Part shown: positions 1-64,000 of the stretch, one piece after another
How positions within the stretch are numbered: position 1 is the stretch's first letter
How the letters are laid out: each line of letters starts with the position of its first letter
Virus record (IMG/VR): IMGVR_UViG_3300045988_119573
Coordinates: 82,089-146,088 of that record
DNA: 64,000 bases
DNA from: a virus
Reading direction: 5' to 3' (one strand)
Position numbers and translations under genes: made by a program
Notes under the pieces: model-generated
Seen by the model: the letters and a program-made list of their open reading frames with translations, nothing else
The model's database searches: none
What the model was told of the DNA's origin: nothing

Positions 1-265
1 AATAGGTAATCCGCATATTGCAAATTTACTACTTACATTCAGCGGATTGAAAGTCTTGTTTTTATTTTCTGTCATTTAAACCTTATATTTACAAGGCAGC
101 GCACTGCGTTTTACCTAGGATTACTTGATAAAACCTTTCTTATGTATTTGTTTTGTATTGTTTTACCTACAAAAATTAAAACGTAGACAAAAACAAAATT
201 TTAAAGTCATCATATGGAAGAAATAAGACATGTCTAATCTATAGATATTTCTCCTCGAATAGTCA

Positions 266-293
266 TCAGAAATGTAACTAGAAATGTTACATT
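266..293 (-). terminator. Putative rho-independent terminator after the DUF1653 gene
   Basis: Minus-strand hairpin TGTAAC-ATTTCTA-GTTACA followed by a TTTCTG run, immediately 3' of the stop at 295. Confidence 0.4.
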
Positions 294-294
294 A

Positions 295-612
295 TTATTT
301 ATAATGGCATGTTAGAATGCCAAGTTCTTCGGTGTCAACTACCATATCGTCTGGTCTAATGATTCTGCATGGCTTGTCACCTACTCTCTTAAATCTGTAT
401 TTCTGTTCTACATCAGGGTATTTCTCGTGATCAACTTCACTCAGAAACATTTCTACTGGTCTGGCATAAATGTTAAAATCTCCATACATTGCCTGATAAA
501 TTACCAGTTTCTCATTTGTTTCTGTATGAGTCGCAAGGTCAATCACTTTATAGAAATGTCCTTTAAAGTGTTTGTAGATTTCATCTTTCTTTGGTAAATC
601 TCTGTTATTCAT
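295..612 (-). CDS. DUF1653-family small protein
   Basis: [34 protein letters not shown]...[10 protein letters not shown] matches the DUF1653 signature (HYKGGLYEV...ELVVYRSLYG...RPL..F). Confidence 0.6.
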
Positions 613-997
613 TAATGACTCCTATCTTTGGCATATGTCCTAATGTGACACCAGCAATAACCGTGTCCCCTGTTTGAGTATAAGAACTAAAATTAATACG
701 TCCGTTAAATTTGCAAATATTTCCCTTTTTAAGTTGATCCCTAGACTCTTTGTAAAAAGCGACAAGATCTTCTCTGCTGACGCCAAGCGCTGAAATTACA
801 AAGTTAAGCAATTCGTAATCTTCAAAATCTTCTCCTCGACAAAAATTACAGCTAGATCCAAAATTTTCTTTCTCATATCCATCTAATTCTGCACAGGTTT
901 CACTACACCATTTAGCTCCGCAGTCACACCAATTGCTACCGTGATAATCGAAAAACACCTTATCGCAATGGTCACACACTAATGGAATATTGCTCAT
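605..997 (-). CDS. Cys-rich hypothetical protein (putative zinc-binding)
   Basis: ORF with multiple CxxC/C-x-C motifs; 8-nt overlap with the downstream gene. Confidence 0.5.
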
Positions 998-999
998 AT

Positions 1000-1329
1000 C
1001 TACTTACTCTCCTGTTCTTTATCTTCTTTTACAAGAATTGCTTTCCAAGTTCTACTATTGCATGAAGATGCTGAAATTTCGTAACCATCGTTTAGATAAT
1101 TGTCTACACAATTTTTGAACTTTTCAGAATTTGCCTCTTCTACAACTACACATCGGCTACCATCAACTACATGATTGATATTTTCCTGCACAATTTTTTT
1201 TAAAATATTAACTTGATGTAATAAATCATAAGTTGGAATTGATGTGATGTTATTAATGCTTTTATAGCTCATGCAAACGCTTAGTGTACCAATAACTTCT
1301 CTTATATCATCTAAGGTTTCTTTTGTCAT
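1000..1329 (-). CDS. Hypothetical protein (start revised to MTKETLDD...)
   Basis: Track ORF 1000..1566 overlaps the upstream gene by 220 nt. The internal ATG at 1329 has a strong RBS (GAAAGGAGATAGGT ATG) and lies 13 nt after the upstream stop. Confidence 0.5.
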   Translation of the reverse strand: MTKETLDDIREVIGTLSVCMSYKSINNITSIPTYDLLHQVNILKKIVQENINHVVDGSRCVVVEEANSEKFKNCVDNYLNDGYEISASSCNSRTWKAILVKEDKEQESK

Positions 1330-1342
1330 ACCTATCTCCTTT

Positions 1343-1705
1343 CTAAATTGTCTCCCACCATAGATCGTGTATTTTCTTATAACCACCTCTGCTTGGTACA
1401 TCCAACACTCTGCGGACTTTCCTGTTAGACAGTTTCTTATGAAATCTATAATCATTCCAAGAGCTGATATATAACCTTTTATAATAAGGTTTCTTGCGTG
1501 GTATTTCATAAAATCCACAACAATACTTGTCCACGTATTGCACAGGTTCAGGATACCCACCAACATTCTTAAATCTCGTCAACCTTTGTTGGTATTTCTT
1601 CCTACGATTTCTTTTCTTCAACATTGTCTGGTGATTCTGTTGAAATTTCGTAGGAACATATTGTAGAAAGTCCATATCCTGTGGACAATCTTTTGATTTT
1701 GGCAT
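1343..1705 (-). CDS. Hypothetical basic protein (start revised to MPKSKDCPQ...)
   Basis: ATG at 1705 preceded by GAAAGGAGTGTACTAATT; K/R-rich product. Confidence 0.5.
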   Translation of the reverse strand: MPKSKDCPQDMDFLQYVPTKFQQNHQTMLKKRNRRKKYQQRLTRFKNVGGYPEPVQYVDKYCCGFYEIPRKKPYYKRLYISSWNDYRFHKKLSNRKVRRVLDVPSRGGYKKIHDLWWETI

Positions 1706-1833
1706 AATTAGTACACTCCTTTCTATGATGGGATAAAAGTGGAATTTTATTGCTATATTTAATGTGAAAAATCCCTTATATTTCAACGATTTTCTTATGT
1801 TTATTTTAATAATTTTGACAAAAGTGTTTTATT

Positions 1834-2427
1834 TCACTCATTTTCATCGTGTTCTTCTGTCATGGACAGATTATCCGAAGTGCCTTTCCATAAGACCACA
1901 ACATTTCTTTCTAATGATTTTTGTACATCAACCACTCTCTGATTTGTTGATCCTGCCCACGGATAAGACATGTCTTTCAATTCGTCTACATACTGTCCGT
2001 CTACGAGGACATCTATGTAAGGAAGAATCTCAAGTCTGCAATCGTACATAAGATGGCTTGTTCTACGTCTTCGAGAGAACTCAGCTAAGTCCAAACCAAT
2101 ATCTTCTGCTTTATTCCCTGTATATAGCCAGATTTTTTTGTCTGGCATAAACTCTTTGACAAATTTACATATTGCAGAAACACCATCTCTATTCTCTTTT
2201 GCCAACGGTTCTCCACCAAGAATACTTAATCTTGTATATTGCGGATTAGTTAGTGGGCGTAACAATTCCAACACATCCCACGTTGTTAATTCTTTACCAC
2301 CATCAAAATCCCATGTTTCTTTATTAAAACAATTCTTACAATGGAAGTGACATCCTTGAACGAAGAGGGCTACGCCAAGCCCTTCTCCGTTGCTAATGTC
2401 CATTTTTCTTATTGAAGCATATCTCAA
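1834..2427 (-). CDS. nrdG: Anaerobic ribonucleotide reductase activating protein (radical SAM)
   Basis: CHFHCKNC (CxxxCxxC) cluster near the N-terminus; ~197 aa; start overlaps the nrdD stop. Confidence 0.85.
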   Translation of the reverse strand: MRYASIRKMDISNGEGLGVALFVQGCHFHCKNCFNKETWDFDGGKELTTWDVLELLRPLTNPQYTRLSILGGEPLAKENRDGVSAICKFVKEFMPDKKIWLYTGNKAEDIGLDLAEFSRRRRTSHLMYDCRLEILPYIDVLVDGQYVDELKDMSYPWAGSTNQRVVDVQKSLERNVVVLWKGTSDNLSMTEEHDENE

Positions 2428-2429
2428 AA

Positions 2430-3420
2430 CTATTCCTCCATACTATGATCATCTACATGAACATATCTGCTCTTAATCTCTGCCGTACGTCCTTGATTCC
2501 AGAACTGGGTGCCGACGTATCCACATGATCGTCTGGCAACATTCATCGTATTCTGATCTCTGTTACCACAATTTGGACATTCCCAGATTAATTCCCCATC
2601 AACATCAAGAATGCTAATTTCTCCATCATAACCACATTTCTGACAGTAATCACTCTTTGTATTTAACTCTGCATACATGATATGATCATAAATAAATTTC
2701 ATAATCTCAAGAACAATATCTGTATTCTTTGTCAAGTCTGCACATTCTACATAACTAATTGCACCGCCTGGACTTAATTCTTGAAATTTGCTTTCAATAT
2801 CAAGTTTTGTGAAAGGATCAATCTTTTCAAATACTGGGATATGATATGAATTTGTAATGTAATCACGATCCGTAATTCCTTCTACAATACCAAATCTTTT
2901 CTTTAAGCATTTTGCAAATTTATATGTAGTTGACTCGATTGGAGAGCCATACACACTGTATGCTAATCCTTCAGAATCTTTCCATTCATTACACTTATCG
3001 TTTAATCTCTGCATAACTTTTAAACCAAATTCCTGTTGAATAGAATGAGATTCGCCAGTCATGTATTTTACACATTCATATAACCCTGCATACCCAAGAG
3101 AAATCGTTGCATAACCATTTTCTAATAGCTTGTCAATTTTTTCTCCTTTCTTAAGTCTTGCAAAGCATCCATGCTGCCACAAAATAGGTGCAACATCAGA
3201 AGATGTCCCTTTTAATCTCTTGTACCTACATTTTAATGCCTTGTGACATAACTCTAATCTTTCATCTAAAATCTTCCAAAACGCTTCCTTGTCTTTCCCA
3301 GAAGACAAAGCTACATCTGGAAGATTGATTGTTACAACCCCCATATTGTATCTTCCGTAATATTTAGGTTTACCATTTTCATCTAAATATGGAGTTAAAA
3401 ATGATCTACACATGTTTATG
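2430..3420 (-). CDS. nrdD: Anaerobic ribonucleoside-triphosphate reductase, exon 3 (C-terminal part)
   Basis: CRSFLTPY..., NMGVVTINLPDVAL, C-terminal Zn ribbon CQKCGY...CPNCG and glycyl-radical motif RRSCGYVGT. No plausible start/RBS: the frame stays open upstream of the first Met. 5' boundary approximate. Confidence 0.8.
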
Positions 3421-3652
3421 ATATGTCGCCATACCCACTGACTAAATTATCTCTCAGAGTCCGTTACTCTCATCATTGAGCCGACCGCTTGGGGTAGGTG
3501 CTTATCTCCTACTCTACGCTGTTACACTCATCACAGCTAGTCGATACACCTTCTTATACAACTATATAAGCTTGGCACGGAATTATCTTAGGTCATCAGA
3601 TGTCTCCTCTCTAAGACTCACCCGTTAGCAATGTTAAACATTACACCCTTTA
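3421..3652 (-). ncRNA. Group I self-splicing intron 1 in nrdD (ORF-less, ~230 nt)
   Basis: Stops in all frames between two nrdD-homologous ORFs; GC-richer than flanks. Minus strand shows R-like GTATCGACTAGC and S-like GAGAGATAATTTAGTCAGTGGG (GACUA/UAGUC P7 pairing). Boundaries approximate. Confidence 0.6.
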
Positions 3653-4021
3653 AGCAAGGTTCAATCGGTTTATCCTGGGCTGTAGTTTACGCTTACCCAT
3701 GCACGGAAAACAGTTTCCATTTCCATTCGCATCAATCTTATTCTTTTTCATAATCTTTTCAGAAATGTAATCTGGAACCATTCTTTTAGCAGTACATTCT
3801 GCTGCTAATTTTGTTAAATACCAATACTCAGAATCCTCACGAATATTATCTTCTTCTAATACATACAGCAATTTAGGGAATGCGGGTGTAATGTAAACAC
3901 CGACTTCATTCTTTAATCCTTTAATTCTCTGCCGTAAGAACTCTTCAATCAGTAATGCTAATTCTTCTTTGTACTCTGTTGTTTCGTTCAAGTACATACA
4001 AACACTGAGAAATGGAGCTTG
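3653..4021 (-). CDS. nrdD: Anaerobic ribonucleoside-triphosphate reductase, exon 2
   Basis: (GQ)APFLSVCMYLNETT...NGNGNCFPCMGKRK is a middle NrdD segment. Frame open from 4021 (CAA) with no start codon; an in-frame TGA lies just upstream. Confidence 0.75.
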
Positions 4022-4430
4022 CACTGCTCCGAGTCAGACTATATCTTTACCCTCGTTATACGTTAGGTGAGAATATATAATTCTCAAAAGTAACTATATT
4101 ACTTTGTAGATGGCACTTCCCTACAATGAATTCCACATTATAGGTACAGATTTCATAGGCATATATTATTACTTAGCCTGTATATCTTAGTCGTTTGACC
4201 TTTATAAAAATTTCTCTTTATCCTTGGCACTGGATTGCTCTTATCCGTCCCAATGTTTGCAAATTATATATAGTATGATCAACTCTTTTGCTCGAAAGCA
4301 CCGATAAGAGTTCCCCAGTTAGCATAACTTCTATCACCATTTCCTATGATCCTAACCGTAAGTTATACACCCTAGATTTCTAGGTTCACCATCTGTTCAC
4401 TAACATATTTCTATGTTAGGCAGCCATTTG
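4022..4430 (-). ncRNA. Group I self-splicing intron 2 in nrdD (ORF-less, ~409 nt)
   Basis: Minus strand carries R element GGTCAAACGACTAAGATA and S element AAGATATAGTCTGACTCGGAGCAGTG at the 3' end (consensus R GUUCAACGACUA, S AAGAUAUAGUC). Exon 1 ends ...AACGGU, intron ends ...CAGUG, and the join gives in-frame ...NTNGQ|APFLSV... Confidence 0.75.
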
Positions 4431-5288
4431 ACCGTTTGTGTTGGTCATACTATTTACTTGATAGTTGAATGTCTGAACACTATCTTCGATTTCTTTCTTT
4501 AAATCTTCCTTAGCGTATTTTTCAACTAAATCTTCTGTAAAGCCACGTTTTCTATATTTATCAACATAAATATTATAACTATCTCTTACAAATGGGGCTA
4601 AATGTGTTAATGTAATTGTTGCACCGCCATATGTAGAAGATGTAACTGCTGTAACAATCTGCGTTGCAATTGTTGTTGCCGTGATTAATCTATGGGGTTT
4701 TTCAATCATTACCTCATTAACAACTGTGCCATTCTGTAGCATATCTTCAAGATTAATTAACTCGCAATTTGTAAGTGCTTTCTGCCCAAAATAATCCACA
4801 TCATGGAAATGCAAGATACCTGTATCATGAGCCTGTACGATTTCTGGTGGGAGTAAATATCTGCGAGTCATATCTTTGCACACAATACCTGCCATATAAT
4901 CTCTCTGTGTTGTTACAAGTTTTTCATTTTTATTAGAATTTTCAGTATTCCAATATTTACTGTCTCCACTAAGAAGATCTGAAATTTCTGCATCAATAGT
5001 ATTTTCATTCTCTCTCTGAAACTCTCGAACACTGCGATAACCTTCATATGCTTTTGCAGTTAATTCCTGCCCTTTCTCAACAAGCTTTTTGAATACCATT
5101 GCTTCAATTGTAGAAATGTCAATTTCTTCTGGTAATTTACTGCAATCATTTTCGATTTCTCTTGCAATCTGTTTTGCAATATTTTCCTTAATTAATCCAG
5201 ATCCATTTTTCATTGCTTTCATAATCGCTGTGTAAATTTTGGTCTTGTCGAAATCTACAACAGTACAATCTCTTTTAATTACTTTCAA
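4431..5288 (-). CDS. nrdD: Anaerobic ribonucleoside-triphosphate reductase, exon 1 (N-terminal ATP-cone part)
   Basis: MKVIKRDCTVVDFDKTKIYTAI (ATP cone); the track ORF runs 4 codons into the intron before a TAA. Confidence 0.8.
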
Positions 5289-5322
5289 TAAAAGACCTCC
5301 AATAAATTATGTAATAATATCA

Positions 5323-5523
5323 TCATCTATATGTAACGCACCCGTCTCCTGCTTTCTTGCAGTTCAACGTATATCGTGCATCGTTACCATCACCATCAAT
5401 CTTTTTGGTTGATACGCTCTCAATTATCATGGTTTTACCTGTTTCTACATCTTTCACAAGTACCTCTTTTTCTATATGTAGTTTAGAAACTAAATTTCTA
5501 AGCTGATTAATTGTTCTGATCAA
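5323..5523 (-). CDS. Hypothetical small protein
   Basis: 66-aa ORF between nrdD and the kinase gene, overlapping the kinase ORF by 17 nt. Confidence 0.35.
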   Translation of the reverse strand: MIRTINQLRNLVSKLHIEKEVLVKDVETGKTMIIESVSTKKIDGDGNDARYTLNCKKAGDGCVTYR

Positions 5524-6097
5524 CTTCCTTTGTTGTCGCTCCTTCCGTGTCTCTAATCTGTCTTTTGAATCTCTCTAATTCAGCCATAATATTTAAACAA
5601 GTCATAGACAAACTTCCTTCATTATTAATAACTGCGTCGCATAAATCATAAGCTTCTTCAAAAGCAGATTCGTCTTTTTTCATTCTTTCATCAATTGCAT
5701 CACTTGTATCTCCACGATCTTTCATTCTCTGAATACGTGTAGAACTTGGTGTATCAATACATAATGCCAAGATATGTTTCTTATGATAATTTTCTTTTAA
5801 CTGTTTTAATCCTGGAACATCAACTACATATACGTCTGCATCATCACACTGACTTTCTGTAGCACAGTACCAATTGCCAGTGTAATGATTCTCTGCAACC
5901 TTGCCTGTAATTCTTGAATACTGGGCTAGATTTACATATGTATGATCATCAAGCTTATCTGTTCGCTTCTCTCTAGTGGTATATGATCGTAGATATTTCA
6001 GACCATAAATGTCTTCCAGATACTTCGCTGAGACACTTTTGCCTGCTCCAGATCGCCCCACCAGAGCGATTAAAACATTACTTTTATCTCCTACCAT
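5507..6097 (-). CDS. P-loop nucleoside monophosphate kinase (guanylate-kinase-like / dNMP kinase)
   Basis: Walker A LIALVGRSGAGKSVSAKYL and SYTTREKR...D..Y resembling the GMP-kinase S-x-TTR motif; sits in the nucleotide-metabolism module. Confidence 0.5.
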   Translation of the reverse strand: MVGDKSNVLIALVGRSGAGKSVSAKYLEDIYGLKYLRSYTTREKRTDKLDDHTYVNLAQYSRITGKVAENHYTGNWYCATESQCDDADVYVVDVPGLKQLKENYHKKHILALCIDTPSSTRIQRMKDRGDTSDAIDERMKKDESAFEEAYDLCDAVINNEGSLSMTCLNIMAELERFKRQIRDTEGATTKEVDQNN

Positions 6098-6099
6098 CT

Positions 6100-6230
6100 C
6101 TATAAGTCCTTTTCTAATTTCTTGATTCTTCTATTGATTTTTGTTACGATTTTGCCGTTATCTTTGCCTCTAGCGATTAAGACGGCTTTTCTATCCTTTA
6201 ATAAATTTAACTGATCTAATTTTGTCATAT
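6100..6230 (-). CDS. Putative small ORF (43 aa, MTKLDQLNLLKDRKAVLIARGKDNGK...)
   Basis: ATG with an AGGAG RBS about 11 nt upstream; TAG stop 2 nt before the kinase ATG; below the track's size cutoff. Confidence 0.25.
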
Positions 6231-6255
6231 ACTCATTTTCTCCTTAGGCTATATT

Positions 6256-6816
6256 TTAGTTTTCAGTTGCTGTTTCTGACGATTCCTCTACGACCTCAGC
6301 AGAATCATCATCTACATATTCAATATCTTCTTCTTTTACTTTTGTTGCAGGGTCGAGTCTTTCATAATCCTCTTCTGTGGCTGGCTCTGTTTTAACAGTT
6401 CCACATTTTTCGCAATAAGTTGTCCAATGATATCCATTCTCTTCATCATATGCAATTGTTTTTTCTGCCCACACATGATCACAGGTTTCATCTGCGTCAT
6501 CTGGGTATTCTGGTTCTGTATAATCTGCATCGTCTGTATCGTCTGCGGTAGAATTTTCAGTATTTTTTTCTTCTTCTGTTGTTGTCGATACATCATTTGT
6601 TGTATCTTTAGAATCTTCTTTGACGGCATTTTTCTTATTATTTTTCTGCTCTGTTGTGTTCTTTGTAGTTTCTGTAGTTGACTTACCTTCTGTTGTTGCA
6701 GAAACCTGTTTATCAGTGTTATTATTTAGTGTATCTGCATAAATAGTATATGCTGAAACGCATCCTACTGCTGTTAACATTAATGCTCCAGCGATTAATA
6801 ATTTTTTAATTCTCAT
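6256..6816 (-). CDS. Acidic Thr/Glu-rich lipoprotein (secreted)
   Basis: Signal peptide MRIKKLLIAGALMLTAVGC with an AVGC lipobox, followed by a low-complexity acidic region. Confidence 0.55.
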   Translation of the reverse strand: MRIKKLLIAGALMLTAVGCVSAYTIYADTLNNNTDKQVSATTEGKSTTETTKNTTEQKNNKKNAVKEDSKDTTNDVSTTTEEEKNTENSTADDTDDADYTEPEYPDDADETCDHVWAEKTIAYDEENGYHWTTYCEKCGTVKTEPATEEDYERLDPATKVKEEDIEYVDDDSAEVVEESSETATEN

Positions 6817-6838
6817 AATATATTCTCCTTTTAATCTA

Positions 6839-7048
6839 TCAATCCATGAACGATGTCACCACATAGAAGGCGATCGCCATTAATACAATTGTTACAATTA
6901 CTACTACTCCAATTGGTATTACAATATTTGTTATTATCCAAAACGCAAATACAAATACACCAACAGATATGAATGTTGCAAGAAACCAGATAATGGTCAG
7001 TACGATCATCGCCAAGAAAAATTTTAAGATTTTCTTTATGATATTCAA
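6839..7048 (-). CDS. Small membrane protein (2 TM helices)
   Basis: Hydrophobic 69-aa ORF; preferred over the overlapping 6831..7052 frame. Confidence 0.4.
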   Translation of the reverse strand: MNIIKKILKFFLAMIVLTIIWFLATFISVGVFVFAFWIITNIVIPIGVVVIVTIVLMAIAFYVVTSFMD

Positions 7049-7057
7049 TCACCTACC

Positions 7058-7897
7058 TTATGGCATTTCATTGTAAATTTTGCTAACATCATCTAATAAT
7101 TCTTTTGGCAAATATCTTTCTAAAAGCTCATTCGAATTATCAAGTGTTTTCTTATAGAAATCTTCTGCGATACCACCGCCAATAGCAGCAATCGTATCTG
7201 TGTCACATGGCAAAGACAATACATTTCTTAAGAATGATTCATAATCTTCGCTCTCTAAGAAACATCTGATTGCCACAGGAACACTATCTTGAACTGTCGC
7301 AGACCAAACATAATTCTTTCTATAATCATCGAGTGGTCGATCAACACCATATGTATATTGACTGGATGGATAACTTTTTAATGCATATTGATAAATTTCT
7401 TCTTTTGATTTACCCCATAGCGCCATAAAAGAACAGCCTGTTACAATCGATGCACCTTTGTAAGATTCTGAGTGGCGATGCGTTTTCTCACATGTCCATT
7501 GTGCTAAATCTATGTAATAACTCAATACGTCTGGACGATCAGCAAACCCATTAAAATACATTGTGATAGGCGAAATTCTCATGGCACATCCATTACCAAA
7601 GCTTTCATTAACACGACTACCATCATCGTGTAACCAGTCTTCGAACATTGCGCCATATCCCGTACCAGGATATTTCTTGCCATATTCTAAGTAGAACTCC
7701 CAAGGCTCTTTGATATGTTTGTGTTCATCGTCATCATCCAACAGCCACATTCCTGTTGCAATACTGAGAACTGTATCATCTGTAAATTTACATTTATCTG
7801 TAAACAATTCACAGTTCTTCCAATCTAAATCGTGAGGTCTGCGGAACTCATATTGAGAACCGCAAATATCTCCTAGAATCGCTCCAATTAAAGCCAT
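7058..7897 (-). CDS. ADP-ribosylglycohydrolase (ARH/DraG family)
   Basis: N-terminal GAILGDICGSQYEF and C-terminal DTDTIAAIGGGIAE, both signature metal-binding motifs of ADP-ribosyl-[protein/DNA] glycohydrolases. Confidence 0.8.
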   Translation of the reverse strand: MALIGAILGDICGSQYEFRRPHDLDWKNCELFTDKCKFTDDTVLSIATGMWLLDDDDEHKHIKEPWEFYLEYGKKYPGTGYGAMFEDWLHDDGSRVNESFGNGCAMRISPITMYFNGFADRPDVLSYYIDLAQWTCEKTHRHSESYKGASIVTGCSFMALWGKSKEEIYQYALKSYPSSQYTYGVDRPLDDYRKNYVWSATVQDSVPVAIRCFLESEDYESFLRNVLSLPCDTDTIAAIGGGIAEDFYKKTLDNSNELLERYLPKELLDDVSKIYNEMP

Positions 7898-7905
7898 TTA
7901 ATCAC

Positions 7906-8133
7906 CTACCTGTTAAAGATGTTTTCTAAAATTGTAAGAATTAGTGCGATAATCCATTTTGTTTTCGTTGGAACAATTAGCGGATTTACCGCAACAAAAT
8001 GTAACAACCAAATAAACAGATTTACAATTGCAAAGTTGACAGCAATTACGACCATTAATCCTAAGATTGTTCCTAAGATTGTTCCTGCATGATATTTGTC
8101 TTCAACAAATAGTAAAGTTAATAATTTCTTCAT
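7906..8133 (-). CDS. Small membrane protein
   Basis: 75-aa ORF with two predicted TM segments. Confidence 0.4.
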   Translation of the reverse strand: MKKLLTLLFVEDKYHAGTILGTILGLMVVIAVNFAIVNLFIWLLHFVAVNPLIVPTKTKWIIALILTILENIFNR

Positions 8134-8165
8134 CTGTTATTCCTTTCATCAAAGATTAATTTTAT

Positions 8166-8429
8166 CTATTCTACAATCATCCAGTCTTCAGCCAACATAT
8201 CTGTCTGACTTGCAAGCCAAGGAACTACGTTACCCTGTGCTGTTTTCATTGCAATATAAGCACCATATTCGACTAATCCGTCTTTGTTTACAATGCTTTT
8301 AGCAATATCTGTGCATGGCGCATAAGCGCCTGCTGGAACATAATATAAAAACATACCTTTCCCATTCCAACCTTTTCTTGCAACTTTTCTTTTATCTTTC
8401 ATTGCATCAATTGCTGTTCCAAAATCCAT
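8166..8429 (-). CDS. DUF2829-family protein, Tad2-like (candidate Thoeris/cyclic-nucleotide signal sponge)
   Basis: RKGWNGKGMFLYY and PWLASQTDMLAEDWMIVE match the DUF2829 signature; 87 aa, the typical size. Confidence 0.6.
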   Translation of the reverse strand: MDFGTAIDAMKDKRKVARKGWNGKGMFLYYVPAGAYAPCTDIAKSIVNKDGLVEYGAYIAMKTAQGNVVPWLASQTDMLAEDWMIVE

Positions 8430-8442
8430 AATAAATCCTCCT

Positions 8443-8706
8443 TTATTCTTTATTGTATGTGTATTTTACATAACTCCCTTTGCAGCTTACATTCGCCAAA
8501 TCTTTTGACTTCCTCTGTTCTTCTTCTTTTCTAATTTTTTCCAAAAGATAATCTGTTTTATCACTACATATTTTCTTATCTTCTCTAGTACACTTACCGT
8601 AAATATCACATTTTGTACATTTCGTCGCTATAAACTTAAATGCCTGCTGTCGATTAAAGTTTGTAACATCAATAAGTTTACCTATCATACTTTTCACTCC
8701 AACCAA
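8443..8706 (-). CDS. Cys-rich hypothetical protein
   Basis: 87-aa ORF with several Cys/CxxC-like motifs. Confidence 0.4.
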   Translation of the reverse strand: MVGVKSMIGKLIDVTNFNRQQAFKFIATKCTKCDIYGKCTREDKKICSDKTDYLLEKIRKEEEQRKSKDLANVSCKGSYVKYTYNKE

Positions 8707-9446
8707 TCATTGTCAATATAATAGAAACTATACGTTAGACCGCCAGTTAAGATAATCCAAAAAATCCAGAATATTGCTTTCAAAACTTCTCCACTCGACT
8801 TATATGACTCAACCGTTTTATGTAAATTTGACTTATTTAAATCACAAGTTGTCATAGTGTTATTTTTTAGTTTTGTGTAAACAGTTCCCTTAACTGGTTT
8901 TGCTTCCATACCATAGTATTCATACCTGACACGAGCAGAATGATAAATTCTTTTTAGGTAATGACTTCCTATGAAATCAATCTTATCTTCCTTGAATTTT
9001 TTGCCTGCAAATTTAATCTGTTTACAAGTCTTACTTTCTCTCCACATGTCATCCCACGAATACCAAACTCTCTTTCTGTAATGGACTTTTCCTTTACTGC
9101 CTTTTACTCTTTCAATTTTTTCATGTCTGCGATACTCTTGTCGGACTTTTCTGACATAATAATACTTGCCGCCAATTTCTTTGTATGTAACTGTGTCTAC
9201 AGGTTCTAACTTCCCATAAACAAAAGCGTTACCTACATTGGTTTCCATACCATATTGAAAAACATCATCATTTTTTATCTTAAGGGCGTGATTGTATTCT
9301 TCATTTTTATCAAGGATGGAATTATCAATATTACTACTGATAACGATTCCAAACACAAGCATGACTGCGATCAATGTTACACTCGCTAAGATTTCCCTTG
9401 GAGTTATCTCATAATTACCAAAATTCAATCCTTTGTGTTGCTTCAT
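8694..9446 (-). CDS. Hypothetical membrane protein
   Basis: N- and C-terminal hydrophobic segments; 250 aa. Confidence 0.45.
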   Translation of the reverse strand: MKQHKGLNFGNYEITPREILASVTLIAVMLVFGIVISSNIDNSILDKNEEYNHALKIKNDDVFQYGMETNVGNAFVYGKLEPVDTVTYKEIGGKYYYVRKVRQEYRRHEKIERVKGSKGKVHYRKRVWYSWDDMWRESKTCKQIKFAGKKFKEDKIDFIGSHYLKRIYHSARVRYEYYGMEAKPVKGTVYTKLKNNTMTTCDLNKSNLHKTVESYKSSGEVLKAIFWIFWIILTGGLTYSFYYIDNDWLE

Positions 9447-9449
9447 ATA

Positions 9450-10010
9450 TTACTCTCCAAATAAATGCTGAGGTGCAGTTTCGGGAGCATCCTTATATTC
9501 TAAATAAGTATAGTTCTTTATTTCATATCCAAGATTATTTAAGAAAATTCGTGTTGGAAATTTCTTTACATATCTGTTATATTCTTTAATCTGCTGATTA
9601 TAGTTACTGCGATATTCGGCAATTAAATTCTCTGTGACAGATAATTCGTTCATTAACCTTTTATAGTTCTTATCCGCCTTGAGTTCTGGATAAGATTCTG
9701 TAACTGCTGCAATTGCTGTGCTTGCATTTTCAACAGTTCCTTTAGAACTACGTCCTTTAACGATTTCTTTAAGTGTATTTGCCTCATGTTTATCATAAGA
9801 TTTCACACAATCTACCAAGTTATAAATCAGATCAACCCTACGTTTCTCTTGTACATTAATGTCAGATTTTGCTTTATCAACCTGTTCTTCTAATGAAATT
9901 GCATGGTTCTGCGAACTCTGAACCCCAAATGTGCAGGCTAGAAATACCGCCACAACTCCTACTAGAATGATTACTGGAATCTTCCATACAGTGTTTTTCT
10001 CTTTACTCAT
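9450..10010 (-). CDS. lemA: LemA-family membrane protein
   Basis: N-terminal TM followed by EEQVDKAKSDINVQEKRRVDLIYNLVDCVKSYDKHE, typical of LemA. Confidence 0.65.
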   Translation of the reverse strand: MSKEKNTVWKIPVIILVGVVAVFLACTFGVQSSQNHAISLEEQVDKAKSDINVQEKRRVDLIYNLVDCVKSYDKHEANTLKEIVKGRSSKGTVENASTAIAAVTESYPELKADKNYKRLMNELSVTENLIAEYRSNYNQQIKEYNRYVKKFPTRIFLNNLGYEIKNYTYLEYKDAPETAPQHLFGE

Positions 10011-10012
10011 AT

Positions 10013-11998
10013 TTAATTTTCTCCCTTCAGAATTTTAATCAGTCCATCTTCGTCAATGATCGGAATACCCAATTGCTGTGCTTTCTTGTTCTTACTGCTT
10101 GTGGAATTCACATCATTGTTCACAAGATAATTCGTATTTGTGGATACAGATCCTGCGACTTTGCCACCTCTGGACTCAATTTCATCCTTGATAGCATTAC
10201 GATTGGCAAACTTATTTACTTTACCAGTCACAACAAAAGTCATTCCCGTAAGATCAACAGCAGATTCTTTCTTGCTTTCTGGCATTTCAAATTCAAGTTC
10301 TTCGGCTAATTTCTCAACCATTTCAAGGTTTTCTTTGAAATAATCATCCATTGACAATGAAGTATTGATACCAATACCATCAATATGTCCAAAATATTTT
10401 CTCTTTTTGATTCTTTCGATAAACACATCATATGGATTTTCGTTATTCGATAGAGAAATCTTATCAATAAGCTTGCAAATATCCTTTGCCGTTGACTTCC
10501 CAACAAGTTCAATGCCAAGTGCTGTTACGAAATTAACCAGTTTACATCTGCGACTTTCCTCGATACTATTTAATAAGGAAGAAACACTTTTTGCACCAAA
10601 TCCATCAAGGTTCTTCATCTCAGTTTTATGCTCTGCTAAATTATAAATATCTGTATAATCTTTTAGCCATCCAAGATCAATAAATCTTTTCAGAGTTGCT
10701 TCGGATAAACCTTGAATATTCATTGCATCTCTGGAAACAAAGTTTACAAACTTGCTTAATAGCTTTGCCTTGCAATCAGGATTCATGCATTTCAGAACCT
10801 TACTGCCATTCTCGTTGATGATTTTTGCTGCGCCACCGCAGGTTGGACAAGTATCTGGAATCTTAAATGTATTGCTTCTTGTCAGATTATCGTGTACTTT
10901 TGGGATTACCATGTTGCTTCGATAAACCTGAATCGTATCACCTGCACCAAGTTCCAATCCTTCAATATAACTTACATTATGTAATGTAGCTCTTGTAGTT
11001 TCTGCACCATCAAGATCAACTGGATCGAATACTGCGACTGGATTAATCAATCCTGTGCGAGATGTATTCCATTCAATATCTCTGATCGTTGTTTCGTAGA
11101 GGTCGTCGATCCACTTTAACGCCATCATATTTAATGGATGATGTCCTGTTGTTCCAAGTGATTTACCATACTGATAATCGTTATAAGTAAAAATCAAACC
11201 ATCAACAGGATATTCATATGCCTCTGGATCAAATTTCTCAATATATTCTTCGACATTATCTCGATTAACAATCTGATGTTCTACAACGTCAAATCCCTGC
11301 TCTGCAAGATATTTAAAACTATCAGCAATACTTGACATTTCTTCTTCAGATACGCCATCAATTTTGACTAACTCAAATGCTTTGTAAGCAAGTTTTCTTT
11401 CCTTTGCTACATTCGCATCTAACTGCCTGATTGTACCTGCTGCCAGATTTCTTGCATTCTTGTATTTACCATGCAACGCTTCATTGATTTTCTGGAAATT
11501 TTCATAACTAATAACTGATTCGCCACGTATCTCAATACTACGCTTGTCAGGAATCTCAAGAGGTAAATTGAAAATCATACGTGCTGTATGAGTCACATCT
11601 TCTCCAATTTCGCCATTTCCCCTTGTAATTGCTTGTTTTAAGCGTCCTTTTTCGTACCTTAGTACCACCGTCAATCCGTCAAGTTTCCACGATAAAACAC
11701 CAATTTTATCCGCAAGAAATTTTTTGACCTCATTGACATCCTTCGTCTTCTGAGCTGATAACATTGGACGTGTATGCTTTACTTTAGCCAAAGAATCAAT
11801 TATAAATCCTTGAACGTGGTGGATGGGCGAATTATTCAAAACAACGCCAGAATCTCTCTCAAGTCGTTCTAAAGCAGTGCATAAATCGTCAAATTCTTTA
11901 TCTGAAATGATCGGATTATCCTCTGCGTAATACGCATATGAAGAATCCTTGATTCTGTCGATCAAGACATTCATTTCTTTCACATATTCAGTTTTCAT
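10013..11998 (-). CDS. ligA: NAD-dependent DNA ligase
   Basis: Adenylation motif SWKLDG (KxDG), ~661 aa, Zn finger CPTCGG...CMNPDC, C-terminal BRCT domain (MTFVVTGKVNKFANR...). Confidence 0.9.
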   Translation of the reverse strand: MKTEYVKEMNVLIDRIKDSSYAYYAEDNPIISDKEFDDLCTALERLERDSGVVLNNSPIHHVQGFIIDSLAKVKHTRPMLSAQKTKDVNEVKKFLADKIGVLSWKLDGLTVVLRYEKGRLKQAITRGNGEIGEDVTHTARMIFNLPLEIPDKRSIEIRGESVISYENFQKINEALHGKYKNARNLAAGTIRQLDANVAKERKLAYKAFELVKIDGVSEEEMSSIADSFKYLAEQGFDVVEHQIVNRDNVEEYIEKFDPEAYEYPVDGLIFTYNDYQYGKSLGTTGHHPLNMMALKWIDDLYETTIRDIEWNTSRTGLINPVAVFDPVDLDGAETTRATLHNVSYIEGLELGAGDTIQVYRSNMVIPKVHDNLTRSNTFKIPDTCPTCGGAAKIINENGSKVLKCMNPDCKAKLLSKFVNFVSRDAMNIQGLSEATLKRFIDLGWLKDYTDIYNLAEHKTEMKNLDGFGAKSVSSLLNSIEESRRCKLVNFVTALGIELVGKSTAKDICKLIDKISLSNNENPYDVFIERIKKRKYFGHIDGIGINTSLSMDDYFKENLEMVEKLAEELEFEMPESKKESAVDLTGMTFVVTGKVNKFANRNAIKDEIESRGGKVAGSVSTNTNYLVNNDVNSTSSKNKKAQQLGIPIIDEDGLIKILKGEN

Positions 11999-12081
11999 AA
12001 TTTTTGGATTTTCCTTTTCTTGTTTATATTGTTTAGTTAATTATTTTAATTTGTGTTTCTATGTCTTTTAGTAACTGCCAA

Positions 12082-12720
12082 TTACTTTACTACATATATT
12101 TTTCTGTGCTGTTGCACATTTATTGTTTCGGAATGTGTTGATTTGAACACGTCTACATGCATTCCTTTTACTTTGCCTCCACAATCTTCTGCCACAAAGA
12201 TTGTATCACCGTATCCCTCAATCTTAACTCTTGTTCCATAAGGGATAATGTTTTTATCAACCGCAATCGTATGATACGGTCGAGCAAATCTATGCCCTGC
12301 ATGATTCCAAGCAATCTTAGATCCATATCCTTCAGAACATTCATAACATGGACAATATGCCGTGATCAAAAATGTTCCAAGTGAACTCTTTTCAAGTTCT
12401 TGCTTTCGCTTCAACCGTTGTCGTTTAATTCGCAATCGTTTCTTTCGAAGTTTTTCTAATCGAATCTGCCTTGCTTTCTCCTCATCAGCTTGCTTACATT
12501 TCTGATAATGCTCATGAACGTCTTTTAATTCAACGCTTTGACTGATTGGATTGTTTGAAATCACATTGCCTTGCTTATTTTCTGCAACAGTTGTCTCTGT
12601 TGATAAGGTTGAAGTCTCTACCGAGGGTCGCTCCTCTGCTTTAACTGTGTGAGTCATAAAGCCCGAACACATTGCTAAGAAGCTAAATGAAACAACTTTC
12701 ATTAAAAATCTTTTTCTCAT
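12082..12720 (-). CDS. Secreted 3D-domain protein (MltA/RpfB-like cell-wall binding/lytic domain)
   Basis: Signal peptide, then a C-terminal 3D-domain pattern (YGTRVKIEGYGDTIFVAEDCGGKVKGMHVDVF). Start set to MRKRFL at 12720 (AAGGAGA RBS), because 12744 coincides with the predicted +1 of the upstream promoter. Confidence 0.55.
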   Translation of the reverse strand: MRKRFLMKVVSFSFLAMCSGFMTHTVKAEERPSVETSTLSTETTVAENKQGNVISNNPISQSVELKDVHEHYQKCKQADEEKARQIRLEKLRKKRLRIKRQRLKRKQELEKSSLGTFLITAYCPCYECSEGYGSKIAWNHAGHRFARPYHTIAVDKNIIPYGTRVKIEGYGDTIFVAEDCGGKVKGMHVDVFKSTHSETINVQQHRKIYVVK

Positions 12721-12750
12721 TTTTGCATCTCCTTTCCTTAACATATTGGT

Positions 12751-12797
12751 ATTTTACCATACTTCTTGCACCCTGTCAATAGGTGCAAAGAATAAAG
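12751..12797 (-). promoter_or_regulatory. Promoter TTGACA-17-TAAAAT with a 23-bp palindrome over the -35 (copy 1 of a repeated element)
   Basis: Minus strand AAAAATTAACTTTATTCTTTGCACCTATTGACAGGGTGCAAGAAGTATGGTAAAAT; palindrome TTGCACC-N9-GGTGCAA; a near-identical copy at 57288..57345. Confidence 0.5.
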
Positions 12798-15050
12798 TTA
12801 ATTTTTTAAGCTTAACCATGTGCGTCTCTTATTATGATTTGTTACGATACATCTCTTGAACGCTTCTGGTTCTGCAAGGAGCGCAAATCTTTTCTTAGCT
12901 CGTGTTAACATCGTATATAACATACAGTTATCAAGCAATTTGTAATGTGTGTTGTCAATAATACCAATCACAGTTTGTGCAGCTGATCCTTGAAGTTTAT
13001 GCGTGGTTAATGCATATGCCAATTGAAGTTGTCCTAACTGAGCGAAAGAATATTCAATCATCTTCTTATCCATGTCTGGATTCATCATAGCGTGAACAAC
13101 TTTCTTATCATAATCAATACCAGTAATGTATCCAATGTCTCCATTGAATGTATTTCTCTCATAGTCGTTACTGGTTTGAAGCACTTTATCTCCCACATAA
13201 AACTTCTTTGTTTTGCCGTATGTAACAAACCTTGCATTGGATTTATTTTTATACAATTCTTTCTGAATTGCTGCATTGAGTTCTTCTGTAGAATTCATAC
13301 AGCCAGCCTTACGAGAAGAGATTACAATCACGTTATCCATACCGTCTTGTTTAACACATGTCATGAATTGTTTTACAACCAAATTAAAAATATTCTCACG
13401 ATTATTTCTGAAGATGTAAAACATATCATGCAGTTCTCCATGAACTTGTTTAGCACTAAAATCCTCAATTGGTGAAATCGCTCTACGCACTTTTCTAGCA
13501 TCACTAAGAATACCAGACTTTTCTGCTTGTCTCATTGGCTTCGTTAATTTCACAGAAGCCAACTCATCCATTTTGAGCAGATCAGAAAAGATATTGCCAT
13601 AGCCAATTGGTGGTAACTGCATATGATCTCCGCTAATAATAATCTTTGTACCTGGACGAATTGCCAAAAGTAATTGATAGAACAACCCTGCATTAACCAT
13701 ACTTGCCTCATCTAAAAGAACTACATCTATTGGCAACGGATTGTTGGCATCGTGCATAAATGAATCTACGCCTTGTGCCTCAAGCAATCTATGAATAGTC
13801 TTTGCTTCTAATCCTGTTGCTTCTTGGATTCTCTGTGCTGCTTTCGCAGATAATGCACATGCAGCAATGCTGTAATTTCTTTTCTTATAACATCTGATGA
13901 TCGGCTTTAATAAGGTAGTTTTACCAGTTCCAGCTTCACCACTAATCAAGACGACATTTGTTTGTAATGCAGTATAAATACCTTTGTTTTGTTCTTCACT
14001 AAAAGTAAATCCTTCTTCTTTTTCAACTTCGGCAATAACTTGTCCAATTTCGTTTACAGTGATTATCTCTTTCTTCTTGGTAGAATTAGTATCTCTGCGT
14101 TCTTGCAACAATGCCAGTATATTTATTTCTGTGTCATGGTACTTTTTCAAACCAATTAGTTCGCCACTAACATAGATGTCTGGAGGAAAATCATTTTCAA
14201 CATAATCGTCAAATATATGCAGACACTCTCCAACTGTTGTACTAACTTCTGATCGCAATGTGGCAATCGCCATATATGTATGTCCGTCACTTTCGCCAAG
14301 ATTCGTTAAATAATACGTCATAAAATAATCAAGTCGATACTTGGAATCTCTCAATTCTGGACGGATCTTTAAAGCAATATCATCAACTTTCTTAAATCCA
14401 AGACCTCTGATCTTAGTTAAAATGTAAGGATTTGTGTTGATTTTATACTTTAACTTTTCTGGATCTGGCTCAGCTTCTACCAATTTCTTAATCATATTAA
14501 AAGTAATCCCATGAGGCTGTAGCATAATTACAACCTCGGAAATCACATAATTATTAATGATCTTCTCTCTGAGCTTCGCCCATGTCTTGTTGCCAAGTCC
14601 TTTAATCATAGATGTATCGATAGTCTTGCATTTTCCTGCCATAACATCCTCAATGATATTTGGATATTCAGCAAGCAAGCTTTCAGCAATTGATTCTTTC
14701 GCTTGTGTTTTTAAAAACATTAGCTGATCGGTCTGTGTTTTTGGAACATCTGCAACAACCGAAATCGGTTTATATTGATATTCATGATATTTTTGAGAAT
14801 AAATACATGTCGCTTTTACATTATACTTTGTCCCAATATATAACTGTTGAACTTCTCCAACAAGTTTACTTGCAACATATTCTTTATCTCCTGAGTCATC
14901 AAATTTATTATCATTGTATGGACTGAATTGTGGTATCTGGTCTTTTGTACAAAACGCATAGATACCAAACATTGATTCTTCATTATAAAATATCTGATAT
15001 GTAGGAATCATTTCAAACTCGCATACCTTTCCGCATGTCTGACTCTCCAT
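12798..15050 (-). CDS. RecD-like ATP-dependent DNA helicase (SF1)
   Basis: Walker A VLISGEAGTGKTT, Walker B VVLLDEASMV, C-terminal AYALTTHKLQGSAAQTVI (RecD/TraA motif V/VI). Confidence 0.8.
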   Translation of the reverse strand: MESQTCGKVCEFEMIPTYQIFYNEESMFGIYAFCTKDQIPQFSPYNDNKFDDSGDKEYVASKLVGEVQQLYIGTKYNVKATCIYSQKYHEYQYKPISVVADVPKTQTDQLMFLKTQAKESIAESLLAEYPNIIEDVMAGKCKTIDTSMIKGLGNKTWAKLREKIINNYVISEVVIMLQPHGITFNMIKKLVEAEPDPEKLKYKINTNPYILTKIRGLGFKKVDDIALKIRPELRDSKYRLDYFMTYYLTNLGESDGHTYMAIATLRSEVSTTVGECLHIFDDYVENDFPPDIYVSGELIGLKKYHDTEINILALLQERRDTNSTKKKEIITVNEIGQVIAEVEKEEGFTFSEEQNKGIYTALQTNVVLISGEAGTGKTTLLKPIIRCYKKRNYSIAACALSAKAAQRIQEATGLEAKTIHRLLEAQGVDSFMHDANNPLPIDVVLLDEASMVNAGLFYQLLLAIRPGTKIIISGDHMQLPPIGYGNIFSDLLKMDELASVKLTKPMRQAEKSGILSDARKVRRAISPIEDFSAKQVHGELHDMFYIFRNNRENIFNLVVKQFMTCVKQDGMDNVIVISSRKAGCMNSTEELNAAIQKELYKNKSNARFVTYGKTKKFYVGDKVLQTSNDYERNTFNGDIGYITGIDYDKKVVHAMMNPDMDKKMIEYSFAQLGQLQLAYALTTHKLQGSAAQTVIGIIDNTHYKLLDNCMLYTMLTRAKKRFALLAEPEAFKRCIVTNHNKRRTWLSLKN

Positions 15051-15065
15051 TATTTAGGCAGCACC

Positions 15066-15548
15066 TCATTTCCCTTTTAAATAATTTTTAAAGTAATACT
15101 CAAAATATAATCTAATAAACAGCCCAGAATATTTATTATCTGGCATGAAGAATATCGGAACATTGTATTTAAACCAAAAGCTGTGCAATGATCCAATGAA
15201 TGATTTCTTGTTATACTGCGTGTTGTAATTGCCATCTGCAATATCTGAGTAATTGGCGTTTTCAAGCAGAATAACTTTTGTCTCTGGTGCAAGACTTAAC
15301 TCTTTTTCAAATCTGGCACGATCTTTTGATAAATTGCCACTGATTTCTTCAAGACTTCCTTTGCGCTCAACACATACTTTGCTGTCAAAATACATATCTC
15401 TCTGAATACCAAGCTTCTCATTTGCAGGAATCATGAAACTGTAGTCACCATAATTCAATGCTTTCTTTTTATGATTTACACTTTTTCTATCGAAGTAACC
15501 TATGATATGATCAGCTTTTTGCTCCCTTGTGTCGACAAGGATTGTCAT
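15066..15548 (-). CDS. ERCC4/Mus81-type nuclease domain protein
   Basis: ILVDTREQ ... GDY ... VERKGSLEE matches the ERCC4 nuclease motif (D/E...ERK). Confidence 0.5.
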   Translation of the reverse strand: MTILVDTREQKADHIIGYFDRKSVNHKKKALNYGDYSFMIPANEKLGIQRDMYFDSKVCVERKGSLEEISGNLSKDRARFEKELSLAPETKVILLENANYSDIADGNYNTQYNKKSFIGSLHSFWFKYNVPIFFMPDNKYSGLFIRLYFEYYFKNYLKGK

Positions 15549-15598
15549 CGAGCTGACGAGTTCTTTGATTTCCTTGTCGGTATATTTGTAAAATTGAA

Positions 15599-18500
15599 TT
15601 ATACTAATTCCTCCTCTACGTCATTTTTAATAGTGAAATTCTTAAGCCAAAACTCAAATTTATCTGGCACATCTTTGTAGATTTTCTTTCCTGTTTTTGG
15701 ATTGATCTCCCCAGTTGGTTCTTTTTTATGTTTCTTCTCAACTGATTTCAGATATAGAATATCTCCTTCATCAAATGGATTCTTCTTATATTGGGTTGTC
15801 CACATTTTAACTTTTTGTGTTTTCCCAGAGTAAATTTCATATAGTTGGATGTTCACGATGGATTTTGTTACAGATAAATCTTTGACATAATAATATCGTT
15901 TGCTAATGTTTGGGTTAATGTAACTGATGTAACCAATATATTCTTTCTGATAATCCATCCGTTCAATTATTGAAACTGGTGAATATACCATACTTGATGT
16001 CATATCTTTCAAAAATCCAATATAATCAAATTCTTTCAATGTTTTTTCTGTCTGTTTCTGACAATACTTTTTGATTAATTCAATATCTTCGCCTTCTTTT
16101 TGGAGCTTTGAAATTGTAAACTGTTTTCTGCCATAGAATTTGTCATAGCACTCAACCTGTTTAAGTAGATAATTAATGTCTCCAAATTCAGAAAAGAAAT
16201 CTAATTTAATTAAAATATCTAACTGTTTAGAATTGACAGATGTATTAGATATGTCTTGCAACAAATCTATAAAAGAATCATATTGATTATCTCGTAATGC
16301 ATACAGTTCTTCCCCAACATTATCTCCAACAAATTTAATGGACGACATGCCTTTGAATATTGTATGACTCTCTTTATCATAAGAATATTTTGAGTTAGAA
16401 TGCCTAAACTTAATATCGCTTAATTTAATACCAAAATACTCTAACTCATTTGTCAGTTTATTCGTTCGTTCTTTGTCTCCAACGTAATTATTGAAGCAAA
16501 CACTGTAGTATTCGTAAGGATAATTGACCTTTAGATATGCTCCATAACACATGTCCAATGAGGTTGCTGCTGCATGGGCTGAACAAAATCCGTAGCTCAT
16601 ACAACTTTGTACCAAATGCCATGTTTCGGAAAACATTTCTTCTGAGCCAGTATTAATAATCCATTGCTTTTTGATTCTTTCCTCAAGATTATCAAAATCC
16701 GATTGTTTAATTTTTTTCTTGGAAATTTTCTTAATTAAACCAATAGATTCAGCTGGGCTAACCCCTAACCAGTCAAAATATTGCATTAATGATTCTTGAA
16801 ATAAAATGTATCCATGAGTATCTTTTAAAACATCGTCTAGCTGATCTGAACCAGTTGTATATGGTTTTCTATCTAAAAACTGTTCTCTCCATGAATCAAA
16901 AGACGGTCTTATGGCTGCTGCAATATGGGCGCCATCCTCAAATGACGAAATACCATACTGTTTTGCTTGTCTACATCCATTGTCGCTATCAACCTGATTT
17001 AAAGTACATGTAATACCATTTTTAAATAAATCCCATATTCGCTGATCATCTTTAATTTTATCCAATAATTCATTTGCCTTAATAATCGGAATTCCAATCT
17101 CTTTAAATGTTTCATCAATAAGCTTCCAGACCGTGACGATAAGATAATCGTTTTTAAGTACCTTATATTCATCTGCTTCAGATGAAGTAATTAAAACACA
17201 TACGTTTTCACCTAAACGAGTAACACCGTACTCATAAAGCAAATTAGTGTTGCTTAAAATATGGGCGCAAGGATGTACAGAACCAGATATAATTGTTCCA
17301 ACATAGCGATTTGCCTCTTCGATAATCGGTTTCCATTTCTGATCATCTTGATATTCTTCCAGATTTTTTGCCACATGATTAAATTCGTCAAATGACATAT
17401 TCTTAGACCTACATACATTTCTAAATGCTTCAGATATTTGCATGGTTCCTGGTGCATACATTGGATAACACCCGTGTTCACCAAGCAATTCCCTTGAAGC
17501 TTTAATAAATGGTTCTTGGGATTTTACGTTAAAATCTATATCGGGCAATGAGCGATTCTCTAGCAATCTGGCAGTAGAAGCAAATCTGTCTGGGAAAAGC
17601 GGAAGATTAATTTTAAATCTATCTAGTTGTGTCATTCCCAATATCCTATTTATATAGAAGGAACCGCAACTACCTCTTCCACCACGAGTCAATACGCCAC
17701 CATATTTATTAACTGCAAGATCTACATTTTTCTCATTAAACAAAAAATAGTCCGCTGTATGTATTTCATCATTAGTATCCTCAATGATTTTCATCTCATA
17801 TCGAATTCCATCTTTATATTTTTTAAACTCTTCTCCTTCAATATGTTCTTCTTTTCGAATTTCTTTGAATCGTTTATTTACTTCCTTTTTTAGAAGACCC
17901 ACTCTTTGTTCTGGAGTCAAGTTAGGATAAATCGTAGGCATTTTAATTGAATAATCGAGTTGTATTTCTTCACATTCATCAAACAATAACGTATTATTTA
18001 ATGCATCTGAGATTTGTCTATCCGTCAAAACGCCTTGTTTCTTGAATCTTTCAATCATTGTTTCAGCAGTAGGATAATCTAATATAAAATCGTCTTCACT
18101 GCCGTAATTGATATGTTTGCCTCGCAATAATTCCAAACGTTCTTCTTTGCCTGATTCATCAATATAATGTGAATCATTTGCAGCAATTAAGCTTAACCCA
18201 TATTGATCAGACAAATATATCGCCTTTTTATTGATTTCAATTTGCAACGGATCATCATGAGTCTGAACTTCTAGCATTACATTTTCTTTAAAATGCTTAT
18301 ATAGAGGCATAAAAATCTCATTAATTGAATCCTTATCTCGTAATAATCCTGCTACACATGCAGTTGTAATATAAACATCGTTTGGATCGAGTTTTAATAA
18401 ATCGGACAGAAAAAATCTTGGTTTATAATAAAACCCTTTAATATTTGCCATACTCGAAACATAATTCATCTTTTTTCTAGCTTCATCAGTTTTCGGGATT

Positions 18501-18763
18501 ACTATGATATGATAATTTCTCTTGTCTTTCTGCGAAGCATCTGGAACGATATATCCCTCGATGCCTGCAATGCAACGCAGTCCATACTTATTACACAATG
18601 TTCTGGCTTCAAAGATATCACCAAAACTGCCATGGTTGACCGTCGAATAAGTTGTATGCCCATACTCCAAAGCCTTGAGAATATACTCTTCTTGTTTAGT
18701 ATTTGTGTCTGGAGTAAAGATATTTGACACATGATCGTGTTTGTGATAATTGTTATACCGCAT
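15599..18763 (-). CDS. dnaE: DNA polymerase III alpha subunit (DnaE-like, PHP domain N-terminus)
   Basis: 1054 aa; N-terminal PHP motifs (YHKHDHVSN..., GHTTYSTVNHGSF) and overall Pol III alpha-like architecture. Confidence 0.8.
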   Translation of the reverse strand: MRYNNYHKHDHVSNIFTPDTNTKQEEYILKALEYGHTTYSTVNHGSFGDIFEARTLCNKYGLRCIAGIEGYIVPDASQKDKRNYHIIVIPKTDEARKKMNYVSSMANIKGFYYKPRFFLSDLLKLDPNDVYITTACVAGLLRDKDSINEIFMPLYKHFKENVMLEVQTHDDPLQIEINKKAIYLSDQYGLSLIAANDSHYIDESGKEERLELLRGKHINYGSEDDFILDYPTAETMIERFKKQGVLTDRQISDALNNTLLFDECEEIQLDYSIKMPTIYPNLTPEQRVGLLKKEVNKRFKEIRKEEHIEGEEFKKYKDGIRYEMKIIEDTNDEIHTADYFLFNEKNVDLAVNKYGGVLTRGGRGSCGSFYINRILGMTQLDRFKINLPLFPDRFASTARLLENRSLPDIDFNVKSQEPFIKASRELLGEHGCYPMYAPGTMQISEAFRNVCRSKNMSFDEFNHVAKNLEEYQDDQKWKPIIEEANRYVGTIISGSVHPCAHILSNTNLLYEYGVTRLGENVCVLITSSEADEYKVLKNDYLIVTVWKLIDETFKEIGIPIIKANELLDKIKDDQRIWDLFKNGITCTLNQVDSDNGCRQAKQYGISSFEDGAHIAAAIRPSFDSWREQFLDRKPYTTGSDQLDDVLKDTHGYILFQESLMQYFDWLGVSPAESIGLIKKISKKKIKQSDFDNLEERIKKQWIINTGSEEMFSETWHLVQSCMSYGFCSAHAAATSLDMCYGAYLKVNYPYEYYSVCFNNYVGDKERTNKLTNELEYFGIKLSDIKFRHSNSKYSYDKESHTIFKGMSSIKFVGDNVGEELYALRDNQYDSFIDLLQDISNTSVNSKQLDILIKLDFFSEFGDINYLLKQVECYDKFYGRKQFTISKLQKEGEDIELIKKYCQKQTEKTLKEFDYIGFLKDMTSSMVYSPVSIIERMDYQKEYIGYISYINPNISKRYYYVKDLSVTKSIVNIQLYEIYSGKTQKVKMWTTQYKKNPFDEGDILYLKSVEKKHKKEPTGEINPKTGKKIYKDVPDKFEFWLKNFTIKNDVEEELV

Positions 18764-20018
18764 TCATTAATCCTCCAGCTTTTAATCTATTTAGTAGATT
18801 GGCTTCTTGAATTCGAGAGATATTGTGCTCAATGACATATTTTCTTGTCTTTTCATATGAAATGCCATGGGATCTACAATATGTAGATAAACCAATCTGT
18901 TCTCCGTTCTGCATGACGACATAAATATATTTTACGGGTTTAGATATTTTATCGTTTTCTAAGATCTTCTTTTTGATAATATCAAGAGAATTTGGCAAGA
19001 TGTCTAAAATCATCTGGTCAAGAATCCTGCTTGAATTCGCATCAAACCTTATATATCTCTTATCTAATTTTTGTTTTGCATTTAATCCAAATCGTTTTTT
19101 ACATAATTCAATATATAAATCGATTTCTTGTTGCGTATATTCTGCCAAGCACAATTCCCACGCTGATTTATCTCTACTTCCATCATCCAAACAATGTAAG
19201 ACAAGCCCGAATTCATTCAATTTTTCAATTTTATTTATTCTGGGCATATTACGAATTTCTTTAAGATCATTGATAATTCTTGTCTCAAACCTATAATAAG
19301 GTTTACACAAATATTCTTTACCAGATCCAAAATCTTGATATCCACCTTTATAATATTTTGGCTTAGAACTACATAAATCTTTCAATTGATTGTACTTCCA
19401 AAATACATAGTCTTTTTCACCAATTGAATGTGATTCAATATACATGGGCTGATTTTTTCTTTTATCAATATGTCCATCTCCCAATGTACCAAACAAGATA
19501 ATTTGATACTGTATATCGGACAACATCTTATTTTCTTTAAAAGTTCGTCTGTTTAATTTGTGTATTTCAGAACACCATTTTTGAATAACTCTTAGCGATG
19601 CATCGCATTCATCTGCCATTTCTTGATGACTCATCCCTTTAATAACATATCTTTCATAACACCAATCATAATCTTGATATGGTGCTTTAAATTTAGGATT
19701 ATTAGAGCGCATGTATTTATCGCCAAGTTTCAAATAAAAAGTTCTGGACGCTACGGCTGCCACTGATAAATTCATGTGTTCACTAATTTCATCTAATGAT
19801 AATCCGTTTTTATAAAACTCATCCAATTGAACATCTTCACTTTGTGTCCATTTGTGTCTACTTTTAGGAATCTTTTTTTCAGAATCAAGAATATGTCCAT
19901 GTTTTTTTATTTGTGTTAAATGTCGATTACATAAACATTTTTCTTTATTAAAGCTGTTATCCAAAGTGGATGATAAACCGCAGACTGAACAAAATACTTC
20001 TCTTCCTGCCATAATCAT
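18753..20018 (-). CDS. Free-standing LAGLIDADG homing endonuclease (double-motif) with N-terminal Zn-finger/HTH region
   Basis: Two LAGLIDADG-type motifs ILFGTLGDGHID and LVLHCLDDGSRD; N-terminal CSVCG...CLCNRH...H.H and a sigma-region-4-like HTH; own start with ATGA overlaps to both neighbours. Confidence 0.65.
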   Translation of the reverse strand: MIMAGREVFCSVCGLSSTLDNSFNKEKCLCNRHLTQIKKHGHILDSEKKIPKSRHKWTQSEDVQLDEFYKNGLSLDEISEHMNLSVAAVASRTFYLKLGDKYMRSNNPKFKAPYQDYDWCYERYVIKGMSHQEMADECDASLRVIQKWCSEIHKLNRRTFKENKMLSDIQYQIILFGTLGDGHIDKRKNQPMYIESHSIGEKDYVFWKYNQLKDLCSSKPKYYKGGYQDFGSGKEYLCKPYYRFETRIINDLKEIRNMPRINKIEKLNEFGLVLHCLDDGSRDKSAWELCLAEYTQQEIDLYIELCKKRFGLNAKQKLDKRYIRFDANSSRILDQMILDILPNSLDIIKKKILENDKISKPVKYIYVVMQNGEQIGLSTYCRSHGISYEKTRKYVIEHNISRIQEANLLNRLKAGGLMNAV

Positions 20019-21634
20019 CCCACCTCTTCAAGTGAATCACACACAGCTTTCAGCACAAACTTTCTTCCAAAGAATCCGCAATCAAGTGTAGTAACTGCAC
20101 AAAACTCATCATTCATCATAGAATGGTCTTCCATATCCTCAAACGATCCATCATAGTTCCATTTAATGATCCACAATTTATCATTGTTACATGGTTTCAG
20201 GACAAGATGTTTATAATTGCTCATCTGACCAATGTCATAGTCGTCAATCTCTTCAATATAAACTCTTACAGGTTTAAATCCTTGTCCAGAAATACGATCA
20301 ATTTTCTTAATCATGTCAACCATTTTTCTTGTGATGTCTGAAATATCAAGCATAATATCGACATCAACTGTTGTATCTTCTGGCTTATCTGGAAGAGTTT
20401 CTTCTATATAAGAGGTGAACTCAGCAAAGTTCTTTCTAGGAATTTCAATACCACTGGCAAGTTCATGTCCATTTGCTTCAGCCAACTGACTGTTATTACA
20501 CATCTGTCGGAAGTCTTTTACACCAACTGCTCGCATAGATCCTGCATATGTATCTTCATTTTTCTTTAGCACAAGAATCGGCTTCTGGTATTTTTCAAGC
20601 AATTTGTTTCCAATTAACCCAGAAATACCATAATCAGTGTCGATAAAAGTTGTGATCATCTTTTTATCACTCTGAGCTTCACACTGTTCCGCAATCATTG
20701 GCATCAGCTGTGCGACCTCTTCATTTTGGTCTTCTTTGCATTGCTTTAATTGTTTAATATATCCTCGTAACTTTTTATTGTCATCTTCAAGGAAAGCATT
20801 TAGAGCAATTTCATTCTGATCCATTCTGTTTGCAGCATTAACCAACGGTGCAATACTAAAAGCAACTGCTGTGCTGTTAAATTCAAATCCACCAATAATC
20901 TTCTTAATCGCAGGATTTCTAATTTCTTTCAAAGCTTCGGATACAATGTAACGATTCTCCATTACTCTCATATCCATCATATCTGCAATCAGCCCAACGC
21001 CTGCTAGATCGACCAAATCATCTGCATAATCTGTACCATTCTGCTCATCAATATACTTGCAAAACTTCCAAACAACACCTGCGCCAGATAGCTGTGGATT
21101 TTCATATTCTCTCTGAGAAGAAACTAATGTGCAATAGTTGTCATAAGGAACATCTGGATCGATGGCATGGTGGTCTAACACAATCACATCAACTCCTGTT
21201 TCTTTTAAATCCTTATACTGAGTCTCGTCTTTATCCAAACTATCAACAACAATCAGTAAATCATACCCATAAAACTTAGCAATGTCCTGATTTGCTAATC
21301 CATGCTGTTTGCCTCGGTTAATGTATACATCTACTGGATTTTCTGCCATGTTTTTTAAATATCGTGTCATAATGACACCAGATGTGATGCCGTCAGTATC
21401 TGTATCAAAATGTACTGCAATACGTTTCTCTTCATTCACCGCACTCATCACGAGTCCGTATGCTTTATCAGTATTTTTTAAGTCATCAAGAGGAAGTAAA
21501 TCATCTTCCGTAGGATTTAGAAAATGCTCTGGATCGTCAATACCACGCTCCTGCATGATAATTTCAAATACCTCATCTTCAAAAAGTCCTCTGCAATCGT
21601 TCAAAATGTTATATTTCTTCTTCGACGTCTTCAT
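20015..21634 (-). CDS. recJ: RecJ-like single-stranded-DNA exonuclease (DHH/DHHA1)
   Basis: HFDTDTDGITSG (motif I/II), VIVLDHH (DHH), DHHA1-like ANGHELASG; 539 aa. Confidence 0.7.
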   Translation of the reverse strand: MKTSKKKYNILNDCRGLFEDEVFEIIMQERGIDDPEHFLNPTEDDLLPLDDLKNTDKAYGLVMSAVNEEKRIAVHFDTDTDGITSGVIMTRYLKNMAENPVDVYINRGKQHGLANQDIAKFYGYDLLIVVDSLDKDETQYKDLKETGVDVIVLDHHAIDPDVPYDNYCTLVSSQREYENPQLSGAGVVWKFCKYIDEQNGTDYADDLVDLAGVGLIADMMDMRVMENRYIVSEALKEIRNPAIKKIIGGFEFNSTAVAFSIAPLVNAANRMDQNEIALNAFLEDDNKKLRGYIKQLKQCKEDQNEEVAQLMPMIAEQCEAQSDKKMITTFIDTDYGISGLIGNKLLEKYQKPILVLKKNEDTYAGSMRAVGVKDFRQMCNNSQLAEANGHELASGIEIPRKNFAEFTSYIEETLPDKPEDTTVDVDIMLDISDITRKMVDMIKKIDRISGQGFKPVRVYIEEIDDYDIGQMSNYKHLVLKPCNNDKLWIIKWNYDGSFEDMEDHSMMNDEFCAVTTLDCGFFGRKFVLKAVCDSLEEVG

Positions 21635-22637
21635 CCCCTATCATTTTTATTTCGTTTTCTAATATGTAATTTAACTTTTCTTTTCCCATATCGGACGGTG
21701 ATACCTTATTGGAATACTCACTTAATTTAAAGTCCCAGTATCCTAACTCAATCTCAGCAAATCTTGAATATCCTTTTACCATGTCAATATTTCTCATGAT
21801 ATTCTTAATATCATAGCCAACGTCATGCATAAATATTACTTTTTTAGGATTTAATTCCAATAATAATTGCACCTGTTTCTTGCTGATTGTTCCACTGCCA
21901 AGTGCCACACAGTTTTTAATTCCATATGTAAAACACTGCATTACAGATTTCTCTGCCTCAAATATCAACACAACACCGTTGGCTAAATACTGATAATTCT
22001 GAGAATATCCATATAATGTTTGAGACATTTGACACGGAACATCGTAGAAATATTTCATTTCACCATCTTCAACGTCATAGTTAAATCTTTCTTTTACGCC
22101 AATTAGTTGTCCTAATTGATTTCTAATCGGAATTGCGATCCCTTGAGATGATGTATCAAACCGAATGCCAAAAGTTCTTTGTGCTTCAAGTGATATATTA
22201 TCTTTAAGGAATCTTAAATTTCCTACATTATTGTATTTATCTAATATAGATTCATCATAAGTTTGGATTCGAACTACATTGTGATTTCTAATCCTTTCAT
22301 AAAATCCGCCAAAAATACCTTGTCTATCAAAGAAATCATAGTAATCAGTAATCCCTAAGATGTTTTTAACAACTCCTAAAACCTCTGCAAAATCAACTCC
22401 ACGTTGCTGCATAATATATGAGAACAAATCTTTTTGGATTGCTCTAGCATAATCATGCACAAACAACGCTTTGTTATTCTTCAGATTGATTACTATGGAC
22501 TTCTTTGAAGAGACCTCATCTCGACCAAATGACATATATGTGTTTCTGATCACTACATGACAATAATCAAAATGCTCCAAGACTTCTCTTATTTTTTCAG
22601 GATTAGACAATAGTTCTTTTTTTATATTGTCTAACAT
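21609..22637 (-). CDS. DNA primase (Toprim domain)
   Basis: Toprim-like VVLIFEAEKSV...VALGSG...HDVGYD acidic motifs; located between recJ and dnaB. Confidence 0.55.
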   Translation of the reverse strand: MLDNIKKELLSNPEKIREVLEHFDYCHVVIRNTYMSFGRDEVSSKKSIVINLKNNKALFVHDYARAIQKDLFSYIMQQRGVDFAEVLGVVKNILGITDYYDFFDRQGIFGGFYERIRNHNVVRIQTYDESILDKYNNVGNLRFLKDNISLEAQRTFGIRFDTSSQGIAIPIRNQLGQLIGVKERFNYDVEDGEMKYFYDVPCQMSQTLYGYSQNYQYLANGVVLIFEAEKSVMQCFTYGIKNCVALGSGTISKKQVQLLLELNPKKVIFMHDVGYDIKNIMRNIDMVKGYSRFAEIELGYWDFKLSEYSNKVSPSDMGKEKLNYILENEIKMIGDEDVEEEI

Positions 22638-22658
22638 ATATCACACCGCACATTTTAA

Positions 22659-24149
22659 TTATTTGATTTCTCCATGTTTAAATCTTGCCTGCGCAACCTC
22701 TCTAAAGATACAATGATCACCATCGAATTTAAGTAGATAACCAACTCCTGTATCTGATGAGTTTGAACCGCTTCGACATTTCTCAACAAATAAAGCTCTC
22801 CACACCGCAGTACGATCAGGATGATATTCTTCCTCAATCCATTTATCATTAACTTTTTTTAGCCTAAATGGACGACAATAGAATTTACTCTTTTCATCAA
22901 GTTCTTCGTCATAGACAGTCCTCATCAAGAAAAGATTCTCTAATACTTCTTTGATCTGTTTAGAGTTTGAAAGAACAGAGCTATCAAGAAATAGCCTTCC
23001 TCTCATATACTCTGCTAACTGCACAGATGCCAGCATGATAATGTTGTATTTTTTTGCAAGTTTATCTAACTCTCGACTATCATGAACCAAAGATAAGTCA
23101 GTACGATTGCCTTTAAAATCTCCTTCTTGAATCTTAAAAGTGTCATACAACACTGTGTCATATCCATAGCGAAGTACATGCTCTCTGATTTTCTTTTTAA
23201 CAACAGTCATGTCAGCATCATTGATAAGTAAGAATTTTACCCTGCCTTTATACTGTTCTCGCCATAACTGTTGCACGTCTTTTAGTTCTCTTCGGCTTGC
23301 ATCATCAATCTGTCCAGACATCATTTTCTTTTTTGTCAACTTAAAATAACGATTATGCTTCGCCAAAAGCCAAATCATAAACTTGACTTTAAATTTCTTT
23401 ACTTTTTCTTCGTTTGAAATGATCAATACTTTCCTATCATAATTCAGCAATGCCATAAGCAAAGTGATAAACCATGTTGATTTACCTGCACTACTGAATC
23501 CACCCATCATAGTGAGCGTTCCCTCAAGAATACCCATGATCTGTCTGGATAAGAACGGAAAGCAGTTCATTTCTTCACCATTAATATCAATCCCTGCCAC
23601 ATCAAATGGAACTCCATTTTCTTCACCTTCCACGCAGGAATCAATAAAATCATCATCAAAATCAATTTCTTCTTCTTCCAGAATCTTACTGGAATATCCC
23701 GTACCATATGTACTTAGTCTTGCATCATACCAATCCGTAACTTCCTCGGCAGTCATTCTTCTGAAAAGTGTGACTGGTACGATTTTCTTGCCGTCAATGT
23801 CTATTTCTTTGAACAGGTTAAATCCATCATCATACATCTTCAGCATAGTGTTTTCTCTATACAGAATGTCGATATACACATCAAAATTCTGCGTATTGAT
23901 AATATCTATCTGATGTTGAATAGAATCCCATCCTCCCATGTCAGTGTATCTTTTTATAGCGTTCTCAGACAGGTTGGATAAAATCGTGATTTCATCCAGA
24001 GAATAGAAGCCCTGTTCACGTAATTTTTTGAGCATAGAAAAGTAAAAAAGCCCATCTTTTGTAATGAAATCGTGCTGTTCGAATGTTGTATCATCCAAAA
24101 GCAACATATCTTTAAAAAAACAACTGATTACATTTCCCTCTGCCTCCAT
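22659..24149 (-). CDS. dnaB: Replicative DNA helicase (DnaB family)
   Basis: Walker A MMGGFSSAGKSTW, RecA-like C-terminal domain, ~496 aa. Confidence 0.8.
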   Translation of the reverse strand: MEAEGNVISCFFKDMLLLDDTTFEQHDFITKDGLFYFSMLKKLREQGFYSLDEITILSNLSENAIKRYTDMGGWDSIQHQIDIINTQNFDVYIDILYRENTMLKMYDDGFNLFKEIDIDGKKIVPVTLFRRMTAEEVTDWYDARLSTYGTGYSSKILEEEEIDFDDDFIDSCVEGEENGVPFDVAGIDINGEEMNCFPFLSRQIMGILEGTLTMMGGFSSAGKSTWFITLLMALLNYDRKVLIISNEEKVKKFKVKFMIWLLAKHNRYFKLTKKKMMSGQIDDASRRELKDVQQLWREQYKGRVKFLLINDADMTVVKKKIREHVLRYGYDTVLYDTFKIQEGDFKGNRTDLSLVHDSRELDKLAKKYNIIMLASVQLAEYMRGRLFLDSSVLSNSKQIKEVLENLFLMRTVYDEELDEKSKFYCRPFRLKKVNDKWIEEEYHPDRTAVWRALFVEKCRSGSNSSDTGVGYLLKFDGDHCIFREVAQARFKHGEIK

Positions 24150-24205
24150 ACGACCTTTTAATAATTTTGACGGATATTTGTCTTTAACTCCTGCAACAAA
24201 ATCTG

Positions 24206-24742
24206 CTATTCTTTCTCACCGACTTCCGTCAAAATATCGTCAATACATCTACGAGATTTCTTTTTCTTTTTGTATTTAGTTTTTTCGGCTCCGATATTTT
24301 CATTGATCTGTTTGTTTACATCATGGTACTTAACTGTAGCTTGTTTTCTCTGCGGAATCTTTTCGTCAGAATCCATATAATCAACCAGACTATTTTTTAA
24401 AATTGCTGAAAAGTATTTAATCTTAGCAAACTCGCTATTATATTCTCTCCCAACAATTCTTGTTAAATATTCTTGATTGTCATGCAAGTATTCTAATATC
24501 AATTTAAATCCGTAGATTTTGCCAAGGGTATTTACTTCCTTATTTAATACTGTATTCGTCACCGTATATCCGAAAATATCATAAATACAATAATATGTAT
24601 CATTCCTATTTTTGCGGTTTTCCATCATTTTGTTATACTCAGCTTCTGAGCAGTAGTAGGCATTTGGTTTACCTTCTACTGCTACTTTAAAAGCTTCGTT
24701 TCTGTCTACTTTTTTGCCGCAAATTCTACATTTTACAAGCAT
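24206..24742 (-). CDS. Hypothetical zinc-ribbon protein
   Basis: N-terminal CRICGKK...C motif; basic C-terminus. Confidence 0.4.
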   Translation of the reverse strand: MLVKCRICGKKVDRNEAFKVAVEGKPNAYYCSEAEYNKMMENRKNRNDTYYCIYDIFGYTVTNTVLNKEVNTLGKIYGFKLILEYLHDNQEYLTRIVGREYNSEFAKIKYFSAILKNSLVDYMDSDEKIPQRKQATVKYHDVNKQINENIGAEKTKYKKKKKSRRCIDDILTEVGEKE

Positions 24743-24753
24743 TATTTAAACTC

Positions 24754-26004
24754 CTATTTCAACAGATCATATATTTCTTTTAATCCATCTTCATCGACTT
24801 CACTAAGTTTTCCATACTGTTTAATGATGCCTTTAACTTTTGTTTTTAAATCTGCGTCTCCACAAGTTTTGTATAATTCTTTTACATGTTCTCTTAAATC
24901 TTCTGGGTAATCATCTGATACGTCTTCATCAATGGCATCTTCCATTAAATCTTCGTCAGCTTCTGTAACATCGTCTTCAATAACATCATCGATGTCTTCC
25001 TCGATCTCATCTTCTGGCTCTGGCTGAGGAGTTGGCTTTTTAGTTTTTTTAGAAAGAACTGTTTTAGATTTCTCCATTCCGTCTTCTACCACTTCAATGA
25101 AATCTTCTCCCATATTTCCTTTGTCAAATACCATATATTCAGGAACTGCATCAGAAGCAAATCTACCACCAGCGTCAATTAATGTTGTTCCACGGAAATA
25201 AAGTTTTCTAATTTCATCTGTAGCATATCTCTTAGCTTTATCACCTTCACCTCTGACTTCAACATTTCTGTCAATTACACCAGTGAAAGTTACATCAAAG
25301 ATATCACCAAAAGCAGATTCATAAGCACTTACAAGATTGGATGTTAACTGCTGGTATCCGTCTTCTTCTAAGCCACCTTTTTCTCTGATAGTTTTGAATT
25401 TTGTATGAGCAATTCCCCAAACACCGATGCCAGCATCTTCAATATCACCCATATAAGCTTTGATCATATCAGCTGTGTATCTCTGTCCTGCCTGATAACC
25501 ACCCATTGCAGCGTTGATAGTTTTGCATTTTTTCTGTCCTTCTTTATTGCTGATTCTGATTGTTTCTTCTTCAAACAGTGGGCAAATTTCATCAACTGTA
25601 TCAAAGCAAACCATCTGAATATTGTGTTTTACTGAGATGTATTCTGGTTTTCTCTTTTCATTGCGAACAATCTTGCCAGATTTATCTCTTTTAAATACCC
25701 TTTTGTTAATTAAGTATTCTTTAAGTTCGATCGCATCTTCATAAGATGTAATACGCAGAGTGTTGATGTTATCTAACATCTTTGTTCCTTTTTCAAATCC
25801 ACACTGTACGAGAAGTCCACATGACGGATCTCCATATTTTGCAATAATTACATCTCTGAATAATGTAGTCTTTCCAAACTTTTTAATTGATCTAAGATAG
25901 ATTGACAGGTTTTTAATATCTGGTTTAATTTCGTTAATTACTGGTAATTCCATATGTATAATTTCTCCTTTTAAAGACAGTATTTTGTTTTTATAAATCA
26001 TCAA
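24754..26004 (-). CDS. Putative P-loop ATPase (Sak4/AAA_24-like or helicase-loader-like) with acidic C-terminus
   Basis: Degenerate Walker A SIKKFGKTTLF; in the replication module between dnaB and the SSB-like gene. An alternative start MELPV at 25953 has an AAAGGAG RBS. Confidence 0.35.
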   Translation of the reverse strand: MMIYKNKILSLKGEIIHMELPVINEIKPDIKNLSIYLRSIKKFGKTTLFRDVIIAKYGDPSCGLLVQCGFEKGTKMLDNINTLRITSYEDAIELKEYLINKRVFKRDKSGKIVRNEKRKPEYISVKHNIQMVCFDTVDEICPLFEEETIRISNKEGQKKCKTINAAMGGYQAGQRYTADMIKAYMGDIEDAGIGVWGIAHTKFKTIREKGGLEEDGYQQLTSNLVSAYESAFGDIFDVTFTGVIDRNVEVRGEGDKAKRYATDEIRKLYFRGTTLIDAGGRFASDAVPEYMVFDKGNMGEDFIEVVEDGMEKSKTVLSKKTKKPTPQPEPEDEIEEDIDDVIEDDVTEADEDLMEDAIDEDVSDDYPEDLREHVKELYKTCGDADLKTKVKGIIKQYGKLSEVDEDGLKEIYDLLK

Positions 26005-26032
26005 GCGAGTAAAGAGCTAAAAGCTCTAAACT

Positions 26033-27277
26033 CTAATCGAATAAGTCATCGTCGTCATCATTATCGTTATCGATTGATTCTTCTGAGAATAAATCTTCGT
26101 TCTCGTCAATCTCTAATGCAGGTACTTCCATATCTTCTGCTGTATAAACCGTGTCCTGAACGCCCTCTTTAATACCGTTGCGTGATGGTTTAATTAACTG
26201 ATACTCTTTGACTTTATCTCCATAAGCACTTCCGCCAATCGCCTTTTGAATCTCTTCCATAGTAATGATTCCACATTCAAGATCATCTCTCTGTTCTTCT
26301 GAGAGCATGTCCTCTGTAAGTTCTACACGCTGAGAACCATTGATCATATCTACGACAATGCCGTATTCCATGTATTTGTCTTCATCGTCGACAATGAATT
26401 TTCTCTTTAAGCCATTAGCCTTCTTGTATCCGCTTTCGTCTTTTTCTTTATCAGGAACTGGAATAACAACTGTTGTTGGAACGGCTAATTTTTTCTTTCT
26501 GCTCTGGATGTATTCAAAGACAAATCCATTAACGTAATATTTACCGTCTTCCTCAACACTTGTTTCGTCTAAGCTCTCAACTCCAAATACAAAACTCATT
26601 GTTGCTGTAGAATATGGTTCATCATCATCTGCTGCGAGATAAATTCTGTTAGGAATTAGATTCTCATAAAATCTTTCTTTGTCATCAGAATATGAATAAT
26701 CTCCACGTCCTCTGATATGGAAATTGCAATCATCATATTTGCCACTATCAATGACTTTTTTGATAAATTCTGCGTAATCCCATTCAGAGATAAACTCATG
26801 ATGTCTCTTTTTGCTCTTTTCGTACTCTTTTTCAAGCTCATCTACGGACGTTAATCCAACTTCAGCAAGATCTTTATCCGTAATATCTTTACCTTCTTTG
26901 ATTTTTTCTAAGGCATTTTTTAATTTGTATCTTCTTCCTGGTTTTTCTAGGTCAAAAACAAATTTTCTGAAATCTGATACTTCTTCCAGTTTTGGAGATG
27001 TTAATCTGTCTTTAAAAGGAATCTGAATTTTTTCTCCATCTTTGATTTTCTTACCACTTGAGTCGTATTCTGGTTTGGAATATGTATAGACATCACCGTG
27101 TCCATCTTCGAAACTTCCTGCATCAACAGTTAACATATGTCTACTGTCACCGCATGTCACATTAAATAACAGTCTTCTTCGTACCCAGCCTGACTTTTCA
27201 TATTTTGTCTCACTGTAAGGGTGAAATTTTTCTGTGTCCTTGCTAATGCTGAGCTTCCCTGTCATTTCAAAATTCAT
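26033..27277 (-). CDS. Putative single-stranded DNA-binding protein (gp2.5-like) with acidic C-terminal tail
   Basis: C-terminus ...NDNDDDDDLFD (acidic tail ending in aromatic/acid, as in T7 gp2.5 and bacterial SSB); strong RBS AAGAGGAGG; replication-module context. Confidence 0.35.
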   Translation of the reverse strand: MNFEMTGKLSISKDTEKFHPYSETKYEKSGWVRRRLLFNVTCGDSRHMLTVDAGSFEDGHGDVYTYSKPEYDSSGKKIKDGEKIQIPFKDRLTSPKLEEVSDFRKFVFDLEKPGRRYKLKNALEKIKEGKDITDKDLAEVGLTSVDELEKEYEKSKKRHHEFISEWDYAEFIKKVIDSGKYDDCNFHIRGRGDYSYSDDKERFYENLIPNRIYLAADDDEPYSTATMSFVFGVESLDETSVEEDGKYYVNGFVFEYIQSRKKKLAVPTTVVIPVPDKEKDESGYKKANGLKRKFIVDDEDKYMEYGIVVDMINGSQRVELTEDMLSEEQRDDLECGIITMEEIQKAIGGSAYGDKVKEYQLIKPSRNGIKEGVQDTVYTAEDMEVPALEIDENEDLFSEESIDNDNDDDDDLFD

Positions 27278-27452
27278 TAAATAGAATTCCTCCTCTTGTT
27301 ATTAAATTTGTTTAGTTAGTTTTTAGTTTGTAAATAAGTCATCAATTTATATCCACTGTCAACTCTGCCAAAGTCAACAGGAACAAAAAATAATTTTATC
27401 TGATCGGCTTATATTGTTATAATCGTTCTATTACGTTTATAACAAATGCGTC

Positions 27453-27491
27453 AAAAAAATAATAAAAGTTGTTTGCGTTATTCAACTTTTA
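27453..27491 (-). terminator. Rho-independent terminator after the sigma factor gene
   Basis: Minus strand AAAAGTTG-AATAACGCAAA-CAACTTTT followed by ATTATTTTTTT. Confidence 0.5.
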
Positions 27492-28031
27492 TAATCTGGA
27501 AAATGTTGTTGATCGCATTTTTTTAATCTTTTGTTGTATCGCTTGAAATGATGTACCAAACATTTTTGCAATTTCTTGATATGTATAACCTTTTGATTTT
27601 AAATCAACAATCATTCTGTCCTTATTATTTAGTGTGTAACATTTATCTTGAAAATTCAACTTGAAAATAATATTTTTTTCAAAATTTTCTTCATCCTTTA
27701 AAAGAAATGAATTTTCATTTTTGTCTTCATCCCAATCATCTAACATATGATTATATGAAATAGTATTCATATCGCCCTTTCTTTTCTGCCGAAATCTGTA
27801 TTTGTTATATACCGTTATTTCATTTTGTATACATAAATACGCATATGTCGAAAATGATTTAGATCGTGTTTTATCATAATCAATTGCTGCCTTACACAAC
27901 CCAATAGCAGCGAATCCATAATAGTCATCAAAATCTTGTCTGCGGATACCGCATTTTGTCATAGCAGAGTAAATCAAATTATGATTTTGTTCCACTAATT
28001 TTCTCTGTTCGTCATTTAATTTCAACGACAT
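27489..28031 (-). CDS. Phage RNA polymerase sigma factor (sigma-70 family, regions 2 and 4)
   Basis: Region 2-like DDYYGFAAIGLCKAAIDYD and C-terminal region-4 HTH YTYQEIAKMFGTSFQAIQQKIKK. Confidence 0.7.
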   Translation of the reverse strand: MSLKLNDEQRKLVEQNHNLIYSAMTKCGIRRQDFDDYYGFAAIGLCKAAIDYDKTRSKSFSTYAYLCIQNEITVYNKYRFRQKRKGDMNTISYNHMLDDWDEDKNENSFLLKDEENFEKNIIFKLNFQDKCYTLNNKDRMIVDLKSKGYTYQEIAKMFGTSFQAIQQKIKKMRSTTFSRL

Positions 28032-28062
28032 TTTCTCCTTTATTTACTTGTGTTTATGTAAT

Positions 28063-28335
28063 TTATCCTTTGTAAAAAGGTTCCCATTGTTTAGGTGGAA
28101 GTGGATTTAATGCCCATTTTCCAGGACAACCGCATGATACAATTCGACATATTTGTTTTGCTCCTCCATCTTGTAATTCTAAAAATGGACATTCCACTTT
28201 ACACCCACAAACTCTTTTGTTAAGTATACAAATATCTTGAATTGTTTTTAATGCAACTGCAACCGCTTCATCTGTATACTCTCCATAATTTTTCTCATCC
28301 ATATAAACACCTCCTACTTTCCAAATGCTCGCCAC
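28063..28335 (-). CDS. Cys-rich small protein (paralog A)
   Basis: CGCKVECP...CRIVSCGCPGKW; C-terminus ...KQWEPFYKG resembles the neighbouring paralog. Confidence 0.4.
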   Translation of the reverse strand: MASIWKVGGVYMDEKNYGEYTDEAVAVALKTIQDICILNKRVCGCKVECPFLELQDGGAKQICRIVSCGCPGKWALNPLPPKQWEPFYKG

Positions 28336-28613
28336 GTAGTATCTGGATCATCATCAATCTTCCAAATATAAGGATCAGAATCTCTAATCGTGCAACTTGG
28401 CGTCCTCCCTGTCATTGTACATAATGGGCATTTTTTGCAATCTTCATCATTGCCATGAAGATAATACTCACATGTATCCTGAATTACATGCAATGCATTT
28501 AGAATCTCTTCAGGCGTATGTAATTTACTTTTCTTTTCTTTCTCCATTATATTTCTCCTTGATTGCATCAATTGCAAACTGCAACGCCTCATCTTGAATT
28601 GTTGTATAATCAT
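28314..28613 (-). CDS. Cys-rich small protein (paralog B)
   Basis: CEYYLHGNDEDCKKCPLCTMTGRTPSC...TTWRAFGK; shares the Cys pattern and C-terminal W..F.K with 28063..28335. Confidence 0.4.
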   Translation of the reverse strand: MIIQQFKMRRCSLQLMQSRRNIMEKEKKSKLHTPEEILNALHVIQDTCEYYLHGNDEDCKKCPLCTMTGRTPSCTIRDSDPYIWKIDDDPDTTWRAFGK

Positions 28614-29034
28614 TTACGGAAATCATATCATTTAATACATGGATGTACTGTGCCGCATTGGTTTTGGTAGATAGTAGCTTTTCAGAATCTCGATTCTCTA
28701 TGTCGTTCACAGTCAATGTATCGCACGCATTAAGACACGAATCCACCAATTCGTTCCATAACGACAAAACAAAATATCTCGCTGCAATCGGATGACGTTT
28801 TAGTTCATCAACTAGCGGTTTCGTCAGTTGAAACGTATCAAGAAAACTACATATATTATAATATTTTCGAAGTATATGATCTTGCTTATTTGATGATTCA
28901 ACCTCGCCTATTGAAAGTGCTAAACTATTTCTTAATTCTTCTAACTGCCCGTATGTAAATACTTTATTATTTTCTTTTTTCACTCTGTCTTTCCCATTCC
29001 TTTCTCCAATAATCATCTTCTTTGATATTGCCAA
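28525..29034 (-). CDS. Hypothetical protein
   Basis: 169-aa ORF. Confidence 0.4.
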   Translation of the reverse strand: MAISKKMIIGERNGKDRVKKENNKVFTYGQLEELRNSLALSIGEVESSNKQDHILRKYYNICSFLDTFQLTKPLVDELKRHPIAARYFVLSLWNELVDSCLNACDTLTVNDIENRDSEKLLSTKTNAAQYIHVLNDMISVNDYTTIQDEALQFAIDAIKEKYNGERKEK

Positions 29035-29608
29035 GTTTCACATATTGATCTGGTTTAATTTCTCCTAAATCAATCATATCAGAACCATAAACAGATAACA
29101 TCTGCCACGCCAAATCTTCATCATTATAAATAATCAAATATACGTCTTCGTCATCATCAACCAATTGTACAACATCATATTCGAATTCATTTTCTCTGCC
29201 AGTTGATTGACAAATGGTATCTTCTTTTACTTGACACCCATACATACCACTATGGTCTGCTGGTTCACATCTTGGGAATAATAACCATCCTTTACCGATG
29301 TATGTCCCAGTAATCCACTTATTAGTATCATAATTCTGTGCCTTGCAGTATATACCACAATTTTGATAGGTTTGATTCATTGCTAAATTCCCCTTTCGCT
29401 CTTTTGTAATCCGATATACTCTGTCCATAGCTTCCATGTTATGATCATGTACCTCTGGAATAAAAATTTCCCTTCCACAAATCTTACAAATACCATATGT
29501 CTCTGCAAACGAAATTCTTTCACCTATCATTGGAACAATTGTAAACCTTGTTTCAAGTTCATAATCAACTAGCTTTCGACAATATGCGCACAAAAGTTTC
29601 TTCTCCAT
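28967..29608 (-). CDS. Hypothetical zinc-ribbon protein
   Basis: CAYCRK...CKICGRE motifs. Confidence 0.4.
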   Translation of the reverse strand: MEKKLLCAYCRKLVDYELETRFTIVPMIGERISFAETYGICKICGREIFIPEVHDHNMEAMDRVYRITKERKGNLAMNQTYQNCGIYCKAQNYDTNKWITGTYIGKGWLLFPRCEPADHSGMYGCQVKEDTICQSTGRENEFEYDVVQLVDDDEDVYLIIYNDEDLAWQMLSVYGSDMIDLGEIKPDQYVKLGNIKEDDYWRKEWERQSEKRK

Positions 29609-29613
29609 CTACA

Positions 29614-30000
29614 TTACTCTCCTAACTCAATCCCACAAATTTCTTTCGCCAGTTCTCTTACCGCAACACGTTCTTCACAAACACAATATCCATCATCTTC
29701 ATCAATTGTAAGATCATTATTGTACATGAATTTTAGTAACTCTTCTAAGGTATGAATATCTTTTTTGACTTCATTTACCTTGGCATAAAACTCTCGTTTT
29801 AAAACCGCTTTTATTTCTGATTCAGTGCGATATATTTCTTCTAAACGCATTAAATATGAACCATGTGTTATACTGTCTTGTATCATTATACATGTTAGAT
29901 TGCCAAGACATTGAATCTCCGTAATAATTCCATACTTAACAGTATATGGTTCACCGTACCAAGCAAAATACACCTTATCTCCAACATTAAAATCGCACAT
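29614..30000 (-). CDS. Hypothetical protein
   Basis: 128-aa ORF. Confidence 0.4.
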   Translation of the reverse strand: MCDFNVGDKVYFAWYGEPYTVKYGIITEIQCLGNLTCIMIQDSITHGSYLMRLEEIYRTESEIKAVLKREFYAKVNEVKKDIHTLEELLKFMYNNDLTIDEDDGYCVCEERVAVRELAKEICGIELGE

Positions 30001-30016
30001 TTTACATCACCTCTTT

Positions 30017-30250
30017 CTAGCACCAAGCCCATATAATTGTACCTATAGCACCAACAATATGTATAACACACCATATCTGAGAAAACATACTCAAGAATCT
30101 TCTATGAAACCCTTTTGGATATGATATATATAAATATTCATCTCTATTGTCATAAATCCAGTACCATATTCCAACATAAACGACACATGCTATGAAAATA
30201 CTTACTAATCGGATTATCAATTTTAAATCATTCATAATTACCTCTACCAT
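30017..30250 (-). CDS. Small membrane protein
   Basis: 77-aa ORF, two TM segments. Confidence 0.4.
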   Translation of the reverse strand: MVEVIMNDLKLIIRLVSIFIACVVYVGIWYWIYDNRDEYLYISYPKGFHRRFLSMFSQIWCVIHIVGAIGTIIWAWC

Positions 30251-30780
30251 TCATTAAGCTCAAGACCACATTCGTCTCTCTTAGCAAAATACTCAGATTC
30301 AACTTCATGGCGAACATCTTTATATAATTGATCATAATATGATTTCTGTAATTTGAAAAATGCAACCTTTAAATCATTTTCATAAAATTTACCCTGCTGT
30401 CCATTTTGAATTGTGCGATATTCAATTTCTGGATGGTTATATGAAACTGAAATAATTGATCCATTATCACCAATGCTCATATGAATTCCTCCATTGACAT
30501 CCGCCCGATATTTAACCCTGTGTCCGTCAATAAACCCATATGGATGCCACTCATAATCATCAGGAATAACAGTTGGTTCAATAACATCAAAATATTTCTC
30601 TAATTCATCTCCAGACATCACACCAAGATGCACTCCATTCGCACCAAATCTAAAATTGATAACATTTTCATCTGTATCAATCTTCACAATCTCACATACC
30701 TCTCCAAGATTATCGAAATATCCCATTGGCTTCTTTAATTTAATCTTATAATCTGTAGTTAATTCATTAATATTAATCAT
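30244..30780 (-). CDS. Hypothetical protein
   Basis: 178-aa ORF. Confidence 0.4.
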   Translation of the reverse strand: MININELTTDYKIKLKKPMGYFDNLGEVCEIVKIDTDENVINFRFGANGVHLGVMSGDELEKYFDVIEPTVIPDDYEWHPYGFIDGHRVKYRADVNGGIHMSIGDNGSIISVSYNHPEIEYRTIQNGQQGKFYENDLKVAFFKLQKSYYDQLYKDVRHEVESEYFAKRDECGLELNEW

Positions 30781-31811
30781 ACTGCCACCTTACCTTTCTT
30801 GCTAAAATGTTCATTCCATGCATCGACCGCTTCTTGCTGATCAGCGGTTAGAGGATCATTGAATCTTTGCAGCGCTTGTACGATTCGTCCATTTTGTATT
30901 TCAATCGTCACTAACGATTTGTCTGGTTCTTTTACTCTTCTTAAGAACATAATGTGGCATTCGCCATCAATGACTCGATCTATGTAACTTGCCACACAAT
31001 TATTCTGCTGTACCGCTTCGTCTTTAATATCTTGAGTGGAGTCTGGATAAAAGAATCTCAGTCCTTTATATGTAAATTCGTATTCTTTATTAATACGGCT
31101 CTTAAAGACTTCTTCCGAAAATTCTTTTTGTAATCTTTTGTAATTTCTTGTGACAATATCCATTGTTGTTTTGAAATGTCTTGGATATCTATCAAATTTG
31201 TGACTGATTGCGTCCATCATACGGGCATAATCACGCAATTCTCTGAGCAACCAATTTATACTATTGGTAGCAGCTTCAAATGTAATTATTCTATCTATAT
31301 AAACAAACACATCTGCAAGATTATAGCCATAATCCTGATTTAAAGCCTCCAAAATTTTTGTGAAACGATATCTATGATTATCCTCGAAGAAATTTATTAA
31401 ATATTCTTTAGTTAATGTCATATACTCTGTCTGCAAAATCGTTTGTACATAATCTGGATACATCTTATAAAAATCAACAAAATCATTACTTAACAATCGT
31501 CTATTCTTCACACCAAGACAATAATTCCTTAACCATTTTGGTACTTCATTGATTGAATATTTAAAATCTTCTGTGACTTGTTTATGTGTAAATCCTATAG
31601 CAAAGAACTGCTCACATACCGAATATTTACTTGCATATTTAAACAATGTTCCTAAATTATAATCAATGAAGCCCCATGTAGTTCTTCCCATTTCACAATT
31701 TTTTCGCCAGTTTACATATTTTAAAAACTCTGCATAATGTGGATCGGACACAAATAATTTATCCAATTCATCAGCCGAATGCCCAGACAGAATATTATTT
31801 AAAGCTTTCAC
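30777..31811 (-). CDS. PcfJ-like protein (tentative)
   Basis: C-terminal NCVASYIDRVIDGECHIMFLR...TIEI resembles the conserved PcfJ C-terminal (HCVGSY...) region; GTG start. Confidence 0.4.
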   Translation of the reverse strand: MKALNNILSGHSADELDKLFVSDPHYAEFLKYVNWRKNCEMGRTTWGFIDYNLGTLFKYASKYSVCEQFFAIGFTHKQVTEDFKYSINEVPKWLRNYCLGVKNRRLLSNDFVDFYKMYPDYVQTILQTEYMTLTKEYLINFFEDNHRYRFTKILEALNQDYGYNLADVFVYIDRIITFEAATNSINWLLRELRDYARMMDAISHKFDRYPRHFKTTMDIVTRNYKRLQKEFSEEVFKSRINKEYEFTYKGLRFFYPDSTQDIKDEAVQQNNCVASYIDRVIDGECHIMFLRRVKEPDKSLVTIEIQNGRIVQALQRFNDPLTADQQEAVDAWNEHFSKKGKVAV

Positions 31812-31972
31812 TTTCTTACCACTTTTGCCATAGCAATCACCATTTGATAAATCATATTTGCAAGTTTTACCATCATCCAGATGGAAAATAATAAACTTGC
31901 CTTGTTTTTCTGCCGTGATAATGTTTCAACTCCTTTCATTTCGCCTCAAATTCCTATTTTATATCATTGCAT

Positions 31973-32446
31973 TTACACCCATGCTCGAATACTACTATGA
32001 TTCATCCTGAGATAAAAGTCATATATATATGTACATAATTTTTTCTCATCGTCAAATATCTTGTCAGACATTTGCACCCACCAAGCATGCAATCTTTTCT
32101 TTTCTGTATTCAAAATCAGTACAGGAATATGACGTTCATATGCAATTGCAATCTCCATAGATGTACCAATGCTCTTCGGATCATTCGCATTTACCACAAC
32201 AAGATCACTATTTCTAACAAAATTTGTATCAAATCTCATTACTTCTTTTTCTGTATCATGTAACTCTGTTTGAAAATTGTAATAATCAACGGGGTTAATA
32301 ATGTTGACTTCTTTCATATTAACATTAAGTATTCTACGCATAGCAATAATTTGATTGCAAATTCTTTCTCTCCAAGTATTCTGCTCTTCAAATGATAAAT
32401 CCTGCATACCGCCTGCAAGATAAATCTGAAATACATTATTTTGCAT
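31973..32446 (-). CDS. Nucleoside 2-deoxyribosyltransferase-fold protein (NDT/Rcl-like)
   Basis: IYLAGGM (NDT YLAGP.F-like) near the N-terminus and GTSMEIAIAYERHIPVL (GT..E.G catalytic-Glu motif). Confidence 0.5.
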   Translation of the reverse strand: MQNNVFQIYLAGGMQDLSFEEQNTWRERICNQIIAMRRILNVNMKEVNIINPVDYYNFQTELHDTEKEVMRFDTNFVRNSDLVVVNANDPKSIGTSMEIAIAYERHIPVLILNTEKKRLHAWWVQMSDKIFDDEKKLCTYIYDFYLRMNHSSIRAWV

Positions 32447-32774
32447 TTAATTTCTCCTCCACTTTCTTTGTTAAATAATCCAAAATATCTTTATCTGTTT
32501 TAAATGCCTGAGTATCTTTCATAATCCTCTCAGCACTTAGAATACATTGATTCATCTTTTTAAAATTATCCACTGTAATATGTGAGAAGAATCTGGAATC
32601 TTCTTCGACAGAGGCAGGATTCTCACCTATCTTTGTATAATGAAATTCTTCACAGATCAGTAGCATATCTTTACTACTTGGAAATCCACCCATTCTAAAT
32701 GAAAAATTAACTACATGTTGAATTACTTTTGGATTACATTTACTCTGCCAAAAATCTCCAATATGTACATCCAT
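32436..32774 (-). CDS. Hypothetical protein
   Basis: 112-aa ORF. Confidence 0.4.
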   Translation of the reverse strand: MDVHIGDFWQSKCNPKVIQHVVNFSFRMGGFPSSKDMLLICEEFHYTKIGENPASVEEDSRFFSHITVDNFKKMNQCILSAERIMKDTQAFKTDKDILDYLTKKVEEKLNAK

Positions 32775-33316
32775 TATTTCATTTCTCCTTTCACAACATA
32801 TGACTCAATCAATCCTTTCCTTAGTCGATCATTCATATCCTGAATCGCTTCCTCGATTGTTTTAAATTTACATGAACAAATATGCTCTTTTGTCAAATTA
32901 ACAAATGAATATGTACCATCGGCTTTATTCTTAAAAATAACAACTACTGATTCTTCTCCATTCGGCTTCTTAACGATGAATCTGAGCGCACCTTTTTGTG
33001 TTTCCTTTTTGTTTTCAAGTAAGATAGTATAATTGATTTTTAACCAGCTACCAGCTGCCCATACTTGTTTAATTTTTTCTTCAGCATTTTGAAGTCTACA
33101 ATGTCTATAATCAATACTCTCGATATTATAAACAAGTGATTCAATGGCTTGTTTATCATTTTTTATTGTAATTTGACCATGCGTTCCATTTCTTCCATCT
33201 GCAATCGCATCAATAAATTCTTCTACAGTATACTCTTTATCAAGCACAACATCATATTTAGTATATTTATCGTTACCAGAACGTGGGCGTTTTATTAATT
33301 TAAACATCTCTGCCAC
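32774..33316 (-). CDS. Hypothetical protein
   Basis: 180-aa ORF. Confidence 0.4.
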   Translation of the reverse strand: MAEMFKLIKRPRSGNDKYTKYDVVLDKEYTVEEFIDAIADGRNGTHGQITIKNDKQAIESLVYNIESIDYRHCRLQNAEEKIKQVWAAGSWLKINYTILLENKKETQKGALRFIVKKPNGEESVVVIFKNKADGTYSFVNLTKEHICSCKFKTIEEAIQDMNDRLRKGLIESYVVKGEMK

Positions 33317-33569
33317 CTACTTTCTTATCAAATGTTTCTTGCAAATTTAACCAGAACTGTCCATCATCAGCAAACCCATAATGGTCTGCCATTGTTTTCG
33401 CAAATTCTTTTGTAACACTTTGTGATCCGTTAATCAGCCCTTGCACATAATCAACATCTATGCCAATTTTACTCGCAAGCTGATAAGGAGTCATCCTGCA
33501 AGATTCAACAAATTCTTCTAAGCATTCGCCAGGATGAAAAGCAATTTCGTCTCCAATCTTTATATACAT
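33300..33569 (-). CDS. HigA-like HTH (XRE-family) antitoxin-type DNA-binding protein
   Basis: FHPGECLEEFVESCRMTPYQLASKIGIDVDYVQGLINGSQSVTKEFAKTMADHYG...FWLNLQ matches the HigA/VapI pattern (IHPGE...LA..LGVS...LV.G...I...A.RL...G.S..FWLNLQ). Confidence 0.65.
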   Translation of the reverse strand: MYIKIGDEIAFHPGECLEEFVESCRMTPYQLASKIGIDVDYVQGLINGSQSVTKEFAKTMADHYGFADDGQFWLNLQETFDKKVGGRDV

Positions 33570-33571
33570 TT

Positions 33572-34405
33572 TTACACCATTCCTCTCACAATTCGTTCAT
33601 TTGTTGTCATCAAGAAGTTATTGATACGATCCCAGTCTGGTTCGTCTGGCAAATCAGTATTCATATAATCATAATCAAATTGATAAAGTAATCCTTCAAT
33701 AAAAACATCGTATGACTGATTTGGGAAATATTCTGTATGCTCATTGTGTTTGCCAAATCTATATGTTTTATGCGTACTATTGTACCCTTCTTTGATCTTT
33801 ACAAGATCTTTTCCTATGTCATCCATAGATCCAAACATTGTTCCGTTATGTAATAATTCAATACCCTGTAACAATAATCGAACTGCGTGCATCATTGATT
33901 TATTAGCGTATCGTTCCGCCTTTTGCTTTTCTTTCTCTGAATCTTTATTTTTATAATACTTAAAACTCGTTCGAGTCAGGCAATCACATATATATCCTTT
34001 ATATGCATGATAAACTCTCTTAGATAAAAACATATCTCTATTTTTGATCAGTTCCATACCAATATCAGATATATATAAATAGCGGTCTGGTGCAAAATAT
34101 AACAGCTCTAAAAACGTAGGATTACCCTTTGCAAGCATATTGATCATCTTAATATGCGAATGTAACACAGTATCAACATCTTTATGATCGTCTGTCTTTT
34201 CAAGATTATTTGGATTATTATTCAACAAAATCTCTCTTTTATCACTAAGAAAAACACCACGTAAATCAATGTCAGAATCCTCTGTGTTTGTTCCGTAGGC
34301 ATAACTTCCACCTAACGTGAGAAAAGCGATTTTGTGTGGATAATCTCGCAAAAAGTCATACTCTGTAGACGAGTTTATGTAATCCTTTATTTCTTCAATT
34401 GTCAT
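33572..34405 (-). CDS. Pol-beta-superfamily nucleotidyltransferase (PF10127-like or CD-NTase-like; not resolved)
   Basis: GGSYAYGTNTEDSDIDLRGVF (GS-x9-Dh[DE]h), with a downstream DVDTV. Start revised to MTIEEIK at 34405 (AAGAGGTGA RBS), which removes the 77-nt overlap with the sigma gene. Confidence 0.55.
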   Translation of the reverse strand: MTIEEIKDYINSSTEYDFLRDYPHKIAFLTLGGSYAYGTNTEDSDIDLRGVFLSDKREILLNNNPNNLEKTDDHKDVDTVLHSHIKMINMLAKGNPTFLELLYFAPDRYLYISDIGMELIKNRDMFLSKRVYHAYKGYICDCLTRTSFKYYKNKDSEKEKQKAERYANKSMMHAVRLLLQGIELLHNGTMFGSMDDIGKDLVKIKEGYNSTHKTYRFGKHNEHTEYFPNQSYDVFIEGLLYQFDYDYMNTDLPDEPDWDRINNFLMTTNERIVRGMV

Positions 34406-34418
34406 GGTCTCACCTCTT

Positions 34419-34952
34419 TTATCCACATAATGCTTTCTTAAACTGTACAATATTTTGACTAACCCACTGATGAGTGATTCCAAGCTGACTTGCAATTTGT
34501 CTTTGTGTTAAACCTTTCTGCTTTAACGTGATAATCTTTTTATTTCTCGGTGCCAATTTATCAAACTCATTTTGAAAATGTACCTTTGTAAGCACCTCAT
34601 CCTCTACATTATCTTTACTCATCAGTGTTGTTCCGATTGTAATATCATCTTCTGGTTCGTATCCTGCCAATGGCGTATCTAACGATTCGGCATTTCTATT
34701 CATTTTTTCTGTTGGTCTATGCCATTTTGCATAATATTGATTTACCTCTGTTTGCAATACCCACCGAAAGAAAGTACCAAAAGTTCCTTTTGACTCATCC
34801 CATTTTAATGCTGCTTTGCAGATTGCCATACGACCAAGATCCATATATGTATCAAAATCTGTAAACTTTGTAAAATATTTTTCATGTAAATGCCAAATCA
34901 AAGAATAATTATCTTCAATCAGCTTTCGCTGTTCATCATTTAGTTTCTTCAC
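34419..34952 (-). CDS. Phage RNA polymerase sigma factor (paralog of 27489..28031)
   Basis: Same N-terminal MKKLNDEQRKLIE as 27489's MSLKLNDEQRKLVE; region-4 HTH LTQRQIASQLGITHQWVSQNIVQFKK. Confidence 0.7.
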   Translation of the reverse strand: MKKLNDEQRKLIEDNYSLIWHLHEKYFTKFTDFDTYMDLGRMAICKAALKWDESKGTFGTFFRWVLQTEVNQYYAKWHRPTEKMNRNAESLDTPLAGYEPEDDITIGTTLMSKDNVEDEVLTKVHFQNEFDKLAPRNKKIITLKQKGLTQRQIASQLGITHQWVSQNIVQFKKALCG

Positions 34953-35721
34953 ATTTCTTAGCCTCCTGTTCTTTAATGAATTTTTGTACTTCCTCTACAT
35001 AACTTAATTCAAAATATCTTTCAATATACCCGCCCATTGGAACTCCAGTATATTTAAAATTAGGAATAGTTTCTTCTAGTTGACCACAAACCTCAGATCT
35101 AAATGTGTTTGTATATTTTTTCAAATCATTCATGGAATATGTTTGTTTAAAATATTGCATATCAAGAGTGTTAAATAGTCTCCATAAAAAACTACTATTT
35201 CTATACTTTGTTAACTTACTGTCACGCAATACATCCATAAAATCTCTCATAAATCGGATTATCTTATCAACATCTTTTGATGCTAATTCAAATACTAAAT
35301 TTTTTGATTCATCATAATATGTATAATCATCATATTTCGTATTTGAATAAATCTTGTATACCTCATTTTCGCCTGATAGATTTGCTGATATATTATCAAC
35401 ACTCAAAACTTTGCCATTTTTCATAACTATTTCATTGCTACACAATATCGCAGGAGATGTTATAGAAAACTTATCCAATAAAACATATTGAGGGCTAAGA
35501 TTAAAATGTGGATTATGATCGTCAAAATTACAAAACATCTCCGCTAACTCAATCCGATCCTTATTTCTCAATGAATTAATTTCTGTCCATTCATCACCAA
35601 GACAAATACCACGTACTGTTTTTAAAATCCTTTTCCCATAAATTTCTACATCGGCTTCCCAATCTGGATCTCTGCTTTTACTAAAAGCACGTTCAATTTC
35701 TCTTGTATTTTTCTTTGACAT
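34936..35721 (-). CDS. Hypothetical protein
   Basis: 261-aa ORF. Confidence 0.4.
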   Translation of the reverse strand: MSKKNTREIERAFSKSRDPDWEADVEIYGKRILKTVRGICLGDEWTEINSLRNKDRIELAEMFCNFDDHNPHFNLSPQYVLLDKFSITSPAILCSNEIVMKNGKVLSVDNISANLSGENEVYKIYSNTKYDDYTYYDESKNLVFELASKDVDKIIRFMRDFMDVLRDSKLTKYRNSSFLWRLFNTLDMQYFKQTYSMNDLKKYTNTFRSEVCGQLEETIPNFKYTGVPMGGYIERYFELSYVEEVQKFIKEQEAKKCEETK

Positions 35722-35724
35722 ACA

Positions 35725-36678
35725 TCACACTCCTAACACATATTTCTCACTTCTAAATCCAGCTGCATTCGGATGACCGCCACCACCATATTTCACAGCA
35801 AGCTCATACACATTTACTTTATCCTGTTCTGCGGATCGCAACTGATATTCCCACATACTTCCATTGAACGAAAAACCAATGAACATATCATATTTAGAAG
35901 CATCAATAGATTCAAAGAAATCAGAATTGATTAATGCTCGGTTGATTGCATAGACTTTATGTCCCTCAAATATGGTTTCAAAACCATATGCTCTAAGATA
36001 TTGTTCTGCATTTGCTGCTAAATACTCAATAATTGATAAGCCATCTGCTATCATATCACCAATAATTTTTGCTGCTTCATAAATTCCTTGATCTTTATTT
36101 AACGTGTTTAGCAATGGACTTAACGCATCAAAATCATACGATTCAAATGCATAGTGAAATGCTTTTACGAATTGTTTTGACGTTTCACCAAAATAAAATG
36201 TATCCCACATGGCTGTATATTCTGCCAGTTTTGGATAATCTGCTTTATATTTATATATATTGAGTAATCTTTTTACATTTTTCTCATCCGTCCTCTCAAT
36301 TTGCTCCCAATTTTCATCACACATATATTTAAAATATAACCATGTCAAATTCGCTCCTGAAATACCCGCTCCAGTAATTCTGATTCCTTTTACATCACAC
36401 TTGAAATCTTTATACGCTTCAATCGTAGACTGATGATGGTCGATCCAAAATACATTCTTTGTAATACTGAGCAACTGCCACATCTCTTCTGGCTCAATAC
36501 TGTAGTCTACAATAAACACAAATTCATCCTGCTCAATGTCATGAAACGGGAATTTCATACCGTAATTAATTTTTCGGAAGTCCTCTGGTTCAAATGCTAA
36601 ACCTCGCTGTTCACAAGCTTTTCTGACGTAGAATCCAGACACGATTCCGTCTTGATCAACATGATAAAAACACTTCAT
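35725..36678 (-). CDS. DHH/DHHA1 phosphoesterase (NrnA-like nanoRNase / pAp or cyclic-nucleotide phosphodiesterase family)
   Basis: HVDQDGIVSG (motif I/II), FVFIVDYS, WIDHHQ (DHH), C-terminal GGGGHPNAAGF (DHHA1 GGGH..AAG). Confidence 0.7.
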   Translation of the reverse strand: MKCFYHVDQDGIVSGFYVRKACEQRGLAFEPEDFRKINYGMKFPFHDIEQDEFVFIVDYSIEPEEMWQLLSITKNVFWIDHHQSTIEAYKDFKCDVKGIRITGAGISGANLTWLYFKYMCDENWEQIERTDEKNVKRLLNIYKYKADYPKLAEYTAMWDTFYFGETSKQFVKAFHYAFESYDFDALSPLLNTLNKDQGIYEAAKIIGDMIADGLSIIEYLAANAEQYLRAYGFETIFEGHKVYAINRALINSDFFESIDASKYDMFIGFSFNGSMWEYQLRSAEQDKVNVYELAVKYGGGGHPNAAGFRSEKYVLGV

Positions 36679-36962
36679 TATTTTTCCTCCTTTATCTGCT
36701 CACCTTTATTAATTGACTCAACATATATTTCCCAGTCATCTGCATATACATCTTCCGCAAGAGGTATCCAAACTTCTGCGTTTTCTTTGTCAAATAAAAA
36801 AATAATTGAATCTGGCTTATATTCACCCATATCATTACACTCAAAATAAACATTAGTTAATTCTGACGAATAAATTTTCAAATACTTTTCCTTTCCCCAA
36901 ATGCCTCTTCTTATAGTAGTTTTGTCTTTTTTTATTGCAGTCATTGCTTTTATAAAATTCAA
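36678..36962 (-). CDS. Hypothetical protein
   Basis: 94-aa ORF. Confidence 0.4.
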   Translation of the reverse strand: MNFIKAMTAIKKDKTTIRRGIWGKEKYLKIYSSELTNVYFECNDMGEYKPDSIIFLFDKENAEVWIPLAEDVYADDWEIYVESINKGEQIKEEK

Positions 36963-36970
36963 TTAATTAC

Positions 36971-37282
36971 TCACCTCTTCCTTTTACTGTTAAAATCCCA
37001 TCCTTGCTCAACCCAATCATTTGCGAAAATATCCTCTTGTGTAGGCAACCATCCCAATGTTATAACTCCATTTTGGTCTCTACATAAGAGTGGTTTCATT
37101 TTATATTTTTTATCAAATGGAATAATCTCATTTAATTCTTCTTCGCACATCATAAACACATAATCATAAGTTGTTCGTGTCTTCTTCCACGAACTACGAC
37201 GATACAATTGTCTTGGATTAATTTCCATATTTTGCATCATCATTTCAAACGACATTCCTTGTTTCTTTTTTGCCATTGGCAT
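36971..37282 (-). CDS. Hypothetical protein
   Basis: 103-aa ORF. Confidence 0.4.
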   Translation of the reverse strand: MPMAKKKQGMSFEMMMQNMEINPRQLYRRSSWKKTRTTYDYVFMMCEEELNEIIPFDKKYKMKPLLCRDQNGVITLGWLPTQEDIFANDWVEQGWDFNSKRKR

Positions 37283-37587
37283 TATTTCTCCTTTACAATC
37301 TTAACTTTATAACCAAGTTCCTTTTCAATTTCTGCAACCGTCATTTCTTTTGGCGGTGATAAACTCATATTTAAACTATCAATATCAGATTCCATATTCC
37401 AAACGCTTCTGTAGATCAATCGTCCCGTCAAAATACAAATTGCTTTCTTAACTTCGTCTGCCGTCGGTGGATAATGATCTAATGATGAAATAATATGTTT
37501 GTAATTTTCTTCATTCAATAAAACACGTTTAGAATCGAGGGATGTATTCTCTTCTTCCCGTGATTCAATATATAAGAAGTTGTTCAT
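37282..37587 (-). CDS. Hypothetical protein
   Basis: 101-aa ORF; RBS AAGGAGAG; its start overlaps the stop of the upstream small ORF (TAATG). Confidence 0.4.
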   Translation of the reverse strand: MNNFLYIESREEENTSLDSKRVLLNEENYKHIISSLDHYPPTADEVKKAICILTGRLIYRSVWNMESDIDSLNMSLSPPKEMTVAEIEKELGYKVKIVKEK

Positions 37588-37754
37588 TATATCTCTCCTT
37601 TCTCAATTTCTTCTTTAATAATTCTATATGCAAGAGCCTCATCAGACTCTTTGTCATTAATTCCATTTCTTTCTAACAGCCTGTCCAATTCACTGGGACT
37701 CAGCCGATCAAAGAATCGTTTTATTTCCTGTTTACGTTGCCGTCTTGTTTTCAT
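37588..37754 (-). CDS. Small basic ORF (55 aa, MKTRRQRKQEIKRFFDRLSPSELDRLLERNG...)
   Basis: Not in the track (<60 aa). ATG 20 nt downstream of the last degenerate CRISPR repeat; stop overlaps the next gene's ATG, suggesting translational coupling. Confidence 0.3.
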
Positions 37755-37774
37755 TTTTGTTTAAATTCCTTTAG

Positions 37775-37872
37775 GTTTTTGTTATTTTTTTTTATAATTG
37801 CCAAACACATTCGATAAATCAAGGGTAAATGTGTTGGTTTTGTACCTATGTTATTTTTTATAGTTGTCAAAC
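37775..37872 (-). CRISPR. Mini-CRISPR array 1: degenerate 32-nt repeat, 30-nt spacer, 36-nt repeat variant A'
   Basis: GTTTTTGTTATTTTTTTTTATAATTGCCAAAC | acattcgataaatcaagggtaaatgtgttg | GTTTTGTACCTATGTTATTTTTTATAGTTGTCAAAC. Strand not established; assigned here to match cas12f. Confidence 0.6.
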
Positions 37873-38013
37873 ATCAAATAACATAAATCCGACAATATAA
37901 CATAGATTTTAGTGAGTGCTATAGTAAGCCTCACTTTTGGCGTACTCAATATTATTTGAGCAGAATATTTTATATACTCCCAAAACACACCAAATATTTT
38001 AAAATTTTATTAA
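37873..38013 (-). ncRNA. tracrRNA-like module 1 (anti-repeat + conserved hairpin + CCCAAAACACACC motif)
   Basis: GACAATATAACATAG is complementary to repeat A' (CTATGTTAT...TTGTC); hairpin AGTGAG-N13-CTCACT followed by TTTTGG; motif CCCAAAACACACCAAATATTTTAA. Confidence 0.4.
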
Positions 38014-38183
38014 GTTTATGATGTAAAATTAATTAGGCATCAAACTACATTTTTGCATTTTTTCTTTAATTGCTTCTGCCGTTTTGTACCTATGTAAAAT
38101 TAATTAGGTATCAAACAAAGCATTAGCAGAAGAAAGAGGCTTGCACAGTTTTGTACCTATGTAAAATTAATTAGGTATCAAAC
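38014..38183 (-). CRISPR. Mini-CRISPR array 2: truncated repeat, 35-nt spacer, repeat A, 31-nt spacer, repeat A
   Basis: Two identical 36-nt repeats GTTTTGTACCTATGTAAAATTAATTAGGTATCAAAC (38081..38116, 38148..38183) plus a truncated copy ...ATGTAAAATTAATTAGGCATCAAAC; spacers tacatttttgcattttttctttaattgcttctgcc and aaagcattagcagaagaaagaggcttgcaca. Confidence 0.7.
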
Positions 38184-38318
38184 CTCAAATTCTTTTGTCC
38201 AATTTTGTTACCTAATTTACATAGATTTTAGTGAGTACCTTACGATCTCACTTTTGGCATAGCCACAACTCTGTGACCAGAAATTTTAATTGGAATAAAA
38301 TTTCCCAAAACATGCCAT
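38184..38318 (-). ncRNA. tracrRNA-like module 2
   Basis: TTACCTAATTTACATAG is complementary to repeat A (CTATGTAAA[ATTAA]TTAGGTAA: 16/17 pairing with a 5-nt bulge); hairpin AGTGAG-N11-CTCACT plus TTTTGG; degenerate CCCAAAACA motif. Confidence 0.45.
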
Positions 38319-38420
38319 GTATTTTATTTGTGTAATTTTTTATGGTTCTCAAACACCCATGCACTGGATCAGCGAGCCAAGATCGTTTTGTATTTGTGTA
38401 ATTTTTTATGGTTCTCAAAC
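38319..38420 (-). CRISPR. Mini-CRISPR array 3: repeat B', 30-nt spacer, repeat B
   Basis: GTATTTTATTTGTGTAATTTTTTATGGTTCTCAAAC | acccatgcactggatcagcgagccaagatc | GTTTTGTATTTGTGTAATTTTTTATGGTTCTCAAAC. Confidence 0.65.
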
Positions 38421-38567
38421 CTCAAATCTTAATTATGTATACAATACAAAACTTTACGTTCTGCTTCATTACACAAATTTTAGTGAGTGATTTCTCCTCA
38501 CTTTTGGCGTAACCATTTTATTTATGGCTGAGGGAGTACCGAACTCCCCCCAAAACACACCAAATAT
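38421..38567 (-). ncRNA. tracrRNA-like module 3 (its 3' part overlaps the cas12f stop codon)
   Basis: CATTACACAAAT is complementary to repeat B (ATTTGTGTAAT; 11-13 nt); hairpin AGTGAG-N9-CTCACT plus TTTTGG; extra GGGAG-TACCGAA-CTCCC hairpin; motif CCCCAAAACACACCAAATATTTAA ends at the cas12f TAA. Confidence 0.4.
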
Positions 38568-46384: not shown

Positions 46385-47845
46385 TTAGAACTCACAGTAA
46401 TCTGCTGGCTCTGGTGTTCCAAGATTTTCATTATCTGTAGATTCTACTTCTTTATCTTCAGAAACAAAATCTTTTAACATCTTTGCAAGATCAACACCTG
46501 TAGATCCTTTAACACCATCTGATACCTGATTCACAACATTCATAATATCTTTTGTTAATTTTGTTGTGTTTCCTTCTCCATACATAGTGATACTTCCTAC
46601 ATTTCCTAATGGTGCGGCTGCATTTTTAACTGCTTCTGGGAACATCTGACACATCATTTCTACAATAGATGCTTTACCCATCTGTTTCATAGCTTCTGCT
46701 TTCTTTTCGATTGCTTCTGCTTCAGCAATACCTTTAGCTTTGATTGCTTCGGCTTCTGCTACACCCTTTGCACGAATACCTTCAGCTTCCTGCTCCATAG
46801 CATATTTTGTAGATTCAGCTTCTTTTTCTTTGGCATATTTGTTAGCTTCAGATTCTTTCTGTTTCTTGTATAAGTCTGCATCTGCTTTCTGCTGTGAAGC
46901 ATATCTTTCAGCCTCTGCCTGCTTCTTGATCTGTGCATCTAATGTCTGCTCTGTTACCTCAACGTCTTTACGCTTCAGTTCAATTTCCTTTTCCTGACGC
47001 ATAATATTAGCATCCGCAGTTACAACTTCAATTTCTTTACGTGATTTTTCTTCCTGAATCTTGTATGCTGCATCTGCCTCAGCTTTCTTTGCTTTTGAAA
47101 TCTTTTCAAGCTCAGATTTTTTAATCTCCAGATTGTTATTCTTTTCTGCAATCGCTGTTGCTGACTCTACCTTTGCATCATTTGCTTCTTTTTCAGCCAT
47201 TGCTTTTGCTTTTTCAATATCTCTTTCGCTTTCAGCTCTGGAAATAGCAGCCTTCTTCTTGATTTTAACAACATTATCTACACCAAGATTTTCAATAACA
47301 TCATTATCATCCATAAAATTCTGAACATTAAAACTGATAATATCTAATCCCATTGCAGCAAGATCTGGCTTCGCATTTTCTGTAACAAGCTGTGCAAATT
47401 TCTGACGATCAGAAACCATTTCTTCGAGACTCATCTTTCCAACAATCTCTCGCATATTACCTTCCAGGACTTCTCTTGCGACCTGTCCAATATCGCCTAC
47501 TGGCTTATTTAAGAAGTTTTCTGCTGCAAGTTTTAATCTTTCTGGATTACTGCTAACCTTTACATTGACCGCTGCATCTACATTGATATTGATATAATCT
47601 GCTGTAGGCACAGAACTTGATGTCTTAACATCAATTGGAATTAACTCAAGATTAAGATGATCTGATTTTTCAAAGAATGGGATTTTTAACCCTGCCTTAC
47701 CAATTAATGTCTTAGGTGTCTTTCTAAGTCCAGAAATAATATAAGCTTTATCTGGACTTGCTTTAACATAACCGCTACCGATAATAGCTCCTACGCCACC
47801 TACCGCAACAACCACTGGTACCACTGTTCCAATTACTTCAATCAT
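46385..47845 (-). CDS. Flotillin-like SPFH/band-7 protein (YqiK/FloT family)
   Basis: N-terminal TM, SPFH domain, long Ala/Glu/Lys coiled-coil repeats (AEAEAIKAKGIAEAEAIEKKAEAMKQMG), 486 aa. Confidence 0.7.
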   Translation of the reverse strand: MIEVIGTVVPVVVAVGGVGAIIGSGYVKASPDKAYIISGLRKTPKTLIGKAGLKIPFFEKSDHLNLELIPIDVKTSSSVPTADYININVDAAVNVKVSSNPERLKLAAENFLNKPVGDIGQVAREVLEGNMREIVGKMSLEEMVSDRQKFAQLVTENAKPDLAAMGLDIISFNVQNFMDDNDVIENLGVDNVVKIKKKAAISRAESERDIEKAKAMAEKEANDAKVESATAIAEKNNNLEIKKSELEKISKAKKAEADAAYKIQEEKSRKEIEVVTADANIMRQEKEIELKRKDVEVTEQTLDAQIKKQAEAERYASQQKADADLYKKQKESEANKYAKEKEAESTKYAMEQEAEGIRAKGVAEAEAIKAKGIAEAEAIEKKAEAMKQMGKASIVEMMCQMFPEAVKNAAAPLGNVGSITMYGEGNTTKLTKDIMNVVNQVSDGVKGSTGVDLAKMLKDFVSEDKEVESTDNENLGTPEPADYCEF

Positions 47846-47910
47846 AAATATCTCCTTTGTTATAAAATTTATTTATCACAACATCATATATAGATGTTAT
47901 AACCTAGTTA

Positions 47911-48243
47911 CTAAATACACCCACCACATGAGTTAGGGCGAAAATCTTGTTCATTAATTGCTTTGAAAATTTGACGTTGAATTTCAATATCTGTTGTGAT
48001 TTCATCTAACCAATATTTATTAGACTCAATCCATTCATCTTGCTTCAGTCCGTCATAATATGATTCCCATTCTTCAACCCAACCTTTGAAATACCATCTC
48101 TCATATTTCTTATATGTATTCATAGGTTCTGTGCGTAAGTCTTCTGGAATTTTGTTGGTGACATCCTTACCGTCAACATAAAGTTTCCATTCTCCAACAC
48201 AGAGTGCAAAACCACGACCTGTCCATTTTGCTTTAACTTTCAT
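47911..48243 (-). CDS. Hypothetical protein
   Basis: 110-aa ORF. Confidence 0.4.
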   Translation of the reverse strand: MKVKAKWTGRGFALCVGEWKLYVDGKDVTNKIPEDLRTEPMNTYKKYERWYFKGWVEEWESYYDGLKQDEWIESNKYWLDEITTDIEIQRQIFKAINEQDFRPNSCGGCI

Positions 48244-48263
48244 GTTTAATCATCCTCTTCAAT

Positions 48264-49226
48264 TTAATTTCCTAATGCAATTAATGAATTTCCACATGTA
48301 ATTCTATCTGCGTCTTCTTCTTTCGATGGAACAAATACAATTACATCCCAACCGTCTTTTACAAGTGGTTGTTCAAATTTTTCATATACATCAAAATCTG
48401 TTACAATCTCATATCCTTCGTCAACTGCTTCAACTGTTTCATGGATAGGAGTAATCTTGACAATGCATTTTTCCTTATCGAAATACTTGTTCATCAAATC
48501 TACGTCTAAATTACTTTTGGATGTAACAGCAAAATTCAATGTATACTTACGCTTCTTTGGCATTGGCAACCAATCAATAATGCCTCCGATCTCTGTTAAA
48601 GATAATGAACATCCTCGAAACATTTCATTTCTTTGTTCTTCATTAAGAGTATTGATAGAGAACTGAAGACCAAAGCCATCTTCTCCACCATATTCAAATC
48701 CAGTTTTAACCCATTTATGTAAAAATTCTTTTAAATTATTATTTGCCTTTGGCATCATTGTAGAAATTACTGGATGATATGTGTTGAAATGTATATCACT
48801 GTCTGGATCTGCTAACATATGTGCAATCTGTTTAGCCGAAGCAATTACATTTTGATTAAATGTAGGCTCTCCCATTCTTGCATAATGTACATTTAATCGT
48901 TCTCCATGTCTGATTCCTGATAAAGCAATTCCAGAAGTGATCTCCATCATTAACTCTGGCAACGATGCGTTTCCTTTAAATCCAAGTTTAGGGCAATCAC
49001 AGAAATTGCAATGCATCGGGCAACCTTTCTGCGACGAAACAGTCACAACTAATTTTTCTCTAATATCAACTGGTTTATGTTCAACTTTTTCAATTCGTTT
49101 ATCATACCCAAGAAAATCTGCCTTAATGTTGTTTTCCTTGCCATAATCACCAACGAATAAGTATTCTAATGTTAAATCTGTATCGGAGATAATTTCTCCT
49201 GTATGTGTGTCTGTAATCTGTCTCAT
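48264..49226 (-). CDS. Radical SAM domain protein (function unknown; second radical SAM besides nrdG)
   Basis: CPMHCNFCDC (CxxxCxxC) at ~residue 70 and ARMGEP (GGEP-like SAM-binding motif). Confidence 0.6.
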   Translation of the reverse strand: MRQITDTHTGEIISDTDLTLEYLFVGDYGKENNIKADFLGYDKRIEKVEHKPVDIREKLVVTVSSQKGCPMHCNFCDCPKLGFKGNASLPELMMEITSGIALSGIRHGERLNVHYARMGEPTFNQNVIASAKQIAHMLADPDSDIHFNTYHPVISTMMPKANNNLKEFLHKWVKTGFEYGGEDGFGLQFSINTLNEEQRNEMFRGCSLSLTEIGGIIDWLPMPKKRKYTLNFAVTSKSNLDVDLMNKYFDKEKCIVKITPIHETVEAVDEGYEIVTDFDVYEKFEQPLVKDGWDVIVFVPSKEEDADRITCGNSLIALGN

Positions 49227-49256
49227 TTTCTCTCCTTCCTTTAAATTACTGTTTTA

Positions 49257-49724
49257 TTAATCAAATAATCCATACCCAAAGTGCTGTCTCAGTTCATGAT
49301 TCCAACTATTAATCGATTCAACTTTTGGCTCTTGGACAAGCTTATATCGAAAATCTTTAGGCATAGACAGTGCGATAAAATTCATAATAAGTTTTGCACA
49401 GTCTTTCCTTTCTTCGATATAATACACGCCATCTTCTTTATAGAAATCAACCTCTTTAAAACACCCAGAATTATTTAAAATTTCAAATGCTGTTTCGCTC
49501 ATTTCTGATTCTTGATACTCTGTCCAAATCAGTCTCTCACTTCTATAACCAAGACCTAGACCCGTATAATCTTCATTGTAATCAAAAGTTACTCCTAGCT
49601 TTTTACAACTGTCTTTATACGCTTGTCGAATTTTATGAATATCATAGTTACAATCAAATAAAAAACTTTCTGATATTTTATGCCCATCTTCCGACCAGTC
49701 ACCTAATTCTAATTTATAAATCAT
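49257..49724 (-). CDS. Hypothetical protein
   Basis: 155-aa ORF. Confidence 0.4.
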   Translation of the reverse strand: MIYKLELGDWSEDGHKISESFLFDCNYDIHKIRQAYKDSCKKLGVTFDYNEDYTGLGLGYRSERLIWTEYQESEMSETAFEILNNSGCFKEVDFYKEDGVYYIEERKDCAKLIMNFIALSMPKDFRYKLVQEPKVESINSWNHELRQHFGYGLFD

Positions 49725-49781
49725 TCCAGTCTCCTTTCTTTAAGCACCCACCCGTCAAATATGACGGGCAGGTATATCGTC

Positions 49782-50171
49782 TTAATCTTCTAACGAATCA
49801 ATCATTGCACGTAATTCTGCTTCTGACATCTTCTCAATAGCCTCATCCTGTTTCTTGGAAAGAGCATCAATATATTTTTTCTGTGTCAGTTTCTTATTAA
49901 TACGTTCCTTCTCGGTAAGTTTCTCTTTACGTTTTGTTGTAAAGATGTATCTTACAATTCCAATCGCAGCCGTTAATTTTGGATCAACATTTGCATCATC
50001 CAACAAGCTTTCTTCTGAAGATTTAACTTCCTGATCTTTCAGATTTTTGTAAACCACATCTAAATCTTTATCAGATAAATCCCATAAATCTTCTACAGAT
50101 AACTCACCCTTTGTGGATGGGAATCTCATTTTGTTTCTAGTTGCCATTTCAAATAAGTTTTCTGTTGTCAT
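49782..50171 (-). CDS. Hypothetical protein
   Basis: 129-aa ORF. Confidence 0.4.
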   Translation of the reverse strand: MTTENLFEMATRNKMRFPSTKGELSVEDLWDLSDKDLDVVYKNLKDQEVKSSEESLLDDANVDPKLTAAIGIVRYIFTTKRKEKLTEKERINKKLTQKKYIDALSKKQDEAIEKMSEAELRAMIDSLED

Positions 50172-50193
50172 AATTCAGTCTCCTTTGTCTATA

Positions 50194-52263
50194 TTAAAAT
50201 TTAATTTTAAGAACTCTTTCTGTTGCACCCTTGATTTTAACGATCACATCATCTCGTTTTGTAGAACTGAAACCAATTCCTGATAGCTGATTTGGGTCAT
50301 CTGCGACATGCATCTTACTTCCTAAAGCTTCAAATACTCTCTTATGCTGTACTAATTCCTGCTTCAAAAATTCATTGAAGAATCCGTTTGGAGTATCTTC
50401 ATTTACACATCCATTTAGCATGAACAGATAATGTTTATGTCCAATACCTGTCTGCTCGTCCCAATAGTTAGGTGAATAACACATTACTGTTACTGGCACA
50501 AACTGATTTGTATTGATTCCCCAGATTTCTCTTGAAGATGTTGTTGATGGAAGTTTCTCTTTGATTGTGAATACTCCATCTTTTAATGTAACTGTAGCCA
50601 CTGGAACATCTTCGTTCTGACGTAAAGGCTTATCATATTCAAATTCATAAATCTGTCCATCAAATTCAATCTCTGCTGTAAATCCAGAAACTCCATTTCT
50701 ATGAGCAAAATTTCTTACGAAAAATTCATATTCTCCGTCAACCATTTTGGATTTATCTGCCCATGTAATATTTTCTACGGCAGGCTCTCCTCTATGTGGA
50801 TGAGTTACATCAACATCAAGGCTTCCACCAGTTGCATAATCATGCATTGAAGCATAATAGATATGATGACGTGGAGTTCTGCAATGTGCATCAAAATCAT
50901 CCTGATTCCAATCTGTATTTGCATTCCACTGAATTGAGAATCTTAAAACTCCATCAACTGCACCACCTGCGTTCTTAACTCTTTCTTTCATTTCACTGTC
51001 TGTCATATTTCCTGAATATGCCCAGCTGAAAGGATTACTCCACTTCATCATGTTCTTAGCATCTTTATTTACAGGTGCGATCAGTGAAACCATATTCTTC
51101 TTGTGACGATTTTCAAACAGAACTTCTAATTCTTTTGCCGTTGGAAGTACATCTGATACGAATTTCTCTGCACTGATTTCTTCGACTTTAGAGAACTTCT
51201 TAGGATTTACAGCAACTTCCTTACTCATCTCATCGAAAATATCTAAACCGCCCTGAATACGTGGGGCTGCATCACGATTACAAAACAGGATATTGTTGAC
51301 TGTAATATCATCAAGTTCCGCAAATCTACGCTGTAATGAATCCATATATCCTAAATCAGTCACAGTTTTCTTTGCATCCTCAAGCATTTTCTTTGTAAAA
51401 ATTGCCTTTGGTCGTTTGTAATTCGCAGGAGCTACAACATTTTCATAAGCCTTAACCGCATTATCTAAGTCCATATCCTCACTGATATTTACAAGCAATG
51501 TACCAATACTATGGTTTCTAATACGACCAATTACATCTCCGATAGTCATTGCTTTTGCCCATGTGTATGTATCTTTTTCTTCATCAGACAAAGCATTATA
51601 TTCTCGCTGATATTTTCTAAAGTCTTTTAAGACTCTTTCCCATTCCTGTCCTCTGTAAAGAGTATTTGAAGCGATCAGTTCTAATACCGTATCAACAGCT
51701 TCTTCTGTGATTTCATCAAGCGATCTTTTGAACACGTTCTTTCGATCTCTAACTTTTGCTTTTACTGTAGGAATATCGGATTTTCTTTCTAGTAATCTCT
51801 CTGGAATCGGTGTATACATATGAGTCCATTTGATAATCTGCTTATCTTCTGTATACTCATTTGTACTTTTTACTCCAACTGTATTTGTAAAATGTCTCCA
51901 AATATCTTTGATTGGCTTTGATTCTACATATGTTCGTAAAGCATCAACTACTGGCTGAAATACGACATCATCAGTGTCGATCTCCCAGATCGTATGAATC
52001 TTACCGTCAACAATTGTCACAGCTCCACCGATTGTTTTAATAAAGTTTCGGCAATGACCACAGTCATATTCTCGTCGTTTGCGATACATCTTATTGGTTC
52101 CTTCAGGGAAGCTACTCAGATATACTTCCCAAAGTTCATCCTTATCAATATCGGTTTCATACAATGTAGAATTGTTTTTCTCTACATAGTCGAGCATCTT
52201 ATTTAAACGCTCTGACAATTTGCTTAAAAAGTTACTCCAGTTTTCATTCATTGGTGTACACAT
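50194..52263 (-). CDS. Large hypothetical protein (689 aa)
   Basis: Long uninterrupted ORF; no motif recognised by eye. Confidence 0.5.
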   Translation of the reverse strand: MCTPMNENWSNFLSKLSERLNKMLDYVEKNNSTLYETDIDKDELWEVYLSSFPEGTNKMYRKRREYDCGHCRNFIKTIGGAVTIVDGKIHTIWEIDTDDVVFQPVVDALRTYVESKPIKDIWRHFTNTVGVKSTNEYTEDKQIIKWTHMYTPIPERLLERKSDIPTVKAKVRDRKNVFKRSLDEITEEAVDTVLELIASNTLYRGQEWERVLKDFRKYQREYNALSDEEKDTYTWAKAMTIGDVIGRIRNHSIGTLLVNISEDMDLDNAVKAYENVVAPANYKRPKAIFTKKMLEDAKKTVTDLGYMDSLQRRFAELDDITVNNILFCNRDAAPRIQGGLDIFDEMSKEVAVNPKKFSKVEEISAEKFVSDVLPTAKELEVLFENRHKKNMVSLIAPVNKDAKNMMKWSNPFSWAYSGNMTDSEMKERVKNAGGAVDGVLRFSIQWNANTDWNQDDFDAHCRTPRHHIYYASMHDYATGGSLDVDVTHPHRGEPAVENITWADKSKMVDGEYEFFVRNFAHRNGVSGFTAEIEFDGQIYEFEYDKPLRQNEDVPVATVTLKDGVFTIKEKLPSTTSSREIWGINTNQFVPVTVMCYSPNYWDEQTGIGHKHYLFMLNGCVNEDTPNGFFNEFLKQELVQHKRVFEALGSKMHVADDPNQLSGIGFSSTKRDDVIVKIKGATERVLKIKF

Positions 52264-52284
52264 AATTTATCTCCTTTTCATGTA

Positions 52285-53610
52285 TTATTTAATTGCTACG
52301 AAGATTTCATAACTCTTATTGTCATTGATATAAATTTCTTTGCCCTTGAGTTCTGGGAAATACTTCTTAGCAAGTTTCTTAAATTCCTTAATCTTTTGAC
52401 CATTCTCGTCCTCATATGATTCTTTAAGTGGATCAAACATTAATTCTTCTTTCTTTACGACAAAGAATTTTGCATGAGGCAAACCTTTTCTTTCTTCTTC
52501 TCTCTGCTTGTCATTCTCAAGAATTTTTTCTAATTTGCATAAATTTTCTGTCACCTCAATGCAGCTACTTGGATATTTCACATATTTGTTTGTCCAGAAG
52601 TCAACTGCATCATGAGCACCTGCGTTGCCGCAAAGGTATTTTAATACACAAGTTTTGAAGCCATTTTCTCTGTCATACACATCATTTCCTTCTACATAAG
52701 CAACAGTTTCTGCTCCACTAACCCATAAGATTTTAACCATTCCATGATAATGTTTTACTTTAAACACTGGTTTACCATCTTTTTCGATCTGTTTACCGTT
52801 GTTATCTAACATTGGTTCCTTCACCGTAATTTCTTTGTCAACATAAATCGGTTTCTTAATCATTTCTTTTAAATTCTTTGTATACATATCTCTCTCCTCA
52901 AATTCGATGTGACTTTCTCTTAAATCGCTAATCATGATGTTGTCCATTCTGCCAGCAATCTTTTTTAACGTCTGATCCAGTTCTATTGTTGGCACTTGCA
53001 ACCTTAATCCACGTTCAGTTTCGGACCCTCCAAGACATTCTTTCCACCAATTCTTTTCTGCTTCTGACATTGCGGTAATTGGTTTTTGCTGATAGTGGGG
53101 CATAGCAGACACTCTTCTTTCTGAGCGTGGTGGTGGGGCTAATGTTCCAATTTTTATTTCGTCAGCTAAAATCGTACCTGTATGAATCTCAAGATTTTCA
53201 TTCATTGATTCTTTTCTTGTGATCCTTCTGATTATAATGGTTGCCTCTGTCGACTTTATACTTTGTAGTCTATATCGCACTTTTTCATACCAATATGGAA
53301 CAATAATATTTACTCTACCATCTCTATACACATCCATTTCAATCGACTCAGCATCATCAAATGTAACATATTGCCAAGATTGCGTTTTTTTAGAAACCTT
53401 TCCATGCGGCTTTATCATATAAGTTTCGGTTATTGGAAGATTTCCTTTGAATTCTACTGTTTCAATTTTAAACATCGCATATACATCGTCATTCTCTACT
53501 TCAACAACATCTCCTACATTAAATGGTGCCATATCATCTCGTGGATTATATTTAATTATTTTGCCATTCATACTGTTTTGTATCCAAACGCCCGTTTTAT
53601 TTTCTTCCAT
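52285..53610 (-). CDS. Hypothetical protein (441 aa)
   Basis: Long ORF; no motif recognised. Confidence 0.5.
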   Translation of the reverse strand: MEENKTGVWIQNSMNGKIIKYNPRDDMAPFNVGDVVEVENDDVYAMFKIETVEFKGNLPITETYMIKPHGKVSKKTQSWQYVTFDDAESIEMDVYRDGRVNIIVPYWYEKVRYRLQSIKSTEATIIIRRITRKESMNENLEIHTGTILADEIKIGTLAPPPRSERRVSAMPHYQQKPITAMSEAEKNWWKECLGGSETERGLRLQVPTIELDQTLKKIAGRMDNIMISDLRESHIEFEERDMYTKNLKEMIKKPIYVDKEITVKEPMLDNNGKQIEKDGKPVFKVKHYHGMVKILWVSGAETVAYVEGNDVYDRENGFKTCVLKYLCGNAGAHDAVDFWTNKYVKYPSSCIEVTENLCKLEKILENDKQREEERKGLPHAKFFVVKKEELMFDPLKESYEDENGQKIKEFKKLAKKYFPELKGKEIYINDNKSYEIFVAIK

Positions 53611-53624
53611 TCTTTGTCTCCTCT

Positions 53625-54449
53625 CTAAGCTGATGCACTCTGTGAGGCAAAGTATTGTGCTAATTTCTTTGCCAAGTATAATTGCCCTTTGCCAGTCACA
53701 TATGTTTTGGTAATCAACTTGTTTCCATTCTTAGTTTCAACTTCACTTTCTGTTAATTTGAAAATGCCCTGCTTAACATATCTTTCATATGGGGTATTAT
53801 CTGACATGAGATACCCTTCTTTTCTTAACCACGCAAATAATTTGTTTCTGCCCATATGAATATCTTGATTTTCTTTCTCAAGAAGCTTTGCCATTGTTTT
53901 CATATCAACCATTGTTGGTGTGGCACTGACCGTATTAGCAAAATCAACAAGTGGCTTCTGTTTACTGATAACTTCTTCTTTCTGGGCTAATAGTTCATCC
54001 TTTTGCTCCAAAGTGTTTTGCATAATATTCAATGCTTTCGCCATGATAGTTAAATCATCATCATCTTTTTCAATTGGAATATATCCGCCCGTCTTACGAA
54101 TCTGCGGAAGAACTTCTGATGTTACCCAATGCTTGAATTCTTTTGCCTTATCAAGCTTACTTCCAAAGATTAATGCATAAAGTCCTGACTCATTAATAAA
54201 TGTGAGTCCTCTGTTTGGTACATTTTCTAAGGTCGTGATTTGCGACCTTAGGATTAATTGTTTGTCTTCGGCATCTACATGTCTTGCAAGAGCGTCTTTT
54301 GTATTTTTGTACTCTAAACATTCAGCAACATCTTTGCCAACAAACCACGGATTATTATCTAAGACCGCTGTGCGGATATTCCCAAATTTATCATTGCTAA
54401 ATACTAATGTGTTTAATCCTTCATTTACAATATCCTTTTCTTCTGTCAT
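53625..54449 (-). CDS. Phage antirepressor (Bro-N domain + KilA-C/ANT C-terminal domain)
   Basis: N-terminal FGNIRTAVLDNNPWFVGKDVAECLEY...ALARHVD (Bro-N) and C-terminal KilAC-like region (MAKLLEKENQDIHMGRNKLFAWLRKEGYL). Confidence 0.65.
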   Translation of the reverse strand: MTEEKDIVNEGLNTLVFSNDKFGNIRTAVLDNNPWFVGKDVAECLEYKNTKDALARHVDAEDKQLILRSQITTLENVPNRGLTFINESGLYALIFGSKLDKAKEFKHWVTSEVLPQIRKTGGYIPIEKDDDDLTIMAKALNIMQNTLEQKDELLAQKEEVISKQKPLVDFANTVSATPTMVDMKTMAKLLEKENQDIHMGRNKLFAWLRKEGYLMSDNTPYERYVKQGIFKLTESEVETKNGNKLITKTYVTGKGQLYLAKKLAQYFASQSASA

Positions 54450-54532
54450 TAAATACCTCCTAAGTTATAATTTTACATTTTAATTTTGCACAAATGCCTG
54501 TGCGAGTCATCATATATAATAAGGAAGAAACT

Positions 54533-55183
54533 CTACCCGATTATATTCTGGATCAGCTCATAATACTTTGTCCTGCCGACATATGACTTATGTTCTGCAT
54601 CTTTTAATTCTTTCTTCAAAGTACATATATCTTTCTGATTATCCATGCAATTCTGCATCACTTCTATGTATCGAATACAATTCTTGATCTTTCTATGCAA
54701 TTCTTGTAAGGTTTTAAGATACCCAACAATCACGGCACGTTTCGCAGCATCAATCTTTTTAAACTCAATTGCATGAAGAATATCACTTCTGGCAGAATCG
54801 GCATATGATAATGCCTGTTCTAACTCAAATTTCTTTTCTCCTAATTGATCTGAGTCATATGCTAAAAGCCCTACTATAGCTCTTTCCTCAGTCTCTATAT
54901 TGTCGATCAATGTATTATCACATTCCCAATCCATAAAGCAATTTCCATTACCTTTACGCATTATTTCACTAGATTCCATAGGTTTTCCAACTTTACCTAG
55001 CTCAATTTCTCTGGCATGAAATCCGTCTTTCATCCACGTATATTTATGCTTCAAACCTAAAATGTGCTTTGCTTGCTTAGAGGTAAATTGAGTAGCTTCA
55101 GACTTACGATTATCACGAACGTATTTATTTCTTGCATGATCTCTTTTCACATAGAACTCTCCATTCGTAATTATGTATTTCAT
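54533..55183 (-). CDS. Hypothetical protein
   Basis: 216-aa ORF with ACAGGAGTG RBS. Confidence 0.45.
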   Translation of the reverse strand: MKYIITNGEFYVKRDHARNKYVRDNRKSEATQFTSKQAKHILGLKHKYTWMKDGFHAREIELGKVGKPMESSEIMRKGNGNCFMDWECDNTLIDNIETEERAIVGLLAYDSDQLGEKKFELEQALSYADSARSDILHAIEFKKIDAAKRAVIVGYLKTLQELHRKIKNCIRYIEVMQNCMDNQKDICTLKKELKDAEHKSYVGRTKYYELIQNIIG

Positions 55184-55237
55184 ACATCACTCCTGTATTT
55201 AATTGTAGTTTTTTGGAAAAATTTTCATGTTGACGAA

Positions 55238-55266
55238 CATGTTTAGAATTGTTATAATGATTTTAA
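55238..55266 (+). promoter_or_regulatory. Near-consensus sigma-A promoter on the plus strand (antisense to neighbouring genes)
   Basis: TTGACG-N17-TATAAT, followed by hairpin AAGGATA-ATAA-TATCCTT and ~100 nt later AGATT-CAAAA-AATCT plus TTTTTTT. Confidence 0.4.
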
Positions 55267-55376
55267 GGATAATAATATCCTTATCTATTAAACAATTCTA
55301 AATATCAAATTCGATTTTCTATCGTGCTGCCAACACGGTAGATTCAAAAAATCTTTTTTTGTTATCTATGATTTGT

Positions 55377-55742
55377 TTAGTTGAAATTTTTAGTTTGTGT
55401 GAAAGTAGAAGTTTTACCAAAGACTTCTGCTTTCTTTTTTATTGTCTGTATTTTTATTCCAACATTGTATCTCTCTTTGTATGTAAATTGCAGGCATTTG
55501 ATTATGTCAAATATGTCGTCCTGCCTAATATGAGAGAACAAATTCTCATCTTGAATAAATTCGATCCAATGATATGAAAGATCTTTATCTTTGCCATAGA
55601 TCTTCATCTTTCTATCATCTGCTCGAATCTTATATTCGCTCAGAAACCACGATGACATTTCTGATGAGTGTAAATCAAGTACATCAATATGCATTTGATT
55701 TGATTGATTCGCTACCAATGTTTTTAATATTTGATTGTCCAT
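55377..55742 (-). CDS. Hypothetical protein
   Basis: 121-aa ORF. Confidence 0.4.
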   Translation of the reverse strand: MDNQILKTLVANQSNQMHIDVLDLHSSEMSSWFLSEYKIRADDRKMKIYGKDKDLSYHWIEFIQDENLFSHIRQDDIFDIIKCLQFTYKERYNVGIKIQTIKKKAEVFGKTSTFTQTKNFN

Positions 55743-55756
55743 ACATATACCTTCCT

Positions 55757-56785
55757 TTATTCTGTCATAATTTGATGTACACGATAATTCTTATAGTCCT
55801 CATCTTTATATAAATAACCAATAGTTTTACCAATTACAGTTTGACGATCACTAAATTGTTTCTTTTTTAATCTATATGATATATAATAATTATAATAAAA
55901 TTCAATTGCAATTTCACTAAATTGACGTGCGATTATAGATCGTGCGATTCCTTCTTTTGATTTAATATAATATAAATCTGCAATTGCCTTGATATCCATT
56001 TTAGATTTTAAATATTGTATAAAACCAGAATTAATAACATCAATGGTTGTCAATTTCTCATAAGATAAAGTGTTACCAGTTAATTCTAATTGAGACTGCA
56101 CATTATTATATATCCTCTTTTGCTCTGCTTGATATTCTTCTATATTATTACATTTTTTTCGTGGTATTAATACAAAATCATCATATATATTCGTATCTCC
56201 CATTTTCAATTTATATTCATTCAATGTCTCGATAAAATCTTTGGAGACTGGTTTCCCAAAAATTGTTAAATCATTTTGATTAATATCTGAGAATTTTAGA
56301 TTTCTTAACTCCTTTCCATTTATCCCATTATATAAACTCACAATATGAAATCTAGTATTCAATTTGGTATCGGCTGATGCATTGCACGACATCAGATTCG
56401 AAATAAACGCATTTATTTTATCTGGTGTAACATAATTAACATTAACTCTATTTGAAAAATATATATCAACTGCTAATTGCAAGTTTATAAATTTATCATT
56501 AACAAATGGATTATATTTAATGTAATTTTGTTCATATGCATAAGTATATAGTTTAACGAGCTGGTCATATCTTTTTTTAATAGAATTCATACTTTTGGTT
56601 TTTTTACCTCTAGTATCTGATAATATAGCCTCTTGGATTGTACCTGGTGCATACGTTAACCCAGATTCATTGTCGTCCGCAATATCAGAATCTAACAACC
56701 AATTCCATGTTGGGCGACGTGATTCTGATACGTGAGAATCTATATAATTTTGTATCAATTCTTTATTATTCATAATATTCTCCAT
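55757..56785 (-). CDS. Hypothetical protein, possibly a divergent tyrosine recombinase
   Basis: Central ...KELRNLKFSDI... resembles the recombinase R-box region; weak. Confidence 0.3.
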   Translation of the reverse strand: MENIMNNKELIQNYIDSHVSESRRPTWNWLLDSDIADDNESGLTYAPGTIQEAILSDTRGKKTKSMNSIKKRYDQLVKLYTYAYEQNYIKYNPFVNDKFINLQLAVDIYFSNRVNVNYVTPDKINAFISNLMSCNASADTKLNTRFHIVSLYNGINGKELRNLKFSDINQNDLTIFGKPVSKDFIETLNEYKLKMGDTNIYDDFVLIPRKKCNNIEEYQAEQKRIYNNVQSQLELTGNTLSYEKLTTIDVINSGFIQYLKSKMDIKAIADLYYIKSKEGIARSIIARQFSEIAIEFYYNYYISYRLKKKQFSDRQTVIGKTIGYLYKDEDYKNYRVHQIMTE

Positions 56786-56787
56786 TT

Positions 56788-57237
56788 CTAGGATGCCATT
56801 GCATTCATGTACGATAACATGCCGTTTTGTATTAAAATGCCATGTCCTATTTTTAACATTAAAGATAGATCAGATATTCTTCCCCAATACTCTAAAAGAT
56901 TATTCTTTGGAATTGTTCTTCCTTGCTCTAAATACACCTGTGATACCATTTTTAATCCATTACTGGTATTTGGATAAATGGTTACATGTGTCGGTATCCA
57001 GTTCCTTAATTTTTTTGTAATTGGATACACGTTAATCTCTGTGCTCGTATTATTACAAATATTATTAGAATATACGATGACTGGTCTTTTCCCATGCAAG
57101 ATATGACTACCTTCAATTTTCGGCAAATCTGCAAAATATATTCCCCAAACTTGAGGATTTTGATATTTGCCATATACATATTCTTTTCTTTTTCTGTTAT
57201 CGTTTCCTTTTCTTTCTTTGTTAGTATATCCGTTCAT
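56788..57237 (-). CDS. PemK/MazF-fold domain protein (toxin-like), start revised
   Basis: GIYFADLPKIEGSHILHGKRPVIVYSNNICNNTSTEINVYPITKK resembles MazF/PemK (GDI..V.F....G.E..G.RP.VV.S.D..N.....V.V.PITS). The track start lies inside the predicted -10; internal ATG (MNGYTNK) has a GAGGGA RBS. Confidence 0.45.
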   Translation of the reverse strand: MNGYTNKERKGNDNRKRKEYVYGKYQNPQVWGIYFADLPKIEGSHILHGKRPVIVYSNNICNNTSTEINVYPITKKLRNWIPTHVTIYPNTSNGLKMVSQVYLEQGRTIPKNNLLEYWGRISDLSLMLKIGHGILIQNGMLSYMNAMAS

Positions 57238-57287
57238 TTTTACGTCCCTCAACTTTCCCCAGTTGCATTTTTTGTTTTCATGAATTA

Positions 57288-57345
57288 AATATACCATACT
57301 TTTTGCACCCTGTCAATAGGTGCAAGAAAGAAAGTTAATTTTTGT
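57288..57345 (-). promoter_or_regulatory. Promoter TTGACA-17-TATATT with a 23-bp palindrome over the -35 (copy 2 of the repeated element)
   Basis: Minus strand AAAAATTAACTTTCTTTCTTGCACCTATTGACAGGGTGCAAAAGTATGGTATATT; compare copy 1 at 12751..12797. Confidence 0.5.
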
Positions 57346-57397
57346 TGTGAACAAAGAATCTCTACATTTCTTATTATAATGCTACCATAGAACAAAA

Positions 57398-57718
57398 TCA
57401 AGATATTTTTCGAACAGATGTTCTCTTTTTGTTCGAACACTTTACTTTGTGCTTACTTGGAAGGGGGAAATACTGTCTAACTTTATGAGGCTTATCCAGT
57501 TTCCATTTCTTTTCTTCAAAATCATAGTCACAAAAATCAAGCACTTCGTCCACACATCCATCATTATATTTGTAATCCACAATAACAGGATATGTTTTAT
57601 ACCTCATGTAACGTGATGCATTATCTGGTTTTAATGGTGGAATCTCTGCTGAAATCCACATAAGATTCTGGTTTGCTTTCTTTTCTTCCTTATTTTGTCT
57701 AATCGTATTTATCTTCAT
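57398..57718 (-). CDS. Hypothetical basic protein
   Basis: 106-aa ORF. Confidence 0.4.
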   Translation of the reverse strand: MKINTIRQNKEEKKANQNLMWISAEIPPLKPDNASRYMRYKTYPVIVDYKYNDGCVDEVLDFCDYDFEEKKWKLDKPHKVRQYFPLPSKHKVKCSNKKRTSVRKIS

Positions 57719-57729
57719 ACAAAATTCTC

Positions 57730-58476
57730 CTATAAAATCCTAATAATTTGTTCGTAAATTGCAATCGCATTATCTTCTGGAAAGTTCTGGTTCACATGCA
57801 TATGCCCAAAGAACCATTTTTGATAAATCACTTTGTCTTTTATTTGCTGTAAATAATCCGTTAACTTGTCAGATTTGTACACTCCTGATCCTTGATCCAT
57901 TTGTCTTAAAACAGATGTGTATGGACTATGTGTAATAACGTAATCTACTTGGAAGTCATTTTTCTCTAAATTCATCACACCTTCTGCCATCTCTTTATCA
58001 GATGGCAATTCTTCTTTCCACCAGCTCACATGATTAATCCTAAACATTTTGTCATAATCTCTGTACCATTCATTAATTCTTGGATCGTCTGGCTCTAAAA
58101 TTCCATCTTGCACATCATGGGAACTGGCACCGCCAAATGTAAAGAATTTCTTTCCTTGAATTTCAAACACCTGTCCACGCATAAGATGAAATACAGAGTC
58201 TTTGATCTTGTGAATCTTTCCGCCACACCATTTCTCTACAGGATATTGATATAAGCGATCATAATTTTCATGGTTCCCACATACAAACAAAGTAGTAAAT
58301 GGTTTGTTGTCCAACCATTCCAGATTATGTCGTTCTTCTTTTGTGTCATGCCACAATCCAAAATCTCCGCAAATGATCACGTAATCATCTTTAGTTAACT
58401 CTACTCCTTCTGGGAAAGAATGACTGTTTAATCGAGTCATCCAATCCCCATGCGTATCTCCTGTTACAAATATCAT
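57730..58476 (-). CDS. Calcineurin-like metallophosphoesterase
   Basis: GDTHGD, GDFG, GNHE, GHMH motifs in canonical order. Confidence 0.75.
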   Translation of the reverse strand: MIFVTGDTHGDWMTRLNSHSFPEGVELTKDDYVIICGDFGLWHDTKEERHNLEWLDNKPFTTLFVCGNHENYDRLYQYPVEKWCGGKIHKIKDSVFHLMRGQVFEIQGKKFFTFGGASSHDVQDGILEPDDPRINEWYRDYDKMFRINHVSWWKEELPSDKEMAEGVMNLEKNDFQVDYVITHSPYTSVLRQMDQGSGVYKSDKLTDYLQQIKDKVIYQKWFFGHMHVNQNFPEDNAIAIYEQIIRIL

Positions 58477-59423
58477 AAAATAACTCCTTCCAGCAGCTCT
58501 TTTAGTGCCTGCATATTGTCCTCATGTACCCTATCATTTTGATCTGCATCCTCCTTACCAGTCTCATAAGCACACTTGATAATCTCCATAACTCTATCAT
58601 AACTCACATTAATAACATTTTCCTTTAATCCGTTAAATGCTCCGCTGATAATATTCTTGTACGTCTGAGCAATATCATCAAATAACACATGAGTTTCCTC
58701 TTCTGTAATTGTAGCATATAAAAACGTCATTGCAGGACTACTATGGTTCAATAATCGCATAAGTGTATACAATACATTCTGATCATCTTTATGATCAACA
58801 AGTGTCCAATACACAAAGTTCTTTCGTAGTGTATGTGTACCAATGTTATCCTCAATTCCAACTGCTTTAGCACCTTTTTTAACAAAGTCTAAAGCATTTG
58901 CTTCTGTCATGTGTCCTGATCCAGATTTACATGTTCCGAAAACATAATCATCCATTGGCACTTCGCCATCAATCTTGACATCATATTTAGTTCCTGCGAC
59001 AGCTTCAAAGAAAATATCCACTGCTTCGGTTACTAAGTCGTTAAAGTATACAGTTCTAAATTTCTTTGTTTTCTTTTCCTGCTTACGAGTCTTATCTTCC
59101 AATAAATCGCCCCATTTGAGTCTAACAATATCAGAGATACGATATGCTGTATTGTTTCCAACTGTAACCAAAAGATTATTTCTGGCAGCTACATATCGTT
59201 TGTACTCTGTGTACGATTTATCAATCTGGTCTCTAAAATATGCATTAAAGGCTGCAAATTGTTTTCTGTCTTTGATCGGATACACTAAAGATGATACGCC
59301 TTTTTGTTTGTTAGATCGAGTCCATTTAGGACTTCCATCCTTACGTCTTTTAATCTTTGTTTCAGATTCTTCTGCGTTATTATTGTTTACTGTTTCAATA
59401 ACTTCAAACTGTGTTGCTGCCAT
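58473..59423 (-). CDS. int: Tyrosine site-specific recombinase / integrase
   Basis: RISDIVRLKWGDL (Arg box), HTLRKNF, LLNHSSPAMTFLYAT (H...Y box II). Confidence 0.75.
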   Translation of the reverse strand: MAATQFEVIETVNNNNAEESETKIKRRKDGSPKWTRSNKQKGVSSLVYPIKDRKQFAAFNAYFRDQIDKSYTEYKRYVAARNNLLVTVGNNTAYRISDIVRLKWGDLLEDKTRKQEKKTKKFRTVYFNDLVTEAVDIFFEAVAGTKYDVKIDGEVPMDDYVFGTCKSGSGHMTEANALDFVKKGAKAVGIEDNIGTHTLRKNFVYWTLVDHKDDQNVLYTLMRLLNHSSPAMTFLYATITEEETHVLFDDIAQTYKNIISGAFNGLKENVINVSYDRVMEIIKCAYETGKEDADQNDRVHEDNMQALKELLEGVIL

Positions 59424-59523
59424 GATAATCTCTCCTCTCTAATTATTGCACTGTTCACGTACTTCTGGTCTAATTTCTACTTCGATTAATTCCATAATTC
59501 TCACTCCAATTCTCTAAATTTAG

Positions 59524-59553
59524 GCAAAATAAAAAGAAGCCCATAAGCTTCTC
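59524..59553 (-). terminator. Rho-independent terminator after the replisome-organiser gene
   Basis: Minus strand GAAGC-TTATGG-GCTTC followed by TTTTTATTTTG. Confidence 0.45.
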
Positions 59554-59601
59554 AAAATTGCCATTATTCAGTTTGCAATTATCATCATCCGTCATACAGG
59601 T

Positions 59602-60324
59602 TTACCCTGTCATTTGCTTCTCAAAAAGCTGTCTTTCCAACGCACCGAAATCATAGTCACGATCACACTCCAGGCGTGCAAGGTTTGTTGCCTTAGACTT
59701 TTGTTTAGCGTTCTTCTTAGCTTGATTACGTTCCCAGTTTCGTACTGCTGCCTTCCAGTCTTGCATCTTGCTATTGCCCATCATCCAATCTTTGGCTGTG
59801 TAATAATCCACAAACTCTTCTGGATCAATCCCATTGTTTCTTTGTTGACAATATCTGGAGACTTGCTCGCAATCAGGCGGTGTGAATCGCTTTATATTAT
59901 TATTATTATATTTATTATTATTCTTTACTTTCTTTTTATGTGTCGCTTCTACGTCGTTTTGGTGTCGTTTCTGTGTAGTTTTTTCATCTACAAAACCTTG
60001 ATAAACACTGTAATTTACTATGGTTATGACTGTCTTTTTAGTGTCGCTTTTTACATGTATGATACTGTCGTTTTCCAGTGTCTTTAAAAATTTGACAACC
60101 TTTGAATTACTCCACCCCCATCGATCACACAATCTTCTGATCGAAGTAACCATCGATCCTCGCTCGACTGTTTCTAAGTTTCCATCAACATACTTAGGTT
60201 GATCATTATAACCTGCGAGAATCAGTAAGTCAATCATTGCTTGTCCTCTGGCAAATGGTTTGTCTTCCCATAGCCAATGATCTGTAATTTTCCGATGGAG
60301 TTTAATCCATCCTGTGTTACTCAT
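59602..60324 (-). CDS. Phage replisome organiser / DnaD-like replication initiation protein
   Basis: N-terminal MSNTGWIKLHRKITDHWLWED (replisome organiser N-terminal signature) and C-terminal DnaD-like region (IDPEEFVDYYTAKDWMMGNSKMQDWKAAVRNW). Confidence 0.6.
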   Translation of the reverse strand: MSNTGWIKLHRKITDHWLWEDKPFARGQAMIDLLILAGYNDQPKYVDGNLETVERGSMVTSIRRLCDRWGWSNSKVVKFLKTLENDSIIHVKSDTKKTVITIVNYSVYQGFVDEKTTQKRHQNDVEATHKKKVKNNNKYNNNNIKRFTPPDCEQVSRYCQQRNNGIDPEEFVDYYTAKDWMMGNSKMQDWKAAVRNWERNQAKKNAKQKSKATNLARLECDRDYDFGALERQLFEKQMTG

Positions 60325-60383
60325 GGCATCGCTCCCCTCTATATGTGGAGATAAAATTCTCCTTTAATACCTACATATATTTA

Positions 60384-60599
60384 TTATTCGTCAACATAAT
60401 AATCACGTTTAAACTCTTCATAAGTCATAACACGTTTCCCACAGTTTCTACAAGTCATAGTCTTTCTATAGTTGTACTCTGTAACACCTTCTTCTTCCAG
60501 CTCTCCATTGCCTGTATATAAATCGTATCCTTTCATATAAATTCTGTGCTCTAAACCTGACTCACTTCCACAATGAGGACATTTGATTTTTTTTCGCAT
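60384..60599 (-). CDS. Zinc-ribbon small protein
   Basis: CPHCG...CRNCG. Confidence 0.45.
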   Translation of the reverse strand: MRKKIKCPHCGSESGLEHRIYMKGYDLYTGNGELEEEGVTEYNYRKTMTCRNCGKRVMTYEEFKRDYYVDE

Positions 60600-60626
60600 A
60601 TATTAACCACCTATCAAATTTTCGTT

Positions 60627-61355
60627 TTATTCTTCATCAAGTTCCATATGATTTACATCAACAGGATTCTCTAATTTTAAAATATCTTCTTTCTGTTCTA
60701 CAAGAGCCTGTTGAGCTATTGCATTAATTTTATTCTGTGCAAAAGCCTCGATTTCTCCTTTAGCTTCTGTAATTGTTTTGTCTATCTGATTTTGGAATTG
60801 ATCAAAGATAAATTTTGAACTAGATTCCATACCTTGAGTCACGTTGGCAAGTCTTCTCAGAATCATTTCTCGATCACCTTTTCCAATAGATTTCTTCGTA
60901 GTAAAAAGCTCCTTGACTTCATCATAAAATTCTTTTGCATCGCTCATACGCTCGTTCATAGACTCTTTAAATTCATTTGTTATCTGCTGTCTTTTATTGA
61001 TAAAATCCGCTTCGTTAATACGTCCTTTACCACGTAAATATTTAATAGTACATGGAGTACCTGTTCCAACATTCATAGAAGTAATTAATTCCGCAAATTG
61101 TGATTGCGACATTTCTACTTCCAGAATCTCATCTTCTCCAACATACCAATCATCATTGAGTCCCCTTGTAACCACACCTTCCCTTAATACCATATGGATT
61201 GTATCGTTATGCTGAATGCTACTGCCAAATAAATTGCTATGCCCGCCATGAGTACGATTGAATGATAACATTCCAAATGATGGATGTTTATATGATGTTC
61301 CAAGAGCATCTTCTGATATTATATAATCTCCTTCTTTCCTAGCATTTTCTCTCAT
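60627..61355 (-). CDS. Hypothetical protein
   Basis: 242-aa ORF. Confidence 0.45.
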   Translation of the reverse strand: MRENARKEGDYIISEDALGTSYKHPSFGMLSFNRTHGGHSNLFGSSIQHNDTIHMVLREGVVTRGLNDDWYVGEDEILEVEMSQSQFAELITSMNVGTGTPCTIKYLRGKGRINEADFINKRQQITNEFKESMNERMSDAKEFYDEVKELFTTKKSIGKGDREMILRRLANVTQGMESSSKFIFDQFQNQIDKTITEAKGEIEAFAQNKINAIAQQALVEQKEDILKLENPVDVNHMELDEE

Positions 61356-61374
61356 TTATCCAACTTCCTTTCTA

Positions 61375-61878
61375 TTAAAGTTTCATTTTATCTATACGAT
61401 CGTCACATTCCCATACCGCTTCATAGCAGACATCTAACATATCTCTTACGATTTGTTTCCTTTGACTTAACTTTGCTTCTGTTTTTTCAATATCCTCTTT
61501 ATCACGCAATAAATACATATATTTTTGATACGGCATGTTTGTATCTGCTAGTTTTTCTTCTATGGCGATCCTTTCATCAATTACTTTTCTTAGTTTATTA
61601 CCTAATTCCTTATTCTTATCTTTAAGCGCTTTGATAATTGTATATCCATACATTCTTTGATATTTAGACTCAAATTTTCCATCTTTGAATTCATAACGAT
61701 CCTCAACCTTGCAGGCATCTAAAATCTTATCTCCGTTTTCTCTGCACTCATTTAACAATTCTAATAAACTCTGTTCATTATCAAATGTCGCATAGCCAAT
61801 ACCATCTTCTTTTGTTTCGTAAACACACATATATGGTTTTTCTGATGTATATGCTTTAGATTTTTCCATTTTAATCAC
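61375..61878 (-). CDS. Hypothetical protein
   Basis: 167-aa ORF. Confidence 0.4.
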   Translation of the reverse strand: MIKMEKSKAYTSEKPYMCVYETKEDGIGYATFDNEQSLLELLNECRENGDKILDACKVEDRYEFKDGKFESKYQRMYGYTIIKALKDKNKELGNKLRKVIDERIAIEEKLADTNMPYQKYMYLLRDKEDIEKTEAKLSQRKQIVRDMLDVCYEAVWECDDRIDKMKL

Positions 61879-61893
61879 TCCTTTTTAATTCCT

Positions 61894-62274
61894 TTATTCC
61901 TTACAAGCTACAATGCAAGTTAGCTCTTTAAAGAACGGTTGATCTTTAACCTGATTTAATAAATAATATACATCCAAATTGATCATATCTTTTTCGGATT
62001 TATCTATACTATATATTATTAAATATTCCAGTTTGTCACTCCAATTCTCAACAATTCCTAAATATTTTTCCATTTCCTCTTTAATGCTCTGCGAATCATC
62101 TAAAATAAAATTATCACATCTTGAAAACAGACTGCGAGAAATGTTTTCATCTTCAAATATGATTACAAAACATTTTTCTGATCGAGAACTATCAATAAAA
62201 TCACTGAGAAATTTAGATTTTCCGTTCCCTTTTAATGTTAATATATTCATTTTTCTATCACTCCTTCTGATCAA
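61894..62274 (-). CDS. Hypothetical protein
   Basis: 126-aa ORF. Confidence 0.4.
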   Translation of the reverse strand: MIRRSDRKMNILTLKGNGKSKFLSDFIDSSRSEKCFVIIFEDENISRSLFSRCDNFILDDSQSIKEEMEKYLGIVENWSDKLEYLIIYSIDKSEKDMINLDVYYLLNQVKDQPFFKELTCIVACKE

Positions 62275-62515
62275 ATATTTGTTTTAATACTGCATCAGTT
62301 TTAGCCATAGATTCATCAATGTCATTGGAACACATTGCCTCAAATAGTTCCTCGTAGCAATGAGAGCATAAATAAATTGGCTGTGTGCTTGTATATTTTC
62401 CATTCTTATATTCAAACACTATCTTCTTCATACCTTTATCGTTATCTGAATATTTTCTACATTCAACGCATGATCCAAATTCATCTGGCAGATCTGCCAC
62501 ATTATATATTTTCAT
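62258..62515 (-). CDS. Zinc-ribbon small protein
   Basis: CVECRK...CSHC. Confidence 0.4.
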   Translation of the reverse strand: MKIYNVADLPDEFGSCVECRKYSDNDKGMKKIVFEYKNGKYTSTQPIYLCSHCYEELFEAMCSNDIDESMAKTDAVLKQIFDQKE

Positions 62516-62532
62516 AATTATATCACACCTTC

Positions 62533-63627
62533 CTATTCTTCTGAAATAATTTCCACCGCTGCTTCGTAAAATCTGTTATATAAAGTTGCATTAGTTTTAA
62601 TAAGTTGAGATTTAGACAGTCCATGAGCATATTCATCCCAGTTAACGCCATTCTCTGTCATCTTATTATAGATTTTCCGATAAACAGAAGTTCCACCTTT
62701 AGATTTATTTCCAATGTGATTAGCATAATTGGTAATCTTAATCTTCATTTCATCCCAATCAGGCTGTGCGTTCTCTTTTCGGAACTGTCGCAGAAGTTTT
62801 TCCAATGAATTAACCAATAGGTCAGGATATTTGTCATAGCAAAGATCAATCGTTGGTACATTACCTCTTTCCCCGATATTATACTTCTCTTTGTATTCTT
62901 TTCGATCCTGCTCCCACACAATTCCATATGTGTTGGTAAGATACCTATATGTCTCTTTAAGAATATCTCTTGTAGTAGTTCCTAACTCATCAGATTCTTT
63001 CAAAATATCATTGATGATTGAATACACGTTAGATTTCCATTCATTAAGTTTGTATTCTGCAATAGCATTTTCCGTATCCACAACTGGAATATCTTTCGTA
63101 GGCTTGCCAATCTGCTTATACAGTTCTTTCCGCTCCGCTTTCATTTCTTTAACAATGTCTGCTAACTGATTGAAACCTTTAATAGTGATGTTATACAGAC
63201 GTTCATTGTTTCTTTCCATCTGCTTCATAAGTTCTGTCTGCTCCGTAAGAAACCGTTCTACTGTTGTCACAGGAGTTCCTGTTCTTAAATTTCCATGACG
63301 ATAAGCTTTGATAATATTCCATGCCCAATCCATAAAGGCATTTGCCTTCGGTTGTTTACTCCATCTACAAATTTCCATCACGCCACGTTCACTATAAAGT
63401 GTAGTATCATACTTCTTGTTATCAGTAGCCCCCAGTTTGAGGGTAACTGAATATTTATCCAGTCTATCTCTATACCTATTGTGTAAATTATCAATTGCTT
63501 TCTGTGGATCACTGTATTCCAGTGCTTCTCCGATCTGCTTTCTTGTCATCCAAATATCGTCCTCAGCACTATAAAAATCACACGTTATATCGTTAAAATT
63601 TTCCGTTTTTACCAACTGTAGGTTCAT
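62533..63627 (-). CDS. BRO-family protein (Bro-N domain N-terminus)
   Basis: ITCDFYSAEDDIWMTRKQIGEALEYSDPQKAIDNLHNRY...LYSERGVMEICRWSKQPKANAFMDW. Confidence 0.6.
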   Translation of the reverse strand: MNLQLVKTENFNDITCDFYSAEDDIWMTRKQIGEALEYSDPQKAIDNLHNRYRDRLDKYSVTLKLGATDNKKYDTTLYSERGVMEICRWSKQPKANAFMDWAWNIIKAYRHGNLRTGTPVTTVERFLTEQTELMKQMERNNERLYNITIKGFNQLADIVKEMKAERKELYKQIGKPTKDIPVVDTENAIAEYKLNEWKSNVYSIINDILKESDELGTTTRDILKETYRYLTNTYGIVWEQDRKEYKEKYNIGERGNVPTIDLCYDKYPDLLVNSLEKLLRQFRKENAQPDWDEMKIKITNYANHIGNKSKGGTSVYRKIYNKMTENGVNWDEYAHGLSKSQLIKTNATLYNRFYEAAVEIISEE

Positions 63628-63689
63628 TCTTCATCTTCCTTTCTAAACTGTCTTATTTTTCTCTATACTCATTATTTTTATATAGCTGT

Positions 63690-63960
63690 ATTCCGTAAAC
63701 TAATAGAAATAAAATCAACATTTAATTCCAACTATTAGTGTGCCAATCCTAATAGAAACCTATTCTATTCCTATTAGTTCTCTATGTAATCAACACCTTA
63801 TCTATTAACAATTATATGTTTAGTTAGTTATTAGTTTGTGTATAATAAATTTGACAAAGAACCGACCTGCCAAATCGGTTCCTGCCAAATATTTCCGTAA
63901 AATAAAAAGAACCTTCCGTTCGGTTCTTTGCCAAAATTATTATATGGAATTATAAAATAA
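63690..63960. repeat. Non-coding repeat-rich region (TAATAGAAA iteron-like repeats and two GAACC...GGTTC hairpins) at the contig end
   Basis: ctaatagaaat / cctaatagaaacctattctattcctattag (inverted CTAATAG/CTATTAG); gaaccgacctgccaaatcggttcctgccaaat and gaaccttccgttcggttctttgccaaaa. Confidence 0.4.
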
Positions 63961-63966
63961 ATGCCG

Positions 63967-64000
63967 CTGTCTCTTATACACATCTCCGAGCCCACGAGAC
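63967..64000. other. Nextera/Tn5 mosaic-end adapter sequence (library artefact, not biological)
   Basis: CTGTCTCTTATACACATCTCCGAGCCCACGAGAC is the Tn5 ME plus read-2 adapter. Confidence 0.95.

What the first reader, a model, noticed from the sequence alone, without database searches (positions are those of the whole stretch)
2430..5288. nrdD (class III RNR) interrupted by two ORF-less group I introns
Three consecutive minus-strand ORFs are each homologous to consecutive parts of NrdD (ATP cone; middle; glycyl-radical C-terminus). They are separated by 232-nt and 409-nt segments that are GC-richer and closed in all frames. Both segments show group I catalytic-core elements: intron 2 has R GGTCAAACGACTAAG and S AAGATATAGTCTG; intron 1 has GTATCGACTAGC and AGATAATTTAGTC. 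For intron 2 the predicted junction (exon ...AACGGU | intron | CAAGCUCCA...) rejoins the frame as ...NTNGQ|APFLSV. T4 nrdD also has a group I intron, but two introns in one nrdD, both lacking homing-endonuclease ORFs while a free-standing LAGLIDADG/HNH-like endonuclease sits elsewhere, is noteworthy.
Basis: partly seen in the sequence, partly recalled or inferred. Interest (0 to 1): 0.6.

Follow-up and report, generated by a model that had tools for sequence, protein, structure and literature searches.

The report
Two group I introns split nrdD
A phage gene for the anaerobic ribonucleotide reductase is interrupted by two small, ORF-less, probably self-splicing group I introns; this is a real but familiar situation in phages, and the standard Rfam intron model fails to detect either intron.

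Summary
On the minus strand, nrdD is three exons (5288-4431, 4021-3695, 3410-2430) separated by intron A (4430-4022, 409 nt) and intron B (3694-3411, 284 nt, not 232). The spliced 721-aa protein matches Pfam NRDD end to end and aligns without gaps at both junctions to solved NrdD structures. Near-identical phage contigs carry both introns, only A, only B, or, among more distant relatives, neither. The intron-less alleles match the predicted junctions to the base. Both inserts have the group I architecture: a U·G pair at the 5' splice site, a terminal G, P1/P10 guide sequence, a P3/P7 pseudoknot, P4-P6, P7.1/P7.2 and P8. Covariation is strong (26/56 and 35/75 pairs compensatory; 0/500 shuffles). 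Intron B is colinear with the T4 nrdD (sunY) intron. Intron A shares its 5' module with SPO1-type DNA-polymerase introns. Rfam RF00028 detects neither intron, although it scores T4 at 105 bits; both carry a two-hairpin insert between P3 and J3/4. No free-standing homing endonuclease was found in the window. Multi-intron phage RNR genes are already known, so these are new members of a known kind. Splicing itself is inferred, not shown.

The parts
4431..5288 (-). nrdD exon 1 (286 codons: ATP-cone and N-terminal part of the reductase); ends ...AAC GGU, with U at position -1
4022..4430 (-). Intron A, 409 nt, ORF-less group I intron (SPO1-type, IA2-like); begins CAAAUGGCUG, ends ...GCAGUG (terminal G at 4022)
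   Evidence: The junction is identical to intron-less allele L006. Structure counts: 95.4% of cells paired, 35/75 pairs compensatory, 0/500 shuffles. MFE z-score -3.74.
4421..4424 (-). Intron A internal guide sequence GCUG pairing with exon CGGU (P1, 4 bp with U·G at the splice site); P10 to the 3' exon is only 2 bp
   Evidence: in L060 the same position gives a 4-bp P10 (AUUG/CAAU)
4319..4386 (-). Intron A two-hairpin module inserted between the 5' strand of P3 (4388-4394) and J3/4: hairpin a (4371-4384), then stem b (4360-4368 / 4322-4330) capped by stem c (4333-4350). It is followed by J3/4 UAA and P4.
   Evidence: Model R2, built from 12 introns of other phages, hits 4314-4396 at 81.2 bits, E 1e-20. 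16/20 pairs are compensatory and 97.9% of cells are paired.
4108..4114 (-). Intron A P3 3' strand GCCAUCU (pairs with 4388-4394); together with P7 it forms the group I pseudoknot
   Evidence: (3 compensatory pairs)
4188..4192 (-). Intron A P7 5' strand GACUA, within R element GGUCAAACGACUAAG; its partner UAGUC is at 4037-4041, within S element AAGAUAUAGUC
   Evidence: (P7 covaries to GGUCA/UGACC in the CB457P1 polIII intron)
3695..4021 (-). nrdD exon 2 (109 codons, in frame at both ends); ends ...UGC AUG GGU
3411..3694 (-). Intron B, 284 nt, ORF-less group I intron (T4 sunY-type IA2 with a J3/4 insert and no P9.1/P9.2 or ORF); begins AAGCGUAAAC, ends ...AAACAUG (terminal G at 3411)
   Evidence: The junction is identical to intron-less alleles L007-L009 and L016-L018. 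97.6% of cells paired, 26/56 pairs compensatory, 0/500 shuffles. It is colinear with the T4 nrdD intron. Model R1 hits 3411-3549 at 112.6 bits.
3676..3685 (-). Intron B internal guide sequence CUACA|GCCCA: GCCCA pairs with the 5' exon UGGGU (P1, U·G at the splice site) and CUACA pairs with the 3' exon UGUAG (P10)
   Evidence: The guide covaries with a synonymous exon change in L021 (A-U to G-C where the Cys codon is TGC).
3630..3659 (-). Intron B short version of the two-hairpin J3/4 insert (hairpin a 3647-3659, stem b 3630-3642), absent from the T4 intron
3440..3542 (-). Intron B catalytic core 3' half: P7 GACUA (3538-3542) / UAGUC (3440-3444), P7.1 (3518-3537), P7.2 (3494-3512), P3 3' strand GGUCGG (3481-3486, pairs with 3663-3668), P8 (3453-3480)
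2430..3410 (-). nrdD exon 3 (326 codons plus stop). It starts with the codon of the catalytic Cys (CRSFL; T4 Cys290) and contains the glycyl-radical domain.
1834..2427 (-). nrdG (radical-SAM activase of NrdD), intact and immediately downstream
   Evidence: Fer4_12 E 1e-36, Radical_SAM

Best explanation
nrdD in this phage genome fragment is a functional gene carrying two group I introns that are removed from the mRNA by the standard two-step guanosine-initiated self-splicing reaction.

In each intron, a guide sequence near the 5' end pairs with the last bases of the upstream exon and places a U·G wobble at the 5' splice site (P1). A P3/P7 pseudoknot flanked by the P4-P6, P7.1/P7.2 and P8 helices forms the catalytic core. 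The intron's last base is G, and in intron B a 5-bp P10 aligns the downstream exon. Splicing joins ...NTNG|QAPF... and ...CMG|CRSF... and restores a full-length NrdD.

Intron B is a compact relative of the T4 nrdD (sunY) intron. Intron A is a relative of the SPO1-type DNA-polymerase introns. Both carry a conserved two-hairpin insert between P3 and J3/4. Neither encodes a homing endonuclease. Their presence or absence among nearly identical phages implies recent gain or loss by recombination between co-infecting phages, possibly helped by endonucleases supplied in trans.

Shown here: gene structure, exact junctions, RNA architecture with covariation, and homology to validated ribozymes. Inferred: actual splicing and the mobility route.
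For: (1) The spliced product is a complete NrdD: Pfam NRDD 1-562/562, E 1e-180, and gapless alignment across both junctions to solved NrdD structures.

(2) Natural excision controls. Among alleles 95-99% identical in protein, both introns occur in the window and L010-L015, only B in L006, and only A in L007-L009 and L016-L018. More distant alleles are uninterrupted. The intron-less sequences read ACAAACGGT|CAGGCTCCA and TGTATGGGG|TGTAGATC, exactly the predicted junctions.

(3) Every site-B intron allele has U at -1 (GGT) and every intron ends in G.

(4) Intron B structure on 10 sequences: 97.6% of cells paired, 26/56 pairs with compensatory change, 0/500 shuffles as high, and slid controls at most 42% paired. 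The P10 guide covaries with a synonymous exon change.

(5) Intron A structure on 6 sequences (P5 and the 3' tail trimmed): 95.4% paired, 35/75 compensatory, 0/500 shuffles. Both P3 and P7 carry compensatory changes. The MFE fold recovers the same helices with z = -3.74.

(6) Homology to validated ribozymes. Intron B aligns helix by helix with the T4 nrdD intron. Some family members (L023, L059, L049) share T4's guide AGCUCAUGUAAAA, and L023/L059 share its P7.1 hairpin UCCCUGAUGAAUGUAAGGGA; the window's copy has a variant guide (GCCCA) and a compensated P7.1 (GCUGU/ACAGC). Model R1, built without window-like sequences, hits the window at 3411-3549 (112.6 bits) and T4 at 74.6 bits. T4 itself scores 105 bits with RF00028. 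Model R2, built from SPO1-type, Twort-like and other introns, hits intron A at 81.2 bits. The SPO1L4 polA intron shows the same module.

(7) Population variation spares the structure. In intron A, 18 of 22 variable columns are unpaired and the 4 paired ones keep pairing. In intron B, 10 of 14 are unpaired and the 4 paired ones keep pairing.

(8) nrdG is intact downstream.
Against: No splicing data exist; everything is sequence inference.

Rfam RF00028 gives no hit at all, even at E<=10 on the isolated intron.

Intron A has a weak P1 (4 bp, two of them G·U) and only a 2-bp P10, so its efficiency could be low or depend on a protein factor.

The MFE of intron B is no better than that of shuffled sequence (z -0.47).

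Both introns lack the long P9.1/P9.2 3' domain of the T4 intron.

The covariation alignments were partly hand-curated: helices were chosen by me, and P5 and the 3' tail were trimmed for intron A.
Confidence: 0.93

Rival explanations
1. The inserts are group I-derived but no longer splice, or only one of them does, so nrdD is a recently inactivated pseudogene in this phage lineage.
For: Intron A has a weak P1 and P10. Both introns lack an endonuclease ORF and the extended 3' domain of the T4 intron. Rfam gives no hit.
Against: The exons stay intact and in frame at 95-99% identity across 13 contigs. Variation within the introns avoids or preserves paired positions. The guide sequences still match the exons, with covariation. 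nrdG is intact. The same introns persist in several recombinant backgrounds.
Confidence: 0.05
2. The inserts are not introns. They are other insertions (a miniature transposon, an intein remnant or a translational-bypass element), and NrdD is made as separate fragments or by ribosome hopping.
For: The third ORF happens to start with ATG (3413-3411) and the second with GTG (4024).
Against: Stops occur in all frames, which excludes inteins. There are no terminal inverted or direct repeats typical of transposons, and the structure is a group I pseudoknot with covariation. Lengths of 284-409 nt are far beyond the 50-nt T4 gene 60 type of bypass. No Shine-Dalgarno-like sequence precedes the internal starts (sequence read). 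Real inteins at the same site in other contigs look quite different: they are open in frame, starting with Cys and ending with His-Asn before Cys.
Confidence: 0.01

Closest known systems
Bacteriophage T4 nrdD (sunY) group I intron (subgroup IA2; Rfam RF00028 member)
   Same: Same host gene. It is colinear with intron B in P1 guide, P3, P4-P6, R element/P7, P7.1, P7.2, P8, S element and P9 with a GNRA loop. Some intron B family members share T4's guide AGCUCAUGUAAAA (L023, L059, L049) and its P7.1 hairpin (L023, L059). Model R1, built from intron B relatives, scores T4 at 74.6 bits.
   Different: T4's intron is 1033 nt and carries the I-TevII ORF in a long P9.1/P9.2 3' domain; intron B ends 9 nt after P9 and has no ORF. 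T4 lacks the two-hairpin insert between P3 and J3/4. The insertion sites differ: T4 sits in codon Tyr180, intron A lies 32 nt downstream of that (after the Gly190 equivalent), and intron B lies before the Cys290 equivalent. RF00028 scores T4 at 105 bits and the window introns not at all.
SPO1-type DNA polymerase group I introns of Bacillus phages (SPO1, SP82 and relatives) and Twort-like staphylococcal polA introns
   Same: Intron A shares the whole 5' module with them at about 80% identity and with covariation: P3 5' strand, GAA, hairpin a, GUGU, stem b/c with an AGGAAAUG loop, GCUAAC and P4. They also share the R element type GGUC(A/U)AACGACUA.
   Different: Those introns sit in polA and carry HNH or other endonuclease ORFs (in Goe26 the ORF lies in the P8 loop). 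Intron A is in nrdD, has no ORF, and has three hairpins between P3' and J8/7.
Multi-intron phage genes: Twort nrdE (two introns), Twort orf142 (three introns), Brochothrix phage A9 nrdE (three introns plus an intein), Lactococcus phage 949 nrdD (non-coding intron)
   Same: More than one group I intron in a single phage nucleotide-metabolism gene, some ORF-less, inserted at conserved functional residues (PMC3653736; PMC3984707).
   Different: Different genes or hosts and different insertion sites. I found no described nrdD with this particular pair of sites, but the literature tools available cover only part of the field.

Membership tests
Group I intron (self-splicing, subgroup IA2-like) | P1 helix formed by the 5' exon end and an internal guide sequence, with a U·G wobble at the 5' splice site | tested here: met
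   Intron B: UGGGU/GCCCA, with U·G in 10/10 homologues. Intron A: CGGU/GCUG, only 4 bp.
Group I intron (self-splicing, subgroup IA2-like) | Terminal guanosine (omega G) at the 3' end, and P10 between the guide sequence and the 3' exon | tested here: met
   Both introns end in G. Intron B has a 5-bp P10 with one compensatory change to the exon. Intron A has only a 2-bp P10 (4 bp in its relative L060).
Group I intron (self-splicing, subgroup IA2-like) | Core topology P3-P4-P5-P6-P7-P3'-P8-P7' with a P3/P7 pseudoknot, supported by covariation | tested here: met
   (26/56 pairs compensatory, 97.6% paired). (35/75 compensatory, 95.4% paired). In both cases 0/500 shuffles reached the observed value and slid controls stayed at or below 44% paired.
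Group I intron (self-splicing, subgroup IA2-like) | Conserved R and S elements (J6/7-P7 and J8/7-P7') that build the guanosine-binding P7 | tested here: met
   AACGACUA...AAGAUAUAGUC in intron A and AUCGACUA...AGAUAAUUUAGUC in intron B. They are near-identical to the T4 sunY elements.
Group I intron (self-splicing, subgroup IA2-like) | P7.1/P7.2 hairpins between P7 and P3' (the subgroup IA signature) | tested here: met
   All 5 pairs of P7.1 and 4 of 5 pairs of P7.2 are compensatory in the intron B family. Both hairpins are present and covarying in intron A.
Group I intron (self-splicing, subgroup IA2-like) | Score at or above the gathering threshold of Rfam RF00028 (Intron_gpI) | tested here: not met
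   No hit at gathering score, at E<=10 on 3.1 kb, or on 316 nt. The positive control, the T4 nrdD intron, scores 105.3 bits. The likely cause is the 35-66 nt insert between P3 and J3/4 that the model does not allow. A published study notes that Rfam and GISSD models can miss phage introns (PMC11878797).
Group I intron (self-splicing, subgroup IA2-like) | Homology to an experimentally self-splicing member | tested here: met
   Model R1 (no window-like sequences) hits both the window's intron B and T4 sunY. Model R2 (built from SPO1-type and other introns) hits intron A. That the T4 and SPO1 introns self-splice is established knowledge (cited in PMC3984707 and PMC3653736).
Group I intron (self-splicing, subgroup IA2-like) | Guanosine-dependent self-splicing with exon ligation | not testable with these tools
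   Needs in vitro transcription with GTP labelling, or RT-PCR. The only proxy is that intron-less alleles equal the predicted ligated exons.
Mobile (homing) group I intron | Intron-encoded homing endonuclease ORF | tested here: not met
   The longest open stretch is 41 codons. Related site-B introns L054 and L063 do carry a 175-183 aa ORF in the P6 loop.
Class III ribonucleotide reductase NrdD (host gene) | Full-length NRDD domain with the glycyl-radical C-terminus and the catalytic Cys, plus an adjacent NrdG activase | tested here: met
   NRDD 1-562/562, Gly_radical, ATP-cone; MGCRSFL aligned to T4 Cys290; nrdG at 1834-2427.
Intein | In-frame insert open throughout, starting with Cys/Ser and ending with His-Asn before Cys/Ser/Thr | tested here: not met
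   There are 8-14 stops in every frame of both inserts. True intein-like inserts at the same site occur in L033, L045, L051 and L079.

The most novel reading that the evidence does not exclude
These two introns belong to a widespread group of phage IA2-like group I introns that Rfam does not detect. The group is defined by a conserved, covarying two-hairpin module inserted between the 5' strand of P3 and J3/4, with consensus GAA-hairpin-GGGUGU-hairpin-GCUAAC. The module is found in nrdD, polA and polIII-alpha genes of Bacillus, Staphylococcus, Enterococcus, Clostridium and Enterocloster phages. It may act as a peripheral clamp or protein-binding platform that allows very compact introns without P2 or the P9.1/P9.2 domain. 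The site-B family would then have arisen from a T4-sunY-like intron that moved to a second nrdD site with a similar 5' exon (AUGAGU to AUGGGU) while keeping the same guide sequence.
Probability: 0.3. Interest if true: 0.45.

Novelty: new member of a known kind. Interest (0 to 1): 0.35.

Why it matters
For annotation: automatic pipelines will call this nrdD as three fragments or a pseudogene, and an Rfam scan will not rescue it. The same holds for unannotated introns seen in Enterocloster phage CB457P1 and in many viral contigs.

For intron biology: the set of near-identical phages carrying both, either or neither intron is a ready-made natural system for studying gain and loss of ORF-less introns. 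An intron family and inteins compete for the same codon boundary, in front of the catalytic cysteine.

The conserved J3/4 module could be used to build a better covariance model for phage introns.

None of this changes the known picture of phage group I introns.

Tried and rejected
Rfam was run three times on the window and once on five phage loci with related introns. It gave no Intron_gpI hit. The hit on T4 shows this is a sensitivity gap, not evidence against introns.

ARAGORN found nothing in the window.

Two classic papers (SPO1 and Twort introns) are not in the library. A literature search for a 'P3.1/P3.2' nomenclature found nothing relevant. I therefore could not establish whether the J3/4 hairpins have a published name.

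I used a 3'-half model (R1) and a module model (R2) instead.

The MFE z-score for intron B is uninformative.

Helices considered and dropped:
- Intron A 103-109 with 370-376 as P3. It competes with the strongly covarying local stem b and has no counterpart in CB457P1.
- UACAG/CUGUA (intron A 248-252 / 282-286). It is broken in most near-identical copies.
- A 2-bp 'P2' in intron B, which is not conserved.
- Whether GC of GCUAAC pairs with the upstream GU (extending stem b) or with AAGC (extending P3). This cannot be decided because all the positions are invariant.

A Pfam scan of 43 window ORFs for HNH, LAGLIDADG or GIY-YIG domains was negative. A regex scan found no further introns of this type in the window.
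Full report
**Gene structure**

The region 2430-5288 holds three consecutive minus-strand ORFs. Reading the minus strand, I joined GGT(4431)|CAA(4021) and GGT(3695)|TGT(3410). This gives a 721-aa protein that aligns over its whole length, with no gap at either junction, to solved NrdD structures. The matches are 9d3x at E 9e-135 and T4 NrdD 1h78 at E 3e-117. The junctions fall at NGQ(T/A)PF and at MG|CRSFL, where the Cys corresponds to T4 Cys290.

Pfam gives NRDD 1-562/562 (E 1e-180), Gly_radical and ATP-cone for the spliced product. The next ORF (1834-2427) is the NrdG activase.

The intervening sequences are therefore 4430-4022 (409 nt, 'intron A') and 3694-3411 (284 nt, 'intron B'). Both inserts have 8-14 stops in every frame. 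Intron B is 43% GC, intron A 35.7%, and the exons 33-35%.

**Natural excision controls**

A search of viral contigs with exon 2 returned 80 loci. tblastn of the spliced protein against them shows the following among alleles 95-99% identical to the window:
- both introns: L010-L015;
- intron B only: L006;
- intron A only: L007-L009 and L016-L018.

About thirty more distant alleles are uninterrupted.

The intron-less alleles read ACAAACGGT|CAGGCTCCA at site A and TGTATGGGG|TGTAGATC at site B. That is exactly the predicted ligated exons. Every allele with a site-B intron has GGT (U at -1), and every intron ends in G.

Three synonymous exon positions (-10, -7 and -1 of site B) co-segregate perfectly with intron B among 13 near-identical alleles. 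The rest of the gene shows a recombination mosaic.

**Intron B is a group I intron of the T4 sunY type**

I aligned ten site-B introns of 255-319 nt from different contigs (A1) and laid a group I structure on the alignment. The helices are:
- P1: UGGGU/GCCCA, with U·G at the splice site;
- P10: CUACA with the 3' exon UGUAG;
- P3: CCGAUU/GGUCGG;
- P4: ACGGG/UCCGU;
- P5;
- P6: GCC/GGU;
- P7: GACUA/UAGUC, crossing P3;
- P7.1, P7.2 and P8;
- P9, with a GNRA loop.

Of 549 cells, 97.6% form standard pairs. Twenty-six of 56 pairs show changes on both sides. None of 500 shuffles reaches any of the five measures, and sliding the partners by 1-3 columns drops pairing to 34-42%. In L021 the guide base changes from A to G exactly where the downstream Cys codon is TGC instead of TGT.

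A direct alignment shows the T4 nrdD intron to be colinear with this family from the guide sequence to P9. Family members L023, L059 and L049 share T4's guide AGCUCAUGUAAAA. L023 and L059 share its P7.1 hairpin UCCCUGAUGAAUGUAAGGGA, while the window's copy has GCUGU/ACAGC at the same position. There are two differences: T4 lacks a roughly 35-nt two-hairpin insert between P3 and J3/4, and T4 has a long 3' domain carrying I-TevII.

Covariance model R1 covers the 3' half and was built from seven site-B introns, none of them window-like. It hits the window once, at 3411-3549 (112.6 bits, E 1e-19), ending on the predicted terminal G. It also hits the T4 intron core at 74.6 bits.

**Intron A is a group I intron of the SPO1 type**

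BLAST of intron A against phage genomes found its positions 37-120 at about 80% identity just after the 5' splice site of intervening sequences in several genes:
- the polA gene of SPO1-like Bacillus phages (Goe26, SPO1L4);
- a Twort-like staphylococcal polA;
- the nrdD genes of Enterococcus phage EFP01 and Clostridium phage CS01;
- the polIII-alpha gene of Enterocloster phage CB457P1.

This module consists of the P3 5' strand, GAA, hairpin a, GGGUGU, a long stem b capped by stem c with the loop AGGAAAUG, then GCUAAC and P4. On 12 instances from other phages, 97.9% of cells pair and 16 of 20 pairs are compensatory. Model R2, built from those instances, hits the window once, at 4314-4396 (81.2 bits, E 1e-20).

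For the whole intron I used the window copy, two close variants, the divergent site-A intron of L060 (357 nt) and two CB457P1 introns. P5 and the 3' tail were trimmed so that MAFFT kept the helices in register. On this alignment 95.4% of cells pair and 35 of 75 pairs are compensatory, including three pairs each in P3 and P7. No shuffle of 500 reaches the observed values, and slid controls stay at or below 44%.

The unconstrained MFE fold of intron A recovers P2, P3, the module, P4, P5, P7.1, P7.2 and two of the P8 hairpins, with z = -3.74. The weak points are P1 (CGGU/GCUG, 4 bp, two of them wobbles) and P10 (2 bp). The relative in L060 has a 4-bp P10.

**Population variation**

Among 12 copies of intron A, 18 of 22 variable columns lie in unpaired positions. 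The four in helices all change to another standard pair. Among 8 copies of intron B the figures are 10 of 14 and four of four. This fits selection for the fold.

**Why Rfam is silent**

RF00028 gives nothing on the window at gathering score, at E<=10 on 3.1 kb, or on 316 nt holding only intron B. It also gives nothing on five phage loci with related, ORF-bearing introns. It scores the T4 nrdD intron at 105.3 bits.

The obvious structural difference is the insert between P3 and J3/4, a place where the model expects three nucleotides. I could not test this directly. A 2025 survey of Bastillevirinae introns also notes that Rfam and GISSD models may miss phage introns (PMC11878797).

**Context and novelty**

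Split nrdD genes are the commonest split RNR genes in sequenced phages. RNR genes with two or three introns are described for Twort nrdE and Brochothrix phage A9 nrdE, and a non-coding intron for Lactococcus phage 949 nrdD (PMC3653736). ORF-less introns that move with the help of trans-acting endonucleases are also known (PMC3984707).

In the 80 loci fetched here, nrdD is interrupted near residues 162, 222, 286 (site A), 395 (site B), 402, 417, 611 and 692. Site B holds introns in at least 18 loci and intein-like inserts in four (L033, L045, L051, L079). Site A holds introns in 15 loci, two of them carrying ORFs (L059, L077).

T4's own intron sits in codon Tyr180. That is 32 nt upstream of the position equivalent to site A.

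The window's gene is thus a new combination of members of known intron lineages, not a new kind of element.

**Free-standing endonuclease**

Pfam scans of 43 window ORFs of 110-364 aa found no HNH, LAGLIDADG or GIY-YIG domain. Larger and smaller ORFs were not scanned.

**Verdict**

The finding is real and correctly interpreted in its essentials. I put 0.93 on both inserts being splicing-competent group I introns. About 0.05 goes to one or both being inactive relics, and about 0.01 to anything else.

The finding is ordinary for phage biology. It has three moderately interesting aspects: both introns are invisible to Rfam because of a conserved J3/4 module, all four presence/absence states occur in near-identical genomes, and introns and inteins coincide at the catalytic cysteine codon.

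Noticed in passing
window 45367-45504 (-): A tRNA-like gene (Rfam tRNA, 46 bits) with normal acceptor, D and T arms. Its 6-bp anticodon stem GGCAAU/AUUGCC encloses an AU-rich insert of about 69 nt instead of a 7-nt loop. ARAGORN reports no tRNA in the window. The insert has no group I core motifs. It could be a disrupted tRNA, an odd small intron or an integration scar.
   Followed up: partly
L033 2828-3931, L051 2834-3925, L045 and L079 (exon 3 starts at 3944 and 3926): At exactly the same codon boundary as intron B (MG|CRS, the catalytic Cys), these nrdD alleles carry in-frame inserts of about 1.1 kb. The inserts start with a Cys codon and end with His-Asn codons before Cys, so they are inteins. 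Introns and inteins therefore use one site.
   Followed up: partly
L001 3960-4294 and about 5468-6085; L104 about 390-890 and 1199-1702 (Enterocloster phage CB457P1, OP172753.1): The polIII-alpha gene of this isolated phage is annotated as three 'hypothetical protein' CDSs split by unannotated inserts. The first insert (335 nt, junction PD|IDLD) is a group I intron of the intron A type. Another gene near the genome start carries two copies of the same J3/4 intron module, at L104 425-511 and 1224-1313.
   Followed up: partly
window 3696-3705 (exon positions -10, -7 and -1 of site B): Synonymous bases G, C, T (against T, T, G in intron-less alleles) co-segregate perfectly with intron B in 13 near-identical alleles. 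This is a short co-conversion tract or a requirement of P1, given the U at -1.
   Followed up: yes
L054 2828-3645 and L063 2810-3681: Site-B introns of the same family that carry a 175-183 aa ORF in the P6 loop. The ORF has an HNH-like ...IDH(D/I)D...N... motif but no Pfam hit at E<=0.001. They are possible sources of a trans-acting homing endonuclease for the ORF-less copies.
   Followed up: partly
window 3453-3480 (P8 of intron B): The sequence AUGAUGA...CUGA resembles box C/D and gives weak snoRNA hits (E 4-9). It might form a kink-turn, but the CUGA is CGGA in close relatives.
   Followed up: no
L023, L059, L049 (site-B introns) versus L105 7835-7848 (T4): These site-B introns have the same guide sequence, AGCUCAUGUAAAA, as the T4 nrdD intron. 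The 5' exons differ by one base (AUGGGU against AUGAGU), which is tolerated as a G·U pair. This suggests past movement of one intron lineage between two nrdD sites.
   Followed up: partly
L016 about 2060-2100: In this contig the sequence upstream of intron A is not nrdD exon 1. The intron match starts at its base 8 and there is no exon-1 tblastn hit. This is a rearrangement or an assembly break at the intron.
   Followed up: no
window 56788-57297 and 58473-59423 (-): A MazF/PemK-like toxin ORF and a tyrosine-integrase ORF lie in an otherwise lytic-looking, single-strand gene array. The array also includes an ADP-ribosylglycohydrolase (7058-7897) and an ERCC4 nuclease (15066-15548).
   Followed up: no

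Follow-up and report, generated by a model that had tools for sequence, protein, structure and literature searches.

Four co-directional genes, all on the minus strand, lie at positions 6839-8429 of the window, that is, of the whole 64,000-nucleotide stretch analysed here (positions 82,089 to 146,088 of IMG/VR record IMGVR_UViG_3300045988_119573). The span extends from the stop of a 69-aa ORF (6839) to the start of an 87-aa ORF (8429). The first gene in the direction of reading encodes a Tad2-family (PF11195/DUF2829) sponge protein of 87 aa (8166..8429), recognised by Pfam and by matches to PDB structures. It is followed by TM75, a small membrane protein of 75 aa with two predicted TM helices (7906..8133), by ARH (PF03747), a short ARH3-like protein of 279 aa (7058..7897), and by TM69, a small membrane protein of 69 aa with a TTG start and three hydrophobic segments (6839..7048); the two membrane proteins were identified from their ORFs and hydropathy. 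The intergenic gaps are 32 bp between Tad2 and TM75, 8 bp between TM75 and ARH, and 9 bp between ARH and TM69. Each gene has its own Shine-Dalgarno (SD) site, of which that of Tad2 is strong (AAAGGAGG) and that of TM69 (GGTAGGTGAT) is identical to that of ARH. A first-pass annotation of this locus had its coordinates and motifs right, since ARH contains GAILGDICGSQYEF and DTDTIAAIGGGIAE, and the 87-aa protein contains WNGKGMF and WLASQTDMLAEDW. It had also placed two small membrane proteins between ARH and Tad2, which holds for TM75 but not for TM69, located downstream of ARH. Because dN/dS against related phages is low (0.07-0.11 for ARH, 0.03-0.12 for Tad2, 0.09-0.23 for TM75, and 0.14-0.37 for TM69), all four ORFs are real genes under purifying selection. 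No terminator-like site was found in 5400-10100, promoter and terminator scans gave site numbers not above those of shuffled controls, Rfam detected no structured RNA in the region, and PADLOC defence models gave zero matches for any of the four proteins.

The genes on both sides are also on the minus strand. Upstream lies a variable cassette (8443..10010) with an 87-aa Cys-rich protein (8443-8706), a phrog_3886 membrane protein (8694-9446) and a LemA-family protein (9450-10010), followed by the 661-aa NAD-dependent DNA ligase, ligA (10013..11998), whose identity is based on the Pfam ligase domains recorded on its 92%-identical orthologue in the relative L220. Downstream (6100..6816) lie the variable lipoprotein-like gene lipo186 (186 aa, 6256-6816) and a conserved 42-aa protein (6100-6228, in 49/50 relatives), and then a guanylate-kinase-like nucleotide kinase, gk (5507..6097), and a split NrdD. 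A megablast search of 50,697 phage records with 5500-10100 as the query gave no match, and relatives were found solely as IMG/VR contigs: about 50 phages of 150-170 kb. DnaE of the phage is closest to those of the C. difficile phage phiCD211 and the C. botulinum c-st phage. The best explanation of these sequence data is a phage of approximately 150-170 kb of gut Clostridia, and a host among Clostridia is suggested by the strong SD sites, the kinship of DnaE and the Lachnospiraceae homologues of ARH.

The first-pass annotation had named the families of ARH and the 87-aa protein, and the Pfam scan agreed with it. ARH matched PF03747 at E 7.9e-29, scoring 101.7 bits (cut-off 26.2), and the 87-aa protein matched PF11195, now named 'Tad2-like', at E 8.1e-28, scoring 97.2 bits (cut-off 25) over profile positions 1-73 of 73. 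The 87-aa protein also matched solved Tad2 structures, namely ModTad2 (E 5e-25), SptTad2 (9e-19), HgmTad2 (3e-18) and SPO1 Tad2 (5e-14). Given the size of these scores, the PF03747, PF11195 and solved-Tad2 matches are far beyond chance. By sequence, then, the 87-aa protein is a clear and ordinary member of the known Tad2 sponge family. It is a head-less single domain with a GWNGKG loop at residues 20-25 and a WLASQTD segment at residues 71-77. Ten of the 12 residues that contact gcADPR in HgmTad2 are identical in this protein (W21, N22, G23, M61, V69, W71, L72, S74, T76, and D77), and, together with WLASQTD, they give it a canonical pocket of the gcADPR type. The earlier assignment to the Tad2 family is borne out.

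HgmTad2, SptTad2 and SPO1 Tad2 are sponges of 3'cADPR and 2'cADPR which inhibit type I Thoeris. The window protein, likewise phage-encoded, shares with them the domain, the size class and the GWNG loop, and its WLASQTD is identical to the corresponding segment of HgmTad2 and SptTad2, although it lacks an N-terminal head domain and is only 43-47% identical to the three proteins. Since the window protein is about equally similar to the tested members of every specificity (47-53% identity), sequence identity as a whole is uninformative, and the pocket residues were used as the guide to specificity. In a published screen, all four tested WLASQTD proteins (HgmTad2, Tad2_70, Tad2_71, and Tad2_83) inhibited type I Thoeris, as did Tad2_82 (WLASQAD) and SPO1 Tad2 (WVPSQTD), and the confirmed type II inhibitors carried WTPSVSD, WTPSIGD or WVPSSSD (bioRxiv 2025.08.24.671296, Table S2). 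On the basis of residue conservation and these tests of homologues, we predict that the window protein is a type I Thoeris sponge with 3'cADPR as its main ligand. The motif leaves room for other ligands, because Tad2_71, with the same WLASQTD, is active against Thoeris types I, II and IV (bioRxiv 2025.08.24.671296, Table S2). Roughly one in four of the sponge homologues tested was inactive against all seven systems. Binding of cyclic dinucleotides in the manner of HgmTad2 does not fit the protein: that type is defined by a long insertion of 35-41 aa between beta2 and beta5 carrying R31, S47, F70 and N85, whereas the insertion is short here and the pocket (R31, K46, S47, F70, and N85) is absent, R31 being replaced by V and K46, S47 and N85 having no counterpart. 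Of that pocket of HgmTad2, only P32 is kept.

The best overall match among solved structures is not one of these type I inhibitors but ModTad2 from a Myroides odoratus prophage (PDB 8V3E/9EIB), which sequesters His-ADPR of type II Thoeris, also binds cUMP and cCMP of Pycsar, and does not inhibit type I Thoeris. The two proteins are of the same length and 52% identical over 85 aligned residues in pairwise alignment (44/85; 49% in the multiple alignment), and they share a short YYVPxGxY insertion in the region which forms the second pocket of ModTad2. The window protein might therefore sequester His-ADPR and/or cUMP/cCMP, instead of or besides 3'cADPR; of the WLASQTD proteins, Tad2_71 also blocks type II, and Tad2_70 blocks Pycsar. 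However, the pocket segment W-T/V-P-S-x-S/G-D of the ModTad2 clade (ModTad2, Tad2_68, and Tad2_76), which reads WTPSVSD in ModTad2, is missing from the window protein, ModTad2 retains only 6/12 of the HgmTad2 gcADPR contacts as compared to 10/12, and Tad2_68, of the same architecture, failed to inhibit Pycsar. We regard a ModTad2-type specificity as rather improbable. [quoted passage not shown]

Another function has been described for this fold. AcrIIA7, which is HgmTad2 and hence homologous to the window protein (E 3e-18), is reported to bind tracrRNA and inhibit SpyCas9 in vitro when deprived of its head (PMC13133391), and the window protein is naturally head-less, so that its tetramer could act as an anti-CRISPR protein rather than as a nucleotide sponge. 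Yet another group found HgmTad2 and its homologues to be without Acr activity either in vitro or in vivo (PMC10680739). HgmTad2 and the window protein share only 47% identity, and most of the long insertion is absent from the latter. An anti-CRISPR function therefore seems very unlikely to us.

Comparison among the relatives indicates how these genes are inherited. The ligase and gk flanks are conserved, and the slot between them is a mosaic hot-spot, for which 44 relatives show at least 23 different architectures. Tad2 is present in 47/50 relatives, Sequestin in 8/50, and an insert encoding a DNA methyltransferase and SNF2 in 16/50. Tad2 occurs alone or with Sequestin, Sequestin replaces it in two relatives (L008 and L048), and both are absent in one (L044). 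LemA and phrog_3886 are found in 17/50 relatives, the others having in their place a VG64-like gene, to which DUF6275 genes may be added, and lipo186 is found in 31/50. ARH, counted on 48 loci that were anchored by gk and thus independently of ARH itself, is present in 47 of them. With its conserved flanks, variable content and recurrent validated anti-defence families, the ligA-gk region is a phage anti-defence hot-spot.

The same comparison speaks against a conserved pairing of ARH with Tad2. The two are parted by a 2.5 kb insert in 16/50 relatives, and Tad2 is absent from 3/50. Outside the clade, no ARH lies within 5 kb of the Tad2 homologues of other phages (L068-L130); conversely, a Tad2 or Sequestin match lies within 6 kb of ARH in 0/30 other ARH-carrying phages, and none lies within 6-9 kb of the ARH of MT835469. 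On the strength of the insert, the absences and the 0/30 outside the clade, ARH and Tad2 are not a functional pair. Nor are the membrane proteins obligate partners of ARH. TM75, which gave no significant family match, is present in 48/50 relatives, and in L220 a copy of 54% identity lies apart from ARH; TM69 is present in 49/50 and stays in L263, where both TM75 and ARH are missing; and at distant loci the neighbours of ARH are soluble Cys-rich proteins, not membrane proteins.

ARH covers positions 2-275 of 287 in the PF03747 profile and also matches phrog_6572 (E 7e-36). Its AF2 model (pLDDT 94, pTM 0.93) has the all-helical ARH fold, and the best Foldseek matches of this model are ARH3 structures (E 3e-10, probability 1.0, TM 0.74). 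ARH3 (ADPRHL2/ADPRS) is a eukaryotic hydrolase of Ser-ADPr, poly(ADP-ribose) and O-acetyl-ADPR, and was compared along with the uncharacterised prokaryotic proteins MJ1187 and 2CWC, the TTHA1187-like protein of T. thermophilus. Eleven residues are invariant across 30 ARH homologues (D10, E17, T39, D40, D41, H140, H142, E144, D232, D234, and T235). Among these, T39-D40-D41 aligns to T76/D77/D78 and D232-x-D234-T235 to D314/D316/T317 of ARH3, and E17, within residues 1-31 that the alignment to ARH3 left out, presumably corresponds to ARH3 E41. Judged by these residues, the binuclear metal site, composed of the N-terminal Glu, Thr-Asp-Asp and Asp-x-Asp-Thr, is intact. Despite the common fold and the conserved glutamate of GDxxGSxxE, T-D-D and D-x-D-T motifs, ARH is only ~22% identical to ARH3 and shorter by ~60-70 residues (279 aa as compared to roughly 350), and its own subfamily is a separate one of short bacterial proteins. 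The Pfam family also includes Tri1 and DraG, which hydrolyse Arg-ADPr in bacteria as immunity or regulatory partners of ARTs, but in the NCBIfam equivalog comparison ARH scored only 22.3 bits for Tri1 (cut-off 490) and 21.8 bits for DraG (cut-off 337).

The first-pass annotation had suggested that ARH might reverse ADP-ribosylation marks used by host defences, with DarT-type modification of phage DNA as an example. ARH-family enzymes are not known to release base-linked ADP-ribose from DNA. The only Pfam family found in ARH was PF03747, with neither NADAR nor Macro among the results, and the ARH fold is unrelated to both. ARH is, like the DarT-mark eraser AdfN, a phage-encoded protein of the ADP-ribosyl hydrolase kind; the known erasers, however, are macrodomains (DarG2) and NADAR proteins (DarG1 and AdfN) (PMC11825919), and since ARH is neither, the DarT example does not fit. 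We consider reversal of DarT marks by ARH highly improbable.

Members of the short ARH family are present in more than 575 bacterial species, often beside Macro or NrtR/Nudix genes, and the closest cellular homologues are from Lachnospiraceae. Among the loci of 80 bacterial homologues, a Macro gene was found in 10 and NrtR in five, and an ART or toxin partner beside none. Chromosomal homologues of ~50% identity are spread over many phyla in contexts of housekeeping or NAD metabolism rather than defence, and the earlier proposal of ARH as an anti-defence enzyme finds no support in these ordinary settings. They are in keeping with a metabolic or regulatory role outside immunity, such as the recycling of ADP-ribose conjugates or O-acetyl-ADPR in NAD/nucleotide metabolism, or the reversal of marks made by an ADP-ribosyltransferase encoded in another part of the phage genome. 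The bacterial relatives recur beside Macro-domain genes, NrtR (an ADPR-responsive NAD regulator), Nudix or plain biosynthetic genes, the phage gene itself lies between the NAD-dependent ligase and the nucleotide-metabolism genes gk and NrdD, and ARH is nearly a core gene (47/48 relatives), unlike the swapping sponges. On the other hand, no ART or toxin partner and no Sir2, Nudix or NAD-salvage genes were found among the matches listed for ~90 window proteins (64 kb of the ~160 kb genome), ARH is lost in L263, and it is located inside the variable zone, outside the conserved block of replication genes. We see such a role as a real possibility, although not as the probable one.

The position beside a sponge raises a different possibility, namely that ARH destroys the signal which Tad2 sequesters, so that the two would form a two-layer anti-Thoeris module. 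TIR-derived signals would be converted into inactive ADPR by cleavage either at the O-glycosidic bond which joins the two riboses in 3'cADPR or 2'cADPR, or at the His-ADPR linkage. ARH3, whose fold and active site ARH resembles, cleaves ribose-ribose O-glycosidic bonds in poly(ADP-ribose). ARH is located 270 bp from Tad2, and it keeps its slot, diverging to 47% identity, while Tad2, Sequestin and long Tad2 exchange. There is also a precedent from another fold, since the pathogen protein XopQ cleaves 2'cADPR (bioRxiv 2026.06.15.732069). Against these stand the absence of Tad2 and Sequestin matches near ARH in the 30 phages outside the clade, the persistence of ARH in L044 without either sponge, the ~50%-identical chromosomal homologues in non-defence contexts, and a survey by Iyer and Aravind in which macromolecular conjugates are argued to be the preferred substrates of viral ARG domains (PMC9503650). 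In addition, the literature searched contained no report of an ARH-fold anti-defence or signal-cleaving enzyme. A two-layer module is therefore unlikely. The further claim, that ARH is the first ARH-fold phage enzyme directed against nucleotide immune signalling, hydrolysing 3'cADPR, 2'cADPR, N7-cADPR or His-ADPR as the constant layer beside interchangeable sponges, likewise deserves little credence at present. Any defence-related role of ARH is a guess, in which both the substrate and the link to defence are drawn only from the fold and the position in the hot-spot.

Taken together, we favour, with a probability of roughly 60%, the reading that this is a hot-spot of independently gained and lost cassettes, which includes a Tad2 sponge for 3'cADPR and an ARH3-like hydrolase, and that the four genes are not one system. 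The anti-defence islet of the first-pass annotation accordingly stands for the sponge, which is supported by its family, pocket and hot-spot, while the part assigned to ARH is unproven. Positions 6839-8429 would lie within an accessory hot-spot of counter-defence genes, bounded by the NAD-dependent ligase on one side and the guanylate-kinase/NrdD genes on the other. By homology to tetrameric structures, the head-less Tad2 sponge is expected to form a homotetramer, which would take up the Thoeris signal made by TIR proteins in two pockets at protomer interfaces, each built from the GWNG loop and the WLASQTD segment; the sequestered signal, mainly 3'cADPR (1''-3' gcADPR) of type I, could then not activate the Thoeris effector. 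ARH is predicted from its fold and residues to be a catalytically competent, Mg2+-dependent ARH3-like ADP-ribosylhydrolase, probably captured from the widespread bacterial short-ARH family with its nearest members in Lachnospiraceae. It would free ADP-ribose from some ADP-ribosyl conjugate during infection, and its most likely role would be to erase ADP-ribosylation on phage or host macromolecules, without TM75 or TM69 as obligate partners. At present, this amounts to a solid annotation and a testable hypothesis and not to a discovery. If the predictions hold, the locus would add one more natural sponge hot-spot, here in large phages that infect gut Clostridia, on which few experiments on defence and anti-defence have been done. 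Many large gut phages and hundreds of bacterial species have short ARHs as recurrent accessory genes, and a defined ARH substrate, above all a TIR-derived signal or the mark of a defence toxin, would bring a new enzyme class into phage counter-defence.

A comparable hot-spot in N4-like phages holds Tad2, Tad3, Acb4 and Sequestin (bioRxiv 2026.06.04.730250). The ligA-gk slot shares with it the conserved flanking replication genes, the variable content and the recurrence of Tad2 and Sequestin, but differs in belonging to a large Clostridia-type lineage, in being anchored by ligA and gk/NrdD, and in its nearly fixed ARH. In more distant phages, whose ARH is 47-75% identical, the same slot holds Sequestin or long Tad2-like genes.

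Four closely spaced genes occupy positions 6839-8429 of the window, all on the minus strand, as are nearly all genes of this DNA (G+C ~33-36%). The Tad2-like gene (8429-8166, 87 aa) is transcribed first, followed by the genes for the 75-aa membrane protein TM75 (8133-7906), the ADP-ribosylglycohydrolase ARH (7897-7058, 279 aa), and the 69-aa membrane protein TM69 (7048-6839), the last with a TTG start. The intergenic gaps are 32, 8, and 9 bp, respectively, each gene is preceded by a Shine-Dalgarno sequence (AAAGGAGG for Tad2, and GGTAGGTGAT for both ARH and TM69), and no terminator-like site was found in a scan of positions 5400-10100. All peptide motifs cited in the first-pass annotation are present in the translated genes, and Pfam searches, with concordant PHROGs results, unambiguously assign the 87-aa protein to PF11195 (currently named 'Tad2-like'; E 8.1e-28) and ARH to PF03747 (E 7.9e-29). 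Pairwise dN/dS values against the alleles of related phages are 0.03-0.12 for Tad2, 0.07-0.11 for ARH, 0.09-0.23 for TM75, and 0.14-0.37 for TM69, and the last two indicate that the small hydrophobic ORFs are real genes. Thus, the cluster observed earlier is real apart from a minor error in gene order: both small membrane genes exist, but TM75 alone lies between Tad2 and ARH, and TM69 is downstream of ARH. Neither TM75 nor TM69 has a homologue of known function that we could find, and neither is consistently linked to ARH across loci. The region does not depart from known kinds of systems, and its main value lies in a prediction of sponge specificity that can be tested and in the question of what phage ARHs do.

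Among solved structures, window Tad2 is best matched by ModTad2 (8V3E/9EIB, E 5e-25), whose short insertion its own resembles, followed by SptTad2, HgmTad2/AcrIIA7, and SPO1 Tad2. ModTad2, a His-ADPR binder, has a second pocket that takes cUMP and cCMP (bioRxiv 2025.08.24.671296), and at face value this top match runs against the gcADPR-sequestering sponge proposed earlier. Because identity to the tested Tad2 proteins is flat (47-53%) whatever their specificity, the ligand pocket was compared instead. Of the twelve HgmTad2 residues that contact gcADPR (W21, N22, G23, M76, A78, T82, V84, W87, L88, S90, T92, and D93; PMC10680739), ten are identical in window Tad2, as compared to seven in SPO1 Tad2 and six in ModTad2. 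The pocket segment of window Tad2 is WLASQTD. According to the phenotypes and sequences in Table S2 of Hadary et al., all tested WLASQTD proteins (HgmTad2, Tad2_70, Tad2_71, and Tad2_83) block type I Thoeris, as do Tad2_82 (WLASQAD) and SPO1 (WVPSQTD), whereas the three with screen-confirmed type II inhibition carry WTPSVSD (ModTad2), WTPSIGD (Tad2_68, whose plaque entry for type I is ambiguous), and WVPSSSD (Tad2_76) (bioRxiv 2025.08.24.671296). The WLASQTD segment makes 3'cADPR the most likely predicted ligand, and window Tad2 joins a scaffold like that of ModTad2 to a pocket of the HgmTad2 type. The sponge reading is thus favoured by family membership as well as by the pocket, with its ligand sharpened from gcADPR to 3'cADPR as a prediction. 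Tad2_71, which has the same motif, blocks Thoeris types I, II, and IV, Tad2_70 blocks Pycsar too, and about one quarter of all sponge homologues tested blocked none of seven systems (bioRxiv 2025.08.24.671296). Unlike HgmTad2, window Tad2 lacks the cyclic-dinucleotide pocket, with R31 replaced by V and no counterpart of K46, S47, and N85. Head-less AcrIIA7 is said to bind tracrRNA (PMC13133391), which is contradicted elsewhere (PMC10680739), and by analogy there is a small chance that window Tad2 has anti-CRISPR activity.

Two more PF11195 proteins, of 94 aa (36678-36962, 46.3 bits) and 103 aa (36971-37282, 34.2 bits), are encoded in tandem on the minus strand, both over the gathering score, so that the window contains three Tad2-like proteins. 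The tandem pair lacks the GWNG loop and has divergent pocket segments (WIPLAED and WLPTQED), and beside it lies a gene (35725-36678) whose 317-aa product weakly matches DHH/DHHA1 phosphoesterases.

When proteins of the window and of its relatives were mapped onto related loci, the stretch between ligA (NAD-dependent DNA ligase) and gk (guanylate-kinase-like gene) proved highly variable: the 44 loci that span both genes show at least 23 distinct arrangements. The left part of this slot contains either LemA and phrog_3886, as in the window (17/50 loci), or a VG64-like gene with DUF6275-like genes. Tad2 follows in 47/50 loci, and Sequestin (PF21825) is found after Tad2 or in its place in 8/50; two loci have Sequestin without Tad2 (L008 and L048), and one has neither sponge (L044). 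A 2.5 kb cassette of an N6/N4 DNA methyltransferase (350 aa) and an SNF2 helicase (494 aa) sits exactly between Tad2 and TM75 in 16/50 loci (for example, 2218-4755 of L014), and is missing between 8133 and 8166 in the window. The right part consists of TM75-ARH-TM69, an optional lipoprotein-like gene (31/50), a conserved 42-aa gene, and gk. After re-sampling of the family with gk as anchor, against the bias of ARH-centred sampling, 47 of the 48 loci that reach from ligA to gk carried ARH; the exception, the cassette-bearing L263, lacks TM75 and ARH but retains TM69. Distant phages keep the ligA...gk/NrdD synteny with ARH 47-75% identical and ligA down to 53%, and their slots hold Sequestin (L220), a long Tad2-like gene with Sequestin and the methyltransferase/SNF2 cassette (L222), a 229-aa Tad2-like gene (L226), or, in a phage with the identical ARH protein, no sponge or cassette of those kinds (L225). 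Since experiments have validated both Sequestin and Tad2 as sponges of TIR-made signals (bioRxiv 2025.07.12.664507), it is justified to call the slot an anti-defence hot-spot, comparable to that of N4-like phages with Tad2, Tad3, Acb4, and Sequestin (bioRxiv 2026.06.04.730250). Window Tad2 is a new member of a well-studied family inside a sponge-swapping hot-spot. The LemA and phrog_3886 pair (8694-10010 in the window) also adjoins ARH in three of 30 otherwise unrelated ARH-carrying phages (IMG/VR L331, L335, and L355; ARH 50-53% identical), and this occurrence, along with its presence or absence in the window family, makes it look like a mobile two-gene module.

The AlphaFold2 model of ARH, built on 30 homologues (pLDDT 94, pTM 0.93), is most similar to ARH3 structures (E 3e-10, prob 1.0, TM 0.74), followed by archaeal and Thermus ARHs. 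E17, T39-D40-D41, and D232-x-D234-T235, at the ARH3 metal-site and catalytic positions, are invariant across the family, as are G101-N102-G103, R107, H140, H142, and E144; E17 presumably corresponds to ARH3 E41, residues 1-31 lying outside the stretch aligned to ARH3. Judged from the model and these residues, ARH is very probably active, and we regard this putative hydrolase as a newly found member of an established enzyme family. Tri1 and DraG equivalogs were ruled out, as ARH scores 22 bits where the cut-offs are 490 and 337, respectively, and PADLOC gave no match for ARH. The ~737 protein clusters related to ARH include a 259-aa form, ~50% identical, found in ordinary chromosomal surroundings as well as in further phage or prophage regions. 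A scan of species-representative genomes (one per species) gave at least 575 stretches matching ARH, from many phyla, and the best of these cellular matches are in Lachnospiraceae (53% and 50% identity). Among the 80 best bacterial loci (L139-L218), the commonest neighbours are a Macro-domain protein of ~380 aa (10) and a vWA-like protein (7), followed by NrtR (5), which is an ADPR-responsive regulator, and by further Nudix proteins (3), and no ADP-ribosyltransferase recurs. This spread and these neighbours point to a general hydrolase that acts on ADP-ribose conjugates in NAD/ADPR metabolism and has been captured repeatedly by phages, and suggest that the short ARH with Macro or NrtR-type Nudix proteins forms an uncharacterised bacterial pair processing ADPR conjugates.

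No Tad2 or Sequestin match lies within 6 kb of ARH in 30 other large IMG/VR phages (ARH 49-54% identical), nor near ARH in MT835469. The adjacency of ARH and sponge is therefore a trait of one clade's hot-spot and not a general coupling; of the anti-defence islet proposed earlier, the sponge part stands, and the ARH part is no more than association by position. Reversal of DarT marks by ARH, as suggested in the first-pass annotation, is unlikely: no ARH-family enzyme is known to act on base-linked DNA ADP-ribose. The known DarT erasers have other folds, being macrodomains or NADAR proteins (PMC11825919). Protein or polymer conjugates are the characteristic substrates of ARH enzymes (PMC9503650), so by analogy the likeliest task of ARH in relation to defence would be to erase ADP-ribosylation placed on macromolecules in the course of infection. 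That ARH serves metabolism or self-regulation is a tentative possibility, and destruction of TIR-derived signals appears improbable; these likelihoods are rough and need not add up to one. Such destruction would be plausible chemistry, since ARH3 splits ribose-ribose O-glycosidic bonds. A precedent is XopQ, which cleaves 2'cADPR (bioRxiv 2026.06.15.732069). The literature searched contained no report of an ARH-fold anti-defence enzyme. The anti-Thoeris proteins known so far either are sponges (Tad1, Tad2, Sequestin, Lockin, and TadIV-1) or bind TIR or effector proteins (Tad3-Tad8).

No close megablast-level relative was found among GenBank phages, and most of the ~50 IMG/VR relatives (80-169 kb, ARH 82-100% identical) belong to a single large sample set. 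For the DNA polymerase III alpha subunit, the closest counterparts (42%) are encoded by large phages of Clostridioides difficile (phiCD211 and phiCDIF1296T) and by the Clostridium botulinum phage c-st. The window also encodes an NAD-dependent ligase with a RecD2-like helicase, a split NrdD with NrdG, sigma factors, and, on the minus strand, a TnpB/Cas12f-like protein (38568-40199, 543 aa; OrfB_IS605 and TNB), a MazF/PemK-like toxin domain protein (56788-57297, 169 aa), and a tyrosine recombinase (58473-59423, 316 aa). From the strong Shine-Dalgarno sites, the polymerase likeness and gene content, and the Lachnospiraceae ARH homologues, we infer that the phage most likely infects a gut bacterium of the Clostridia. 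TnpB, the MazF-like toxin, and the recombinase, along with the similarity to phiCD211 and c-st, suggest a temperate or plasmid-like lifestyle. NrdD, the anaerobic ribonucleotide reductase, is split into three minus-strand ORFs (4416-5288, 3650-4024, and 2430-3413), with a LAGLIDADG endonuclease family match in the same part of the window and no Rfam intron at gathering score; its N-terminal piece has two allele classes in relatives (~97% vs 60-63% identity). Finally, an Rfam tRNA match on the minus strand (45367-45504; 46.4 bits, E 1e-6), not reported by ARAGORN, is 138 nt long, far over normal tRNA length, and may mark a tRNA gene with an intron or some other peculiarity.

Follow-up and report, generated by a model that had tools for sequence, protein, structure and literature searches.

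A probable phage-borne Cas12f-like CRISPR system with three scaffold-array modules and spacers matching a plasmid family and a small phage

The window analysed here is a whole 64-kb stretch of DNA taken from one IMG/VR virus record (IMGVR_UViG_3300045988_119573), and all its long ORFs lie on the minus strand. On this strand the gene of a 543-aa RNA-guided nuclease of the Cas12f family is followed directly by three very short CRISPR arrays (C, B and A in the order of reading), all of them located less than 800 nt from the gene. Elsewhere the window holds a replication module of a phage, with genes coding for a DNA polymerase, a helicase/exonuclease V, an NAD-ligase and RecJ-like and DnaB-like proteins. 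Just downstream of the arrays two ORFs code for Tad2-like anti-defence proteins. Cas1, Cas2 and Cas4 were found neither next to the locus nor among the Cas1-sized ORFs of the 64-kb window, and no similar phage was found for the window among those deposited.

An earlier note on this DNA had described four spacers belonging to a single array at 37807-38384. The four spacers were confirmed at the positions given in Table 1; each of them is found once in the window, there were no chance matches in shuffles, and their status as spacers was borne out by the 36-nt repeats present on both sides. The single array, however, has to be replaced by three mini-arrays, each with its own repeat variant and separated by conserved scaffolds of ~130-150 nt. 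In plus coordinates, arrays A and C are made of one degenerate repeat, one spacer and one full repeat, while array B starts also with a degenerate repeat and contains two spacers, each followed by a repeat. The functional sense is the minus strand and the sequences that had been listed are thus the reverse complements of the guides; both this strand and the structure in three arrays and three scaffolds had been missed. The spacers had also been described as GC-richer than the phage, what applies to the fourth one (57% GC) and not to the other three (33%, 29% and 42%, compared with 34% in the window). The mean GC of the 24 spacers pooled from this genome and its relatives (see below) was 39%.

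Table 1 Features of the nuclease and guide region (plus-strand coordinates of the window; guides and repeats in minus-strand sense)
Feature	Position	Strand	Remarks
Cas12f-family RNA-guided nuclease, 543 aa	38568..40199	-	Pfam, NCBIfam and PDB matches; adjoins the repeat region
Scaffold C, tracrRNA-like	38421..38568	-	Starts at the nuclease stop codon; ends in an anti-repeat pairing with repeat C
Repeat C, full copy	38385..38420	-	GTTTGAGAACCATAAAAAATTACACAAATACAAAAC
Spacer C	38355..38384	-	Guide GATCTTGGCTCGCTGATCCAGTGCATGGGT; target, helicase gene of ~18-kb small phage, 29/30, flank TCGT
Terminal repeat of array C, 3' end degenerate	38319..38354	-	Repeat search
Scaffold B, tracrRNA-like	38184..38323	-	Anti-repeat matches repeat B
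Repeat B, first copy	38148..38183	-	GTTTGATACCTAATTAATTTTACATAGGTACAAAAC
Spacer B1	38117..38147	-	Guide TGTGCAAGCCTCTTTCTTCTGCTAATGCTTT; 31/31 in SprT-like gene of ~12.9-kb circular plasmid, flank TCGA or TCAA
Repeat B, second copy	38081..38116	-	Repeat search
Spacer B2	38046..38080	-	Guide GGCAGAAGCAATTAAAGAAAAAATGCAAAAATGTA; diverged target homologue only, 20-nt exact core, flank TTGT
Terminal repeat of array B, 3' end degenerate	38010..38045	-	Repeat search
Scaffold A, tracrRNA-like	37873..37998	-	Anti-repeat matches repeat A
Repeat A, full copy	37837..37872	-	GTTTGACAACTATAAAAAATAACATAGGTACAAAAC
Spacer A	37807..37836	-	Guide CAACACATTTACCCTTGATTTATCGAATGT; 24/30 to Rep_3 variant (L040) of the plasmid family, flank TCGA
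Terminal repeat of array A, strongly degenerate	37771..37806	-	Repeat search

The nuclease matched the Pfam families Cas12f1-like_TNB (1.5e-17) and OrfB_IS605, and the NCBIfam model guided_TnpB (4e-44, 151 bits with a cut-off of 100). The PDB matches included 8hr5 (8e-59), 9nzr/9nzo (9e-59), AsCas12f 7wju (3e-43) and Un1Cas12f (~1e-24). The entry 8hr5 (497 aa) was deposited as 'Transposase', and we take it to be the CnCas12f1 of Clostridium novyi. The RuvC triad (D315/E413/D495) is intact and aligns with that of active Cas12f enzymes, and the zinc ribbon is intact as well (C460, C463, C479 and C484). The protein has what is expected of a type V-F effector, a compact size (~400-700 aa), a TnpB-like RuvC, a zinc ribbon and the triad, and it also has the adjacent array with strain-variable spacers.

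Other assignments of the nuclease were considered and rejected. Its score with the NCBIfam model CRISPR_Cas12f2 was 107.9 bits, far from the cut-off of 450, and no curated Cas12f1 model was among its NCBIfam matches. The phage-encoded Cas12p ('Cas12 hacker') gave only 3e-5 (to 9jfs), and its PAM is GTN versus the TNRN found here. A transposon nuclease of the TnpB/IS200-IS605 type was discarded given the phage and Tad2-like neighbours and the guides, which are multiple, bounded by repeats, variable and match other elements; neither TnpA nor transposon ends were seen at the nuclease locus.

Four features identified the minus strand as the functional one: the fold energies, the G-U pairs, the location of the degenerate repeats and a PAM that appears only at the 5' side. 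When each scaffold was folded together with its first repeat, the minus strand was favoured in unit C (-53.7 versus -37.7 kcal/mol in the plus strand, z=-5.95), unit B (-49.3 versus -41.0 kcal/mol, z=-5.45) and unit A (-43.5 versus -31.2 kcal/mol, z=-5.86), an advantage of 8-16 kcal/mol across the three units. Many pairs of the consensus structure are G-U and become A-C mismatches on the opposite strand, and in minus-strand sense the degenerate repeats close each array at its 3' end, as is typical of terminal repeats. A reading of the repeats on the plus strand as type II (Cas9-like) was dropped in view of the nuclease, the fold energies and the side of the PAM.

All the modules share the same fold, with a closing stem around two hairpins, and then a conserved GUGAG/CUCAC hairpin. 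It is followed by a long anti-repeat:repeat duplex closed by a linker of 20-60 nt, by which the scaffold is joined in cis to the first repeat, then by a free UACAAAAC tail ahead of the spacer, with the guide at the 3' end. In an alignment of 18 sequences 97.9% of the cells were paired, compared with 33-49% when the partners were slid. Compensatory changes were found in nine pairs of this alignment, four of them within the anti-repeat:repeat stem, with most of the covariation between the three paralogous modules, so that few independent events are represented. The guide region matched no Rfam family, and in an uninformative scan of this region no promoter- or terminator-like signal stood out.

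The core of Cas12f guide RNAs (~200 nt) is built from two stems (1 and 2) and a pseudoknot, with the guide at the 3' end (PMC12255294, PMC12216341). In the modules described here a conserved GUUUUGG located in the multiloop, near the 5' end, is complementary to the CAAAAC of the tail, and within the close family neither of them varies. Among more distant relatives both sides were seen by eye to vary jointly (GAUUUUAC with UAUAAAAC, and UAUUUCG with AUGAAAC). The GUUUUGG/CAAAAC pairing is suggestive of a pseudoknot like the one in Cas12f and TnpB guide RNAs. The scaffolds are also predicted to be partly specific. The duplex formed by anti-repeat B with its cognate repeat (-20.5 kcal/mol) was much more stable than with the non-cognate ones (-5.4 and -8.6 kcal/mol), and the same was found for anti-repeat A (-16.3 versus -4.4 and -10.3 kcal/mol), while the short anti-repeat C showed no preference for its own repeat by duplex energies.

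The nuclease was found at 91-100% protein identity in seven IMG/VR contigs, all of which (7/7) keep the same gene order: nuclease, scaffold C with array C, scaffold B with array B, scaffold A with array A and a conserved 55-aa ORF. Two of these contigs carry also the spacers of the window, one of them (the sister phage L007) differing in spacer A by one A-to-G change, and the other five carry different spacers, one to three per array. The window and these seven relatives provided a pooled set of 24 different spacers from eight genomes, 18 from arrays A and B and six from array C. The same arrays are present in a metagenome contig of 211 kb (L021), indicating that the genome of the phage is large. 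The lineage of the nuclease includes at least 689 homologues (E<=1e-30), many of them on contigs of 140-233 kb. A relative at 69% identity has the same consecutive modules, another at 54% carries one module on the upstream side of the gene besides two downstream, and one at 49% has a single module.

A scan of metagenomes with a merged pattern of the two array B spacers retrieved the matches of spacer B1, found at 31/31 identity in four contigs and at 30/31 in three more, inside a unique coding sequence. The contigs are ~12.9-13.0 kb long, and the ends of three overlap directly (by 55, 79 and 141 nt), as expected when circular molecules are assembled. They code for the SprT-like protein targeted by B1, a ParA ATPase, a Rep-like protein (HTH_36/DUF6017, replaced by Rep_3 in some variants), a serine resolvase, an HNH/NUMOD4 endonuclease, a radical-SAM protein and a 403-aa protein of unknown function, and no virion genes were found on them. 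Judging from this gene content, the B1-matching contigs are a plasmid-like element. The plasmid was absent from PLSDB, the deposited phages and IMG/VR, and one of its contigs is labelled as human gut metagenome. The 403-aa protein had no relative in viral contigs and, among genomes, was found only in one MAG contig. PADLOC gave a partial pVip match restricted to the radical-SAM core, too weak to consider this a defence gene.

Fourteen of the 18 spacers from arrays A and B matched the plasmid panel. The matches were perfect for W_B1 (31/31), L2_B3 (30/30), L4_A (32/32), L4_B2 (30/30) and L5_B1 (30/30), imperfect for L5_A (30/31), L6_A (29/31), L6_B (27/31) and L3_B (17/18), and diverged for L2_A1, L2_A2 and L2_B1. 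Among the four spacers of the window only B1 has a perfect protospacer; C has one mismatch (at position 9), A matches 24 of 30 positions and B2 has a diverged homologue. In the case of spacer A, the G variant of the sister phage L007 is the base found in the plasmid. The homologue of B2 lies in a small ORF upstream of Rep, recovered by tblastn (peptide AEAIKEKMQK versus AEAIKEKIER), and has a PAM-like flank. The plasmid protospacers were found on both strands, inside genes as well as in non-coding DNA, a spread that would fit destruction of the DNA. Seven spacers taken from more distant relatives (69% identity or less) gave no match to the plasmid panel. Searches of INPHARED and PLSDB with the pooled spacers gave only A-rich chance matches (E=4), and no spacer matched the 64-kb window itself or the flanks of its relatives beyond the chance level (<=16 nt). 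A 21-nt exact seed of spacer A in a viral contig of 47% GC (L011/L012) was discarded as a chance match, with the distal 9 nt unaligned and a flank (ATTC) that is not a PAM; no other spacer matched this contig, and ~0.05-0.1 such seeds are expected, an estimate made with an assumed collection size.

Spacer C led to a different element. Its distal 20-mer retrieved six IMG/VR contigs with 29/30 identities and a seventh with 28/30, while the proximal part gave no match (20-mer against viral contigs, 22-mer against genome contigs) due to the mismatch at position 9 in all the known targets. The longest of these contigs (~18.3-18.6 kb) code for scaffold, major head, large terminase, SPP1-type portal and tail-fibre proteins, indicating that they belong to a small phage, and the protospacer falls inside the gene of a 534-aa ResIII/DEAD helicase. 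Strong matches to this phage were obtained with W_C (29/30), L2_C (28/30) and L4_C (27/30), and diverged partial ones with L3_C, L5_C and L6_C. The last of these matches two separate sites of the small phage, as would be expected of two spacers that became fused when a repeat was lost. A match to the small phage was also obtained with the first spacer of the 69% relative. Furthermore, the small phage and the plasmid share a stretch of 91 nt with 94% identity, from which it follows that they probably live in the same host.

With a threshold of at least 20 identities on the two target panels, 18 of the 24 real spacers had a match, compared with one of 1,200 shuffled ones. The flanks of the protospacers were highly consistent. 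At the plasmid sites, read in minus-strand sense, all the independent protospacers (12/12) show a T in position -4 and a purine in position -2, and G was never found at -1. The small-phage flanks were TCGT, TTAA, TTAA and CTGT (T in 3/4 and R in 4/4), the exception with C at -4 corresponding to L2_C, and the site matched by the 69% relative has TTCA. Pooling the sites of the plasmid and the small phage, T is found at -4 in 15 of 16 independent sites and R at -2 in all 16, whereas TNRN occurs at 14.6% of random positions. At the 3' side of the protospacers there was no motif signal. The predicted working PAM would then be 5'-TNRN, at the 5' side. The PAMs reported for characterised Cas12f1 enzymes are T-rich or C-rich motifs. 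The earlier note had anticipated phage-borne CRISPR spacers whose protospacers would reveal the role of the system and a candidate PAM, and both protospacers and a candidate PAM were found. It had expected a T-rich PAM; the motif lies at the 5' side and has a T that is invariant at the plasmid sites, but there is no run of Ts. As for the targets, competing phages or host genes had been proposed; one spacer does match a competing small phage, and the plasmid, with one perfect and two diverged matches, was not on that list.

The distribution of the targets among the arrays was far from even. In the close family, all six spacers of array C, the one nearest to the nuclease gene, matched only the small phage (three strongly and three partially), and the 14 matched spacers of arrays A and B matched only the plasmid, a partition (6/0 versus 0/14) with p ~2.6e-5 by Fisher's exact test, or 3e-4 to 1.5e-3 with a stricter count. 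Such a sorting of arrays by invader is surprising and has no ready explanation, since ordinary acquisition should not produce it. A tentative reading, to which we give less than even chances, is that one Cas12f is served by three diverged and partly orthogonal scaffolds with mini-arrays tied to them in cis, each array devoted to one enemy. Should a mechanism lie behind the partition, CRISPR memory would be organised here in a way not described before. Candidate mechanisms are the refreshment of the arrays from different donor arrays by repeat-guided recombination, or an acquisition specific for the repeat or the leader. The sorting by target could hint at a so far unrecognised way of gaining spacers when Cas1-Cas2 are absent.

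The results show how the locus is built and conserved, a covarying RNA structure, the strand that is read, the targets and the PAM. We consider it likely that this is a self-contained CRISPR system of type V-F-like (Cas12f) nature, carried by a large phage from gut metagenomes, with guides against a plasmid family and a small phage; the expression, processing, cleavage and benefit are what we infer. The nuclease gene and then the three consecutive guide modules would be read from the minus strand. In each module the tracrRNA-like scaffold would pair through its 3' anti-repeat with the first repeat of its own mini-array (one to three spacers), and the ACAAAAC tail could form a pseudoknot with GUUUUGG, giving an RNA with the layout of Cas12f and TnpB guides. 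The nuclease loaded with a guide would recognise double-stranded DNA flanked by 5'-TNRN and cleave it. Arrays A and B would direct it to the circular plasmid family of ~12.9 kb, and array C to the small phage of ~18 kb. The phage would benefit from the removal of a competitor phage and also of a plasmid that may hinder it.

The nuclease might also have nothing to do with the arrays, being just a TnpB-like transposon gene located beside orphan viral mini-arrays that use the CRISPR-Cas of the host. Viral mini-arrays with one or two spacers that rely on Cas proteins of the host are indeed well documented (PMC11656645), and the adaptation genes are absent from the window. However, each array is joined to a scaffold whose anti-repeat co-varies with its repeat, scaffold C begins at the very stop codon of the nuclease, and the gene and the modules are found together across 54-100% protein identity. 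The 5' PAM suits a Cas12-type enzyme, and the locus lacks visible TnpA or transposon ends. The cognate effector and the scaffolds being within the virus, these arrays do not look orphan, and we regard their dependence on a host system as very unlikely. Binding of the targets without cutting, leading to gene silencing or to a block of replication as in the nuclease-dead relatives Cas12m and Cas12k or the TnpB-derived regulators, seems to us very unlikely as well. Several miniature descendants of Cas12 and TnpB are RNA-guided repressors (PMC11656645, 10.1101/2023.11.30.569447), and some protospacers are near the Rep and partition genes of the plasmid, but the intact RuvC triad and zinc ribbon that align with active Cas12f argue for cleavage. 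So do the targets, which are scattered along both strands, in coding and non-coding DNA and also in phage structural genes, showing no promoter bias.

The matches could also derive from exchange of DNA among the phage, the plasmid and the small phage, the spacers being shared fragments rather than guides selected to attack. The 91-nt stretch common to the plasmid and the small phage shows that exchange does take place in this community. Nevertheless, the matches are exactly of spacer size and bounded by repeats, at least 16 sites are involved and all but one have the same 5' motif, and nothing else in the 64-kb window or the flanks of its relatives matches the targets, making this origin hardly credible.

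If the locus is indeed a self-contained Cas12f-like system of the phage, it would represent an example from the gut of mobile elements in conflict through CRISPR, here with a plasmid as the main target. The plasmid may therefore carry something of importance to the phage, a candidate being the radical-SAM gene with weak viperin-like similarity. The locus also offers a testable PAM and three natural guide scaffolds for a nuclease of only 543 aa, which may interest those engineering compact editors or multiplexed guides. If the reading of three scaffolds with dedicated arrays is true, the cis-joined scaffold-repeat-guide units would be a living step between the single guide RNA of TnpB and the split tracrRNA/crRNA.

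Among known systems, the type V-F1 Cas12f enzymes (the closest in PDB being 8hr5, then 9nzr/9nzo and AsCas12f 7wju/8dzj) have in common with this one a miniature RuvC/zinc-ribbon nuclease. They resemble it also in the long scaffold of tracrRNA type, the 3' guide, what may be the same layout of the guide-RNA core (PMC12255294) and the 5' PAM. Effectors of this type work as homodimers on one guide RNA and cut dsDNA. They differ in having one tracrRNA and one array, whereas here there are three modules of scaffold and mini-array, with the scaffold joined in cis to the first repeat, in a phage and with no adaptation genes nearby. The PAM predicted here (5'-TNRN) differs as well from those reported for characterised Cas12f1, which are T-rich or C-rich (PMC12216341). 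Huge phages have been shown to carry Cas14/Cas12f-like effectors with compact arrays, usually lacking an adaptation module and with spacers that match competing phages (Al-Shayeb et al. 2020, PMC7162821). The present system is of the same kind as these type V-F variants, with a large phage genome, a Cas12f-like effector and compact arrays, but their targets are other phages and host genes (PMC7162821), while here a single small plasmid family accounts for most of them and each array keeps to one class of target.

Neither a type V-F system carried by a phage nor phage CRISPR directed against other mobile elements is in itself new. The Vibrio phage ICP1 reportedly uses a type I-F CRISPR-Cas against the PLE element (Seed et al. 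2013). The Cas12r of the Thermus Lalka-phage acts against integrative elements (bioRxiv 10.64898/2026.04.20.719267). As in both of them, the spacers of this phage concentrate on a non-phage mobile element of the host, although the effector is here Cas12f-like and the targets are an extrachromosomal ParA/Rep plasmid and a small phage, in a conflict read from sequence. The triple layout with private scaffolds and the partition of targets look new; in a full-text literature search no description of tracrRNA-array modules repeated in nature came up, an absence that is not proof. Finally, the TnpB of IS200/IS605 with its omega/reRNA shares the protein core and a scaffold that starts at the end of the nuclease gene and runs in cis into the guide, and the first guide of each module could be considered a natural single guide RNA. 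Unlike in TnpB, the guides are here variable and bounded by repeats, and they match PAM-flanked foreign DNA rather than the insertion site of the element itself.

The Cas12f locus adjoins anti-defence genes, since two neighbouring small ORFs located directly downstream of its arrays (36678-37282, minus strand) matched the Pfam Tad2-like family, with E-values of 6e-12 and 4e-8 in the order in which they are listed in the table below.

Protospacers that were otherwise perfect carried single mismatches in the PAM-proximal third, at spacer positions 2, 5 and 9. Variants of the plasmid target of spacer B1 (contigs L015, L019 and L022) had the mismatch at position 2 or 5, and for spacer C the mismatch at position 9 was present in all seven contigs of the small target phage (L047-L053). 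Such changes would fit escape mutations, within a small sample. Spacer A also had a 21-nt exact match in a viral contig of 47% GC (L011 405-425 / L012 400-420), at a distance of some 400 nt from the end of that contig. The match had no PAM-like flank and none of the other spacers matched that contig, and for these reasons it was judged to be due to chance.

The arrays of related phage contigs were in part irregular, with a truncated spacer in array B of L003 and a long "spacer" in array C of L006. The two halves of the latter matched the small phage at separate sites, a pattern that points to the fusion of two spacers through repeat loss.

A stretch of 91 nt with ca. 94% identity is common to the small phage (L051 1240-1330) and the target plasmid (L020 984-1074), where it lies directly downstream of the SprT-like gene, and hints at DNA exchange between both elements and at a common host. 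The plasmid also codes for a radical-SAM protein that matched the PADLOC prokaryotic-viperin model (6e-10) only within its radical-SAM core, at positions 9-94 of the 257 in the profile. This gene might give the phage cause to attack the plasmid.

Features of the window, of related phage contigs and of the target plasmid
Feature	Sequence	Coordinates	Strand	Remarks
NrdD (anaerobic ribonucleotide reductase), two parts	window	2430-3413 and 4416-5288	-	
ADP-ribosylglycohydrolase	window	7058-7897	-	
PcfJ-like protein	window	30777-31811	-	
Tad2-like small ORF	window	36678-36962	-	Pfam Tad2-like (Thoeris anti-defence 2)
Tad2-like small ORF	window	36971-37282	-	Pfam Tad2-like (Thoeris anti-defence 2)
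tRNA	window	45367-45504	-	sole Rfam match in the window
Tyrosine integrase-family protein	window	58473-59423	-	
Array B truncated spacer	L003	6054-6071		18 nt
Array C "spacer"	L006	5810-5871		62 nt
Radical-SAM gene	L025	10703-11932		409 aa; PADLOC prokaryotic-viperin model, partial match

Regarding the rest of the window, the tRNA match covers 138 nt versus the 71 positions of the Rfam model, and a large insertion or an intron may lie within it. NrdD is divided into two ORFs, an N-terminal ATP-cone part and a C-terminal glycyl-radical part separated by about 1 kb, a split that an intron, an intein or the insertion of a homing endonuclease could have caused. The tyrosine integrase-family gene raises the question of whether the large phage is temperate or plasmid-like; proteins of the PcfJ-like family, also represented here, are frequent on plasmids. 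The presence of NrdD suggests an anaerobic host.

What the first reader, a model, noticed from the sequence alone, without database searches (positions are those of the whole stretch)
37873..38567. Three repeat variants, each followed by a tracrRNA-like module whose anti-repeat co-varies with it
Repeat A is GTTTTGTACCTATGTAAAATTAATTAGGTATCAAAC, A' is ...CTATGTTATTTTTTATAGTTGTC..., and B is ...ATTTGTGTAATTTTTTATGGTTCTC.... Immediately beside each mini-array, just before a conserved hairpin, is a segment complementary to that array's own variant: module 1 GACAATATAACATAG pairs with A' CTATGTTAT/TTGTC; module 2 TTACCTAATTTACATAG pairs with A CTATGTAAA..TTAGGTAA; module 3 CATTACACAAAT pairs with B ATTTGTGTAAT. 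Compensatory change across three paralogous units is strong comparative evidence for a functional crRNA:tracrRNA-type duplex, expected for Cas12f, which requires a tracrRNA. Three tandem cognate tracr/array units, rather than one tracr and one array, is unusual and could allow independently regulated or orthogonal guide sets.
Basis: seen in the sequence. Interest (0 to 1): 0.85.

Follow-up and report, generated by a model that had tools for sequence, protein, structure and literature searches.

The report
Phage Cas12f with tandem guide cassettes
A phage carries a miniature CRISPR nuclease (Cas12f) followed by three head-to-tail cassettes, each pairing its own helper RNA (tracrRNA) with its own one- or two-spacer array through compensatory mutations. 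The layout recurs across a large family of phage Cas12f loci, and I found no published description of it.

Summary
On the minus strand, a 543-aa Cas12f gene (38568-40199) is followed by three units. Each unit holds a ~105-nt tracrRNA-like module, a short leader-like linker ending ATTTGAG/ATTTGAT, and a mini-array of 1-2 spacers.

Each anti-repeat pairs best with its own repeat variant: -11.8, -20.5 and -16.3 kcal/mol, against -4.4 to -10.3 for non-cognate pairs.

In 27 distinct units from related phages, three helices covary. They are an internal stem, the 11-bp anti-repeat:repeat duplex, and a pseudoknot between tracr nt 7-12 and the last 6 nt of the repeat. Overall 98.7% of cells pair, against 28-48% when the partners are slid, and 10 of 23 pairs show compensatory change. 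The order of elements matches the validated Al3Cas12f guide RNA.

Almost every relative examined has 2-4 such cassettes, and one distant locus has a single clear one. So one tracrRNA per mini-array is the prevailing design in this family.

One window spacer matches a plasmid-like element 31/31. A rival phage's spacer hits this clade's cas12f gene.

Orthogonality is not supported: non-cognate pairs still form 8-10 of 11 bp and share an identical pseudoknot.

I rate it a new variant of a known kind (type V-F) and moderately to highly interesting.

The parts
38568..40199 (-). cas12f effector gene (543 aa), with RuvC motifs VVGVDLG / YINIENL / NADYNAARN and a CxxC...CxxxxC zinc finger
   Evidence: Pfam Cas12f1-like_TNB 1.5e-17 and OrfB_IS605. 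NCBIfam guided_TnpB 4e-44 and Cas12f2 5.5e-31, below that model's cut-off. PDB CnCas12f1 8HR5 8e-59 and Al3Cas12f 9NZO/9NZR 9e-59. D315, E413, D495 and the four Cys are invariant in 5 homologues.
38458..38562 (-). tracrRNA module T3. P1 5' strand 38562-38557, pseudoknot strand GUUUUG 38556-38551, two hairpins, P1 3' strand, hairpin AGUGAG/CUCACU, and anti-repeat AUUUGUGUAAU 38478-38468.
   Evidence: CM R1 hit at 109 bits.
38421..38457 (-). Leader-like linker of unit 3, ending ATTTGAG (38427-38421) directly against the first repeat
   Evidence: The motif equals the type II-A group-1 leader end ATTTGAG/GTTT.
38319..38420 (-). Mini-array B: repeat 38385-38420, spacer 38355-38384 (30 nt), degenerate terminal repeat 38319-38354
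38204..38317 (-). tracrRNA module T2. Pseudoknot strand 38311-38306, proximal anti-repeat 38226-38216, and distal anti-repeat extending to 38204.
   Evidence: CM hit at 105 bits. Inverted repeats I13/I14.
38184..38203 (-). Leader-like linker of unit 2, ending ATTTGAG (38190-38184)
38021..38183 (-). Mini-array A: repeat 38148-38183, spacer A1 38117-38147 (31 nt), repeat 38081-38116, spacer A2 38046-38080 (35 nt), truncated terminal repeat 38021-38045
   Evidence: Spacer A1 has 31/31 protospacers in metagenome contigs L111-L114.
37887..37992 (-). tracrRNA module T1. Pseudoknot strand 37986-37981, proximal anti-repeat 37907-37897, and distal anti-repeat 37895-37887.
   Evidence: CM hit at 111.6 bits.
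37873..37886 (-). Leader-like linker of unit 1, ending ATTTGAT (37879-37873)
37775..37872 (-). Mini-array A': repeat 37837-37872, spacer 37807-37836 (30 nt), degenerate terminal repeat about 37775-37806. The next gene starts at 37754.

Best explanation
This is a phage-borne type V-F (Cas12f) CRISPR system whose guide RNAs are encoded as three self-contained tandem cassettes on the cas12f strand.

Each cassette reads 5'-tracrRNA - short leader-like linker - repeat - spacer (- repeat - spacer) - degenerate terminal repeat-3'.

Shown by covariation:
- The tracr folds into a closing stem (UGGYRY/RYRCCA) around two hairpins, then a conserved hairpin (AGUGAG/CUCACU), then AAAAU.
- Its 3' anti-repeat pairs with the middle of its own repeat.
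- Its nt 7-12 (GUUYYG) pair with the last six nt of the repeat (CRRAAC) next to the spacer. This is the pseudoknot typical of Cas12 tracrRNAs.

Inferred:
- The anti-repeat lies only 14-37 nt upstream of its first repeat. Each cassette can therefore fold in cis into a natural single-guide-like RNA, and it serves any second spacer in trans.
- The Cas12f dimer loads these RNAs and cuts PAM-flanked DNA of competing mobile elements during infection.
- Cassettes arise by duplication or exchange of whole units and then diverge. Selection for pairing within each unit produces the compensatory changes.
- The ATTTGAG|GTTT junction of each linker may let host type II-A adaptation proteins insert spacers, since the phage has no cas1 or cas2. 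This last point is the least certain.
For: Effector identity.

Strand:
- It is the same strand as cas12f and its neighbours.
- The degenerate repeats lie at the 3' end of each array on that strand.
- There are many G-U pairs (UG 19/27 at pair 23-51, UG 15/27 in P1). These would be C-A mismatches on the other strand.

Pairing:
- The cognate energy advantage, with shuffle controls.
- In 27 distinct units, 98.7% of cells pair against 28-48% when slid. 10 of 23 pairs have changes on both sides, and 0 of 500 shuffles reach the observed values.
- The tracr's internal fold has 13 of 25 pairs with compensatory change.
- Unconstrained MFE folds of each whole unit recover the hairpins and the cis anti-repeat:repeat duplex, z = -4.4 to -5.1.

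Homology of architecture:
- The validated Al3Cas12f sgRNA reads GGCGC-GUUGGA-GCGCC...CACUCAAAAAAU-UCACUUGA, with repeat UCAAGUGA-AUA-UCCAAC. That is the same order of elements, including the RUA junction.
- The pseudoknot with the repeat's 3' end is described as characteristic of Cas12 tracrRNAs.

Family-wide design:
- Every cas12f locus at 61-100% identity has 2-4 units.
- Loci at 49-54% identity have 1-3 units with their own repeat variants, often on both sides of the gene.

Genuine spacers:
- Spacer A1 matches 31/31 a SprT-like gene beside ParA, Arc and Rep genes in 4 contigs.
- A spacer of phage L005/L088 matches the cas12f of the window clade at 38981-39010, flanked by TTTG.
- Spacers differ between phages within the same cassette type.

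Neighbouring ORFs give no cas1/2/4 match.
Against: - There are no expression data. RNA ends, processing and the cis-versus-trans mode are all inferred.
- The simple scan found no minus-strand promoter or terminator in the region.
- Unit 3 has only 11 + 4 bp of anti-repeat pairing.
- Non-cognate tracr/repeat pairs in this window are only 1-3 pairs worse and share the pseudoknot. Selection for unit-specific pairing is therefore modest.
- Three of the four window spacers have no identified target.
- The two protospacer flanks, TTCGA/TTCAA and TTTG, give no single PAM. They come from Cas12f clades that are 62% identical.
- About two thirds of related phages have deleted cas12f and the first two cassettes, so the system is dispensable.
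- No bacterial genome with this tracr or repeat was found, which leaves the source of spacers open.
Confidence: 0.8

Rival explanations
1. Orthogonal guide sets. The three tracr/repeat pairs have diverged so that each tracrRNA serves only its own array, which would allow independent regulation or insulation.
For: Cognate duplexes are the most stable in every row and column. In more distant loci such as L089, the two units differ in both anti-repeat and pseudoknot.
Against: In this window the pseudoknot is identical in all three units. Non-cognate proximal helices keep 8-10 of 11 pairs, and T3 reaches 10/11 on both foreign repeats through G-U pairs. No separate promoters or terminators were predicted.
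Confidence: 0.2
2. Only one cassette is functional. The others are decaying duplicates with no current role.
For: Many relatives keep only T1 with one or no spacer after deleting cas12f. Terminal repeats are degenerate.
Against: All three modules score 105-112 bits against the family model, and all helices are intact. Changes are compensatory rather than random. The three-unit layout is kept in all seven window-clade loci at 91-100% Cas12f identity, with different spacers. The spacer with a perfect target lies in the middle unit.
Confidence: 0.1
3. The modules are structured CRISPR leaders, not tracrRNAs. A leader-repeat hairpin would control transcription or block production of an extraneous crRNA.
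For: The anti-repeat lies in cis 14-37 nt upstream of the first repeat. Each linker ends with a leader-type ATTTGAG motif. Leader-repeat hairpins are known in type VI systems (title listed).
Against: The module has the element order of a validated Cas12f tracrRNA. The pseudoknot helix to the repeat's 3' end covaries, which has no role in a leader hairpin. Cas12f enzymes of this clade need a tracrRNA.
Confidence: 0.05
4. The locus is read on the plus strand as a type II-like system, with spacer-repeat crRNAs and a tracrRNA that starts with the anti-repeat and is followed by hairpins.
For: On the plus strand the anti-repeat is followed by a hairpin plus TTTTGG, which looks like a terminator. The repeats look type II-A-like (36 nt, GTTT...AAAC; resemblance recalled from memory).
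Against: No Cas9 gene was seen among the ORFs examined around the locus, where all ORFs listed on this stretch are on the minus strand. G-U pairs in all three helices would become C-A mismatches on the plus strand. The degenerate repeats and the ATTTGAG leader end fit the minus strand. The element order matches Cas12f guides only on the minus strand.
Confidence: 0.03

Closest known systems
Type V-F1 CRISPR-Cas12f systems with tracrRNA (CnCas12f1 8HR5; Al3Cas12f 9NZO/9NZR; RhCas12f, OsCas12f, AsCas12f; PMC13186708)
   Same: The effector family is the same, with E about 1e-58 to solved structures. The guide architecture is also the same: P1 / 6-nt pseudoknot strand / hairpin / A-rich + U / anti-repeat. 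The repeat reads anti-repeat complement / RUA / pseudoknot complement / spacer.
   Different: The described systems have one tracrRNA per locus. Here there are 2-4 tracrRNAs, one per 1-2-spacer array, each co-varying with its own repeat variant. The locus is phage-borne, has no cas1/2/4 match among its neighbours, and carries two extra hairpins inside P1.
Viral CRISPR mini-arrays used in inter-virus competition (reviewed in PMC11656645)
   Same: The arrays sit in a virus genome and hold one or two spacers. The spacers hit other mobile elements: a plasmid-like element, and a rival phage's cas12f.
   Different: Classic mini-arrays carry host-type repeats and rely on host Cas proteins. This phage brings its own effector and its own tracrRNAs.
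TnpB omegaRNA and transposon-CRISPR intermediates, where the guide scaffold is fused to the guide (from my own knowledge of the TnpB literature)
   Same: The scaffold lies immediately upstream of the guide-bearing repeat on one transcript, with a pseudoknot to the segment next to the guide. The fused 'orphan' copies in relatives look like an omegaRNA.
   Different: No IS ends or TnpA were seen in the window. The modules start after the stop codon rather than overlapping the gene. Real repeat-spacer arrays are present, with variable spacers.
Natural single guides of Cas9: tracr-L, and phage-encoded vsgRNAs (bioRxiv 10.1101/2020.05.21.102756; 10.64898/2026.06.01.729453)
   Same: Nature fuses tracr and repeat into one compact RNA. 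Phages carry such RNAs away from any cas gene, as with the orphan modules seen in relatives.
   Different: Those belong to Cas9 (type II) and act by repression or sequestration. The vsgRNA preprint reports no Cas12 counterpart. The window's three units are not fused.
Type II-A group-1 leader-repeat junction ATTTGAG/GTTT (PMC5382924)
   Same: The same 7-nt motif abuts the first repeat of nearly every unit. Repeats are 36 nt and spacers mostly 30 nt.
   Different: The effector is Cas12f, not Cas9. No type II-A genes were found beside the locus. The functional link is inference only.

Membership tests
Type V-F (Cas12f) CRISPR-Cas | Small (about 400-700 aa) effector with a C-terminal split RuvC domain and a zinc-finger (TNB) insertion, homologous to Cas12f | tested here: met
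   543 aa. Pfam PF07282 and PF01385. Best PDB matches are Cas12f structures at E about 1e-58.
Type V-F (Cas12f) CRISPR-Cas | Intact RuvC catalytic D-E-D residues | tested here: met
   D315 (VVGVDLG), E413 (INIENL) and D495 (NADYNAARN) are present and invariant among 5 homologues at 61-100% identity. They were assigned by motif, not by structural superposition.
Type V-F (Cas12f) CRISPR-Cas | Adjacent CRISPR array with spacers derived from foreign DNA | tested here: met
   36-nt repeats and 29-35-nt spacers. Spacer A1 matches a plasmid-like element 31/31.
Type V-F (Cas12f) CRISPR-Cas | A tracrRNA with an anti-repeat, plus a pseudoknot to the repeat's 3' end | tested here: met
   Covariation of both helices. 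Same element order as the Al3Cas12f sgRNA. The pseudoknot is described as characteristic of Cas12 tracrRNAs. Expression was not tested.
Type V-F (Cas12f) CRISPR-Cas | Adaptation module (cas1, cas2, cas4) in the locus. It is present in canonical V-F1 loci and often absent on mobile elements. | tested here: not met
   The ten neighbouring ORFs give no Cas1/2/4 match.
Type V-F (Cas12f) CRISPR-Cas | Asymmetric homodimer on one guide RNA, and PAM-dependent dsDNA cleavage | not testable with these tools
   Only two protospacer flanks are available: TTCGA/TTCAA for the window clade and TTTG for a 62%-identical clade.
TnpB / omegaRNA of IS200/IS605 | Gene inside an IS with LE/RE ends, an omegaRNA overlapping the 3' end of tnpB, and a guide that is the fixed flanking sequence | tested here: not met
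   The modules begin 6 nt after the stop codon. Repeat-spacer arrays with variable spacers are present. The locus sits at a fixed syntenic site between the same phage genes in relatives.
Virus-borne orphan mini-arrays | Arrays of 1-2 spacers that depend on the host's Cas effector | tested here: not met
   The array size fits, but the phage encodes its own effector and tracrRNAs.
Type II (Cas9) tracrRNA:crRNA | A Cas9 gene, and a tracrRNA with a 5' anti-repeat pairing with the spacer-proximal 5' part of the repeat | tested here: not met
   No Cas9 was found among the ORFs examined. The G-U pattern and degenerate repeats fix the minus strand, where the spacer is 3' of the repeat.

The most novel reading that the evidence does not exclude
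The unit of inheritance in this phage Cas12f family may be a self-contained guide cassette (tracrRNA + mini-leader + repeat + spacer) rather than a CRISPR array. Cassettes would be duplicated, shuffled and exchanged between phages, and could be loaded with spacers by host type II-A adaptation proteins through their ATTTGAG|GTTT junction.

Fused derivatives also exist. In them the tracr is joined by a 7-13-nt loop to a 16-17-nt repeat remnant, giving a natural Cas12f single-guide scaffold. These have been inserted exactly in front of a phage tRNA-Ser gene and have spread to many phages that lack cas12f. There they could act as escape alleles or as RNA decoys against rival phages' Cas12f.
Probability: 0.3. 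Interest if true: 0.8.

Novelty: new variant of a known kind. Interest (0 to 1): 0.66.

Why it matters
The effector and the tracrRNA fold belong to a known family. In the literature I could search, Cas12f loci are described with one tracrRNA. I found no report of loci built from repeated tracrRNA-plus-mini-array cassettes whose anti-repeats co-evolve with their own repeats.

- **Natural mutagenesis data.** The family gives dozens of compensated variants of the repeat:anti-repeat duplex and of the pseudoknot. These show which positions of a Cas12f guide must pair and which may vary.
- **Natural scaffold variants.** It offers several distinct scaffolds for one compact nuclease, and natural loop-fused single guides. 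Both are of practical interest for multiplexed editing with miniature Cas12f enzymes.
- **Evolutionary link.** It connects split tracrRNA:crRNA guides with fused omegaRNA-like guides within one lineage.
- **Conflict between mobile elements.** One phage's guide targets a rival's cas12f gene, and another guide targets a plasmid-like element.

Tried and rejected
- **Rfam.** A search of the region found nothing meaningful, only a weak CRISPR-DR22 hit at E = 2.9.
- **Cultured phages.** Megablast of 6 kb against cultured phage genomes found no match.
- **Bacterial genomes.** Scans of 185,579 species representatives for the tracr core and for the A-type repeat pattern found nothing. No host or bacterial source was identified.
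- **Spacer searches.**
  - Exact 22-nt searches for spacers B and A1 in IMG/VR returned only the arrays themselves.
  - Spacer B gave no hit in metagenomes.
  - BLAST of all four window spacers against cultured phages gave only chance-level hits.
- **Protein-pattern search.** A search of IMG/VR with an alignment chose low-complexity patterns and returned only loci already known.
- **Promoters and terminators.** The simple scan found no minus-strand promoter or terminator. The idea of a TAAAAT box formed by each terminal repeat just before the next tracr therefore remains unsupported.
- **UUUUGG/CCAAAA stem.** I first read UUUUGG...CCAAAA as a long-range stem inside the tracr. Covariation instead supports UGGYRY/RYRCCA as that stem, and GUUYYG as the partner of the repeat's 3' end.
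- **Homing reading of the orphan module.** Under a TnpB-like homing model, the orphan's guide would cut empty tRNA-Ser sites. This is not supported as it stands, because the empty site is flanked by TTAT rather than by either observed protospacer flank.
- **17-nt match.** The unit-2 linker (38190-38206) exactly matches 40319-40335. I judged this borderline for chance, with about 0.07 such matches expected, and did not pursue it.

Full report
**What is there**

All ORFs listed around the finding lie on the minus strand. The 543-aa ORF at 38568-40199 is a Cas12f.
- Pfam: Cas12f1-like TNB domain (1.5e-17) and OrfB_IS605.
- NCBIfam: guided_TnpB (4e-44) and Cas12f2.
- Best solved relatives: CnCas12f1 (8HR5, 8e-59), Al3Cas12f (9NZO/9NZR, 9e-59), then RhCas12f, OsCas12f and AsCas12f.
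- The RuvC motifs (D315, E413, D495) and the zinc-finger cysteines are present and invariant in five homologues.

Reading the minus strand from the stop codon, the order is:
- T3 (38562-38458), a 37-nt linker, then array B (repeat, 30-nt spacer, degenerate repeat).
- T2 (38317-38204), a 20-nt linker, then array A (repeat, 31-nt spacer, repeat, 35-nt spacer, truncated repeat).
- T1 (37992-37887), a 14-nt linker, then array A' (repeat, 30-nt spacer, degenerate repeat).
- The next gene starts at 37754.

The window holds no other copy of the module core or of the repeat.

Yes. The three modules share an invariant core that ends in CTCACTAAAAT, and the variable anti-repeat follows it. RNAduplex gives the cognate combination the best energy in every row and column:
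- T3-B -11.8, T2-A -20.5 and T1-A' -16.3 kcal/mol.
- Non-cognate combinations range from -4.4 to -10.3.
- Shuffled anti-repeats reach the observed value in 19, 0 and 6 of 2000 trials.

In the 11-bp helix next to the conserved hairpin, the three units differ at four pair positions, each compensated.

**Comparative evidence**

The motif GCCAAAAGTGAG-N6-16-CTCACTAAAAT occurs in 76 IMG/VR loci, mostly on 140-170-kb phage contigs. These gave 94 modules, of which 46 are distinct.

I built a gap-free anchored alignment of 27 distinct units. It joins the P1 5' strand, the next 6 nt, the P1 3' strand, AAAAT plus 12 nt of anti-repeat, and the last 24 nt of the first repeat. I then counted pairs for a three-helix structure.
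- 98.7% of cells pair, against 28-48% when the 3' partners are slid by 1-3 columns.
- 10 of 23 pairs show changes on both sides.
- 0 of 500 shuffles reach any observed measure.

The three helices are:
- an internal closing stem, UGGYRY/RYRCCA;
- the 11-bp anti-repeat:repeat duplex;
- a helix between tracr nt 7-12 (GUUUUG, GUUUCG, GUUCUG or AUUCUG) and the last six nt of the repeat (CAAAAC, CGAAAC, CRGAAC or CAGAAU).

RNAalifold on the modules alone predicts the closing stem, two hairpins inside it and the conserved third hairpin. 13 of its 25 pairs are compensated. Unconstrained folds of each whole window unit recover these hairpins and the cis anti-repeat:repeat duplex, with z about -4.4 to -5.1.

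**Strand and family membership**

Four observations fix the minus strand:
- It is the strand of cas12f.
- The degenerate repeats lie at the 3' end of each array on that strand.
- Each linker ends in a leader-type motif on that strand.
- G-U pairs are frequent in all helices (for example UG in 19 of 27 units at one pair). On the other strand these would be C-A mismatches.

The experimentally validated sgRNA of Al3Cas12f reads GGCGC-GUUGGA-GCGCC ... CACUCAAAAAAU-UCACUUGA, joined to the repeat part UCAAGUGA-AUA-UCCAAC. The window's T3 reads UGGUGU-GUUUUG-[two hairpins]-ACGCCA-AAAGUGAGG...CACUCACUAAAAU-UUGUGUAAU, with repeat AUUACACAA-AUA-CAAAAC. The order of elements is identical, down to the RUA junction. 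A preprint on another phage Cas12 states that Cas12 tracrRNAs characteristically form a pseudoknot with the 3' end of the repeat. The modules are therefore Cas12f tracrRNAs by architecture as well as by covariation.

**One tracrRNA per mini-array is the prevailing design in this family**

A covariance model built from the modules finds the following:
- three units in all seven window-clade loci (91-100% Cas12f identity);
- three units in the 70% clade;
- two to four units in the 61-62% clade.

Cassette types recur in different combinations, and the spacers within a type differ between phages.

The protein family is large: 731 proteins at E <= 1e-20, many on 75-230-kb contigs. Six sampled loci at 49-54% identity also carry tracr-plus-mini-array units, often on both sides of cas12f, each with its own repeat variant, anti-repeat and pseudoknot sequence. 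L091 has only one clear unit, and no arrays were detected next to the two tracr hits in L108.

No bacterial genome among 185,579 species representatives has the tracr core or the repeat pattern.

**What the system does**

Window spacer A1 matches four metagenome contigs 31/31 and two more 28/31. The match lies inside a SprT-like gene next to ParA, an Arc-like repressor and a replication initiator, so the target is a plasmid- or phage-plasmid-like element. Its 5' flank is TTCGA or TTCAA.

A spacer in phage L005/L088, whose Cas12f is 62% identical, matches the cas12f gene of the window clade. The match is at window 38981-39010 with 2 mismatches, and has 1 mismatch in L024. It is always flanked by TTTG.

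These are genuine spacers aimed at competing mobile elements. The locus sits next to two Tad2-like anti-Thoeris genes and a DHH phosphoesterase. None of the ten neighbouring ORFs matches cas1/2/4.

**Why one tracr per array (inference)**

The anti-repeat lies 14-37 nt from its first repeat, so each cassette can fold co-transcriptionally into a single-guide-like RNA. Cassette number and order vary between close relatives, which suggests duplication and exchange of whole cassettes. Divergence under selection for pairing within each cassette would then give the compensatory pattern.

Strict orthogonality is not supported in this window. Non-cognate proximal helices keep 8-10 of 11 pairs and the pseudoknot is identical.

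**Literature**

Full-text searches for multiple or tandem tracrRNAs, phage-encoded Cas12f and natural single guides found no description of this arrangement. A review of CRISPR in mobile elements covers viral mini-arrays but not this layout.

**Verdict**

It is a new variant of a known kind, type V-F. What remains inferred is RNA ends and processing, cis versus trans action, the PAM, the source of spacers, and any functional insulation between cassettes.

Noticed in passing
L013 7337-7206 (minus strand), and the same element in about 33 IMG/VR loci (for example L001, L009-L011, L014, L019-L023). Not in the window.: These are 'orphan' fused modules. A tracr of this family is joined by a 13-nt loop to a 17-nt repeat remnant, a natural single-guide-like scaffold. 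Its last nucleotide abuts nt 1 of a phage tRNA-Ser(GCT) at the head of a 10-tRNA cluster. They occur in phages with and without cas12f. A second orphan with a 7-nt loop lies between tRNA-Leu and tRNA-Gln (L002, L015, L062). They may be Cas12f counterparts of the Cas9 viral sgRNAs. RNase P would leave a scaffold with no guide.
   Followed up: partly
L097 about 880-910, L104 and L105, compared with L013, L106 and L107: An empty site for the orphan exists. It reads ...GGTCTACAAAAAATTAT|GTACGGGTGGCAG (tRNA-Ser). The occupied site reads ...GGTCTACAAAATTA[about 150 nt]CAGAAT|GTACGGG. The right end of the insertion is exactly the repeat/guide junction. The left end lies in an AAAAAATTA microhomology with the middle of the repeat. 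This suggests insertion by spacer-protospacer recombination.
   Followed up: partly
L017 6587-6860, and also L004, L007, L012, L018, L025 and others: About two thirds of related phage contigs have a clean deletion running from codon 8 of cas12f (ATGGCTAAGAAACAAAATAAAAAT) to the 5' flank of T1. It removes the effector and the first two cassettes. What remains is T1 with either one spacer or only a truncated repeat.
   Followed up: yes
window 38981-39010 (inside cas12f). The spacer is at L005 1359-1388 = L088 4676-4705.: A spacer of a related phage, whose Cas12f is 62% identical, matches the cas12f gene of the window clade. There are 2 mismatches here and 1 in L024, and the 5' flank is always TTTG. 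One phage's CRISPR appears to target its rival's CRISPR nuclease gene.
   Followed up: yes
window 38117-38147 (spacer A1). Targets at L111-L114 (31/31) and L115-L116 (28/31).: The protospacer lies in a SprT-like ORF (phrog_6361) next to ParA, an Arc-like repressor, a PBECR nuclease and a replication initiator. The target is therefore a plasmid- or phage-plasmid-like element. The 5' flank is TTCGA or TTCAA.
   Followed up: yes
window 38427-38421, 38190-38184 and 37879-37873 (minus strand), and most units in relatives: Each linker ends ATTTGAG (ATTTGAT in unit 1) directly against GTTT of the first repeat. This is the leader-anchoring junction of group-1 type II-A CRISPR loci (PMC5382924). Repeats are 36 nt and spacers mostly 30 nt, which is also type II-A-like. 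Host type II-A adaptation proteins might load these phage arrays.
   Followed up: partly
window 38354-38317, and the equivalent junctions in L086, L088 and L057: The degenerate terminal repeat of each mini-array runs straight into the 5' end of the next tracr (...ACAAATAAAATACA|TGG...). Its mutated tail forms a TAAAAT-like box 3-4 nt before the tracr start. This could be a promoter for each cassette, but the simple promoter scan did not call it.
   Followed up: no
window 36678-36962 and 36971-37282 (minus), and 35725-36678 (minus): Two adjacent Tad2-like (Thoeris anti-defence) ORFs and a DHH/DHHA1 phosphoesterase lie just downstream of the CRISPR cassettes. The region looks like a counter-defence and competition island.
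   Followed up: partly
window 38190-38206 and 40319-40335: A 17-nt exact match (TTCTTTTGTCCAATTTT on the plus strand) links the unit-2 linker to the 61-aa ORF just upstream of cas12f. It is borderline for chance in this AT-rich sequence, and the linker sequence is conserved in T2-type units of relatives.
   Followed up: no
L117 (JABLTT010080353.1, 211-kb contig) 190-290: A metagenome contig of 211 kb carries the same A-type array with the identical A1 spacer. Close relatives of this phage therefore occur in at least one independent public assembly.
   Followed up: no
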